A stretch of DNA of 60,261 nt, filler included, from Sphacelaria rigidula (Eukaryota): NCBI GenBank assembly GCA_964200075.2. It is 10 parts of 10 records of this genome, joined end to end, with 100 filler letters (N's around TTAATTAATTAA, not from the genome) between each part and the next. Parts side by side here need not be neighbours in the genome. Positions count along the whole stretch, not along the records: positions 24,148 to 30,083 come from CAXNAA020023352.1; 9 more parts are not named here. One strand, 5' to 3'. Below the pieces are notes generated by a model, which saw nothing but the letters and a program-made list of their open reading frames with translations, was not told the origin of the DNA and searched no databases. Both the position numbers and the translations under genes were made by a program. Below, piece after piece: positions 1 through 60,261 of this stretch. Position 1 is the stretch's first letter, and every line of letters begins with the position of its first letter.

Positions 1-884
1 GTCCGCACAAGATACCCAGTACCAATGTACCGCGCAGATATCGGAACGGCTTTTAATGTGAAGACAACAACAAGAGCCTCAAAATTGAGTGGTTTTCGAC
101 AAACCTAAGAAACACTGTTTCGGGGGACAACGTCTGCTACAACGCCCATATTAGTTGTTTTCAACTCGAGAAAAATGTGAAAATGGAAAATAATAGAAGG
201 TGCCACAAATGTTGCGCTGCTCATCAACTCCAGCATCGTGGTGAGGCTTGACACATGATTTGTTGCAATTGGAGTGTACGGGATGTCTTTAGTCTAAACA
301 AGTACAGAGTACTTCGGACTCCCGAATAAAAAACGGAGAACGCAGGTCTACAGTAGCCCTTGACGGCACAAGGCGTGAGCACCCTTCGTGATTGATCGTA
401 GGACAGCCTCTCACACTAAGGACAAAACGAAGACACAGCAGTCCTGAACGTGAAACAATGAGTTGGAGTCGTGATTCAAGTCACCGTCTCGAAGGTAAAG
501 GGGTTCACGAAAGTCGTATACGGTATGGCTCGTGTGAAGAGCCGTCCATGCTTACGATGCGTCGTTAACTATTTTACTGTCGGGGTTGTCTACCAGTTAA
601 ATTTGCACTATTATTACTCGAACAAGTGTAAGATCCAGTTGACCCATTTCCCATTGAAGGGATAAGGTTTCGATACGAGAGTGGTGGAAATAAGCAGGGT
701 TTGAATTTAACGCACAATCTCGCGGGGAAGGGGTTGGTGAAGTCACGGTGGAGTTTGTACGGGAATATGGCCTGTGTAGAAATGTAAGAACGCTGTGCGA
801 GGAAATGCTGTAAGTAGTCCATGCCTCTCGTGTTTTCATGCGGAATAACAGTGTTCTGCACCTTCGCCATGCCTCCACTGTTAG

Positions 885-1124
885 GCTGAAGCGGATTCAA
901 TCATGGAGCGGTTTGAGGGGGAGGAAGCGGCGGAAGCGGCAGCGCGGAAGGCTTTGCTGGAACAACCACCAGACGACGACGGGTTCGTGATGGTCACGTA
1001 CAAGAAGAAGAAACGAGGGAGAAATAACGATGGTCCTGATGCTGCTGCTGCTCATGCGTCGAGCGGGAACAAGCGAAAAAAGAAGAATGGAGCAGGCCCC
1101 TTGCCCGACTTCTATCGATTCCAG
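885..1124 (+). CDS. RRP7: Ribosomal RNA-processing protein 7 (RRP7A-like), penultimate exon
   Basis: ttag|GCT acceptor and CAG|gtgtgt donor, 240 nt, phase 0. Encodes AEADSIMERFEGEE...PPDDDGFVMVTYKKKK...LPDFYRFQ, matching the PDEDG[W/F]xxV and [N/D]FYx[W/F]Q motifs of the RRP7 C-terminal domain. Upstream exons are not in this contig. Confidence 0.9.
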
Positions 1125-1870
1125 GTGTGTGTTGCGCGCACACGTGGTTGCGCTTAAGCAGTACCCCGCATCTTGTCAAATTACCTGACAATTGCACCAA
1201 AATAACTTTCGCGAAAATGGCGTCATCACAGCGGCAATTTCGAACAGCTTTGTGTAGCAGGTTGGACGTATGGCAGGGGAGCTTGACTGCATTATATCGG
1301 GACCTCCGACGAGACTTGGTGAAATGGATTTTCCTTGGAGTCTTTGTCCAGTCTACAACATGAATTGTTGTCAGTGTCGCCATGGCTCTACAGGGTCTTA
1401 ATTTTGTCACTCCGCTTGAGAACAGGACATGACACTGCAACCCGACTACTCAAGGCGGGTATCGCGCGGCGTTTGGCTTGAGACGTGTTGTGAGTACCGC
1501 AGATGATGCGTCGAAGGTTAAAACCTATCGTAACCGTGTTCGTTTCGTGCAAGACTTGGCGGACAGTGCCGCAGTCACTTCATTTTTTCTTGGAAGTGGT
1601 TTGAAGCCGTGGTAAACCATTGACCTGGCTTGGGTATCTTTATCTTGTTACCTTGTTTGGGCATGGAATGGTGATTGACCATCGAGTACCCAATCAAGTA
1701 AAGGAGCCCCCCCGCGATTTCCCCACACTGCTTCTCCGCTTCTCTTGTTGAGAGTTGACACTCGAATCTTGTGGCACCAGATCTTCACCCTCCGTGTCGT
1801 TGTGGGACTCGCGTGTGTGTTTCATGTTGCACTTGTGTCGTCGTGCCTTTTGTATGTACGTGGTGCACAG

Positions 1871-1978
1871 ATGCGAGAAACTCGACGAGAGCAGCTGGCC
1901 AACTTGAGAACCAAGTTTGAGCAAGACAAAGCTCGAGTGGCGAAAATGAAGGAGCAGCGAAAATTCAGGCCCTTTTGA
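1871..1978 (+). CDS. RRP7: RRP7A-like last coding exon
   Basis: gcacag|ATG acceptor, phase 0. MRETRREQLANLRTKFEQDKARVAKMKEQRKFRPF* matches the conserved RRP7 end (LRxKFEEDKxRIxxxKxxRKFRP[Y/F]). Confidence 0.92.
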   Translation: MRETRREQLANLRTKFEQDKARVAKMKEQRKFRPF

Positions 1979-2612
1979 GATTATTTCGCAGGCGCGATGC
2001 AGTTCATACTGCGTGTAGCTGATCTTTATTATTGGGTTGGGTTAGGTTGATATCTTTATTGGTGTGCACGTTATCGTTCGACGGTCGTTTCCTTGTTGCG
2101 GCTGTTGCGACGTTTCAAGGGTTGGACGAATTAACTCTTTTGTAACCCTCCCCTCCTGTCCCCCCGGGCCAAACGCCTCATCATGAGAAGCCCTGACAAA
2201 GAAGAAAAGATGTAAGCAGAAAAGGCCGACGGCAACCATTTTACAATGGAAGACCGAAGAACACAGTAGCACACGCGGCGGGTGCAGGAAAAATGTCCTC
2301 CCCTGAGAGGTCGGATGAGGTTTGTTCAATCATACCACGCCGCGGATGAAGTGTGTCCAATTGTATCCATCGACAATAATCAGCAAAAACACCCTGAAAC
2401 ATTCCACTCCAAAAACAGCAATGGGTTCCAGGGTCTGGTACGGCACATCGGTAAATAGGAAATCTTCTTTTCTTCCATTTGTCACTCGCACGGGTCTGAA
2501 AAGTACGCATTGAGTGAACGTTGTTGCGTCTGAGCTGTAAACCATCCACCATATCTCACTCAAGAACTGCCAATTGCAAATGATCAATTTTCCAGTGTGA
2601 AATCCAGAAGGG

Positions 2613-2866
2613 TCGATGATTCGTCCGGAAAATACTTGATTTTAGTGTAATTGATTCGTACAGTCGAATCACGAATCAATCCTTGAGCTTGGTTTTCAGC
2701 GGTGCAATCCAAGTACGCGCAGCCCAGACACGTAGAATGGCGGCGCAAAAGTTGCGTGGAGACCTGTTTGACCAGCGGTCGAATTTTTTCTCTATTTCGA
2801 GCAATCAGGTCTGAGCATTTGTGGATTTGGTCATTTGAACCGGCGATGATTCGTCCGAACCGTGCG
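2613..2866. repeat. Dispersed repeat (GATTCGTCC/GACGAATC-rich), probable non-autonomous DNA transposon
   Basis: Homologous by eye to about 52345-52595 (same strand) and about 39575-39815 (opposite strand). Shared motifs include GCGCAAAAGTT, TTGACCAGCGGTC and TTTCGAGCAATCA. Ends are approximate. Confidence 0.7.
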
Positions 2867-3473
2867 GTGTTTCCCGCTCCATTTTGAGCTCCTCAACTTG
2901 CCTTTGGGGAGTCGGGGCTACCGTGCCTGCGCCCATTCTTGGTCCGGTACCTCCGAGCTTGGACTGGTGCCGTTTTAAATGTCTTGCGCTACTGGCGGCC
3001 TGTTCTGGTTCGGCTCTGTTTTCCCTCGTCATACTCTAAACCTCTTGTCCTCTTCCTCGGGATGACTTTGTGATCCCGAGGGATCATCCCATTCCTCAGC
3101 CGGCACCTTCCTGATGTTTCGCTGTCGAGGACGAATCGGCGCTGGTTGATATTTTGCTACGTGCTTCCTCGTGCTCATAACGCCATAAACCAAATTCCAT
3201 CCGCAATACAGGCTGATTCACGGGAGACGACAGGAATTTTTTTGACAGGCAGATCTCACACGGGGCTTGATGAATGCAACACGCATTTCTAACACAAATG
3301 ATCCTGAAGGTGAGCCTGAGGTCGCCAAGGTCTGGTCTTTTGGCGATTCGATGTTCTCAGGATCTCAGGATCTCAGGATCCTCGGTCATGTCCGGCAGCT
3401 TCGGACCCCAAAAAACGGGAGGATTCGAACGAAACGCCATAATACACGACTCCGGCGATCTCGGGCTGACCTT

Positions 3474-4166
3474 CAACACGCGTGTGGAATTCCGTGTCCT
3501 GACTCATATTCGGCGTGGGGTTTGGAGCAAACGTTTAATTATTTCGAGAAACCGGGGTCGCCGAGCGCTGTCGGTGACCTATTACCCGGAAACATCGATA
3601 AAAACAACCAAACACCGGCACACGAGACACAGGCGACCTCGGGCTTATCTTGAACACGTGCGTGAAATTTTATCTCTCAACTCCCGCCAAACCCCATACG
3701 AGGTTCTGCAGAAAACGTGAAACTGTTCCGAGAATCTGGGATTCCCCACACTTCAAGCATCTCATCTTGGGGAATACACACAATCATGTGGTATCCTAAC
3801 TCTCACAGCTGGCGTGAGGTTTGGAGCATACGTGAAGTTGTTCCGAGAATCTGGGGCTCGTGCGGCTGATGATCCGAAGAAACTGGTCAAAACGACAAAA
3901 CCGCCGGGTTTGCGTCGAGAAACACGTGTCACTGAGTCTTCTGACTCACAAATCCGGCGTGAGGATTTGAGCGAACGTGAAATTGTGCCGAGAATCTGAA
4001 CTTGAAGCAGCTCATTCAGGAAAAACGTTTAAATCGACCGAAACTCCGACCGCACAGATTATTGAGATCTCGGGATTGTCATTAGTAACACGTGCGTGAA
4101 TTCTCGACTTCCACCTTTCGAGACCGAGACGAGATTTTGAGCTGACGCGAAACTGTCCGTAGGATG
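3474..4166 (+). repeat. Decayed tandem array of five ~85-bp cores separated by variable sequence
   Basis: Core AACACGTG...GAGGTTTGGAGCAxACGTGAAACTGTTCCGAGAATCTG recurs near 3476, 3653, 3773, 3920 and 4087. Confidence 0.65.
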
Positions 4167-4404
4167 TAGTCACCCTAGCAGCATATGACCCCCGAGAAGC
4201 CTGACATCGATATTTTTCGGTTTTTATTTATATTTATATAGGAGATTGTATGATGTTTGGGAGGAGGTATGATCTTGTACCCTCCTCCTCTCAGAGATGT
4301 CCGAAATTCAAAAGAAATGCGCAGTTTCGCTTTGTGCAATAATAATACCCGTGAGCTGCCGTACGGTCTGTCGGGAGAAGATTTTCGGACTCGGAGCCCC
4401 CCCT

Positions 4405-4840
4405 TCCGGTGCTCCGTCTCGGAAGGGATGCGTGGTCAATGATCAAACCTAGGGCAAGCATCACATGAGTACACACACACACCCCTCTCCTCCGTGCTAC
4501 GTGCTAGAGGGGGAAATGCGGGACGTGAACGAAGACATTTCAGGATGACATCGTTTGATTCGTTAGACAACATAAGGGATAGAACGATGGTTATACTAGG
4601 AGAGAGATAGATGGTGGCCACAGACGGCCCAACAGGAGGGGGATGAAATATGTAGAAGGTTTTTGTGTGATGTATGGAAGAAACGTAATGAGCGCCGGCA
4701 TGTCGAAGTTGTCTCTATTATTAGGAGTAGGAACGGTGCTCCGTCTTGAAAGGGATGCGTGGTCAATGGTCGAACGACTAAGGCAAGCAACAAATTAAAT
4801 GAGTACGCCCCCCCCCCCCCCCCCCCCTCCCCTCTCCCTC
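4405..4840 (+). mobile_element. LINE 3'-end fragments (tail unit followed by ORF2 C-terminus/3'UTR) ending in oligo(C)
   Basis: Matches 46346-46570 and 46894-47190 (GGAGATAGATGGTGGCCACAGACGG...GCTCCGTCTCGAAAGGGATGCGTGGTCAATGGTC...ATGAGTACGCCCCC). Confidence 0.75.
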
Positions 4841-5619
4841 CCGAGGGGCAATTTCTCGAAAATTGTCATGATTTTCTTTATTCCTCTTGGCGCTATTGTT
4901 GAAGAAATCGAGCAAGAAATGTTGACAAAAATCGAAACTTATTGTGGGCTCTGAGAGGTTCGTATATTTGCTTCTGATCCTTGTATCCTCTGTCCCGATG
5001 GCCTCGCATGCTGGCCACGCTCACACACATGTGTGCACACGAGCGCACGGTAGCGACAGCCTGCAGCCAAAGAAAGTAGCAACATTATCTCACGCCTCGC
5101 CGAACTTGCCCGGAGTTCCGATGGGTACTCGAGGCACACGGCACGAAATATGATCCCATGACATGAATGTAATCATGGTAATAAGTGATGAGCTTGGGGG
5201 GACGGCGTATCCGCCATCTCGTCGGTCTCCATGCCAAGGATCTCTGTACACGGCAACTGCTGCTGCTGACCGCATCCGCCAACGCCTTAGCAATTAATAG
5301 GGGACAACAGCAGGCTAAGTGCCCCCCCCCTTCAAGAACTTAATTTTTCGATCTTGGGGCCTACGTGGCCGTCCAGAGTTTTTTTCCGACAGACCCTTCC
5401 TTGCCGTATCTAGGAAAGGATCGCCGGAGAGTGAACACCGGGTGCATATATGCACGGGTCGTTCTACATTATTATTACTTGAACTTGTGACGTTTTTTTT
5501 CATGTTTCTCCTTTTTGTTTCTGATTACGAGCTGGAGTGTTGCAATCAGCCACGTCATGCGCGATCATCATCTTTTTTGTCCTTGTTCGTGCTTGTGTTT
5601 GTCGTTATTTTGTCGTTAC

Positions 5620-5643
5620 TGCTGTTGTTGTTGTTTGTTGTTG

Positions 5644-5675
<32 letters not shown>

Positions 5676-5698
5676 GGTGGTGTTTTTTGTTGTTGTTA
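5620..5698. repeat. (GTT)n/(GGT)n microsatellite
   Basis: Direct reading of the sequence. Confidence 0.9.
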
Positions 5699-5865
5699 TC
5701 GCTGCCCCCTTTCTTTCCTTTCTGAGGCCATTGCTTCTGTCGTTTTTCTGTTCCTTCCTTTCTTTCTTCTTGTATTTTTTATTACTCTGTTCTATTTTTG
5801 CTGCTCTGACCACGGGCTGGATTGTTGCAATCAGCTAATAATGTGAGATAATCAATCAATCAATC

Positions 5866-5929
5866 AAGAGACAAACTAGACTACTGACCAGTCACGCTGA
5901 CTGGTCAGTAGTCTAGTTGGTTGTCTCTT
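5866..5929. repeat. Near-perfect palindrome (21-bp perfect stem, 3-nt loop, extended outer arms)
   Basis: AACTAGACTACTGACCAGTCA-CGC-TGACTGGTCAGTAGTCTAGTT, with outer AAGAGACAA/TTGTCTCTT. It directly follows an (AATC)n retroposon-like tail. Confidence 0.85.
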
Positions 5930-5937
5930 AAACCGTC

Positions 5938-6037
5938 NNNNNNNNNNNNNNNNNNNNNNNNNNNNNNNNNNNNNNNNNNNNTTAATTAATTAANNNNNNN
6001 NNNNNNNNNNNNNNNNNNNNNNNNNNNNNNNNNNNNN
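5938..6037. other. Artificial contig-joining linker (N44-TTAATTAATTAA-N44), first of nine
   Basis: Identical 100-bp linkers at 5938-6037, 11975-12074, 18012-18111, 24048-24147, 30084-30183, 36120-36219, 42156-42255, 48192-48291 and 54227-54326. TTAATTAATTAA gives stops in all six frames. Segment lengths fall monotonically from 5937 to 5935 bp. Confidence 0.97.
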
Positions 6038-6729
6038 TCCTCCACCATCTTCCTTTCCCCCCGCCAGACACGGGTTATTGTCTCCTTTGGCCTCTCGCCC
6101 GGCAAGCTTCAAGCTTCAAACTACCCCCCCCCCCCCCCCCGCATCATCTACCGCATCAGTCGAAATTGAAAATCTTATCGAACTACCGGTATCGATTGTA
6201 CCTCATCATAACTGCGGATTCGATCCGGTCACGTAGCGCCTTCTCCTGCCGGGAGTTCGAGCACCCCCTCAAAATCGAAAACACTCGCTCCACAGACGCG
6301 GACGATGGCTGGATAGGTACAATATCCATCGCCTGTTCTTGTTTTCATCTCAAAACGACAGCAAACCGTACTCCGAGTGCGCACCTGAGGCCGCAACCAA
6401 AAAGTAGCCCTTCTCGGACAGTAGGCCCGCCATGACCTCGTGAGTTACAAACACTGTCATCACTCGATATCACTTCTCTCTGTTGGTGCTGCTGTTACTA
6501 CTGCTGGCTGCTGTACAAGGTACAAAGTACAAGTGTATTATTTATTTTGTATCTAGTCACATTTTCGAAAGCAACATAGTACCGTGTGTATTAAGTATAA
6601 AGTGGAGAAGTCTGCTCATCAGACCCGCAACAAATTAAGAACACGAAACATGACCATGGAAATTTGAAGTATTAAGTGTTTGAGCCTGAAGCCTGACGCC
6701 TGTCGGCCTGTCTGGTGACGAGTTACGCA

Positions 6730-6910
6730 ACATGGAGCACTTGCGAGCAAAAAATATCGCAACTTTATGCGTGTCTTATGTGCGTTTCAAGCAAGTAAAG
6801 CTCGTTGCAAGCGTATCGAGCCGATTATATGCCTTGCGCTAAACAGGCCTATTTAAGCTCCACAAAACGAAATTAAGCTAAACTTTATGCGCGCATACGG
6901 AACTAAACCT
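6730..6910 (+). repeat. Dispersed repeat, homologous to about 42310-42510
   Basis: Shared CATGGArCACTTGCG, ATCGCAACTTTATGCG and TTATGCGCGCwTACGGAACTAAA blocks. Confidence 0.65.
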
Positions 6911-9682
6911 AGCTGAGTTTAGACTGCTGTGGAAACACACCGAATTTGATTTTGAGCAGCATTTCGAGTCCCGTCCTATAGCATCGATTGTATAGCAGCA
7001 CCGGCGGAGCCATGGCTCAAGACATGGCAGAGGAATCACGGTAGCTGCATGACCTCAGGGCGTGTCGCAACAGCTCGTTGTCACACTTGGTTCACAACAA
7101 AAGTTATTCGTGTTGCCATTGAAAAAACGGGTGGACAAATAACAGCCATGCACACAACAGCGGCAACAATTCAGAAGTGGTTGATCACCGCTGCGTACGA
7201 TTGATTGTGCCTGCCTATCTGCAACACCAAGCAAATATACGTTTATTATATGTGGATGCCCCACGGGCTTATTCCGGCCGTAGTATTCCGATGGTGGGTT
7301 GGCAGGTGCTAATTTGAGATTGTTGAAGCGTTCAACCTTGCAGTGTGGATTATCTGTGCGAATCACCCCCACAGAGACCCCAAGGCACTCAGGGGGGCCG
7401 ACCCACGTATGCTGAAGGGTGGACACGGGTGGTGATAATCTGACTCGCCGCTAGTCAGTACATGCGCTGAGTTTGTAGTCAAAATAGCACCAGGAAGTTG
7501 TGTGTTTTCGCTGCTATACTATATGAAGCCCCGGTGCTGGGCCGAATCGACCAAATGACGTACGCATTGTGAATCGCGTCTCGAGAGAAGATGGTGTGGA
7601 AGATTAAGTTCAGAAATACCTTTGGGTGGTTTTTGAGGCTCCGTATCATATAATTTGAACACTTTTTTTTTTAAAAGCCGTTTTCTGACAACAGGCCAAA
7701 AAAACACTTATCCTGTGGTCAGAAAACGCGTTTTTTTAATGAAAAAAATCGGTAACATTTTCGGATCACCCAAAGTTATCAGAAAATGAAAAAGTCGTTA
7801 TTAAAAAAGCATTTGAAATCTCACCGCACGCCAACACACCTCTCACGACAGCCAACATGATGGCTTGGTTGCCAATCACCATTGCAGGTGCTGGTACTCG
7901 CGGGCAGTCAGGGTGTTGCTTCATTGTCCTTCACCCGCCAGTAGCGTGGTGGCCCTTTACCCCATGAGAACAGCACAGGACAGGGTCGATGACGAGTGCT
8001 GTTCACAACGTCTACATGTTGTCCATACAGTCTTGTGGTGCAGACTGCCTGCGCACACAAGACCATGAATAGTGCTACTACTGTAGTACTAGAGCCAATG
8101 CATAGAATACCACACTGTCTGTACTGTTGTCCGTGCTGTCCGTACAGTCAAGTACTACCTTGCAGCGAAAAAGTACAATCGGTTAGTACAGCAAGGCGGT
8201 GTTCTTACTGATCGTCTTGCGTCACGCAGACCACCATGTATTGCGGTAGTACGACGGACAGTACGGTCTGTACACCACGACACGACAACAGAGTGCTGTG
8301 TCTCTCTCGTGCGCCCCAGAAGTTGATATTATGCCCACACTCCTTGTAGAAAATGATGAACACTGCTTTTTCCAATTTTGATAGGGTCGATCACGTACGA
8401 AGGGCTACTTCCAAAGAAATTATGTTGATAAACATACTTTTCTTTACGACGTTTTTTTTTGTACATAAGAAATAGCCTAACGCAAGAATTGAGAAAGCTA
8501 CGCCATTTCCCGTGGCCGGCATTGCACCCCTTTGGTACAGCAGCACGATCTCCTGTCTTGATGTTTTAGAGTACATACTGACCTGAGGTCGCACCCAGAC
8601 CACTTCTGTCAGCATCTCAGTGTAATACTGGTGAGGCATTGAGCGAAAGAGGCAACACGTTAGGGACTTGGAGACTCCATCCTTGTACAATACCCTCGGT
8701 AGACGTGCCTTACAGCAGTTGTTTGGTGTTCAATCTCGCTCGACAGCAGTAGCGCGGGGGTACTGAATGGGTGTGTGTGCTCGGCCTTATCCGCCCCCGC
8801 CCCCCCCCATGAAAAACGCATCGATTTGATGGTTTCAGAAGGAAAAAATGTTCCCGCTCAGCACATACTTTTCGCCGCCTACTGGCGTAAATGCTTGAAT
8901 GGTGTGACACCCATGATGCAGTGTGTGTTACCCGTGGCTTGTCGCTGGAAGTGACGATACCAGAAAATTAAGCAACTCATTCGAGGCCGTCATCCACATG
9001 CGTTATGCTTAGTACGCTTCGGGCCGAAGAATCTTAATGAGATACAGCTGACCTCTATGTGACTCGCCATACGCATGACGGCGCTTCGCGCTTGGTAATG
9101 GGCCTGGTCCGGCGAAAACGGGGCGTGCTCCGTCCCCGCTTTGTAGGGATGCGAGGTCAATGGTCTTACGACTACGGCATGCAAGATCATCAGTATACCC
9201 CCCACACACATACACACACTTCCCCCTAGCCCAAGGCTAACCCTTTATCTGATTACCGTAGTTCTTCCCGGCGTTAAATCTATCCCCGTAGCGTCTCCAA
9301 TGGGGCCTGACGTGGCGGTACTCTGCTTGGCGGCGATGATCAAAATGAATCCGGAGATTTATTGCTTGGACGATACGCGTCTTTGAACTGTATGTCCCTC
9401 CACGATGTTTCTTGCGAATGAGTGGAGGCCGTGTCTTTTTCATCACATGGTTTGATTTTGCCTGTGGAGAGAAAAATCACGCGGTAAGGGCGCAATATAA
9501 TGATGGTTTTTGACAAGTCAAAGTATCACGAGAGAAGAGCAGCTGATTGAATTGTTCTCGCACTTTAGGTCGAGGCCCGATTGGTCTTCAGTAGTGGCCG
9601 CCTCTCTTGCTTTTGCGTCACATTCCGGTGCTGCGTTTTGTTAACCTTCTTGTCTCGTGTATTTTTGCTCGTCTGCTGGCAG

Positions 9683-9781
9683 ATCGCGGTGGTAAACTTT
9701 GAGCTTCCGCCGACAGATATCGGGGCCGCCCTTAAGCCAAGGGAGGTGGTGGATCAGCTTGAGAAGTACATCGTGGGACAG
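9683..9781 (+). CDS. hslU: ATP-dependent protease ATPase subunit HslU (ClpY), internal exon covering the start of the conserved domain
   Basis: Pyrimidine-rich tract, ggcag|ATC acceptor and CAG|gtctgt donor, 99 nt, phase 0. IAVVNFELPPTDIGAALKPREVVDQLEKYIVGQ matches the HslU N-terminus (PREIVSELDKHIIGQ). ClpX has a similar motif, so the call rests on one exon. Confidence 0.75.
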
Positions 9782-11332
9782 GTCTGTGGTCGCACGAACG
9801 CAGAAAGTACGCCGCAAACGAGTGTAGTTTACCCTAGTCGTCATCCCCAAATCCACGGCTGGCATATTGTTGATTGTATCGTGGATATCGATATTCGGAA
9901 TCTTTGATGGAGCTGATTAACCGTCCCGGGTGTTCTTGTATTAGCGTGCGTCGATCACGTTTTTGGCGCCGATTTGATGTCTGCCGACGCACAGTTTGCC
10001 TAGAGCATCCTTCGCCTAGATCACCCTTTGCACATTCCTTACCCAACAAGGGTTCTCGGTATGTCTCGGGTTGGGGATAGGGTTAGGGTGAGCGTTACAG
10101 TTGTGAAACTCTGAAACGGTTTTTACTTAATCGGGGTGTTTTCACAGACGATTTGTTACCGTCACTCAAGAGTTTGAAAGCGAGGGGGCGTTGGGAAAAA
10201 TAAGCAGGTCGTGTTCAGGACACATTTGCTAACTCTGTGTTGTCGGAAGGATACCGAGTTGAATTCATGTTTGTCGAGGGGGGTTTTATTGACCGCATAT
10301 CGCCCTGAAACACGGTTTTCGACTTGAGCGCAATGAATAATTCAAAGTTGAAATTTGATTTCTGGAAAGAAACGTGATGATAAAAAAGGAGGGAATCATA
10401 AAGGGTTGGAGTTGGGATTATTTGTTTTTGAGGGTTTGGGTTATTTTATGTTTTTGGACAAGAGAAGACAAAATAGAGAAAAAAGTAAAAAATGAAGGCA
10501 TATATTTGTTCCATGACGATCCAGATCGGTTCAGTTGGGAAAAAATATCAAAGAGCGGGAACTGGGGGTTGTACATTCGTTAGGGTCCCCAAATACTGCT
10601 GAGCCCGTATTTCGTCCAAAATTGGTCAAGATTTTTTGTCGAGACTTGCGTCTGGTGCTCATATGTCTCTTGATTCCCAAGGTTTGAGATGAAACGGAAA
10701 CCATGACGGGTTGTGGTAACCGAAAAACCTGAATAAGTACCCTTCAGTCGAAAACATTCGGTCCAAATCCAAAGTTTAACTGGTACATTGAAAAAATGTT
10801 TGGACAATGGTTTTTGGAGCTAAAAACCCGGGGTAAACCTGCCTGCCTCAAAACAATACCTTTGACCCCTGGCTAGTGCTGTAGTGCGAGGGAACTCGTG
10901 AATTTTATTCGATTTGGCCCGTCATACACATATTTCACGTACGATGACTTCTCCAGTGTGGGCATCATGCCCATGTCCTATGGTGTAAAAAGCGTGTCGA
11001 AAGGATCCGATTATTTTTTTTTCCTGTTATGGCGTTCTTGCAATGATGTTTGATACTCAGTATATCAGAAGTGTTCCAACGGTATACCGTTTTCCTTTGG
11101 TATGAATTTGTCCTTGTTGTATTGTGCCATGATCCAAATCTCCTCGCGTGCCACACGGTGACGAGCTGACTTTAAACCCTTTATTCACAACGTACTCAAG
11201 TGGTATCAAACCCGATTTCGACGTCTATCATATTTTTAGGTTTTCCAGCAGTGGAAATCTTCAGCAAAAAAAAACATTATTCCTTAACTGACCGTGTATC
11301 AACCGTGCTGATGCTGAGACAAGTAAAAAAAT

Positions 11333-11668
11333 CCGGTCGCCCTGGTGGCTCAGTTGGTAACCAAACTTTGACTATTGGGTCGTGGGTTCAAATCTCGGAG
11401 TGAGGGGGGGATTTTTTTCTCACGAATGCCCAACAGTGGAGAGCGACCATGTCGTGGGTACACAAACCTTGACTTAACGGTCGACGAGGGATGGAACTGC
11501 TGAACCCCTCTCGCGATTAATGATCAAGGCAGGCACCGCAGAAGGAAGGTGGGGAACCAACACAAGGAGAAGAAAACTCCTGTGTTGGCCTTTCTCATGT
11601 GACCCCGGCTGGTGCGCCCACATATACCGAAAGGTGTTGACCAGCGTCCAGCATATAGATGGGATGAG

Positions 11669-11711
<43 letters not shown>
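11333..11711 (+). mobile_element. tRNA-derived SINE with (CA)n tail
   Basis: Head has an A box (TGGCTCAGTTGG) and a B box (GGTTCAAATC). The body is shared with 30658-31017(-), 36220-36380(-) and 30184-30250(-). It ends GATGGGATGAGAA(CA)n. Confidence 0.85.
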
Positions 11712-11713
<2 letters not shown>

Positions 11714-12074
11714 GTACCCCCATTACTTGCGGTGGAATCACCTGTGATCCCCAAAAAGTTATTTCAGGTCATAACTTCTTGATGAAAAATTAGAATATTA
11801 AAAATCTAAGTGTCTGATCGTTTCGTCTCTCGCTTTATGGATAATGATCCTAGATTATTCAAATTTTGACCAAAGAGTCCTGCTGTAATACGGGGGGGGG
11901 GGGGGGGGGGTGGTCCCCCAAAAATAAGGGTTAAGTGGTTTTTCGGAGGACCGGACACACGCGGGGGGCGGGGGNNNNNNNNNNNNNNNNNNNNNNNNNN
12001 NNNNNNNNNNNNNNNNNNTTAATTAATTAANNNNNNNNNNNNNNNNNNNNNNNNNNNNNNNNNNNNNNNNNNNN

Positions 12075-12510
12075 CTAGCATGTACCTAATTTTCCATGTA
12101 TGTTGTCCCAGAACACCGACAGCTGCGGAGAGATTTCGTCTCTTCTTGCTTGCTTGATGCGAAGATCAATTTCTCTCTGCCTCTCTTTTTGAACAAGATG
12201 CGCGTCTGTGCACTGAAAAACATGTCGTTGAAAAAGAGGGCAATGTTCCCGTCACCGCTCCTACTGTTCTCTGTCACACACATGCCCGCAAGGACGATGC
12301 TGCGGCAAAACCAGATAGGTCCAGTATGAACTGAGGGGGTGTTATTCATCGTCGAGTTTCTCCCACCTCCCCCCGCTTGACCACACGCCAGTTGGGGGGA
12401 GTGCACGAGAGATCAAACACTTGTGAAGATCTTCTTAACACGCAGAGTGAAAAAAGATACTCATGGTGGTGACCTAACTGTNNNNNNNNNNCCTAACTGT
12501 TGCTAGCGTC
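12075..12510. repeat. Dispersed ~440-bp repeat, homologous to about 59690-60121
   Basis: Colinear similarity (GCGGAGAGATT, CTACTGTTCTCTGTCACACA, GAGATCAAACACTTGT, ATGGTGGTGACCTAACTGTTGCTAGCGT). The other copy suggests the 10-N gap at 12482-12491 is really a 9-bp overlap. Confidence 0.8.
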
Positions 12511-14024
12511 GTGCAGAGGGGTGCGTCAGCTGCGATCTGGAGCTTTCGTTGATCTACTCTACTGACTGCCTGCCGTGCCTAGAGGTCACACTGGGTACTG
12601 TAACATATTAATATGTACCCAAATTCGGAATACCTTTGGAAACAAAAGGGTTGTTTTTTCAAAGTACGTCGACATGGTTGAAATGACTCTCCTTACCCGA
12701 GGGATTGCGGCTTCCCCGTCCGCCCACCAGGTATGAAAGAAGGACAACATAGTTTTTGGGACTGCATGTGATGCCCACGGAGTAACACAGAGTTTCTCGT
12801 CTAGGAAAATGTGGGGGTATTTGGTGAACATCGCTCGGAATTAAACATGTAGAATAGTTTTCGGGGGTACCGTAGTACATCTTTCCCTGTTGAAAATCGA
12901 AATTTCCTTGCTTGAACACTTTACACCTGTTACAATGAACGACTGCTTCCCAAGAAAACAACCCGTTATTTCCGGACTCCCCCTGGGGTCTAATCCTAAC
13001 GCTGAGGTTGTCTCAAATCCCATCTGAGGGGGAGGGTGCCAGCGCTTTTCGTCGCTGCATCAGATCCCGTTTGGGACCGTCAGAAGGGATATTCAAACTA
13101 TAGCTGGCACGGATTCTGAATTAAAAAGAAACGGCTCCGATTTTCAAGCGCGTTGCACTACAGTAGACTAAGTATTGTTCAACAGCCCACCGCGAAACCG
13201 GTTCTCAACACAGCCACGGCGGAGGTGGCCATACAAGGCGTGATAGCTGGTTTAGATTGAATGAAGCGCCTCGCATGGGCACTACTGGCGAAACAACCCC
13301 AGGCGTGGGGCTAACCCTAACCCCCGTTGTGTGTGTCTGCAGCTTTATTGTGGGGCACCCATTGGACCCGATTGACCACTACTCTACTGTAGGGATTCTC
13401 TACTCTGGTGATGGTATATCTCACCAGACTGCCGAACGATGATGCGTTTTAAAGATTGTTGGCGTCTACCGCCGCATTGGATCGTTTCGCTGACGGCGGT
13501 CGTCGCCGGCGCAACAGTATGAAGTCTCTCTCAGATACTCAACAACAGGCGCTCGAAAGCTCGATGACTAGTCCAAATAAGTATGTTTCCAGCATGCTTT
13601 ATTACGTGTTCCGTAGCGCTTAGACGCAGGGAGGGGTTGCTCACAAGATGCGGCACAATGCATGACAGTTGCTTTTCTGTTGGACTCCTCACCATCATGC
13701 TTTCGCTGCCGTGCAGAAATTTCTGCGTTAGGGGCACATGGTCGAAAGCGGTTGCGAATCCCGAGCCTTTCGAACAAAGTAAACGAAATTTCGATGGTCC
13801 GTTAAACCTCAAATAAATGTTGAACCTCAAAAACGAATCCAGGCTGTTCATACCAAAACGCCCTCAACCAGTGAAAAATTGAAATAAAAAAACTGACCCA
13901 CTGAGTTTTGTTGATTATGCGCAGGCGAGGACCCCCACAAAATTTCAATACACAAAAACCAAACGTGGGCCGGTGAGTGGCCTGCGAAATACTGTCCCGA
14001 ATTTCTACCGGCCCGGTTTTTGAA

Positions 14025-14298
14025 AGGCGGATGCGCCTGCCAATATTTAGAGTTGGAGCGTCAAATTTGATATGGACAATGCATAGGGCATAGAAAAAAG
14101 TTGGAGAGAAGCACCAGAAGGTTTTGTTTTTCGTGAGTTAAGGGCAATGATCAGCTTTCAGGTATCAGTACGACGTCCTGAACTCACGGAAAAACTTAAA
14201 CTTCCTCTGGTGCTTCTTTCTATTTTTTTCAATGCCCTATACATTGTCCATACCAAATTTGACGCTCCACCTCTAAATATTGGCCGGCACATTCGCCT
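14025..14298. mobile_element. Foldback/MITE: long imperfect inverted repeat (~120-bp arms)
   Basis: CCAATATTTAGAGTTGGAGCGTCAAATTTG... pairs with ...CAAATTTGACGCTCCACCTCTAAATATTGG. Confidence 0.8.
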
Positions 14299-14464
14299 GC
14301 AAACTTCCAATCCGTCTCTAGGCTGGCCCAGCTCGTACCTCTTCTGTGTGGATAGGGTCTCTGGTAGGATATTGCTAGAGTAGGCGTATTGCCATGATTT
14401 GTCAATACTCTAGCGAGTATCTAGACCACGTGAGTTGTAGGATATCTTGTGTGGAAGGTTGCAG

Positions 14465-17400
14465 TGTTTGAGTGTTTGTAGCTTCGTGACCCCGTGAGAG
14501 GATGGGGTACAGACTTGACTCAGAGAGTCGATCAATGGGCACGACTGCGATAGTTGATCAATGGACACGGCTGACTGCCGATCAAGATGAGGTAGAAATG
14601 TATATAAAGCTTTGTTGATGAAGAGGGGAGGAAGGGGAGTGGACCCAGTGGGGGCCAAGGTACCAAGATGCGACAAGCACCACTCACGTATGTCTAGTCA
14701 CTAACAGCACAATATAAAGTCATCCCGCGTAGTACCCGGAACGCTAGACTGTTGTACCTTACCCTGACAAGGTGTATTTTATTGACTACCCCAGGCCATC
14801 CTACGGACACCCCCCCATTGACTGGGTATCAAAAGTAAGGTTCAAGGACCATACTCAGTGAACAGAGCTACTCACCGAAAAAGAACTCTTCCGTTCGCGG
14901 CGCATTCAACAGATGTATCCTCTCAAGAAATGATTTTCATCAGCAACTGTAAAATCACCGTAAATCCCGAAACTCGTCACTTCTTTCAACGACTATGGGA
15001 CCAGCCAAGAACGAAATACTTCGGTGTCCTTCTTTTCACTCCAAGACAAAAAAAGCAGGGATGCATGAGCTGTGTGTTCACCACACTGTAGCTCCTGATG
15101 GTCAATCCATGCGAAACGCAAGTCAAGTTCTGCAACTGTACTAGCCCATGCTCCTTACGATAGCGTGAGTGGTCATACTTAGCATTTGAGTAACCTGCAC
15201 CACGCATGCGAGACCAAGCTCCTAGATAATATATGAACCCACACAACACAGTGGACAACTTTTGAAACTAGAATCACATGTTCCAAAATCCACTTCACAG
15301 TCAGTCAGCTGCCTACAGTACAAGAATCAAATTTCATCTTTCAAAATTCATACCACAGGAGTGCCTACGTCATCAAACCAAATTAGACACTCACCACATC
15401 TACTTTACCCCTTATTCCCCCTCGGCAACCGGCGGAGCAAAGCAGCTCATCGCCTCCAGACAAAACACACGATCAGCATCAGCCCCCCCAATTCTTGCTA
15501 TCAATGTCTCCCCCCCCGCTTCTAGGCCACAGGGAAGGAGTGCTGCATTCATCATCATATTTTCCCCATAGCGGGGAGATTTGCAGCGAGGGGCTGATCT
15601 TGATCCCGGTCGGTCACCACCCTCCAAAAACCATCCGTCATCTTGTGCTCGTCTCAGCCTTACAGACAGCACCTGTGTCGGACAAAAATGGTTTTTGGAG
15701 GCTCAGCGTCTCACATATTGTGCAGACCCGAGAGGAATGGGCAGTGGGACAACAGAAAGGAAAAGTATTGATATCCATGTTACTCAGGCGCGTCAATGAC
15801 CAACCGATGAACATACTTTTACCCCGTACCGTCCTGTGATGTCGTGTTACAGCAATCACGAACGCACGCCCACATATCATACCCGGATCCAGCACAATTA
15901 TTTCAACTCTTCACTTCTCGTTCACATGCCACGCATGGATCAAACGGCAGTTCGGGCGCTAGCATCCTGGTTGCATAAAACAGTACACTTTGACTTTTAC
16001 ATGCCGTGCCAAAATGTGTAAACCCGTATGGAATTCGCCTGGCCAGCCAACCGAGCAACGACCAGCTCCCATATGGGTGATACAATGCACTCTTCTTTTA
16101 GCATGCTATGCACATGAACCGCATCTCGCACACAACATCAGCTCTATCTATCAGCCATCAAATATGGATCACATGCGTTTTGCTGACCTGTAGCACAGGA
16201 ATTTCACTTGTGCCAATAATCACTCTTCCGAAATTATCATGATCAGGTCAAGCGGCTAGTATTGCGCTACTCAGTCCTTGCTCCTACCATAACAACGAAG
16301 TCATACCAACCAATCCAGTCAAGAAACCGATGCCTCGCGAATCCTGCACCTCTCGGAATGATAACAACGTGTTCACCTGGATGTCGAGTTTTGGAATCCA
16401 CCTCAAATTTTGTGGTCTCAACCATCGTTCATCCGCATACCCCTCTGCGGAACGTTTCACCGACATCACCCTCTAGTCTAGTCAGATCATGGTGCCCCAC
16501 GTGCCTGTACTCACCAAGGCGACGAACAAAGTTCCACCTCAACCGATCGAGTAAGGATGTGGTGCCCCACAGTCCTGCGCTCATCGGGGTGGCAACAATG
16601 TTACACATAAGCGTTGAGTTTCGGCATCCATGTCAAAAACTGTCCTCAACACTCTTCATGCACCTTCATTCTCTGCATTTTCACCGACACCGTTCCACAG
16701 TCAAGCCAAGTCGCGGTGCCCCGCTCTCTCATACCAACAAAAACGGCAGACAATCTTCTTTTATCAATGAAGTCAAACAAGCGCGCAAAGCAAGTCTGCA
16801 CTCATCGAGACAGCAATATTTGTCAAACATCAACACTGAGCTTCGGTCTCCATATCAAAATATGGTCTCAGCATTGTCCAGAGATGTCCAACATTTCGGT
16901 CCACCTGGGCACCAACCTTTTCTTGGGTACATGAATCGCTATCTGCATGATAGCCAAGAACACTCAAAACATAAAACAAAGGGTTATTTGAGTCATGCGT
17001 AGGTTTCATGCCATCATTTTCAAAAGGCTTCTGCGTCCGCTTCTAAACATACTGAAGAATCGCTACTACTCAACGACCCTACTACCATTGCTGTATCTTC
17101 GTCTTCTCCTGTACTACAATCCTGAAACGAATATCCCTTTTGTCGGCATCTCATCCAATATCGCTCCGGACACTCATGCGCGGAGTGTGCTGTTTGCTTC
17201 CGGCAAATCCAACACCGCCTCTCCTTTACAGAACCATTTTTCATGCCCACCAGGTTTTGAATCCCCCGTATTTCCCGAGGTCCCTTGTAAATTCGTAAAT
17301 CCCTTTTTCGACTTCACTTGCCACTTCACGGGGGTCCTGGCCAGTTTCCTGTGTCATGCGGAAATATTTCCCGTCTGTTACGTGAGGTGCTTATGAAAAC

Positions 17401-18011
17401 TACGGCACTAACTTGTGTCAGGGAATCATCATCACGGAACAACGGCCAATTTTCCTCCTTACCGTCAAACTTCTCATCGAATCTTTCATCAACACGAAAA
17501 CAACTCTTCACGCCTAGATGAGGGTAGGAAGCCGGGGACTCCTCGTTCATACTTACTTGGGCGGATCCATCGCCCGTGGATCCTCGGAGAGGGCCTGATA
17601 CAATCCCTACATCGCGTGGTGATCGAACCCTCCCTGTTCCGGCGCTGGCGACGGTGTGCCTCTCGTCGCCTACCTCCCCCTTCCAGTCCACTGCCGCTCC
17701 AAGGCCAGTGGACGATGTCCCGCGCACTAAGTGGGACATCATCATCCTCAGCTCCGCCAGCTGCTCGGTAATTCCCGTCACCGATCCTTGCAAGCTGGCA
17801 ACATTCTCTTTCACCTCCAGCATCTCCGCTGGAGACGATGTGTCTCACACGACGGCCAAGTGTCTTCCCGCGGTGCTCCAGTTCGCCATCGGTCCCATGG
17901 CCACTAAGCTCCCAAGTTGGGTAGGGGGGGGGGGCTCTAAAGTGTTTGAGTGTTTGTAGCTTCGTGACCCCGTGAGAGGATGGGGTACAGACTTGACTCA
18001 GAGAGTCGATC
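14465..18011 (-). mobile_element. Degenerate Ty1/Copia LTR retrotransposon; 3' LTR about 14465-14809, 5' LTR from 17943 truncated by the contig end
   Basis: 14463-14533 is identical to 17941-18011. Minus-strand PPT AATGGGGGGG abuts TGTCCG at 14809. Minus-strand gag remnants include KFDGKEENWPLF, the knuckle CWICRKQTAHSAHECP and SVCLEADAEAF (compare SVCSDADAEAF in the Copia at 56 kb). The pol region is badly decayed. Confidence 0.75.
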
Positions 18012-18111
18012 NNNNNNNNNNNNNNNNNNNNNNNNNNNNNNNNNNNNNNNNNNNNTTAATTAATTAANNNNNNNNNNNNNNNNNNNNNNNNNNNNNNNNN
18101 NNNNNNNNNNN

Positions 18112-21100
18112 GCCACACGCATCGAGTTCCTAGGCCATTATATCAGCCCTGACGGTCGTAGCCCCAACCTCGACAAAGTTGCCGCACTTAGAGAGATGCC
18201 CATGCCACGCGATGTCTCTCAACTGCGCTCTTTACTCGGTGGTTTGAGTTACTACCGCCAATATCTGCCAAATTGAGCCCAAGCTCTAAAACCCCTCACC
18301 ACCCTCCTCAAGAAGGGGGTGAAATTCGTGTTCACGTCGGCAATGGAAAAATTTATGCGAGAGAAGCTCGACACATTGTCAAAGCCGCCAATTCTGGTTT
18401 TTCCCGACTGGTCAGCTGCTGAAAATGGCTCCCGTCCGTTCCGACTGCACACGGATTCTTCGAAAATTGGGTTTGGCTGCACACTGGAACAGGAACAAGA
18501 CGATGCTAGTGTTCGCCCCATTGAATATCTGAGCCGAACCACCAACCCAAACGAACAGAACTGATCCGTCATGGAACAAAAAGCCGGTGCAATTGTTTGG
18601 GGAGTGCGACGACTCCGGCAATATTTGTATGACCTCCCGTTTGTGGTTTATACAGACCATAAGTCTTTGGAAAACCTCGCCAAAATGGCGGAACACAACG
18701 CTCGGGTTCAGCGCTGGTTTGAAATCCTGTCTTCCTACAGCTTCACGTTGAAGTACCGCACAGGTCCCCAAAACGCAACCGCCGACTTCCTGTCACGCTT
18801 GCCCTTGCCAGCCCAACCCATCGACAACTCCGCCTTGGGTCGCATCACAGACCCCACCGAAGACATTCTATATTTCATAATCACAAATGGTCATCGCGGA
18901 CTCTATACTCCACTCTCACTGAACCACAACTCGGCATTGTTTTAAAATAAGCTGACGCCTTCGGCTTACGCTTCTGTATTGGGCAGTTTGGCCCCACGAT
19001 CGTTGTGTTCAGTTAAAGGTGAAATTCGGGCAACTACCGGCGGGTATGATCAATTTCGTGCGTATGGTCATCGGATGGTTTGCACTGTAGAGCCGGTTTC
19101 TACTGACTGCGTCCTCCCGGTTCAAGTCCGAGACCTCATCTCGAGCCGGACCCGAGGACGCCGGGCCGCGGAAACGGCTGCCGCCCTGGCAGCAGCCGGC
19201 CCAGACCTCCCCATCCCCAACCCCATTCCAGTCCCCGATAGCCTCCTTGCGCCCCCGTTACCTCCACGGCGCAAAGCCCCCAGAAAATCGACACCTTCCA
19301 AACCACCTCTGCCCACCATAGTCGAGATCTCGACTGTGCCTCCCCCACCCCGTGTAGTCCACCTCCGGTACCACGCCATCCGACACCCTCCATAACGTAG
19401 GAATAGAGGTGAACGTTCCGTTTGAGAAAACACTGACCACCCCTTCTGCCCTTGATCCAAATAACGCCCCGTGTCCATCCCACAGCGATTCGATCCCCTG
19501 CGTTTTGGACAAACCCCCCGACAGTGTATTCAAGGAACTGACCCTCTTTTCTCACGCCGGTTGGGCCCGGGAACAGCAAGCTGAACCTGCTTGTAATGCA
19601 GCTATACGTTATCTATCCAAATGATGCCCCTCCCCCTTTCCAGAAGCTGGGTTCCTTTTGCCAGTAGGGCCCCACCGAGCCCCCAGACAGGCTGAATTAT
19701 CGCGTAAGGGAATGCTTTACACGGATGATAATGGCGTTATTCTTTTAGTTCACCGGCCCCCCACAACCCCTCCTGGAGGGAAATCTACTCGTAGTCACGC
19801 CCGTTTGTTGGGTGATGCCCCCGTACGTGTTTATGTTCCGATGCTTCTGCGTCCATGGGTTCTCCATGAATGCCACTCGCAAGCATCCACGCATCTGGGC
19901 GTCGCTAGGACATCTCAGATGCTTCAACGTTTTTTTCGTAGATTTGTATGGACCAATGGGTGCGTTGGTGGGTTTGGCGGTGTCTTCTTTGCCAAGCACG
20001 CAAAACTTCACGTCAAACAGTGAGATGACCGGTAATCTCTATGCCCCTTCCCAATGGGCCTGGTGAAATAGTTTCATGGGACTACTTTGGCCCCCTGCCC
20101 CTGACTGGTAGTGGTAACAAGTACATTTTGTTGTTTACGGATCGGTTCAGTCGACATGCTGTGATGAATGCTGTTTCGGAGGCCAATTATAGTGCAGAAG
20201 GGACTGCCAACGTCCTTGTGTACACATACATCCCTCAGTGGGGTGTCCCCAAACGTTTGTTATCCGATAACGGCCCACATTTTTCCGGCAACCTTTCTGC
20301 CGCGATCAGTGATCTCCCGGGTGCCCATCGTACTTTTACTAGTTCATACCATCCGTCCACAAACGGTGGGACCGAACGAGTTAATCACACGATGGCGCAA
20401 ATGCTTGCCACAGTGACCAATGAGCGACAAACGGGCTGCGACCTGCACTTGCCCCTTGTCCAAATGAACTGCAACAACTCCGTCACTGCCGCCACAGGCA
20501 TGGCTCCCAATGAAGTTCATATTGGTCGTATGCCCAGGCTGCCATTGACAGTGTTCGACAGGAAACCCCCTGGTGATCATCAGAGTTTGGATCGGGATAT
20601 CGTGGAGTATCATATGTCTGCTAGTAATCGCCTTCGTCTTGCATATGAGGTGGTACGGGAGCAGAATTTGATCAACGCAGCAAAGGTAGCTAGGGCAAAC
20701 CGCGTGTTGGATGATGCAGTGAACCACCGTCCGGTCTACAAAGTAGGTGACTGGGCGTGGGTGTATAACGATGTGAGAACTGTAACCCAAGGTGCGAGCT
20801 CTGCTAAGTCGTCGTCGGATAAGGTGTTGAAGTCGAAGCTTTGCTTGAATCGGACTGATCCTTGGAAGATCTTGGCAGTTGGGCCCTGTGATACCGCCCC
20901 TAACGATAAACCAGTAGGTGAGAAGCTTTTGTATTTGTATTTTCCCACGGATGAACCTGGCGTCAAAGCCAAAAACCGGGTATCGATGCTTCGGTGCAAG
21001 CCGTGTCTGCCCCCTCACGACACTAGTGATATGCCCAAGCAATTGCCTATGGGGCTCGGTCAGTATGTGCTAACCAGGTATGCGGCGAAACCCCCCCCGT

Positions 21101-21729
21101 AACACATGACCTTCGAAGACGCTGACGGTCCTCTTGAACATGTAGTGGTAGATCGCATCTCGGGCCACTAATTAGTTCGAGGTCGAGGCGGTAAAATTGC
21201 GGTTATGTATCAGACCCACTGGAAAGGCCTCATGCGTGTTACGTGGGAACGGGAAGAGGATTTGCGTCATTTTCGAAGAGAGATTCTTTTATATTGGGTC
21301 GGAGATGTCGTCCAACACCGCCCGTTGAACCAACGATATAGGTATATGCGAAAAGGCGCAGCAGCTCGTGAACTGGCCCGAGAGCACTCGGCACGATTTG
21401 TCATTTCGGGCTATAGTCTGATTTCTCGTTCGCAATACCTGCGCTCTTTTTCGAAGAAACGTTTGCCGAGAGGTGCATATTTTTCGTACAGGGCTATGGA
21501 TTCGCGGTGGTGGCTGGGGAAGATTTATTTGATAGATCCTGAGGCGGACGATTCCTACTACATCCACTTCCTCGATGACCCGGGTCCTCTCAAGATCCGT
21601 CTCAACGACGATTATTATACCGAGATGCCGACCGCTCGCCGAGGATCTTGGTGCCTACAACGACACGACAAAGGGGACATCGACACAGCTGTCTTGCGCA
21701 ACCTCGACACGGCGTGGAACACGGAATAA
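18112..21729 (+). pseudogene. Ty3/Gypsy pol, 3' half: RT end, RNase H, integrase (HHCC, DDE, GPY/F-like), chromodomain, Tudor-like tail
   Basis: IEFLGHYI and LRSLLGGLSYYR (RT); LHTDSS, YTDHKSL and NATADFLSR (RNase H); HECH...THLG (zinc finger); SWDYFGP/LSDNG/NGGTERVN (DDE); YQTHWKG..VTWE (chromodomain). Several in-frame stops (e.g. 18562, 21100, 21169) and frameshifts are present. Confidence 0.93.
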
Positions 21730-23537
21730 TCTTGATGGCGAGTTTGCGTTCCTTCTGATTTTATTCGTGTTCTTTGAAATCCCCCCTGATTTTGTTTTTC
21801 CTTGTCTTGTCGTTGGTGTCGTTTCCTCAAGTACCGTTGCGAGTCGGTTGTCTGCGTTTGTCCCTACCGCCCATCGTATAGCCCCCCTGGTCTCGTCGTG
21901 TTCTTTTTTATTGTCTTTTTTCTGCTTCCCCTTGCCCTCTCGTGGTCTCGTTTCCCTGAATGTTTAGCCCGGTTGCCCACGTTTCCCTCGGCAGTACCCA
22001 GCAACCGCGTATGTCGGTGTTCTGTGGTGAACCGTTGCCGCGTATGCCTGTTCCTGTATGCAGCTTTTGTGTTTCTTTTCTTTTTTGTTATCTCTTGTTT
22101 TTTTTTTTACTTTTTTCAAATATTTTTCTTGTTTTTCTTTGTTTTCTATTTTTTTTTGTTCTGCCCTGTTCCCCTTCTTCCTACCTTGCATGGTCCCCTG
22201 TTTTCCTCGTTTTTGTCTTTGGTTTTTCTTTTTGTATTCGAAGACGGCCGACGCACCCCGTTGGTATTCTCCAACACGCCCCGCACCAACCCCTTCCGAG
22301 GGCACATACCCTGTGTGTGCGATTGTCCAACCACGGTTATCAACCTCTCCAACGGACTGGTTTTTTCGGCGTACCCTGTTATTCGTTTCCCCCCTACTCT
22401 TTTCTTGTTTTGTTTTTTTACGGCTTAATAACGTTGGACCCACGTCGGCTTTCGACCACCGGGTTATGTGTTGTGCGTCCAACAAGCCCTCTCCTTGAGT
22501 ACCGTCGCAGATTGTGTGTAATTGCTCGCTGTATCAGGTGTCCCATGTTCGGGGATATTTATTTTCTCTTGGATTATGTTCAGTTCCGTTGCTACAACAG
22601 TCCGCCAAAACAAAAAGAAAAAGTCGTTTTGTTCTTCGCAGTCTCGAGGTCGTACATCCGGTCCGCCGCTTCGGAATCAGTACGGTGGTTCGTTTTTGTT
22701 GTAGGATTATTGCTGGCGAATTATCGCCTTGATGTGCTCGGCGGGAGTTTATCCTCCCGTTTGTATGCCCACCCTCTCGATTTTCTCGTCTGAACGGGCA
22801 CATATCTAAGAGCGGACCGCCTCGGCCCCTCTTTCTGTATACTTGCCGTGGTTCACCACGAACGCATCGGATTACCCGCCTTGGATTTATCTCCTACAGT
22901 TGTGTGTTATTCGTTGACGCTTTGTGGGACGATACGGGCACCTTTTCAATTCGATGGGCCGCCCTTCATCGTCACGTTGGTGCATCATGTTGCCTCACGG
23001 CTTCATGTTAATTTTGGTTTCCGGTGTCTTTCGCTCAGCGATTTTCTTTTCCCGCTTGAGCATTCAACACCGTCGCGTTCTACTGATGAAATAAGTGTAC
23101 GGTCGTTTGTGCTCCACCGGTACTGTGAAACGCCTTGGCGGGCTGCTTACCAAACTCTAACAGCGGAACTGGACGTCCAATGAGACATAATTTCCCCTTC
23201 GCATGATTGCAGTCAAGGTTCATATAAGGATTTTGTAGCATATGGACTACCGGGTTGTTTGTTCGTTTGTTCGTTTATTTCTTTTTTTCGCGGCTTGAGT
23301 TTTTATTTTTTTATGGCGGATTTGTCCTGGGTTCCCGGATATTTCGTAGCTTCTGACGCTATTTTTTCGAGGGATGCCGATTCTTGCGTTTTGCACTCCC
23401 TTCGTTTTTTTTTTTTTTCCTCCATATTCCGTGTCGCCCTCTCAGTCCCCGTCACAGTACTCCCCCCTCAACGTCTCACATTTCTTATCATGGTATCTTG
23501 TTTTGCTTTTTTTTTCCTGTGGTGTGGAGGAATGGAA

Positions 23538-23784
23538 TGCGTGGGTAAAGCAACCTCGTTTCACTGCGTTCTCCTGCGATTGCTTTACCCATTGGAGGCT
23601 AGTGTGATATGATGTGACTGTAGGACGTAGCCATGATCTTCGGCAAAAGTGACATTGAATGATGGGACATGCGCAATTAGCGGAGAATTCGCTGCCCCTT
23701 GAAGTTGACGTTCTACGGAGAGCATGTATTTGAATTAAAAAAAAAGGCAGTGACCCAAACATGGCATGAATAGACGAGCACGCA
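23538..23784 (+). repeat. Candidate 3' LTR of the Gypsy element
   Basis: Purine-rich GGAGGAATGGAA lies immediately before TGCGTG, and there is an inverted end CACGCA at 23779-23784. No second LTR is available to confirm it. Confidence 0.35.
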
Positions 23785-24147
23785 TTTTGGGATTGTATGG
23801 TATGACCTTAGCTATGTTGATTTAGGGGGCGGCGAAGCGCGTTCGAAATAGTAGCCCCGACGATTACTCTCTCTTCTCATCCCGGTTTTTGGCTGCGATT
23901 CACCAGTTTTCCCATTGGAGTATCTCTACAGACCGCGAGAAAGTGAGTCCCAGAGATAAGAGCAGTAGTCGGGCTGCTGTTGTGTCTGGTGTGTTTTATT
24001 GATCAAAGCTTAGGCCTGTTTCGGTTTATGTTGCATTAATGTTCTGTNNNNNNNNNNNNNNNNNNNNNNNNNNNNNNNNNNNNNNNNNNNNTTAATTAAT
24101 TAANNNNNNNNNNNNNNNNNNNNNNNNNNNNNNNNNNNNNNNNNNNN

Positions 24148-24201
24148 GGAGCCCCTGAACCAGACAAAGTTTCGCGAAAAAAGTGCACCCCTACCGTAGC
24201 A
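24148..24201. mobile_element. Right end of a TGCTACGGTAGGGG-TIR DNA element, abutting Gypsy gag
   Basis: GGAGCCCCTGAA...CCCCTACCGTAGCA. The same end occurs at 36440-36494, and the inverted (left) end at 30024 and 35688. Confidence 0.6.
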
Positions 24202-27200
24202 TTGCTCCGACACCCCTTTTGACCACTACCTCAAGGAATTTCGCACTTTAATTTCGGTTACGGTAAACGGTGGCAGCGAAGCTGCCCCATCACAACAAAT
24301 AGTTATGAGTATTTTCCGTTCCAATATGGGACGCTATACCCTAGCCTCATGCCAACCGTCTTTGTCGGTACCGCAGCTACTTCACCGGTCCATTTGACGG
24401 ATGCAAAACAGAGTGGCTCCTCCGCAATCCACAACGGCCCCTCTGTACGGCACAGCCACAATGCTTCCGCCACCCTATTGCCTCACCCGGTTGCCGCTCC
24501 CCCTGAGTCTCACTCCCAACCACCACCTTCTAAAACAAACCAACGCCCATGGATTCCTGCGCCTATGGCCTCTACTGGGGAGGTCATGTTCGCACACACC
24601 CCAGACGCATTCGTTTTCCAAGCTGGCCCTTAGCGACGGAAATTTGGCCGGAAGTGTTTCAGGTAAACACTTCCATGAACACAACAGACCCTCCCCCTCT
24701 GGGCCAGTAAGGGAGACCCTAACCCTCGATCAGATGTAATTCGCCGCTGCAAAGATCACTGCCTGAACTGTGGCATTTGGTTCAATCCTCAAACGGGGTA
24801 CTCCGCAGATGGTCAAGTTCCAGCGCACTCGATGCGCCAATGCGAAGCCCCGTTCACAAACGCATTTGGCGTACTCAACCCCATGTTCTCCGAGCCCCAG
24901 TTTGCGCGCTTTTGGCCAACTTGGCAAGCACGTATGCAGTCTTACCGTCGCCCTCAACCCAGCGGCGCCCGCAATTCATACCAACGCCCCCGGCGCGGCA
25001 ATCGCCACTACAATGGTGACACTCGCGCCCCCCCTCAATACCAACATTCCTATTATCACGCTCAGCCCGCTAACGTGGCCCCCTCTCACGTACCGCCCGC
25101 CCATTCTGGCGCTTTTCAACCGCCAAACCAGACTCAACACCCAAGTACTCCTAACCCCCCCACAAACACATCTACTGCCCCGAACACAGCCCGCCAGAAT
25201 GGGACCCACGACTCTACCGATGCCAAACGTACCACCTGACGGTGTTTGGGAAACGCACAACACTCCGCGTTTCCACATCTCCGACGGGTTACCTCTACGT
25301 GTGTGACCGCTTGTAACAATTCGCCGTCACCCTCTTTAAATTTTTATAACACTTTTACTTTAAACCCCATTGTCGACCACAGGTTCACAGTCGGGCTCCA
25401 ACAACCTCCAACAACGAACCGCGGCAATACATTTTCTTTCACTCAGCCAGTGCACCATCATCACTTAACAAAACCCTCGTCGGCCAGCGTGGGTTCTCGC
25501 TTATGGTGTGGGTACGCTAGCGATGACCGTTCTGTCACGATGGGTTCCATGACAGCACAGTCCCGTGCAACATTGCATGACTCCCAAATGCGTAATGACC
25601 AACCCCAGTGTTTTCATATTGGATCTGATCACCCAGTTATATTTCCGAGTGGTAGTAATCAATGCCAATTGGATCCGATCGCCTCGCGGAATCGGCAGTC
25701 GTGTAGCGTAGCGCTTACCGCAATAGCAGCAGGAACATCTTCTGATACGGTAGCTATTACCCCCACGACCGTTCATCGTAGGATAAAACGTTTACAGAGA
25801 CTCCCCAGCCCCGAGAAGGACTCAGGAGTCCAGTCGACCCCGGTAACACATGCGTGCAAAATTCCGCGTGTGCCCGGTCCCCTTTTATTTGGTGAGCGTA
25901 ATTTTTCGTGCACCACGCGCGCCAGTGCCGAATCCTTGCTTCCCGTAGCTCAGCGGGTTGGGAAGGAACCCCAAGCGACAGTGCCGACCACGCGCCACGC
26001 GTGTAGCCACGAACGGACTGACCTTGCCAACTTTCCAAAAGCCCCTGGAACAGCCGGCTCTAGAGTGCGCTATACGCGACACCAGAAGAAGGCTCTGCCG
26101 GATGACACTGTAAATAAACCTGTAGTTGCCGCTACATCCGCCCACCAAGAAGGTGCCCGAGAGCCGGGCACAGCAGATGAAGGCCTTGTCGTAGAACAGG
26201 TCGGTCTTTCCCAGATTCCGAACAGATCAGCACCGCTTCCTGCCGACCCCTCGGAATCTATGTTGAAGAATGAAGTAGCGTTGACACCTGTTGGGACAGT
26301 AAAACCGCTACGCCCTGCATGTATGTCTCATGGTGCCGGACAAATCCCGGCTGTGCCGTCCAAATTGCAGTCCGATCAGGACTGTGTCTCCCCTGTTTCT
26401 CATAGCTTCAACATCTCCACATCCACTTCCTTTCCTAGGCGTCGTCCATCCCTGACTGTGTACGAAATCCAACTTTCGTCTACTGCACCACACGCCCTGC
26501 AAAACCCCCCGTGCCACGACAGCCCTTCGGAAAACACATTCGTTCCGGAGGATCAATATCGAGTCTATTTTAGTACCATTGCGCAACAACACAAGAGCGA
26601 TGTGGCTATAGATCACTTGTCGGAATACAGATCGGACTTGGTAAGTGGAACTGCACTCGTGGATGACGCCTCCTTCACAGCCCGAATAGGTATACATAGT
26701 GGAGTGCATGCATCACGCCCTTTGATGACCGTTGCCCTGCCCGACACCGGCTTGCCACAAACTTTCATCACAGCCAGCTGCTGGCAACACATGATGAACG
26801 GTGGAGGAGCAGATAAACATTGCCTTTCTACTGTTCCGCCGCGTATTTTTGGCGGGTTTGGTGCCTCCACTCCCTTTACGGTTGATCGATCAGCAAGACT
26901 CAGAGTGCAATTCTTCGATGACACGAGTCCCACTGCACGATTACCTGTGTGGGCACTCATTGTGCCCGATGGTTCCATGTCGGTTGATGTTCTCTTGGGA
27001 CGTGATAGCTGGCTACGTTTTTCCACACATACATACATGACAAACTCACCTGTTTTGAACCGACCACTGACAGGCAGATTGAAATTGGGACATCACGACG
27101 CTGATCCAGGGGCTCAGGCCTATGTCGATGACCCAACACAAACAAGTGATGCTTTTCGACTGTATTATGTCTGAGACCACGTCGTCTCTCTGTCCCGTGA

Positions 27201-28807
27201 ACCTCAACACATCCATGTGAATCTTGTGAGACGGAACGGATCCCCCGCCCTCACTGGACAGTACTTGGTCGCCTTAACCAATCCCAACCAAACCCCAGAC
27301 GGTATTCCCCTCTTTGATCAGACCGATGTATTTGTCCATGAGGGTCGGCAATCCATTCTCCTCACGTCCTCTGCATGTGTCGATGTCCTCCCTGGTCAGT
27401 TGTTGGGTTCTGTCGAATGTATGTCTGAAGGTGCCACCGCAAACATCATCAGACAGCTCAGAGACAAACGGTTCCACTTCGTTCGACAAGACTGATCCCA
27501 TGGTTGTAGACGAATCGACTGATACGCCTGACACAAACCCTCCGACTGCCCTACTAGATACATTCTCGCCAGAGCAACGTGTTAGTTTTCAACGATTATG
27601 GGATGAAATTCTCCCCCATTTGAAACACATTGCGTTTGGTTTATCTGGTGAGGGTTGGACACCCACGGTAATTGATCGGTTGCGCTTCATCTTGGTACGA
27701 TACTCTGAACGGTTTTCCAAATTGTCAACAGATTTAGGCCGCTGCAACACTATACCGTTGAAAATCAACATTCCTGAAGGTACGACACCTATCGCCATGC
27801 GTCCGTACCGTACAAACCCTCTTCTAGCGGGTAAAACTCAAGTAGTTCTCGACGAATACTTTTCCGCCGGGTTAATACGGCACTCAACGTCTCCGTGGGC
27901 GTCGCCTTTGGTAGTCGTCCGGAAGAAGAATGGTAAGATCCGACTGACCGTCAATTATCAACGATTGAACGCAGTCACCACAACCGCACGTCTACCTCTT
28001 CCCCGGATAGATGAAATCATCGACTCCCTCGGCGGGGGCAAAGTTTTTTCGAACTTCGACATGCAGTCCGGTTACCACCAACTGGTGATGGATCCGCACT
28101 CTATCGAGTTGACGGCGTTTTGCACCCCGTCAGGTCTATATGAGTGGCTGGTCACTCCACAAGGTGCCGCCGGCGCCCCAGGAGCGTTTCAATGTGTGAT
28201 GTTTCGCGTCATTGATGGACTGTCCAAATGCCGCATGTACCTCGACGATGCGGTGGTTCACGGCAGTACACCTGCTGAGCACGTCGAGCATTTCGTGTTC
28301 TTCTTTCTCGTTTTGAACAACACAATTTGAAGCTCGCCCCATCTAAATCCCGCATCGGAGCCACGCGAATCGAGTTCCTAGGCCATTGTATCAGCCCTGA
28401 AGGTCGTAACCCCAACCTCGACAAAGTTGCCGCACTTTAAGAGATGCCCATGCCACGCGATGTCTCTCAACTGCGCTCTTTACTCGGTGGTTTGAGTTAC
28501 TGCCGTCAGTATCTGCCAAATTTAGCCCAAGCTCTGAAATCTCTCACCACCCTCCTCAAGAAGGGGGTGAAATTCGTGTTCACGTTGACAATGGAAAAAA
28601 TTGTAGAGAGCAGCTCGACACATTATCAAAGCCACCATTTCTGGTTTTTTCAGACTGGTCAGCTGCTGAAAATGGCTCCCGTCCGTTCCGACTGCACACG
28701 AATTCTTCGAAAATTGGGTTTGGCTCCAAACTGGAACAGGAACAAGACGATGCTAGTGGTCGCCCCATTGTATATCTGAGCCGAACCACCTACCCAAACG
28801 AACAGAA
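24202..28807 (+). mobile_element. Ty3/Gypsy element, 5' half: gag (CCHC knuckle), UGA, long spacer, aspartic protease, reverse transcriptase, start of RNase H (pseudogenised)
   Basis: gag has CLNC-x18-HSMRQC and ends at TGA 25237-25239. In-frame ORF 25246-27174 has ALPDTG and DVLLGRD (protease). ORF 27314-28330 has SPWASP, NYQRLN, FDMQSGYHQ, PQG and YLDD (RT). 28360-28807 is a diverged match to 18112-18560. Confidence 0.93.
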
Positions 28808-29471
28808 GACACCTTCTACGATAGCCCCCCCCCAAAAAACTGCAACTTTTTCCGCCTCAAAATTTACGAATCACGTGTTTTGAGCAAAGCACAAATTGGT
28901 CAATTTTGACGAGAAATGCTGGTTTATGATCCCGTCGAACCAAGGTCAGGTGGCTTCAGAACCACCTCATTGCACCATCGAATCTGCCCATCATAGACCC
29001 CTCAAAAGGTGCAACTGGTACCACCTCAATATTTACGAGTTGCGTGTTTCCAACAAGCACATATTTGTCACTTTGCCAAGATTTGCTGGTTCATTATCCA
29101 TATCATAGGGCTGATGGCGTGTTTACAGGACACCAGACTTCATCGGGAAACTAATCGTAGCTGGTTTCAGAACCATTTTATCGCGCCGGGGTAGTCGTGT
29201 GTACACAAAGGCGGCCAACCCCCCCCCTCCCACACACACACAAACAAAATAGTGCAAGATTGCCTGTCTGACGATCTGCGATTCGCGTGTTACCTAAAAA
29301 ACCGTACACTTCTCGCTTTCCCAATATTAGCTCGTTCACGATCTATCTCATAGCAGCGACTATATTGAGTGTTTGCAGAAAACGAGAATTGCTCGGGAAA
29401 CTAACCTTATGTAATTCGATAATCACCACTCCGCACCAGAGTAGTCAGTGGTGTGTACACAGATGCCACCA

Positions 29472-29517
<46 letters not shown>

Positions 29518-29660
29518 CCCCCTGTAAAAGCAGCATGCGAATTCGATCGCCTCTAGAAATAACAATCGCGTGTTATGGAAGAGACACAAACTTTCTCGCT
29601 TTGCCAAGGTTTGCTCCTTTGCCATCCATCTCATAGTAGCGTTGGTCGCGTGTTTTCAAG
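28808..29660. mobile_element. Left end of a larger GACAC-TIR DNA element truncating the Gypsy RNase H, with decayed ~250-280-bp subterminal tandem units
   Basis: GACACCTTCTACGATAGCCCCCCCCCAAAA starts exactly where similarity to the other Gypsy copy stops. A GCGTGTT...CTTTGCCAAG...ATCCATCTCATAG motif recurs near 29042, 29285 and 29567. The right end was not found. Confidence 0.6.
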
Positions 29661-30657
29661 TAACTACGTAGTAGATATCGTTAAAACAATCACAGCTAAT
29701 TTCTGAACCGGCTATCATGCTGGTTTTTGAACCAAACAGTGGATTTTCGGAGATGAGGTTGAAAGAACAATTGAGGCTCAACTCAACAGCCGTGCTTTCC
29801 CTGACCTGAATTCTTAACAAATGACTTTCATATGGACCACCCCATCCCTCCCGACCTCCCTCAAGCTATTTCGCGGGATTCCTAGCCTTCCGTTCCCCCA
29901 AAGGGGACGTGCGAAAGCACGAGTTTTGGTCCAAAAAAAGTCCTTTTTATCACCACGAAATCGAGGCAAACGCGTGCTTTCGCACATACCCTTTGGAGGA
30001 ACGGAAGGCTAGGAACCGAGTGATGCTACGGTAGGGGTAGAGAAATAATTTCTGAGATTAGAATTGTTAGGAGCCCCTTATCTNNNNNNNNNNNNNNNNN
30101 NNNNNNNNNNNNNNNNNNNNNNNNNNNTTAATTAATTAANNNNNNNNNNNNNNNNNNNNNNNNNNNNNNNNNNNNNNNNNNNNCAATCCCTTTCCCTCGT
30201 CGACCGTTGAGTCGAATTTTTTGTACCCACGACATGGTCGCTCTCACTCGCACTAGGTGAGAAATTCAGCTATGTTTTAGGTTCTATCTACGGGCCGCCC
30301 CTGGAGGGTTTCGGAAAGTCGTTTTTTTCTTGTCAGCGTAGACTGTTTTTCGGCCGAGAAAGAAACGTAGGCCACCGGAAATAGTAAAGGTTCCGGAATC
30401 GTCTCAACGGGTATAGCAAGTCATTCCAGGGTGCCAACATCCGCCCAGTCATCTTTGCGGGCGAAAAAATATGCAGAAGCATCAAGGAGAAAGTTTTGTA
30501 GGATTATTTTCTTGTTTCCCGAGAGCAGCGACCTTGCGGTTGTTGTCCTTTTTTTGTTGGACATTTCAGTTTCGGGACATTGGGTCCAGTTTTTAGCATC
30601 CAAACAGGGAATATCGCGGTTAAATACCGTGGACACTTTGCACCACCCCATCGAGAG

Positions 30658-31017
30658 AGTGTGTGTGTTCATCCCATCTATTCTGGATGCCAGTCTATAC
30701 CTTTCGGTGTATGTGGGCGCATCAGCTGGAGTCACACAGGAGGATGGCCAACACAGGAGTTCTCTCTTCTTCTTTTTCTAGTACTTGACCTCCCTTCTGC
30801 GGCGCTTGCCTTATTTTTGATCGCGAGAGGTATTCGGCGGTCTCATTCCCTCGTCGACCTTGAGCTCGGATTTCGTGTACCCACGACGTGGTCGCTCTCC
30901 ACTGTTGAGCATGGTGCAAGAAAAAATCCCCGATCGTGCGAAAGCACCGCGATTTGAACCCACGCTCCAGCCGTTAGAAGGTTTCGAGGTTACCAACTAA
31001 GCCACCGGGCCGACCGG
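30658..31017 (-). mobile_element. tRNA-derived SINE (second near-full copy)
   Basis: Reverse-complement match to 11333-11711, including the tRNA-like head and a short CA tail. Confidence 0.85.
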
Positions 31018-32058
31018 TCGTGCCCTTCACAGTACTTACCCAATAGTCATCCAAATGCTAGCTAGCCCACTTTCCCGAATCGCTTGGCTGCGAGCTTTCT
31101 AGAATAGCCTCCCAACAATAATCCACTTGGGCATGAAAAATTATGAACACGCTGTGGAGATGTTGAACAGTCACTACAGAAACCTCCAGACGCAGTAGTT
31201 TGTCATGTCCAGTTAGATTTTCGTTCACAGGCCGTTCTCGAAACCTCGGGGCCAAGCGAATGGGGGACAATGGCCTAGACTTGTCTCGGTGGGGTGGTGC
31301 AAAGTGTTCAGGACATTTGATTGATTGATTGATTGTCGCACTTCAACTGACCACCCATGGGTCCAGCCTTGGACGCATGATGGACGTACGCAAGAAAAGC
31401 AAAACTGAAACACTCGTTCAAGAAAACGAAGGAGCAGAAAAAAATCGAACAGAACGACATATTATTGTAGACTAGGACTTGAAGAAAAAAAACGGGAAAA
31501 AATCAACAAAAGCAAAGCACAGAAAGAGATGATCGACCCTGAAACAATAATAAAAAAAGCAGGGAAAAAAATGGAATAAAATCATTCAAAAAAGAAAAAG
31601 GCCCAAGAAATTCAGGGCAGCAATATTTGATGGCGATATTTCTTGTTTGGGGGCTGAAAACTGGATCAAATTCCCCAAAAGTGAAAAATGCAACAAGAAA
31701 AATAGTAACCGTAAGTACGATCCAAGGCAGAAATAAATATGTAAATAACAGGCTGTTATGCTGAAAGGTTGTTCATCAGCCCCACTTTCGACAACCTGGT
31801 GATTTTTTACCCTCACGGTGATGAAAAATTTTGAGCTTCACGTTTTTAGCGTTGCATGGACCCTTTTCCCCAGTTTACGGCTTTTGCTGCTACAACGCGA
31901 GTAGAGGTAGCATAACTTGAGCAATAAAGCCCACAACCATATACAACCATATAACATTTTTTTTACATGCCTAGTGAAACAAGATACCTCTGGCGTTGGC
32001 TTCGCTGCTGCTGGCGTGACCCACAAACTGGCGAGCGCTTTTGATACGTAGCCATTAA

Positions 32059-32183
32059 CCCTTTTGGACCCCGTTGACGAATTTTGTTTGTGTGAATCGG
32101 CATCATTTTCAGTCGTTTTCAAGTTTCAAGTCAAAATGATGCCGATTCACAACAAAAAATATCGTCAATGGGTTCCCAAAGGG
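32059..32183. mobile_element. piggyBac-like mini-MITE (125 bp)
   Basis: TTAA|CCCTTTTGG...CCCAAAGGG|TTAA, with internal inverted TGAATCGGCATCATTTT arms. Confidence 0.8.
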
Positions 32184-32999
32184 TTAAGCGCTGGGAAGAG
32201 GTGTTGCCTTGAAATTTGAGTCCTCCTTCACTCTGCCCGGGTTACCACAGCCTTGCGCGGACGCGAGGTGGGGACCTACCACGAACAAGGGCATTTTTCC
32301 AACACATGGTCTTCTTGCCGTTTCCTGCGCATGGCGTGGGGCGCTGTCATAAACAGTCGCCTGAGAAGTGCCTTATTTCTAGAGCTGCAGGGAGAGTTTC
32401 GCCTAACCACGCAAGGCAAGCTGCACTAGCTGGTACGGTCTGTAGCCAGGGAAAGCCTGGGTGAAAAAAGGCGCATAATATCGTCAACGTGTATGCTATG
32501 AAACATCGGCTTGGGTTACAAGGTGTCAGAGCATCAAACCCTCACTATACGTGTCGGGAGCCTCTCCAGTGTAGAGTTGACCGTACAGTGACTTTGCTGA
32601 AAAAATGTGAGATGTCCAGGCAGTACAGACAGTATCGCGGCTACAGAAGTTTGGCATAAGACATGGCCTGGGAACAGGTGAAGAAGTATGGTTGATTCAA
32701 GCCAATCACCACGTCGGAAATATGCCACGCCATGCCGCGGTGATTTGACTGACGTTTCGTGTTGTTTGCCCAACAATATTTTGCGCTTACACTGGTAAAA
32801 ATGCATGTGTTTTCCCGAAACTGTCCAGTGTTGAGATTTATCACGCACATCTTTTTTTGCCTCGCGTCCTCTGTCACGTTCGACTCCAGGGGATGCTCAC
32901 AGTTCTGTGGAGCTAGTGCACTCCTGTACATTTTCTGTGTTATATCAGTGCACAGATGAGGTTCAAGACACTCAAAGCTTAGTCCTATTTTTCAAAACT

Positions 33000-34850
33000 G
33001 CACCAACGGCCTACGGTATCAACCTTGCTTAGATCTTCGTGACTAAACCTGACGCGACTTGATTGTCCGTTACCCTCGCCGTTGAACCTGATTGCTCGCA
33101 GACGGCGCTCCTGATCGAACGACCAGTCTGGAGCAAGATCTCCCTCGTCTGGACGTTTCGATCAGCAGACGTGGAGGGAAATGCAGATCAATCTGTGATC
33201 GTGATCCACCTCGCTTTCGACACCTGGACCGGGTCGGTGAGAAGACGTCTTCACGACAAGGAGTGCATCGAAGGCGCAACTCGTTTCGTTGTCCCTTAAT
33301 TGGCTGTTGGAAAGTCTGGCATATTGTCTTCATTCGGCGACCCATGTTCGAGTGAGATTCGGTCGAGCTTGGCGTGCCAAGTGACATCGTCGGTGGGGTC
33401 CAATCCACCCATTGTACTCTCTCGTTCTTCGAAGTGGTGTACGTAACGACCTATTCCGCTGTCGACATTAAGCTATCCCACGAGGTCCTCGAGCATTGCC
33501 ATTTCCTTCAATGTCGAGTCTTGGGGGAGGGGACTGCGTACGGTGTAGACTCATCTCCCTGTCGCACGCCCAGCAGCTCTTCGACCAATCAGCAACGTGA
33601 CCTTGCGTGTCATCAAACTATTCGCAGGTCCAAATATCCGAGAACAGGGTTTTGAAGGTGGATGAAATCCAACGGCCGATCGTCGGAGGTAGCTGGAAGA
33701 GCAAGATGGAATTTGGACAGCTTGAGATCAAGATCGTCCCGTTCTGGACAGGTATTTGTCGCTCGCAAGTCCTCACTAGGGTGGAGAAGCGAATACTCTT
33801 CTTTGTCCAAGTTTTCTGTGTGATGACGCGTAATGCGGGGTTCTTCTGAGACCCAGACATCCAGAGGAAGCGACCAAACGGATCGCCCATTTGGCTAGAG
33901 GTGGAGGAAATGCTCACCCGGCTTTCCACGGGCACTCAAGCTCCCACGCAGGATGCCGCTTCGCCATGTCTTGGAGCTCTCCCACGAAACTTGCCCCAAC
34001 TTCATCCAGCCAACCGCGGGAAGTTGCCACGTTAGCCCATATATCGCTTGGTTTTAGCCTTGCTCCTTGTAGCGTTCATCTACGTTGTGAGCGCTGACTG
34101 TGTCGTTGTGTAACCAAGGTCTCTATTCTGGTTCCAACGAGAAAGTAGTCATTTATCGATTATTCCGCCCGCCTTCCTTCACCTCTCTTTTGCCGCAGGT
34201 TACGAATACGAGCTCCGGTTTGAAGGGAAGGAGGTGTACAAGCACTTCGCGTAAAGAAGTGGACTCTACGTGCGCCAAGGGGTTGTAGAATTGTGTGTGT
34301 ATACATACATATATACATATATGTTTTTCCCTTCGCGCATACTCGATGCTGTGAATAAAGCAAACCCCACCGTTTAAACGGAGCACCCATCTGCAGAGTG
34401 AGTGAAATGATCACCAACAGAGAAGAATTAGTGTTGGCCTTCCAAGAGCGCAGGATGGATCTCCGTCACTTGTCGACGATGTGTATGGTGTATGTCAAAA
34501 GGCCGGGGACTACGGCAACGCTGAGCGTGGTGGTCTTTTACTTGAGCATCTGTTCGATTTCTTGTTGTACGTATGAAGCCACGCCAATCTCAATGTAGGG
34601 ACGGCGGTCTGTGCTCTGCTAGGCAATTTCGGTGATACGTTTCATTCGCAGGACTGGGTAGCACCACTACCAAAGAGCAAAATGTCCTCGTCACAAGTAT
34701 CTCCAGGGAGCCAGTCGTCTTCGTTTCTGTGTGCGTGTATTGAAGCGTTGTAGTATCCAACTCTTTGCCCACGTCGGTGCGCCGACCAGCCAGTGACAAA
34801 TGCGTAGGGTGGACATATACTTCGTGGAAGTATTCTTTTTTCCCTACCTA
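33000..34850 (-). pseudogene. Heavily decayed coding remnant, possibly Gypsy integrase-chromodomain
   Basis: Only fragmentary motifs across frameshifts: ICH..GAHR (HHCC-like), WAN..SR, and RVQW/GLDPTDDVTW (chromo-like). Confidence 0.3.
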
Positions 34851-36219
34851 GCGGGACCCATTAGGTTGAAAAACACTCGTTGTGTATCAGGGTTCACGCG
34901 AAACGGTGTAGTCACGTGTATCAACCCCGCTGAGGTGTCCGGGACCGGTTTTGGATTGTAAATTCCGAGGTTTGAACGTGAGTTGTTTTTTCGCATAGCG
35001 TATAGAAAGACATGTTTCTTGTTCGAGAGTCTTGTGAGGGTGTCCGCGGTCGGTTAATATGGAGTGTTGTATGATACCGGAGTTCGCACGTGAGTTTCTC
35101 GTCCGACGTACCGAGGTATTGAGTTTTTCCCATCATGTAGTTAGTGTTGGCGGTTTCGTGGTTCACACACTATTTAATTATGAAAGGTCTGCCTCATCTC
35201 GCCTCAAAACGGCCTCGAAAACTTGTGACGACCGTTCGGCGGCGAAAGTGTCGCAAGCGAGGACTAAATGGGCGGAGCTGGCGGCCGCATATTTTCGGCT
35301 ATGGGGTCGCGCGAGTGAAGCGGACAGGAGAGCGAATGTATTGTCTGTGGGGTTCCCACGATGCCCTTGAGTTATCTGCGCGGTGACGGAGGCGAGAATG
35401 GTTTTAGCAGGAGTCAGCCGAGGCTGGCGCACACCGGCTTCACAGCGACCATGACGATAACCGAGAGGAACATGAATTAAACACCAAACGGATATACCTG
35501 GAAACTCTTGGTCTATTGAAGTAATCTAATTTCGACACTACTGTACCACCACCCTCTAGAACCGAGCAACAACCACGATGTACGCACCGCTGCCATATAC
35601 GGAGAAAATGCCCCCGCGCTTCATAGCCTAATTCCCGACGGCCCGAACATACAACTCTTGCCATGATTGCAAACTATATGGGCGTCATGCTACGATAGGG
35701 GAGGGGGGATATTTGGGGCCTTCTCTTCAACGAAACTCCGCTTCAAATCGTCGTTGAAAGCAGCAACGGTTGTTTGAACGCGCGCTTGTTACCGATAAAT
35801 AATACTCATCCAAACTGGATGACACCGTTTGAACCCACATTCAAGCGGACCGCGAGTGCATTACATCGTCTGGCACATCCATGAGCCCTTTTTTCGTGGG
35901 TCCATCGCCCCCCGCCCCCGCCCCCCTGCCGGAGCATGGCTCTTCGGGGAGGGTGTACTCATTTGTTTCTCGCCTTAGTCGTTCGACCATTGACCACGCA
36001 TCCATCCCTTCCGAGACGGAGCATGGCTCTTGAAGGGGGGGTGTGCTCATGATCATGCATGCCATAGTCACGTGACCATTGACCTCGCATCCCTACAAAG
36101 CCGGGACGGAGCACGCCGTNNNNNNNNNNNNNNNNNNNNNNNNNNNNNNNNNNNNNNNNNNNNTTAATTAATTAANNNNNNNNNNNNNNNNNNNNNNNNN
36201 NNNNNNNNNNNNNNNNNNN

Positions 36220-36380
36220 CTCGTCGACCGTTGAGTCGAATTTTGTGTACCCACGGCATAGTCGCTCTCCACTGTTGAGCAATGTGTGAGATAAAATCCC
36301 AGATTGCTCCGAGACTTGAACCCCACGACCAAACCGTCAGAAGGTTTCGAGGTTACCAATTGAGCCACCGGGGCGACCGG
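36220..36380 (-). mobile_element. tRNA-derived SINE, 5' portion (cut by the contig start)
   Basis: Minus strand reads CCGGTCGCCCCGGTGGCTCAATTGGTAACC...GGTTCAAGTC, and the body matches 11333-11490. Confidence 0.8.
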
Positions 36381-36808
36381 CTCGAATGCGTTTGAAAAAC
36401 GGGAATATCCGCATCCATATTCTTGTGTAGTCTAACTTTAGGAGCCCCTGAATGAGAAAGATCTGGAGCCAAATGTGGAAGCCTTACCGTAGCATGACTC
36501 TTTGAATCTGTGACTCAGCATATATAAAAATACATATTAGACATACTACGACCCGTTAACATCTGGGGCGTGCAGTGCTTGAAATTCACTGTGGGGTTTC
36601 GTCCCAGTGGCCGTCTTTATATATATCAATGATGACATATATTAGTGATATTTCTCTTACGGGGCAATACTTTGTTTTGAATATATAAACACGGGATTCT
36701 ACGAATTGCGGATGTTTTTTTGAAGATGAAACTTGGGAACGTCCGTATGCACTCTCCGGCCGTGACGCGTGGTGTCGTTCATCTTCCCCAAAATCCATCC
36801 GCAATTAA

Positions 36809-37108
36809 CAGGCGGTCATCGAATTGAGGATGAAGCTTTTCATTAAGGATGAGAACCCAGACGATTTTGAAATATGGTTTCATCCCTTCACCGAATCTTC
36901 GAAATATGGTTTCATTCCTTCACCTACTGGTCGCTTTTGACAAGTCCTACACGTCAGACAAATTTGGATTTCGAAAACCGAAATGTTGGGGGCCTAGGTG
37001 AAGAAATAATTTCGGGGAATTTCGGCGATGGTGTGGATACAAAGATTTTCATTTTCCGGGTTCTCATCCTCAATAAAAAGCTCCACCTTCAATTTCGATG
37101 ATCGCCTG
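36809..37108. mobile_element. MITE with CAGGCG...CGCCTG ends and long imperfect TIRs
   Basis: CAGGCGGTCATCGAA...AGGATGAGAACCC pairs with GGGTTCTCATCCT...TTCGATGATCGCCTG. Flanks are TTAA and ATAA. Confidence 0.75.
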
Positions 37109-37492
37109 ATAATACATAAAATCCCGTTCATGTGGCGAAAACATTCTATATCCATTCATTCCTGTTCAAAACAACTGTTCTCACTCGTTAGAGCCCCCTG
37201 TTAACATGGAATTTTTCAAATTGCGGGTGTAATTATTTCCAGGATGAGCGAAGCCAAACATCACGGTCGGAGAGTTTATCTGTATTTTTTCCCGAAAACA
37301 TTTGAATACCTGTGAGGGATCCCAAGGCTAATCTTCAAGCGCACACCCACCCGCAACTTGTATCATCCCGTGAAATATGTATATATACATACATTTGCGG
37401 TGGTGTCCTTTGGCGAGCAGAACTAGTCTTTTTTCCCCTTGTTTTAGCGGCATATAAATGATATCGTCGCTTCTTGTCGTTCAAACTGTCAG

Positions 37493-37573
37493 GCGTACAA
37501 AGGCTCCTGGGTGGCAGAGGTGTCCGTGGCATACAACCACCGGGAACTACGGCAATATCTGGCATGCCAAAAG
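37493..37573 (+). CDS. Candidate internal exon, possibly the end of an ankyrin-like repeat
   Basis: tgtcag|GCG...AAG|gtacag, 81 nt, phase 0. Encodes AYKGSWVAEVSVAYNHRELRQYLACQK. Confidence 0.4.
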
Positions 37574-40172
37574 GTACAGCGTGAGGCTCTTCTATTCGTC
37601 TGGTCGGCGCGATATCGCCTTTGGGAACGATATCGATTGGTATTCTCACGGTTGTTTGTGGGTAGGGTGTTGCATTTGGGGGGGGGGGCAGGGGGCGTAC
37701 TCATTTGTTGCTTGCCTTAGTCGTGTGACCATTGACCACGCATCCCTTTTCGGGACGGATCATGACCTTGCCTGCCGTTAGTCATAAGACCGTTGACCTC
37801 GCATCTATACAAAGCCGAGACGGAGCACGATGAGGTTTCGCCAGACCAGGCTCGTATTCAATCACCAAGCGAGAAGCAACGTAATGTGTTCGGAAAGTCG
37901 CATGAGGGGTGAGCTGTATCCTCATAAGGTTGTTCGATCCAAAGCTAATTTTCCATGCATTTGGATGATGGCAGCCTACAATGAATTGGTTCATTGTCTG
38001 GTATCGCAACTTGTAGAGACAGCTACGGTTCACACACTACGTCATGGGCGTCTCACCATACACACACTACATAGTACGGTCATCCCGTTCACGCGGAGTT
38101 GAGGTTCTACACCCCGCACAAAATGGTCAAACCCGACCAGCATCACGGTTACCCCCAAAACTCAAGCAGCGACAACAATAAACGACAATCTGGTTACCTA
38201 GCTCACGCAGTGAGTGGCGTGTTTGACAGCGTCGTTACCAACAGACGCCAACCCTCAAGAGGGACGACCAGCGGTTCGGGGGTGGGAGCGTGATTCGCCG
38301 GTATGAAAGGCCCTGCTGAAATCAAGGTGTTCGCAGAATGATGCTGTAGAACAGCGTTGCGACGAGAAATATTGATATTCGGCCTTCTTTTGTATAATGA
38401 TCTGTTTGAGTCTTTTGGCTGGGACTGTAAGTTGTGGGAGGGGTATTCAACAAAAAGTTTACACCATAAGATGACGTCCAAAACACGTCACGCTCTGTTT
38501 CGTGGTGTAGACTTCGAAGGTCGGGATTAGTCTTCGTCAAGACTACGCTGCCGTTTGGGACGCGGCCAACTCTGTCTAGCGAACCCTGCCTTGTGCCCAA
38601 GGAGATTCGGGCTGGCTGTTGCTTGACATTTGGGTTTGATGCAACAACAAAAATGGTGGCATCAATCTGTGACGACGGGTCGGGAAACACACATCCCATC
38701 CTGTTGTGCAAGTCACTTTTTCATTGTTGCCCTTTTTGCTCGCATCACCACTGAATTATTCAAGAATATAACCCAATTTATCAAGCGCGCTTGTAAAAGT
38801 CTTTGCCTGGAGCCTCCCCCCCTCCCCCGCCCGCCCACAATGCCGGTTGTTTTGAGCACAGCACGGAGATTTCATAGTTAAATCTAAGCCGTACACAGAT
38901 TCCGCACCGCCCAGGCAGTGCCAAGGCATCATTACATTTTTTGTTCTACACAACACGTTAGTGCTATTTCGACATAGTGCGGAATGGCAGGAATATGCGT
39001 AGCACCTACTCTCCCCCATTCGAAAAGTTTAGGCGTGTTTGTGGTTGAAAGTTCAGGCAAGTTCTAAAGCGGTTCAAGTCGCCCAGGCGCGGGTTATTGG
39101 TGAAAATCAGGTCATCTTGATTCCCAAAACATCTGACAACAGGACGGCGGTACTGTTCTGTACTGATCAATTGTACTGTACCGTGAGCTTTCGTCAATCT
39201 ATCGCTGCGTACTGTCTACGATGAGGCTATACTTATACTGAAAGAGCTGCAAGTCGAGCCAAATCTTGCGTCCACGCCAAGCAGGGTAGCAGGATAGGGT
39301 CACGCATGCCACCGAAATGTTACTCTTCTGGGGTGTATGAAGCTCCGAGGTGACAGCTCCCATCCGTCTTGCCGGTGAACAACCCAGTAAGATTGATGCC
39401 GCGGTAGCCCACCCACATATCAATCTCGAAATTGCCATGAAGAAAATATCCATATCACGCTTGAGAGCTCGTTCCAGACTGCATGGCGCTCCTCATGTGG
39501 GCGAAATTGACGAAAACAATCCCAGCGTGGAAGTTCCCAGCTGCTCTGTGTGCTCGAATTTCGTTTTGTTTTGTTCACGGTTAGGACGAATCATCACGGG
39601 TTCGAATCACTAAATTCACGATTTCTTCGATCTGATTGCCCAAAAGGGGCAAAAAAAGTTGACCGCTGGTCTAAGGCGTATCCACGCAACTTTGCGCCAT
39701 TCGACGTGTCTGGGCTGCGTGTACCTGGGTTGCAACGCTGAAAACAAAGCCTAGGGATTGATTCGTACGATTCAAATCAGTCACACCAAAACCAATTAAT
39801 TTCCAGACGAATGGTTGATTTGTCCGACCCTTGTTTTGTGTCACATGTACGTTTTGCCTCCTCAAATCAGCCACATTTCTGGGGGGGCTTTCCCGGCATC
39901 AGTCGTAGGTAGGTCAAGGTGCATGCAATCAGTTGATCTCCTCCCGCTCAACAAGAGTCAAACTGCAGTATATCGCAAACCGCTGAGACGTGTTCACCGG
40001 CAAAGTGAGGCAGAGGCAGTAGGAAGCAGCGGTATGAGATGCACACGATTGTTTGCAGGTCCACAGTGAGGATTTAGGCGGTAAGAAGCTTGGGGAACGA
40101 ACTATGGCGGGAGGTCCCTCCATGCCCATATCTTGTGGTTTCACGTGTTGTCGCGGTGTTCTCGGTGCTTGT

Positions 40173-40209
40173 GATCTGTTGATCTGTTGATCTGTTGATC
40201 TGTTGATCT
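40173..40209. repeat. (GATCTGTT)4.6 minisatellite just upstream of a splice acceptor
   Basis: Direct reading. Confidence 0.85.
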
Positions 40210-40234
40210 TTTGTTCAACTCACGGAACGATCAG

Positions 40235-40426
40235 GCGATGAGGACCCTGGATATTGCAAAGGCTAAGGTGCAAAAATTCAGTCCCGGCACGCCGTATCGC
40301 CCGCCGCGACATTGGTGGAAGAAGTACGAGGGAGGCGTGTCTAGGGAGGGGGCGGAAGGGGTATCGCGAAGCGGGGAAGAACGGGGCGAGGATGGTGCAG
40401 GCGGTGATCCGCGTGAACTAGCGAAG
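40235..40426 (+). CDS. Candidate internal exon of an unidentified gene
   Basis: atcag|GCG...AAG|gtgacg, 192 nt, phase 0, GC/purine-rich. Encodes AMRTLDIAKAKVQKFSPGTPYRPPRHWWKKYEGG...DPRELAK and is phase-compatible with 37493-37573. Confidence 0.5.
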
Positions 40427-43400
40427 GTGACGTTTCTACCACCGGGTGATGTATATTCACGTGGTATTTTTAGAACCCGTTGGCCTATCGAACCTATGTG
40501 ATCTGAGTGGGTAATCACTATCTCGGGGTGTTTGTGAGCTCGCGAGGTTTTCACCCGTCGGGTGCGAGACCATACTTCGGAACAATATTTTGTCGACAGC
40601 TCTGCAGGTGAAGCAATGGGGGACGGGGTTCGCGAGAGACATTTCACGGCAGGCGTTGTGGCAGGACCCTATTTGTACAGTCGTCTTATTATCAAGGAAG
40701 CGGAAGGTGGTGGTATGAATATTTCGTCAATTTTGCCCGATGAACGAACCACAGCGCACGTGCACGACTGAACCGAGTGATGTGTTGATTTTCACGATAG
40801 CAGGATCGTATTTGATCTGTGTTGGTCAGAGCATGCTGGACATAACCCTCTGTTGTCAAACAGCGGTACATTCAACCTGTGCTGTACAGTCAGCATTCTG
40901 TTCTGGGTGCACACAAGCGATAATATCTTGGAGCCCCGAAGGGGAGGGCGCATTCCATTCCGAGCACAACAAAAGATGTTCACATATAAATGATGACGCT
41001 CTCTGTTCTCCGTATGATTAAACGAACAGAACTGTAGACGTCGTTGATAACGGGGGAGATCAGCTCCCGATGACGATCGCTTTAATCTCAATCCATTCTG
41101 AGGCGATGGGGCTAGTAGCACCGAGCCTTCGGTTAGTGAAAATGTCTTGTCAAGATGCGTCCAAGCTCGAGTTCTCGTGGTAGTAGATTGTTCCCTGTCG
41201 GTTAAACGAGGGGGAGTTACAATCATTGGCAATGTGCTTGCCACCCTCCCCGTAACTTACCGTACTGAAGCGGCAAGCCGAACCGGGGTATGAAATAGCT
41301 AGGCACCGGCGAGCTTTCCGCCAGAGATTCACACGAATTTTGCGAAGAGGCTGATGTTTTAATTTGGCACTTGTGCCACACACGTGCCACACCAGTGTCA
41401 GGGGCATGCGACATACGTGCACGTGCACGACCGAACTTGATCTGCGGGTGTTCATATGTTTGTCTTGCACGTTAGTAACACATATTTCATCTCTTCTGGT
41501 TGTTTAATCTGCACTGGACAAGGAATTCTGTTACAGTGAACACACCAAAAGAAATCAAATGGGTAATCCTATGGATAGTAAGAGTAAGCTGTTCCGCCGT
41601 GCGTACGCATGGTTCGGTGTCATAGGGGTGGGAATAGTTGTAAAGTAACGCGATGCCCCCTTTTGAGAAATGTCAATGATATGGTCTGCGCAACGTGAAG
41701 CTCGTGCTTTTGAGACGATACGGAGAGAAGGCAGCTGCTTGTACTGTATGTTGGGGCAGTATGTCACCCGGGCTGATCGCATTGCCATCCTTGACTTTCT
41801 CTGACTCAATGGTCCGCACTGTCAATGGATCACGGTTCCCGGAATATCTGGACGGGATACGTCCGGAGGATATAAACTTCGCTTATACGACCGCCGTAGC
41901 TCACAAGAACCTCAAATTTAAAAGCCTCATCACTCGGGGTGTTGTGTTGCGTATCCCATTGCATGTGGAACGAAGGTTTCTGATAGTTCGCAAGAGGTTA
42001 CATCGGGACAAACGCAATTGAGATATCTTCCACAGGAATGGAAGTATCGATCGCGTCTAGCTGGTTTAGTGGTATATCGCGACCTTTGGGAGGGGGGGGG
42101 GGGGGACTCATTTGTTGTTTGCCTTAGTCGTTTGACCGGTGACCACGCAGCGCTTNNNNNNNNNNNNNNNNNNNNNNNNNNNNNNNNNNNNNNNNNNNNT
42201 TAATTAATTAANNNNNNNNNNNNNNNNNNNNNNNNNNNNNNNNNNNNNNNNNNNNCCCGGTAACCGGTTTTCTGTTTTGGGTTGCCGGTGCCCACCTCTA
42301 GCCACTCCACATGGAACACTTGCGGGCAACTGGCTGCAGGAGGCACATGAAGAATTATCGCAACTTTATGCGCGTTTCGAGCATATTACGCTCGTTTCGA
42401 ACATCTTGAGCTAGTTATACGGTGTGCGGTAGAAAGGTCTAGCGCTTTTATTTATCCTCGAGAACCCCAAATCAAGCTAGACGTTATGCGCGCTTACGGA
42501 ACTAAAGCCCGTAACAATCGTTGACAACAGTACAGTACAGTACAGTGAAGTACAGTGCAGTACAGTTGTGAGCCCCGAAAAAATCTTCATATAATTTAAA
42601 AACAAAACAGTAGGAAGCCACGGCTGACGGTGCACGTGGTAGCAGTGCCGCAAGTATCCCGCGGTCGGTCTGGGGTGCGCGGAGGTGTTGAATAACATGG
42701 AGAAAATCAAATCAATGGTTTGGCGCTAGAACTATAACCTATCGACCCAGTACAGTATAAGATAAGAACTGCGAATCCCAGGGCAACCCGTAACCACTAC
42801 TAAAGAAGACAGCAGGCCTCACAAATAATATTATCTAGTCCAGTCTGCAACCAAGTATTTGTTCAGACACGTATTTGTTGTCCCAACACGTGTAGACTCT
42901 ACTATCTACTATTATACTGGCAGAAACCAACGGCCGGCTACATGGTTATTTTGTGATTTTGAATACTTTAGACACCTGCCAAAGCGCAGCCGATAATCCA
43001 CGCACTGTAACAACTGTAATAGTACCCAGATTAAAATGCCCAGATTGTTTGCTTGTGAAGTGATTTTCCCGGGACTGTCAGGCGCAGCCCTGGGAACACG
43101 CTTTAGACGCCCACTCGTAGGAGCAAGATGCCTCGGTTTCGACGAATCAGCATGGGCTGTGTGCGCCGCCGGCGACAGCCCGTGACAAGAGCAATATGCC
43201 TGGACTCGTGCTCCCCCGCTTGTACGAAGCCGACGATTCATCATTACAGGCTGCGAGGTGGATCGCCCCTTCGGACCAGCTGACGGCCGGGATTACGTCG
43301 AGAGACGGCCTAACTAGCACTTTGATACCGACACATATCATGCACGGTGCGGTGGTGTTGTGCATTGTGAAATCTGGCGAGGCAACAACGCGAGCTCGGG

Positions 43401-43995
43401 CCTTCAACGGCACGCTTTCGCTTCTGCTGCCTCCTTCTCATCATGTATGTGCTTGGCACGGACCCTGGTTCGTTGGGTGAGAAATGGCCACGTGAAGACA
43501 GCTATACATTCAGCGGTTGACTGACGACACACTTTTTTACTGGATGGATGAGCGTCGTGATCACAGGTGAAAGGAGAAGAGACAAGAGACCGAACTTCTT
43601 GAAATACCGACAACACAAGGAGCATTATTTTAACGGCACGTTTTGTCAAACCTTTCCAACTTTTCCCCAAAAATGGTAGTTTTTTCCCGACATGTCGAAA
43701 ACAACGCATGGTCGTTTCTTTCACGGTTGGCATGTGTTTGGGGGAGGGGTTGCATTCGGGGTTGGTATTTGGGGCGGGGCGTAGTTTCCACTTTAAACAG
43801 CCGAGCATCCATTTTGAGGATATGGAGCGTTCCATTCCTTCATCTGCTGGTAGCTGTTATTGACAACTGCCACACGCTGCACAAATTTGAATTTCAATTA
43901 CTGAAATTCGGGGGTCGGATCACGTCAATACCCAACATTTTCTATTTCGCTTATTTAGGAACCGAGTGGAGGAGGAAGTGGATGCATGCACAGAA

Positions 43996-44260
43996 GACAC
44001 TTTCTACGATAGACCCCCCCCCAAAAAGACAAGTGCATCGTTTTGGGGGACAAAATCTTGACGTCAATCGAAATGGGAAAAGCCGAGCACAACGAGCGCC
44101 TTTGGGAATTCCCACGCCTGGGTTCGTTCTAGCCAATGTCGCCAATATGGGGCGCTTCATGCAGCCTGAACCCAAACATGAGGCGCTGGATGGCCATTTA
44201 TTTCGTGACACTTTTGGCCTAGTTTTGTCTTGGGGGGGGAAGACTAAAGTAGAAAGTGCC
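43996..44260. mobile_element. GACAC-TIR MITE (265 bp)
   Basis: Colinear with 57294-57539. Flanks AGAA/ACAA fit a 4-bp TSD with one mismatch. Confidence 0.8.
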
Positions 44261-44435
44261 ACAATTTTCCCCGTGACAAAGCAATAGAGAGCAGAACTCA
44301 TATAGTGGCAGAATGTGAACTATTCAAGGAGGAACGGGACGTGCTAAAGGGGGAAACGAGGGACGTGAACGAAGTTGTCCAAAAATCGTTTCATGCATTG
44401 GACAGTTGGGAGAAAACGATGGCTACACTAGGAGG

Positions 44436-46345
44436 CAGTGTTGACTATCCAACGGGAAAAAAAAGTTCGATATGTATCGACCTCAAGACGTCGATACCGA
44501 TATTTTTTTCGATACGCGGAAAATGACCCGGTACGTATCGATACTCGATACTGATACTCGATACGGTACGATACGGCTGTTTTGGTGGGGACACAGCTTG
44601 AAAAACCTCACGGTACTACACTGACACTAGCAACCTAACCCGGAGTGGGTGCACGCCTGATTGTATGAACGTACAGCAGCACCAGCGTGTGATTTGTGAT
44701 TTGTTATCTGACATCATAGAAGTGGCGGCACAACACGCGGCGTGGTGCTTTGGTTTGACAAAAATGGTTCATCGTGCAAGGAGCAAGTTGCAAAAGACAG
44801 GTAGTTGATCGCAACTCGAGGTGTGATGCATGATAGATAGTGTGTTGTTCAAGCCGGTGATATATCAAACACGGACGGGTGGCCGCTGGGGTGCCTGTAA
44901 CATCAAATTTAGACGTTACATACGTTGTACAACAAGGTCTTTAACGTCCACCTTCGAGGTTGCAGGCACCGCCGTGGCCACCCGTGAAGTATATTCCGCG
45001 GCCACTATTCCGTCATGTTAATATCGAATTTGAGCATTTACCCCGGCTCTGCGCACTGCGCACTGCGAACTGCGCACTGCGAACACACTCATTATTCAAT
45101 AACAAACGCGCCAAACATCAGCCTGGATCCGTTTTTGAGGTTCAACATTTGGGTGAAGTTCAACTCGAAAACAATGCTTTCCCTGACCTAAAGAAATTAT
45201 TAATGAATTTCATATGGGCGACCTCATGCCCCTCGACCTCCTTGAAACTATTTTTGGGGATTGCCCGTCTTCCGTACCCCCGAAGCGTATGTGCGAAAGC
45301 ATCTTTTTGCCCCTCTATCGGGGCGAAAACAGGGGCATTTTCAGCCCGAAAATGGTGCTTTCGCATATAGGCTCTGGGGGCACGGAGCATGGGCAACCCC
45401 CGTGAATAGGTCTGAGGAGGTCGGGGGGCATGAGGTCGTCCATATGAAATTCGTTGGTCATGATTTTAGGTCAGGGAAAGCACTGTTTTCGAGTTTAACC
45501 CCACCCAAATGTTGAACCTCAAAAACGTATCCAGGCTGTTAGAGGTCGAAACTGGGCGACAAATAAATAATGAATGCAAATGGGCGCTCACTTTTTCTGT
45601 TCTCCAGTATCAAACAAGGGATAAGTCGGCAGCATAGGTCCAACTTTTTCATTGTCGGCTACAGAGGGAAGTATACTCTCCAGACGCCTGAAACTTCGCG
45701 GGTAACTCTGCTTGCCCGCTCTCTCCACTCTTGGTTGAGGGCACTGGGTCGGCCACTGGTGGTGCAGTGGCAGGGCGCCGTAGCAGACACAGATGCAAAT
45801 GGTTCGACAGAAAAAACGTCGACCGTGGCAGACACAGATACAGACGGTTCGGCAGAAACGTCGACCGCGGACTCTGCGCTACCGCCTTTCACAAAGCCGA
45901 AAGTTCGAAGGCGGCTCATGTTGCAGACCGGTGTGCTTCGCAGCACGTGGCTGTGTGGTGTGAGGTGTGTGTGGAGTGTGGAGTGTGGGGGTGGCGGGGC
46001 GGTGGGCAGTGGGGTGATGGGCGGTGGGACAATGTGCTGTCTACCCCCTCTCCCCCGGTGAAAAACTAAATATTGTTCGACCATGTTAATATCCGATATC
46101 GATATCGATACCAATTCGTGGTAATGTGTCTGGTAAGGAATAGCAGGGACGGTATTGGAAAGGCGAGCCTACGTCTGTGACCACGGGTTCGCGAGATCGG
46201 ACAAATGTTCGGAAATAATAATAAGAAGAATATAATAATGATAATAATCGACAAATACTAGCTTGGGAAGCGGCGATACCGATATGCCGTATCGACCGAT
46301 ATTATTGAAATCGTATCGAGAATCGATATCCGATTTTTAACACTG
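44436..46345. mobile_element. Non-autonomous hAT-superfamily transposon (1910 bp)
   Basis: Perfect 8-bp TSD CTAGGAGG (44428-44435 and 46346-46353). TIRs are CAGTGTTGACTATC / GATTTTTAACACTG, and subterminal ATCGATA-type repeats are dense at both ends. No transposase ORF. Confidence 0.88.
45119..45538. mobile_element. Palindromic MITE (420 bp) nested in the hAT element
   Basis: CAGCCTGGATCCGTTTTTGAGGTTCAACATTT... / ...AAATGTTGAACCTCAAAAACGTATCCAGGCTG. A related end lies at about 13815-13846 and a partial relative at about 29770-30017. Confidence 0.85.
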
Positions 46346-46619
46346 CTAGGAGGTAGATGGTGGCCACAGACGGCGAAACAGGACAGGTACAAGATATGGC
46401 AAAGGTTTTTGTGTAATGTATGGAAGAAACGTAATGAGCGCCGAAATATTGGAGGTGTCTCTATTAGGAGTAGGAACGATGCTCCGTCTCGAAAGGGGTG
46501 CGTGATCGATGATCAAACGACGGAGGCAACCAACAAAGGAGTACGCCCCACCCCCCTCCCCCCCCCCCATCCCGGATGCAAGAAAATCGGTACGCTTCGA
46601 GTCGAACAATCTTAGCAGG

Positions 46620-47190
46620 CGCTCACCCTTCATGCGACTCGCCGAACACATCACGGCGTTTCGGGCTTGGTGATTGAGCGCAAACCTGGTCCGGCGCAAA
46701 CCGGGCGTTCTCCGTCCCGGCTTTGTAGGGATGCGAGATCAAAGGTCACATGACTATGGCACACAAGATCACAATGACTACACACACAACCCTGCCCCCT
46801 GCTCCGTCTCGAAAGGGATGCGTGGTCTATATGGTCAAACGACTAAGGCGAAAAGCGAATGATTAGCCCCCCCGCCTCCCCCCCTCCTCCTCCCAGAGGG
46901 GGAAATCGGACGTGAACGAAGGTAGCATGAAGTCGTTTGATGCATTAGACAGTAGGGAGAGAACGATGGCTATACTAGGAGATAGACGGTGGCCACAGAA
47001 GGCGAAACAGGACAGGTACAAGATATGTAAAAGGGTTTCGTGTAATGTATGGAAGGAACGTACAGTAGTGGGCGCCGGAATGTTGGAGGTGGCTCTATTA
47101 GGAGTAGGAATTAACGGTGCTCTGTCTCGAAACGGTCGAACGACTAAGGCAAGCAACACATGAGTACGCCCCCCCCCCCCTCCCCCCCCT
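46620..47190 (+). mobile_element. Composite retroposon: two LINE-tail-like units followed by a LINE 3' fragment ending in oligo(C)
   Basis: Homologues at about 9040-9225(+), 35880-36119(-), 37680-37930(-), 42090-42150(-) and 58414-58476(+). Confidence 0.7.
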
Positions 47191-49128
47191 TCGGGGGGGG
47201 GGAAATACGTTGAGACTACTCGTAGAATGTAGTGCAGCTATGCTTGGATACGTTTGCAAGGACACGAGCATCGGCTATTACGGACAACGTACGACAGCAA
47301 CGTGAAACCAAGACAACAGACTCCCACCTCGGGTAAGGATCGAACCCTGTTGTGCCATAGGCACAACTTCCTGGATGAGCCCTCATTCTTGTTGCCACCG
47401 GCGTTGAATCCAAACATTTCTTGCACCTCGGTTTCCTGTTTTGGAAACCTTCTCGGTCATGGATGCAACTTGATCTTTGTCTGTGAGCCGACTCTCACGC
47501 CTATACTGAGGTTCGCAAACGCAGTCATTGGAAGAAACTCGAAATATTTTTGAGTAATCAACCCTTTCACCGCGAGGGTAGGTCATCTCTTGAATCGGCA
47601 TCCCCTTCAAGAGAAAAATCAAGGCATGGCCCAGGTGGCGGCCAGGGGGTTAGGGAACTCGAGCAAACGTACAGAAAAAATCCTACTATTGATAGAGTGG
47701 AACCAGCAAAGAAATGGGCAAGGAACGAGGTCAGAAATCAACACGGGTACAGCAAGCAATCTGTACAGTGGATAACCGCGCATGTCTAGTCAACAACTTG
47801 TCTAGCGGGCGTACTACGTAGGCGATCATACCGTCCTTGCGTTGCTGTCTGTCGTAGGAGAGAGCTGTCACCAGCTTACGGCCTACTGCTCGAGGAGGAT
47901 ACATAGCGCAATATATCACTATGCACCCTTCTTTACGTATCTTTGCTGAACCTCCGCTACTACTACGGATCATCCTCGTTGATCCAAAGGGTCGAAAAGT
48001 ACATCGTACAAACCATGCTGTTTGTCCGCAGGGCACTGTTTAATTGCTGAGTATAACGTAGTTTTCCCTTGGACGGAAACGGGTATAAGGAGCATATGCA
48101 GAGAGGGGTGGGGGGGGGGGGGGGGGAAACGGAACCGGGAAGACGGCGGAATAATGACAAGCACCCCCCCCAACCCCCCAACCGCACGCGGNNNNNNNNN
48201 NNNNNNNNNNNNNNNNNNNNNNNNNNNNNNNNNNNTTAATTAATTAANNNNNNNNNNNNNNNNNNNNNNNNNNNNNNNNNNNNNNNNNNNNCACGCTTTC
48301 CACGGTGGAAATAATACATTACGAAGAAAAAAACCCAGTGCATCGGGAATCAAACCCCCGTTCAATAAGCTTCAACAGCACAATTGGTTATTGTTGAAGT
48401 AGTAGTCGTGATCGCGCAAACAGCACGTAGTTCATTCAAGTGGCCAACACACACGCAACTGTTCGTTGCGAAACAGCTCAAGCACGTGGACATTGTGGTG
48501 CAGGCACTCCTTTTAAAATGTTGCCACACACCCATACTTTACTCGTCTGTTCATTTATGAGGTCCTCGCTGTACCTACACGGTGATGACTATGGTGTCTA
48601 CTACCACCAGGTGAGGAGTGTTCAGGATCCGATCAACCATTACCCGAGACGATGGTACTTGAGGGGGCGAGGGAGGTGAGGGTGGGGGGATATACTGCTG
48701 TGGATACCTGTGAGGAGCCAAAAATGATGAAAAGATCATGACCCAGACGTGTTGGTGCTCAACGAGCGGCGATGCACTGCGTACGGGGGGTATACACCGT
48801 GTTTTACGGTACTACAGTAGGGTACGGTTCCACCTACGACGACCATTTATTTTTGGTGAGAGCGAGGGGGTGGTGGGCATCGCGGCAGCACACTTGCGCC
48901 AGGGACAGCCAGCTGAGTTGAAGTAACCCAACACAACCCGTCGCCAATGCATGTCCCCTTTCAATGCGAGCAGACAGGGCTATCTCACACCCGTGATATA
49001 CTCCGAAGGCACGGAGACGAGTCTCACAAGCTCCTAACATTTATTTGTCACTGGAGTACTGATGCGTTGCATATCGGGGGAACGGTGGCATCCTTTGCTG
49101 CTATCTTTTTTTCAAATATATTCGTCAG

Positions 49129-49209
49129 GCGTGGTTTGGTGCGGCTCCGGTACCGACTGCGGACTTGGTGTGCAGGCTGTGCGGACGGAGGCTTTCTCTG
49201 ATCACCCAA
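49129..49209 (+). CDS. PDCD2L: PDCD2-like / TSR4 (uS5 chaperone family), internal exon
   Basis: cgtcag|GCG...CAA|gtgagt, 81 nt. AWFGAAPVPTADLVCRLCGRRLSLITQ matches CxxCGxPLxLxxQ of the TSR4/PDCD2L N-terminal domain. Confidence 0.85.
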
Positions 49210-49689
49210 GTGAGTATTGCCACCTGTCGTGCGGTAACCGCGACATGTAACTTTCACGCACTGCAACGTTGCACTCCAGCCTCATACCATGTTCCAGCCG
49301 GATTTCTCAGAGTTGGCCATCAATTTAGCACATGAAGAGAGATGTACGTACGTATGGATTGCTTTTCGCACAGCGCTCTCTTTGCTCATGCTTTTTCTAT
49401 CCTCGGGCCAGCAACCTGAGCGAATCCAGTTGCTGTGATGATGAAAGGCAATGAGTGGAGTCGTATGCCGACGATGTTCTTCAGCCCGAGACTGAAATGC
49501 CCCACCCTTCACCTCCGGCCCGCCGTGAAGGTGGGTTCTGTAGTCCACCGTATACGCAGCAGACAGCGGTAACCAGCATTCCTTCGCTGTGCCAGGACGC
49601 GCTCGAGGTCCTCTTCTTTCCATGCTTTCTACCGATTTTCAATGCTCTTTTGCCACTTCGTCTACCGACCGACCATCCACCCCAAGCAG

Positions 49690-50576
49690 GTGTACGCCCC
49701 GACGCAAATCCCTAGGAGTTTGTGCGTGTTCGGCTGCAATCGCGCCGCATGCTCAACGACTCCCGAGGGCTGGCGAGTCATCAGGACCCAAAACCAGCGA
49801 AATCAGCATTCCCTCGACCCCCCTCCTTCCACAAGCAAACAGCCAGACTCGCCCAAAGAATCCCCTACCTCCATATCGAGCAATCCAACCGCCGCGTCAA
49901 CGAGTACCGTCACGGCTCCAGCGCTGTCGGCGCCGAACCGGCCGGAAGATTCGGTACATGCTGCATGGGGAGCTGAAGAAATTTCATGGGATGGAGGGGG
50001 AGCTGAGGACGACTGGGGCGCGGACGCGGACCACATCGGTGATTGGGGAGCACCCAGTGTTGCCGCCGGAGGGGTGGGCATGGTAGGTGGAGAGCCTGGT
50101 AGTGTAGGGGGAGGGACTCTGGCCACTGCGGCGATCGATGCCTTGTTGACGGAGCAGGAGACGCGATCAAAGCAACACGTTGTCAACTGTGGTGCTGTCA
50201 ACGGTCGCTGTTCGGATAGTGGACGAGACAAAAATGCCACGGCGACAGCGCCGATAGCGGATGGTGATACCACTGCGTCAAGGAAGACCAACGGGCTGCT
50301 AGTGACGTCCGGAGGCGAAGGAGGCAATGGTGGGGTGGCGGGAGGTTGCTATGTTTTCCCGCCTAGGGCCGTGAACTTCCTGCCTGAGCCGTGGGACGTT
50401 AAAAGCTCTAGAGCTGCCAATGAAGACATGGAGACACGTATTCAAAAATATCGGGAGCAAGAAGAAGATCGGGCTCTCGTTGCAGCGCTTGATCAAGCAC
50501 TGGGGGTCGGTAGCAAGGGGGTGGGGAACAAGTCAGGTGCGAACGGCGATGCTGAACGGTCGCGTGTTGGGGACGG
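49690..50576 (+). CDS. PDCD2L: PDCD2L/TSR4 large internal exon
   Basis: aagcag|GTG acceptor. VYAP..RSLCVFGC...C...GWRVIRTQ matches the family motif, followed by a DDWG-containing low-complexity linker and FPP....FLPEP. The probable donor GG|gtgaat is phase 2, matching the next exon. Confidence 0.85.
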
Positions 50577-50772
50577 GTGAATCGAGCCGTGTGAGAGGTG
50601 GGGAAGGCTGTACCCGACTTCCCGTCACCCTTTCTCCCGCTTGAAGCCGGATGAGTATACAATACGTGAAATGCAGCCGGCTTCTCACCTGTGCGGCCCA
50701 CACAAAGGCTTTGACTCCTTGAGGCATCGTGTCTTGAGGTGCACTGTCTTATTGTTATATATAGAGAGATGA

Positions 50773-52163
50773 GCGAGAGTTGGATATCGAACCGTTTTGC
50801 ACTTCGATGCGATATCGAATTTTTGAGTGTTCGATAACGATAATTTTCGATAATTTTCGGCGAAGCCGACCCACGAGCACGGCCGGGCGATGTGCCAGCC
50901 CCAAGTGCCCCCCCCCCCCGACTGTATTTGGCTTCATTTCCCGTCAAGATTGGCGTCCTTTATTCAAGGCCTCCTAGCCCAGGAGAAATGAACGTGTCCG
51001 GGTTTGAAAAAACCCAGCAATCACCGGGGCCTTCCTTATCCATTCTGATGGCAGAGATATGAGTGAATTTGTACCGAGGACAAACGAGCACGGCCAGAAC
51101 AGGTTTGACAAACGAAGCATCGCCAGAAGTACTCGGAGCATTTCCAGCAGTCAGGAGCATCAAACAACGGATTTCACAAATTGCGGACGGATTTGCTTCG
51201 AGAATGAATGAGCGAGATGTTTTGAAGAAAATGCAAACGTACTCTCTGGCCGTGATGTGCGGCCCCGCTTATTTTCAAAACAATATCCATCCGCAACTTG
51301 TAAGATCCCGCGGTAAAAGGGGATTATGAAAAATGGGAACGAACGGAGGTGGAAATTGGTCAGAAAAGACACGGGATTTTCGAATTTGCTGGGTTTTTTT
51401 CAAATGAGCGAGGCCACACACCACGGCCGCAAAACGCTCTTCTCGTTTTCCTCGGACGTGTTTCGATGCTCGCCCGTGAACTTTCCCAAGGCTCATCCTT
51501 GCAAAATTCCATCCGCAATTGGTAAAATTCCTTATCATAGGAGGGATAAAGAGCACATGTTACCACGTGTCCTTCTTTTTTGAGCAAAAAGTGAAGACAA
51601 GGGGTTAATAGAGGGCATACGAGTATGCGATCATTGTGCCCCATCACCCTGGCGTTGAACTTGAGGGAGACGGTTTAAAACACACACTACGCGAACCCGG
51701 AGATATCAGAAAATAAATGAGCGCGCAATCAAAATGCATGAAACGAAAAGTCGAAGGGGCAAAGAAAGGAGGCCCAATTGGCGCATACAGAGGTGTGAGA
51801 ATGTTTTGTACCTCGAAGTAGCATGACCAAGGAGCCATTATTAACGAGCAGAGCTGTAGGAAATTTTACTGTGCCCCAAAGTAGCATGGCCAAGGAGCCC
51901 AAATGCCTCCCTGGGGCACATGCTTGCACGATTTTAGGTTCAGAAAACTTCAACACGAGAAGCAGAATGGGTGAGAGCGTACTGTAACAAATACGCCTCA
52001 CCAGCACAATGATTAATAATCATTCATTAATCGGGTAAAAAATGCATGAGCTATCGTATCGTATCGTATCGTATCGAACTTATTGTTATCGCTGTCGTCA
52101 TCGTTTTATCGAACAGTTCTCGATACGACAACGATAACGATATTTCGATACGATATCTAATAC
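50773..52163. mobile_element. Probable intronic non-autonomous DNA transposon
   Basis: Inverted TTGGATATCG/CGATATCTAA near the ends, ATCGATA/ATCGT subterminal repeats, and a flanking direct repeat GAGAGATGA. The ends are not symmetric. Confidence 0.45.
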
Positions 52164-52826
52164 GAGAGATGACATCCATTGCCATGTTATCAATGTAGCC
52201 TGTAATCTCCTCGTATTTTCCATTTCTGTTCCCTCTCGTTTACCCCGTCAATCCGCGAACGCCTTGGGTAGGTGCTGCCTCTGCTTCAGCTGCCACGGGG
52301 GAGAAATACGAGCGAACTCCGGCCAGGTACTACACTGCAAGGGTCGGACGAATCAATGATTCGTCTGGTAATTACTTGATCTTTGTGTGAATGATTCGTA
52401 CCGGACGAATCAATCCTTACGCTTTGATTTTGGTGCTGCAACCCAGGTACACGGCCCGAGGACGTGGAATGGCGCAAAAGTTACATGGGGACCTTCTTGA
52501 CCAGCGGTCAACGTTTTTCTCTCTTTCGAGCAATCACGCCTTGAAAATCGTAGATTCAGTGATTCGAAGCGGCGATGATTCGTCCGGCAGCCGCCGGCTG
52601 TTGCACCGTACGGGGCGTTCGTCTGTACGATTTTCTCCATGTGTGTGCAGAATTGTCGCGCCGGTGCACCATTCTGTACAGGCATGCCAAGCGTCAAAAA
52701 CTACTTGGAGCACTGCCGAAACGCTTTTTGTTAGTCCATGGGCTTTTGTTTGATCAGAGCGCTCCTGAGTTATGATGTGCTCAGCCCATCGTTGTTCCAT
52801 TTGCTTGCTTGTATACGTTTTGACAG

Positions 52827-52960
52827 GGCGAAGGCGGTGTTGCAGTTCGCGGAGAGGGTCGCACGCTCCCCCAAGCAGGTCGTGCGATACGCCTACGGCG
52901 GGATGCCGCTTTGGTCGGCCTCTGACGCCCCCACGGAAGCCGTGCCACTCTGCAAATGTG
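52827..52960 (+). CDS. PDCD2L: PDCD2L/TSR4 exon, PDCD2_C domain
   Basis: tgacag|G acceptor (phase 2) and G|gtgagt donor. AKAVLQFAERVARSPKQVVRYAYGGMPLW...VPLCKC matches FxxRxxxxPxQxxRYxxxGxPL...PxC. Downstream exons were not found in this contig. Confidence 0.88.
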
Positions 52961-54464
52961 GTGAGTCGTGATACGCACTGCGTGTTCTGTGTGGACCCAA
53001 CCGAACGCGGCAAGAGATTCATGCTGGTCCTGTATTTGTGCACAACGGTTATTTTAGTCGGAATCCGTCGGCGAAGATCGGTGTGGTTTTGATTCGCAGA
53101 TAACCCGACTTGATTCGGCCGAAGTGTTGTTGTGATCCATTGACTGCACTTTTCACGAAAAACAACGATGTGGATATCTTTGTTGTACATGCGTGCAATA
53201 CTACGTATACTGCCAAAGGTTACTCTTCCGGCTCCTCCTGCCGGAGGCTGCTCTCGTAGTTGCTGTTGCCGAAGATATTTCGAAGCACGGCGTGTTTTCT
53301 CTGGTTGTTTAGGGCAATGATTGACCATGAGCTGGTGTATAGATAAATGTAATCTCTTGGGTGTGATGACTCTTCCCTTTTGAGTTACTAGGGGTACAAA
53401 AGATGAACAGGTGAAGTTCCACAGCGCGTCGGGGCCTTTCGCCCATGCCACTGGCGGAACAGTTCATCCGTGGGGTATTCAGCCTTCCTAGCTCCGCATG
53501 TTATACATGGGTGTTCATACTACGCATACGTACAGTATGTTCCGCACTACCTCTCTCTTGTACGTCTCAAGTTTCGTCGTTGGATATATGAGGGTGATTA
53601 TTTGGGAAGAGGGTGCCGTTAGCGTGGATTCCACTACTAATAGTGTTGCTCTCTGATACCGTACGTACGCACGGGCTTATACCTTATACCTGGTCTCGTC
53701 ATAATATTTGTATATATCCCGTGATGTGGAGTAAGCACCTCCAGCAGATTATATCGGCGTCTAGATGTAAAGTCATGTCAAAAGGATATACTATCTTCGG
53801 ATATTATATGGCACAGCTGTTTGCTTGCCAAACCTTCAGCCCCATGGGCGGCAGATGCCACAGATCGACCCCAAGTCAATCACTGCAGAGACATGACGAC
53901 ATCGATAATTAAAGTATTCAAAATCATGCCTCTTGACTTGCGGATCCTCCTTTCCTCGGGGTCGAAATATGAACCTTCGTGTCCGACCTCCAGTGCCTGG
54001 GGTATGCAGCGTGTAACGGGGGGAAGGTTGTTAAGACGAGAACAACAGAAGCTCGTAGCCTGTACGGCGAGATCGTCAAGCTTGATTTGTAGCGACAATT
54101 AACTTGCCCTCCTCCTACGGATTTGAACGCTTGCCGAATACCGTTTTAGGTCTACGGCTAACAGTGTTTTCGTGAGATTGAGAGTAGATGATACGATTGA
54201 GAGTGAAAAGCGGTCAATCAGTGAATNNNNNNNNNNNNNNNNNNNNNNNNNNNNNNNNNNNNNNNNNNNNTTAATTAATTAANNNNNNNNNNNNNNNNNN
54301 NNNNNNNNNNNNNNNNNNNNNNNNNNGACCTGCCATTTGTGGAGGCAGAGACAATTCATCGTCGAGTGCAAGACGGCGTAGCTCCGTCCTTGGGATTTCG
54401 GGAGCTCCACCGCCCCCCCCGTCGTTGCGCTCGGGGGTGTCGACGGTTGTCGGTGTTGTTGCTG

Positions 54465-54667
54465 TCAGCGTTGGCGGCGGCGTTGTTTCTGTCGGCGGCG
54501 GCGGCGGTGACGTTGCTGTCGGCGGCGATGTAGCTGTCGGCGGCGGTGTTGCTGTCGGCGACGGTATTGCTGTCGGCGTTGGCAGCGGCGATGTGGCTGT
54601 CGGCGGCGATGTGGCTGTCGGTGGCGGTGTTGCTGTCGGTGGCGGTGTTTCTGTCGGCGGCGATGTG
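54465..54667 (-). repeat. 18-bp coding tandem repeat (PPTAT[S/P]) in the Copia INT-RT linker
   Basis: GTGGCTGTCGGCGGCGAT-type units on the plus strand. Confidence 0.8.
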
Positions 54668-57293
54668 GGGGGCGCTGATCCCCCGTCATCAATGAGATGT
54701 CGGACAGGGTTGTGTAAAATCCCGCGCGACCCCCCCGCTTCTGCAAGGAAGCGGCGAGGTCATCTCAGCCCCCTCGCCAATAGCGGGAGTCTGTTGTGCC
54801 GCTTCTGTGTCCAGCTCTGGGTTGGGGAGCAAAAACGATACGTGCCGTGAACTGCGGGGTGAAGCACGCGCCGCCGGAGTTTGTCGTTCCGCGGACTCGC
54901 TGCCGGCCGTCCCTCCCTCGATCTTCTAATCCCTCGCTCCGTCGGGCGTCGGAGTCGCTTGCTGTGGGGCAGGGAAAGGAGTCGGGGGAACATACGCCCA
55001 TGTTACGTGCCTGGTCGTAATAGTTTGTCCTGTTTCCGTCATCACTCTCATAGTATCGCGCGGGTACCCCGGGGCTGGGCTAAGGTACCAGCACCTCTGA
55101 GCTTTTCGTTGTAACTTGTCTGTTCTCTGCACTCTACAAAATCCTGGCTTTAGAAAAGGAATAAGGTTGTTTTCCGGTGGTACTCCGTGCCACATTTCGT
55201 GTGGCGTCTTGTTTCCCGGGTGAGCCGAGGTCGCAGTACAGTTCAAAGCATGGCATGCCCAGTTAGCGTGTTCCGCCAACAGATTTTTGCTATTTGGGAT
55301 GTTCTGGTTCGGGTACATCTCCGATGCCTCAATTTTGGCTGCAAGGCCGGCCGCCTCTATGATGTCAACTGCACGCTCCGCTATGCCATTGAACTTTGGG
55401 GAGTCGGCAGTTGTTTTCTCTTGTTTTATTTTCTCTCTATCACATAGCTCCTCGAACGCCCCCTCCGAAAATTCACCTCCATCATCACTGCGGACATTCT
55501 CGATTTTTCGTGGGTAAATCTCTGCGATATATTTACTAAAGTACTGTACGGACTCGTCCTTTGTGCGCAGAAAAAGTAATCCAGGGTGTCGCGAGCAATC
55601 ATCGCGTACTATCATCATGTACGACTTTCCTTCCCGAGATCTAACTGTTTTTGGGCCTGTGAGATCAACAAACACTCTGGAAGCTGGCTCAACTGCTCGT
55701 GTATGGGTCAATCTTGGGATGGGCTGCCGAAGTTCCTTTCCTTCCGAGCATCCTCGGCATGGTTCCAACTCGCCGCGCAGCTCCACTCCAAGCTGCTATG
55801 CAGTTCGCCGGAGCAGGTCCTTGTGAACATGCGCATGTTTGCAATGGAAATCATCTATGTCTTCAACTTGGGGGTTGGGAAGTTTCCTCGGGGCAATCAC
55901 AGCGCATGCTGACGCATGCTTGTCATGACCATTCGGAAAGATGCTGTGGGCGTACATTAATAGTTGTCTGTGTTGACCGGGGATCTTCAGGGTATTGCCT
56001 GATTTCAACTCAACCCGGAATCCATCCCTAGACTCAATGTAGATGTGACCCGCGTTGGACATCCGGGTCAGTGACAACAGATGGTGACGGACACAAGGTG
56101 CGTGGTCTACATTTTTCAAGTGTAAGACTATATCTCGTCCGTCAGATTGTAAAGATAGAGCCAGGTTACCTCTTCCTACGATCGGGTAGGTACTACCACC
56201 CGTGCACCGTAGTACCCTTCCACTGCATTTTCTATAGTCCGTCATCATACTTGAATCCGGAGAAAAATGCGAAGTGGCCCCCGTGTCAAGTACCCACGGT
56301 TCGCCCCCATCTGACTGTTCTACTTCCCCCTTCCCAGCTGCAAACGCATACTCGCCTGGGTTGACCTCGTCCACCTGCATGTCGAGGCTGGTGAACGCTT
56401 CTGCATCAGCATCCGAACAGACGGAGTCGTCGTCCACCACGTCTTCCGCCACGCCAATCACGATCGCCGTGTCCTCCACAGTCGCCGCGTCCTCCACCGT
56501 CGCCGCGTCCTCGACAGTGGTCTGACAGTCAATCAAACTGTGTCCTCTCTTCCAGCACCTAACATAACGCCTGTCAGGACAGTCTCTCGCCCGATGTGTG
56601 GTCACCTTCTGACAAACGTGGCACCTCCACGACGTCGCAGCCCCCGACTGGCTCGTTGACGATGAGGCCGGCGACTGGTTGTTCTTGCCCTGCTCCCCGG
56701 TACCTGCGCGACCTGGGTCCTGGGTCTTTCCCGGCTGACCTTTCCGGTGTGGACCGTTACGTTTGCCGTGATGGCCCTTGACAGCAAGGGCCTGGTCGCC
56801 CGGGGAAGCCTTCTATCCCTTGGCGAGGTCCTGCTTGAAAAGTGCCGGTTCGAAACGTTTTCGAACCGACGTCACTACGACTTCCCTCATGAGTGGACCT
56901 TCGCGCTCCTCCAAAGCCTGTTTTTGGTAGTTATACTCGCAAGGAAGCGCATTGACAAATTCTGGGAGGGTTTGCGCCCCCGTCAGGACAATGTTGCTGT
57001 CGTGTGATTGTAACTCTCTCGCCACCTCTTCCATCTCGATTAGTTCTTGAACAGGATCATCGCGAAAATCAATCTTCACGTGATCAAATTTTTCTAGAAG
57101 AGCTAATCTAGCTCCGTTGGTCTTGGGGCTGTAGAAATCATTAAACTCACGCCACACGGCTGCTGGAGACGGAATTCGGAGCAAAACATCCCGGTCCCGC
57201 TTATGTTCGAGACTTGCCACCAACATTTGCCTCGCTCTCACGTTTGCAGCAACAGTGCCCTTTCCGTGCCTTGCTTCAAGATAACTCAAGGAT

Positions 57294-57539
57294 GACACTT
57301 TCTACGACAGCCACCCCCCAAAAGTGCATGATTTTGGGAGGCAAAATCTTCACGTAAATCGAAATGGGAAAAGCCGAGCACAACGAGAAGCTGGTTAATC
57401 CCACGGTTGGGTTCGTTCTAGTCAATGTTGCCAATATGAGGCGCTTCGTGCAGCCTAACCCGAACATCAGGCGCTGTATGGTCATTCGTTTCGTGACACT
57501 TTTAGCTGGTTTTGGGGGGGGGCTATCGTAGAAAGTGTC
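57294..57539. mobile_element. GACAC-TIR MITE (246 bp) inserted in Copia gag
   Basis: TIRs GACACTTTCTACGACAGCCACCCCCCAAAA / TTTTGGGGGGGGGCTATCGTAGAAAGTGTC, with a perfect 4-bp TSD GGAT (57290-57293, 57540-57543). Confidence 0.9.
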
Positions 57540-58461
57540 GGATAACGCCTTGTTTCCCACCTCCACATCGTGCGCCCTATTTTCTGACATAGTGAACACC
57601 CAATCAACTGCTTCGGTCCTAGCAAACATGATTAGTTCGTGACTGTAGTGGGTAAACTCTGAACTCTTCCCAGAGAACTTGGGTACAGCTGCCTTGAAAA
57701 CTGGGACCCCGGAAATATTTTGGATACTTGGTCGATCGTGACCGAACACTGCGACGGACTCACTTGCGGCGTCTGTACCCCTTGCTCCGTCGCTTGCTGT
57801 CCTCTGGTCGCTCCCGCTCGGAGCTCCCCGCTCGCCCTCTCTGCTATGTCTTCGGCCTTGAGGTGAGCTTTGGTTGGCTGCGCTGTCAGCCCGGTGTCGT
57901 TGTGTTGCTTGATCTTCCTCGCTTTCGACGACGCCACTTCACCTCGCGCCTCCGGATTCTCGACCTTCGATGCCATCTACCCTACCCTATATTACAGTCT
58001 GTGTAGATTGTACATATTTTACCATCTCTGTCAGTGTGCTGAACTGACCACTGAACAGACTCATCATTCTTTCAAGCTGACTCGTGAGCCCGTCGAACCA
58101 TTCTTCTGAAGACGGAGCGTTACCATCGCTCCTAGCCATACTTGCCCAATCGATTGATCACTAGTGTATCCCTTGGCTCAGGCACAGGGTAATGGTTTCA
58201 GATCTTTTATTAAAGAGGTTCTACTATAACTTGGGAGAGTGCTGATGAAATGGAGGTAGATGAATGAGAATGATCAAAGACGGCGGGCTGCTCTGCTGCT
58301 CTCAGCCGTACTGTACCACATTTGCACAAACTTGACTGTCGGTACTCGTACATCATCCCGACCCTCGGTTCTACGTAGATCCAGCATTACTGGGTATCTG
58401 TATCACTCGAACAGAAAGGGATGCTTGGCCAATGGTCAAACGACTAAGGCTAGCGACAAAT

Positions 58462-59272
58462 TTACGCCTCCCCCCACATTTGTTTCATCCCGCCATCGAA
58501 GTCTTGATTTGTTTCACTCTCTACATCTTTTCGTACTCCTTCCTTTTCGTTCTGTGCCATCTGTTTTACTGCTACTTGCGCTTTAGTGTACTCCTCCCAT
58601 CCTACAGTACTATTGCTCGACATCCATCTCGCGTGGACCTCTCCCCTTACTTTGATAGCCTCTTTTACTTCCTCATGCCACCATTTTGATACTCTGGTGC
58701 ATACCATAGGTTTCTTCCCTACGACTTTACTCGCTGTGTTTTTAACCAGCTACTCCCATCCTTCTGCAATCTTCGCTCCTGCCTGAGTTCTTTCCATTTC
58801 GGTATCAACTGCTTACACGTTCCAACAGTTTGAAAATTTCCACTGCATTTTTGGCCACCTCTTCTTGGAACTCTTGCTGTTTATATTCCATATCTAGTTT
58901 ATCGGTTCTCCGTTTGTGCCAATTTTCATCCCGACTCTTGCTTTCAGCTCTCGTCCGTTGGCTTCCAAATCCGGTAGGATCTGTAGTTACAACTTCCTTC
59001 GCACATACAAGTACTTCCATTTCCTCACCATTTCCATGCTCTACCACTGTATAGTCAAGCACGGAGTGTTCTCTTTTCTTATCTTTGCACTCCCTCGTAA
59101 ATGGCGTCTCTGTCATCTGAGCTTTATCGTTCAGCGTCTTCATCTCGTTATCCTCGGGGAACTTGAGCATTTCTACGCCATTCGTATTCTTCTCATCTTC
59201 TACGTAATGCCCGATGATATCAGCCGCTTGACCTATATTTCCTGCTCTGGCATTAAAATCTCCCTCTATCAT
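58462..59272 (-). pseudogene. LINE ORF2 fragment: AP-endonuclease C-terminal half and linker
   Basis: GDFNAR, NG.EML, SVLDY (APE motifs) and KWWHEEVKEAIK (post-endonuclease WW motif), interrupted by stops and frameshifts. Confidence 0.85.
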
Positions 59273-59417
59273 TATTTCTTATTAACAGCCGATTTTAAAT
59301 TTTGGGGTCGCAACAAAAAATGAGGTTGAAGTCCCATTTCTCTATTTCAGGGAAGATCCGAAAGAGTAACACAGAGCGAAAGTATCTTCCTTCCCAAACC
59401 TCCGCAGCAGGAGTTAA

Positions 59418-59519
59418 CCGTTAGACCGCGAGAATAGGTCACCTGCTGAATCGGCATCAATATTCACTTGAAAAAAGCACACGTGGTTCAGATGTACTAC
59501 CGGCACCGCGGTCGAAGGG
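59418..59519. mobile_element. piggyBac-like mini-MITE (102 bp)
   Basis: TTAA|CCGTTAGACCGCG...CGCGGTCGAAGGG|TTAA. It shares TGAATCGGCATC with 32059-32183 and a decayed copy at 47562-47649. Confidence 0.7.
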
Positions 59520-60261
59520 TTAAGCAACTCTGACTAGGTGCACCCAACGAAATGCGGTGTTCACGCGTGTCGATGACGATATCACCAGAGAGAGAAGCGA
59601 CGGCAGAGAGGAAGCTCCTCGCCCGTGCCCTTTGTGTGTCACCGCTTGGTGATTACCAATCTCTCGAGAGACTGGCATCCTTGATCTTACCAGCATGTGC
59701 CAAATATTTCATATGCCAGAGCATCGACGTGCGGAGAGATTCCGTGGTCTCTTCTTGCCTGTCGCCAACGCGAACATCGATTTCTCTCTGCCTCTTCTTT
59801 TGGACAGGACGTGCCTCTGTGCGCTGAAAAGCATGTCGTTGAAACAATAGGGCAATCTTCCCGTCAGCGCTACTACTGTTCTCTGTCACACACATATGCT
59901 AGCAAGGACGGTGCTGCGGCAATAACAGATAGATCCAATTTGAACTTAGGGGGGCTGTTATTCATCATTGAGTTTACCCGCATCTCCCCCGCCAGCTGGG
60001 CTCCCGAGCTGAGCACGCCAGTTGAGAGGGGTATATGAGAGATCAAACACTTGTATAAACCTATTTGAACATGCGTAGTGAAAAAAGATACCTATGGTGG
60101 TGACCTAACTGTTGCTAGCGTGGCGCATAGGCGTCAGCCCATGTCGCAACCTGCAGCACACGCTGAACAGCTCGGTACAACAGGAGGTACGAGTAGGTTC
60201 CTATAAGGAATAGTTATTCCGATGTCAGGAGATCAAGGGCAATTGAAACTTGGGAGGCTAG

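Follow-up and report, generated by a model that had tools for sequence, protein, structure and literature searches.

A putative UGA readthrough cassette at the gag-pol junction of a brown-alga-type Ty3/Gypsy retrotransposon family

Described stop-codon junctions

The closest described counterparts of the junction analysed here are the fission-yeast Ty3/Gypsy elements Tj1, Tosmo1-3 and Tcry1 (Tf1/sushi), in which gag and pol are separated by an in-frame TGA; in Tj1 this stop is reported to be essential for transposition (PMC10085805, citing Guo et al. 2015). The locus analysed here has the same domain order, that of Ty3/Gypsy; as in those elements, one in-frame TGA precedes a Pol that lacks a start codon, and the nucleotide following the stop is a C (PMC10085805). 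It departs from them at the octamer GAA-TGA-CT, which is strictly conserved in the fission-yeast elements and reads ACC-TGA-CG here, and in its 3′ hairpin, whereas the available part of that report describes no 3′ stem-loop (PMC10085805). The host here is brown-alga-type and approximately 467 codons without a known function lie between stop and protease; the likeness is one of organisation.

A second group of counterparts is viral. Alphaviruses and several plant viruses have UGA-CGG as a consensus context for readthrough (PMC3159437), and the alphavirus, virgavirus and coltivirus sites with UGA-CGG (or UGA-CUA) resemble ours in that context and in spacing, with the stem top 9 nt after the stop here and viral spacers of 7–12 nt. 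The viral stems, however, have 10–12 or more base pairs, enclose 100–150 nt and show compensatory changes (PMC3159437, in part), in contrast to the local 8-bp hairpin with a 10-nt loop at our junction (15 bp when counted from +1). In ACC-TGA-CGG-TGT-TTG, the CGx and xxG positions fit the virgavirus motif given in the same available text, but the −1 codon ends in C rather than A, unlike that motif (PMC3159437). A retroelement is being compared with RNA viruses, and the likeness is in working mode, not ancestry.

Two further systems combine a stop with a single gag-pol frame. In the gammaretrovirus MuLV, gag and pol share one frame with one stop between them and a structure approximately 8 nt downstream, according to the parts available of PMC3159437 and PMC4178896. 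The MuLV signal is a UAG followed by an H-type pseudoknot, whereas we find a UGA without a pseudoknot, so that the junction is not of the gammaretrovirus type. In the Candida albicans LTR retrotransposon Tca2, too, gag and pol share one frame interrupted by a UGA, with a structure 3′ of it, but Tca2 has the Ty1/Copia order and a 3′ pseudoknot instead of the Ty3/Gypsy order and hairpin seen here (PMC2194720, in part). In the available account, the Tca2 UGA and 3′ pseudoknot gave no readthrough in a yeast reporter (PMC2194720), an outcome that serves as a warning for the brown-alga-type family.

The element and its open downstream frame

Judged from its sequence, this locus spans the point where gag meets pol in an LTR retrotransposon family of Ty3/Gypsy order (Metaviridae) that is abundant. 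The window, that is, the whole stretch of DNA analysed, comprises 60,261 bases, of which the junction-bearing piece (24148–30083) makes up 5,936 nt. This piece is too short to hold a whole element, and no LTR pair was found. The closest named proteins of the retrotransposon family come from a brown alga. The following features were mapped, all on the + strand.

24223..25236, +, 3′ part of gag, matched by distant relatives; truncated 5′ where the piece starts (24148)
24611..24692, +, out-of-frame gag segment of the junction copy, holding stops at 24631, 24664 and 24676
24760..24843, +, zinc-knuckle-like motif C-X2-C-X17-H-X4-C, from the motif alone
25237..25239, +, in-frame TGA separating gag from the polyprotein frame that follows, read from the sequence
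25240..25283, +, stem-loop directly 3′ of the TGA, from folding
25240..26640, +, region of 467 codons from stop to protease, conserved in relatives, without a known family
26641..27171, +, presumed protease region, with DTG at 26743–26751 and LLGRD at 26992–27006
27172..27174, +, TGA private to the junction copy; sister contigs differ
27278..28327, +, RT ORF (Pfam RVT_1, E 3.4e-18)
28410..28880, +, start of RNase H (Pfam RT_RNaseH_2 and RT_RNaseH)
18112..21729, +, second family copy in a separate piece, with the RT C-terminus, RNase H, integrase and a C-terminal ORF, and without the gag-pol junction

The C-terminal region of gag is nucleocapsid-like with a basic tail. Distant relatives match the 3′ part of gag in two segments, 24223–24611 (P0016, E 5e-23) and 24679–25236 (P0005, P0006, P0012, P0015, P0017 and P0022–24). 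Where the window has its zinc-knuckle-like motif, three aligned relatives (P0022, P0023 and P0024) show the canonical spacing C-X2-C-X4-H-X4-C. A Pfam search of gag gave no hit, neither a gag nor a zf-CCHC family. The region 26641..27171 we take to be the protease from its retropepsin motifs; Pfam returned no hit there, even at E values up to 1. The second copy is 92.9% identical to 28360–28807 over 449 nt (blastn), similarity stopping at 28807, and its integrase scored 33.6 bits with Pfam rve against a cut-off of 32.6, with Integrase_H2C2 below cut-off. The Pol order protease, RT, RNase H, integrase was thus found, pieced together from two copies in separate pieces of the window.

At the junction, gag ends ACC ACC TGA (25237–25239) and the same frame continues CGG TGT TTG. 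One frame runs through 24679..25239 and on through 25240..27174, giving 644 sense codons after the TGA. The first 100 of these contain no ATG, the earliest one in frame being codon 101 (25540). Over the 467 codons from the TGA to the protease region there are no stops in the pol frame, whereas the two alternative frames contain 20 and 25. A UGA directly followed by CGG or CUA, with an in-frame ORF downstream, is one of the features of the readthrough sites with a 3′ stem described by Firth et al. 2011 (PMC3159437), and the junction has it. The first-pass annotation had described the same gag end, continuation and lack of a nearby ATG. Its open frame also stands, with the length corrected from 642 to 644 sense codons, and its caveat that the copy carries other inactivating stops was borne out by three stops in gag and the TGA at 27172.

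Fifteen protein fragments match 25240..26640. Twelve of them (P0004, P0007–11, P0013, P0014 and P0018–21) are 26–45% identical to the window, while P0001 and P0002 reach 88–89% and the cluster member P0025 87%. Conserved blocks within the 467 codons include LWCG, TVHRR, VPGxLLFxERN and VRYTRH. LWCG (25501–25512) lies upstream of the first in-frame ATG and is kept in the window and in four of the 16 aligned proteins, namely the four that reach that position (P0004, P0008, P0009 and P0025). Pfam assigned no family to the region at cut-off, with two sub-threshold HTH hits at E up to 1 in a search of gag, the 467-residue segment and the protease region. An AlphaFold model of 25240–27171 (17 aligned rows) had a mean pLDDT of 39.7; values were below 50 throughout 25240..26640, and a small β-strand segment in the protease region (65–78) was the sole better part. 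On its conservation and open frame, the region downstream of the TGA is coding.

Searches for further examples of the junction yielded little. Inside the 60,261-base window there was no other junction copy, the sole family match being 449 nt of RT/RNase H at 18112–18560. The junction protein found no related DNA loci among viral and metagenome contigs, a gag alignment search found no related DNA in metagenome, viral and prokaryote genome contigs, and a 26-nt pattern of the hairpin had no match in viral or genome contigs. At the protein level, an 830-residue read-through product had no match among proteins of near length, residues 240–440 of an 806-residue product gave 76 candidates among shorter proteins, none significant, and P0005 used as a query retrieved itself alone.

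The stop codon in sister copies and distant relatives

The junction copy is defective in several other ways. It has gag stops at 24631 (TAG), 24664 (TAA) and 24676 (TGA), the TGA at 27172 and a +1 frame change before RT, and its similarity to the second copy is lost after 28807. We compared it with sister copies, represented by assembled contigs from four sequencing runs (X1, X3, X4 and X6) placed on the window at 80% likeness or more; the comparison rests on the best 40 of 270 differences. All four other checkable stops (the three in gag and 27172) proved private, their underlying letters differing from all sister contigs. At 27171 and 27172, for example, the sisters have T and G in 14/14 (X1), 18/18 (X3), 15/15 and 1/1 contigs.

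The gag stops lie in a segment where most sister contigs carry a 7-nt insertion after 24610 (993/5052 of depth in X1, 620/686 in X3, 952/975 in X4 and 6.3/6.3 in X6) and, less commonly, a loss of one nucleotide at 24692 that restores the gag frame (10%, 46%, 6.5% and 0% of depth in the four runs), a partial share that counts against the readthrough reading. The alternate frame of 24612–24701 matches the relative P0006 (15/28 identities, E 7e-11). The three gag stops are frame artefacts of a 7-nt deletion and one extra base in this copy. Given the P0006 match of the alternate frame, the gag of the family is apparently uninterrupted up to the TGA.

The junction TGA itself behaved differently, as 25237–25239 showed no difference from the sister contigs among the best 40 of 270 differences. 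Sister contigs do cover the junction, because the neighbouring private sites 25264 and 25280 appear among those differences, each with a 100% share (7/4/8/1 and 4/4/4/1 contigs). The TGA therefore appears to be common to the sister copies and not a private lesion of a dead copy. A minority of the sisters, even a sizeable one, may have sense codons at 25237–25239, since the sharing is deduced from the lack of an entry among the best 40 of 270 differences. Depth of k-mers was 6–10 times lower over gag and the junction than over 25420–27300, which indicates that junction-bearing copies are a subset.

Among the distant relatives, P0005, the only one spanning the site in register, has W opposite the stop, encoded by either TGG or TGA. 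A second novel W in P0005 stands opposite a CAA codon; because TGA read as W needs fewer changes to explain a W opposite CAA, the junction W of P0005 may be TGA too. P0009 (E 0.21) and P0023 possibly have S at the site, in weak alignments. If the P0005 W is TGG and the weak P0009 and P0023 alignments are right, relatives carry a sense codon and the stop would be young; if the W is TGA, the stop would be shared by families with Gag identity of only about 38%.

These observations bear on the plainest alternative to recoding, that the TGA arose by nonsense mutation, for example from a TGG tryptophan codon, in a sublineage of a single-ORF family, and then spread through trans-mobilised non-autonomous copies or persists in a minority only, with the hairpin a coincidence. 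The several other defects of the junction copy fit such a history, as do the tryptophan of P0005 (one transition from TGA if encoded by TGG), the possible serines of P0009 and P0023, the reliance on the best 40 of 270 differences for the sister letters at the site, and the lower k-mer depth that makes junction copies a subset. Against it, the four other checkable stops are private whereas the junction TGA is not, and 1530 of the 6655 contigs placed from X1 are at least 99% alike, suggesting recent amplification of the lineage. It would also be an unlikely coincidence for a random stop to fall at the boundary position, in the leakiest context and next to a fold that ranks second in stability among the 44-nt windows of the element. 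We consider a plain nonsense mutation unlikely on balance, while taking it seriously.

The stem-loop and the proposed readthrough

The upper stem 3′ of the stop consists of 8 perfect base pairs between GGAAACGC (25249–25256) and GCGTTTCC (25267–25274), with a 10-nt loop (25257–25266) and a 9-nt spacer; alone it is worth −10.5 kcal/mol. Lower pairs form between 25247–48 and 25276–77 and between 25240–44 and 25279–83, for a total of 15 bp if those from +1 onwards are counted. Perfect 8-bp hairpins with loops of 3–12 nt occur 34 times in the 60,261-base window, which corresponds to a chance of approximately 1.2% for one to start within 21 nt of a given site. A 106-nt fold had a z-score of −2.24, with 3 of 200 shuffles equally good. 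With the junction copy's own letters, the 44 nt after the stop had a folding energy of −15.7 kcal/mol, a stability equalled by 8 of 1000 shuffles. Substituting the two sister letters at 25264 and 25280 lowered this to −19.9 kcal/mol (z = −4.9; 0/1000 shuffles as stable), placing the sister version in the most stable 0.13% of the 4,629 44-nt windows of the element. Position 25280 is A in all sister contigs and T in the junction copy; the A completes a lower-stem pair that the T removes. The arms of the upper stem showed no majority difference from sister contigs among the best 40 of 270 differences. Coincidence of the structure alone at the stop is unlikely, at approximately 1% by estimate.

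Other structures were considered. A pseudoknot was ruled out, as pairings from the loop to downstream sequence did not exceed 4 bp, and a long-range stem that includes the stop (25237–44 with 25321–28) was set aside, because a ribosome decoding the stop would have opened it. Rfam gave no match in 24148–26000 at E values up to 1. The 15-bp stem itself begins at +1, an observation that speaks against readthrough; because pairing starts there, this stem would be partly unwound with the stop in the A site.

The reading we favour, with moderate confidence, is that the family makes Gag-Pol by UGA readthrough, as predicted from sequence. Gag would end at the in-frame UGA, and pol, which has no start codon, would follow in that frame. 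The majority of ribosomes would terminate at the UGA and release Gag, while a small fraction would decode it with a near-cognate tRNA and produce Gag-Pol. The UGA-C(GG) context would be leaky and favour readthrough, and the stem-loop immediately after the stop, with its 8-bp top 9 nt downstream, would stimulate it. We infer all three components of this scheme: that active copies carry the stop, that readthrough occurs and that the hairpin stimulates it.

Alternatively, the stop could be a feature of the family while pol is made by another route, be it an internal promoter, a subgenomic or spliced RNA, non-AUG initiation, reinitiation or a non-canonical bypass of the Tca2 type. Tca2 offers a precedent, as its junction alone gave no readthrough, whereas the element proved to have a minor internal promoter (PMC2194720), and the hairpin here is weaker than proven viral stimulators. 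Such routes sit poorly with the 100 codons lacking an in-frame ATG and with the conserved LWCG upstream of the first ATG. No GT..AG joint across the stop was present among 15 of 28 joints. The one joint of these that ends close to the stop, from 24880 to 25225, is bounded by CC..CC and omits 344 nt, which is not a multiple of 3; two runs supported it, with one contig apiece. Moreover, keeping gag and pol in the same frame is a need of readthrough and not of the other routes. We regard this explanation as improbable.

Returning to readthrough, the first-pass annotation had proposed virus-like stop-codon readthrough in an algal Gypsy element. The geometry of its hairpin (8-bp perfect stem, 10-nt loop, 9-nt spacer) was reproduced exactly, and the proposal itself gains from the TGA not being private, from its UGA-CGG context and the hairpin that follows, and from the absence of a nearby ATG, with LWCG placed upstream of the first one in frame. 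It is weakened by the W of P0005 and the possible S of P0009 and P0023, by a stem of only 8 bp and by a −1 codon without the A. The accompanying suggestion of rarity was overstated: in-frame TGA codons are already described in Tj1, Tosmo1-3 and Tcry1 (PMC10085805, in part), and for this reason the range of Gag-Pol strategies is unchanged.

In alphaviruses, the codon at the readthrough site is opal in some strains and a sense codon in others, with switches between the two. A broader suggestion, which we offer tentatively and with more doubt than belief, is that a stramenopile (brown-alga-type) Gypsy family independently assembled the alphavirus and plant-virus cassette of UGA-CGG and 3′ stem-loop to set its Gag:Gag-Pol ratio, with related families toggling between sense (Trp/Ser) and UGA at this position. 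Should such toggling be true, the family would form a natural series from single-ORF retroelement to readthrough element. If readthrough is confirmed, a stramenopile host and a virus-like UGA-CGG/hairpin context would be added to the small set of LTR retrotransposons with established or suspected stop-codon readthrough, and brown algae, for which a literature search found no such cassette, would have a compact natural one. In genome annotation, a single in-frame TGA at the gag-pol boundary of this brown-alga-type family should not be counted as a sign of decay; the remaining stops of the junction copy should.

The reading frame across the gag–pol junction

Rather than a single continuous locus, the window is a concatenation of ten pieces, each of approximately 5936 nt, with N44-TTAATTAATTAA-N44 linkers between them, so features in different pieces are not genomic neighbours. 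The junction lies in the piece 24148–30083, and its true context is therefore only approximately 1.1 kb 5′ and 4.8 kb 3′ of the TGA.

Linkers and sequence motifs in the window
5938–6037, 11975–12074, 18012–18111, 24048–24147, 30084–30183 and so on: linkers
24760–24843: zinc-knuckle-like motif, C-X2-C-X17-H-X4-C, 5′ of the TGA
26743–26751: DTG, retropepsin-like motif
26992–27006: LLGRD, retropepsin-like motif
56815–56813, minus strand: TAG codon (TAG-AAG), Ty1/Copia-type element
55798–55796, minus strand: TAG codon (TAG-CAG), same element

The first-pass annotation had proposed programmed readthrough of a UGA-CGG stop with a downstream stem-loop. The sequence reads ACC ACC TGA (25231–25239) followed by CGG TGT TTG, and the annotated positions of TGA, CGG, stem arms, loop and spacer all hold on re-reading. 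The frame 24679–25239 continues past the TGA as 25240–27174. It is open and lacks a nearby ATG as described, the first in-frame one being codon 101 at 25540; its length is 644 codons, not 642. Between the TGA and the protease region this frame has no stops in 467 codons, versus 20 and 25 in the other two.

DTG and LLGRD presumably mark a retropepsin-like protease; a Pfam search of this region gave no match. Farther 3′ come a reverse transcriptase ORF (RVT_1, E 3.4e-18) and then RNase H. The neighbouring piece holds a second copy (18112–21729; 92.9% identity over 449 nt), which runs on via RNase H into integrase (rve above cut-off), so the two copies together give the order PR-RT-RH-INT, that of Ty3/Gypsy elements. 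The protease and RT frames overlap by approximately 217 nt (27278–27495), with RT in the +1 frame; this might reflect either a 1-nt indel private to this copy or a property of the family. The integrase of the second copy is followed by an open ORF of 185 codons (21172–21729) without a significant Pfam family, perhaps a C-terminal extension of the integrase or a part resembling a chromodomain.

No Pfam gag model matches the upstream ORF. Its zinc-knuckle-like motif is followed by a basic tail and carries a 13-residue insertion relative to the canonical CCHC spacing seen in three distant relatives (protein fragments P0022–P0024). Knuckle and tail look like a nucleocapsid, and on sequence grounds it is reasonable to regard the ORF as gag. 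The closest named relatives, two ‘unnamed protein product, partial [Sphacelaria rigidula]’ entries 87–89% identical to the window, fit a brown-algal origin.

When 1.84 billion representatives were searched exhaustively without a profile, 24 hits emerged, all short fragments, three of them 85–90% identical (P0001, 90%). Twelve distant hits (26–45% identity to the window) cover the 467 codons between TGA and protease, with the blocks LWCG, TVHRR, VPGxLLFxERN, VAQRVG and VRYTRH in common. The region 25240–26640, conserved among relatives, has no known family in Pfam and a pLDDT below 50, which predicts disorder; inserts of this length are unusual in Gypsy elements. LWCG (25501–25512) sits 5′ of the first in-frame ATG and is present both in the window and in each of the four aligned proteins extending to this position (P0004, P0008, P0009 and P0025), so translation either arrives from upstream or starts at a non-AUG codon. 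Judged by this conservation, the frame past the stop encodes a genuine protein and has no start of its own. The stop could be a real family feature that is bypassed by non-AUG initiation, an internal promoter or splicing, which we consider quite improbable. For splicing, no GT..AG joint across the stop is among the 15 joints listed, the sole nearby one skipping 344 nt between CC..CC ends and resting on one contig in each of two runs. Readthrough of the TGA remains the reading we prefer.

Elsewhere in the window, 54445–54669 is a GGC/GTT-rich tandem array of 18-nt period (9-nt sub-period). A Ty1/Copia-type element (54929–57301, minus strand) with Retrotran_gag_2, Pol_BBD and rve has three ORFs in one frame with a single TAG codon between each, which could be decay or recoding.

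Private lesions and the TGA among sister copies

Logan contigs from four runs of three studies were aligned on 24148–27300 at a likeness of at least 80%. The runs gave 6655, 4715, 5441 and 328 matching contigs, so the family is abundant. At nearly all of the 40 best-supported of 270 differences, every sister contig was unlike the window, which identifies these sites as private mutations of this copy. The letters at 27171 (C>T) and 27172 (T>G) differ in all contigs (14/14, 18/18, 15/15 and 1/1), so the stop at 27172–27174 is private. After 24610 most contigs carry an additional 7 nt, and at 24692 some are 1 nt shorter. Translated in another frame, 24612–24701 gives RFPSWPLATEIWPEVFQVNTSMNTTDPP, which matches P0006 (15/28 identities, E 7e-11), and the part 5′ of it is matched by P0016. 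A private 7-nt deletion and one extra base thus produce the three apparent gag stops (24631, 24664 and 24676), and the family's gag appears open through to 25236.

The TGA, on the other hand, appears not to be private: none of the 40 best-supported of 270 differences falls at 25237–25239, the CGG or either 8-bp stem arm. Two nearby private sites stand at 100% share, the loop position 25264 (7, 4, 8 and 1 contigs) and 25280 (4, 4, 4 and 1 contigs), which shows that contigs cover this stretch and otherwise lack the letters found in the window. A TGA difference in all sister copies would outrank listed sites such as 24711 (3 contigs); from these best 40 of 270 differences we infer that the TGA is common to sister copies, and it is probably present in most of them. 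Summed contig depth in the DNA runs steps up at 25314–25420 and past approximately 25400 is 6–10 times that over gag and junction, which suggests several subfamilies with common pol-side sequence and diverged or different gag tails. At the piece start, 24148–24207 holds an approximately 40–60-nt motif, an extremely abundant short repeat with approximately 100 times the summed k-mer depth of the retroelement (1.39 million versus approximately 11 000 in run X1). Contigs by the hundred diverge immediately past 24207/24208, and the repeat may mark this copy's 5′ truncation.

Among the related proteins, P0005 alone crosses the junction in register, with ...AESATWRCF against the window's ...AKRTT*RCL; it has 246 aa, comes from a 1144-nt Logan contig and is 38% identical to the window's gag across 185 aligned residues. 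Its W could be a TGG codon, or a TGA decoded as Trp by the gene caller, since its collection includes proteins that can be translated only with TGA=W. All four conserved Trp of the domain are missing from P0005, which has gained two others. Besides the W at the junction, the second gained one faces a CAA codon in the window; the simplest link is an ancestral CGA, with a change to CAA in one lineage and to TGA in another, and parsimony thus gives a weak hint that both W codons are TGAs. P0009 and P0023 may have Ser at the stop site in unreliable alignments within a fast-evolving tail, P0009 being placed by an E 0.21 match to P0005 and P0023 by MAFFT alignment only. No closer protein covering the junction was found in the collections searched, and no related DNA in the viral, metagenome and genome contig collections scanned.

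A stem-loop 3′ of the stop codon

Following a 9-nt spacer after the TGA, GGAAACGC (25249–25256) is perfectly paired with GCGTTTCC (25267–25274) around a 10-nt loop; the isolated hairpin has −10.5 kcal/mol. The window holds 34 perfect 8-bp hairpins with loops of 3–12 nt, which puts the probability that a given site has one within 21 nt at approximately 1.2%. The 106-nt fold has z = −2.24. At 25280 this copy has T, in contrast to the A of all sister contigs. The A lets CGGUG (25240–44) pair with CACCG (25279–83), and with the sister letters these, two more pairs and the 8-bp top make a 15-bp interrupted stem-loop that begins at the first base after the stop. The 44-nt segment with the two sister letters reaches −19.9 kcal/mol (z = −4.9, 0/1000 shuffles equally stable), compared with −15.7 kcal/mol (8/1000) as in this copy. 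Only 0.13% of 4629 44-nt windows (24208–28880) match the sister-letter stability, and one other place only in the element (approximately 24990) is more stable. Of the two versions of the junction structure, that of the family is the better. No pseudoknot partner was found for the hairpin loop, loop-to-downstream pairings being at most 4 bp, and no Rfam family at the junction.

Probable readthrough and known in-frame-stop elements

UGA is most permissive when followed by C (work cited in PMC10085805), UGA-CGG is the consensus of alphavirus-type sites and stop-to-stem spacers are 7–12 nt (PMC3159437). The stable stem top starts 9 nt past the stop, where known stimulators act, and context, consensus and placement together favour readthrough. 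Against it, viral stems are generally longer than this one, the A conserved in virgaviruses is missing from the −1 codon (PMC3159437), and the similar-looking Tca2 junction gave no readthrough in a yeast reporter (PMC2194720). The k-mer depth over gag and junction, 6–10 times lower than over 25420–27300, also counts against it, making junction-bearing copies part of a larger group with a common downstream region. The TGA might be a functionless nonsense mutation shared within a sublineage of a single-ORF ancestor. We think this unlikely, though less so than a bypass; the absence of stops, the rarity of the hairpin and the fold statistics mean that the junction features exceed chance. Stop-codon readthrough, presumably aided by the stem, is in our judgement somewhat the more probable account: active family members would make mostly Gag and a small share of Gag-Pol via near-cognate decoding of the UGA.

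In-frame gag/pol stops with presumed or shown readthrough are described for gammaretroviruses (UAG plus pseudoknot; PMC3159437, PMC4178896), Tca2 (PMC2194720) and the fission-yeast Ty3/Gypsy elements Tj1, Tosmo1–3 and Tcry1, with a conserved GAA-TGA-CT; Leng et al. 1998 is also cited among such elements (PMC10085805). The junction has its principle in common with these, whereas their sequence motif differs. The same holds for Skipper, reportedly the element of Leng et al. In context and hairpin the junction is closer to alphavirus and plant-virus sites, a likeness that, by analogy, would be of mechanism and not of membership. No report of such a junction in brown algae was found in the literature searched, of which coverage was partial. 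The junction is thus a plausible addition to the known elements with an in-frame stop between gag and pol.
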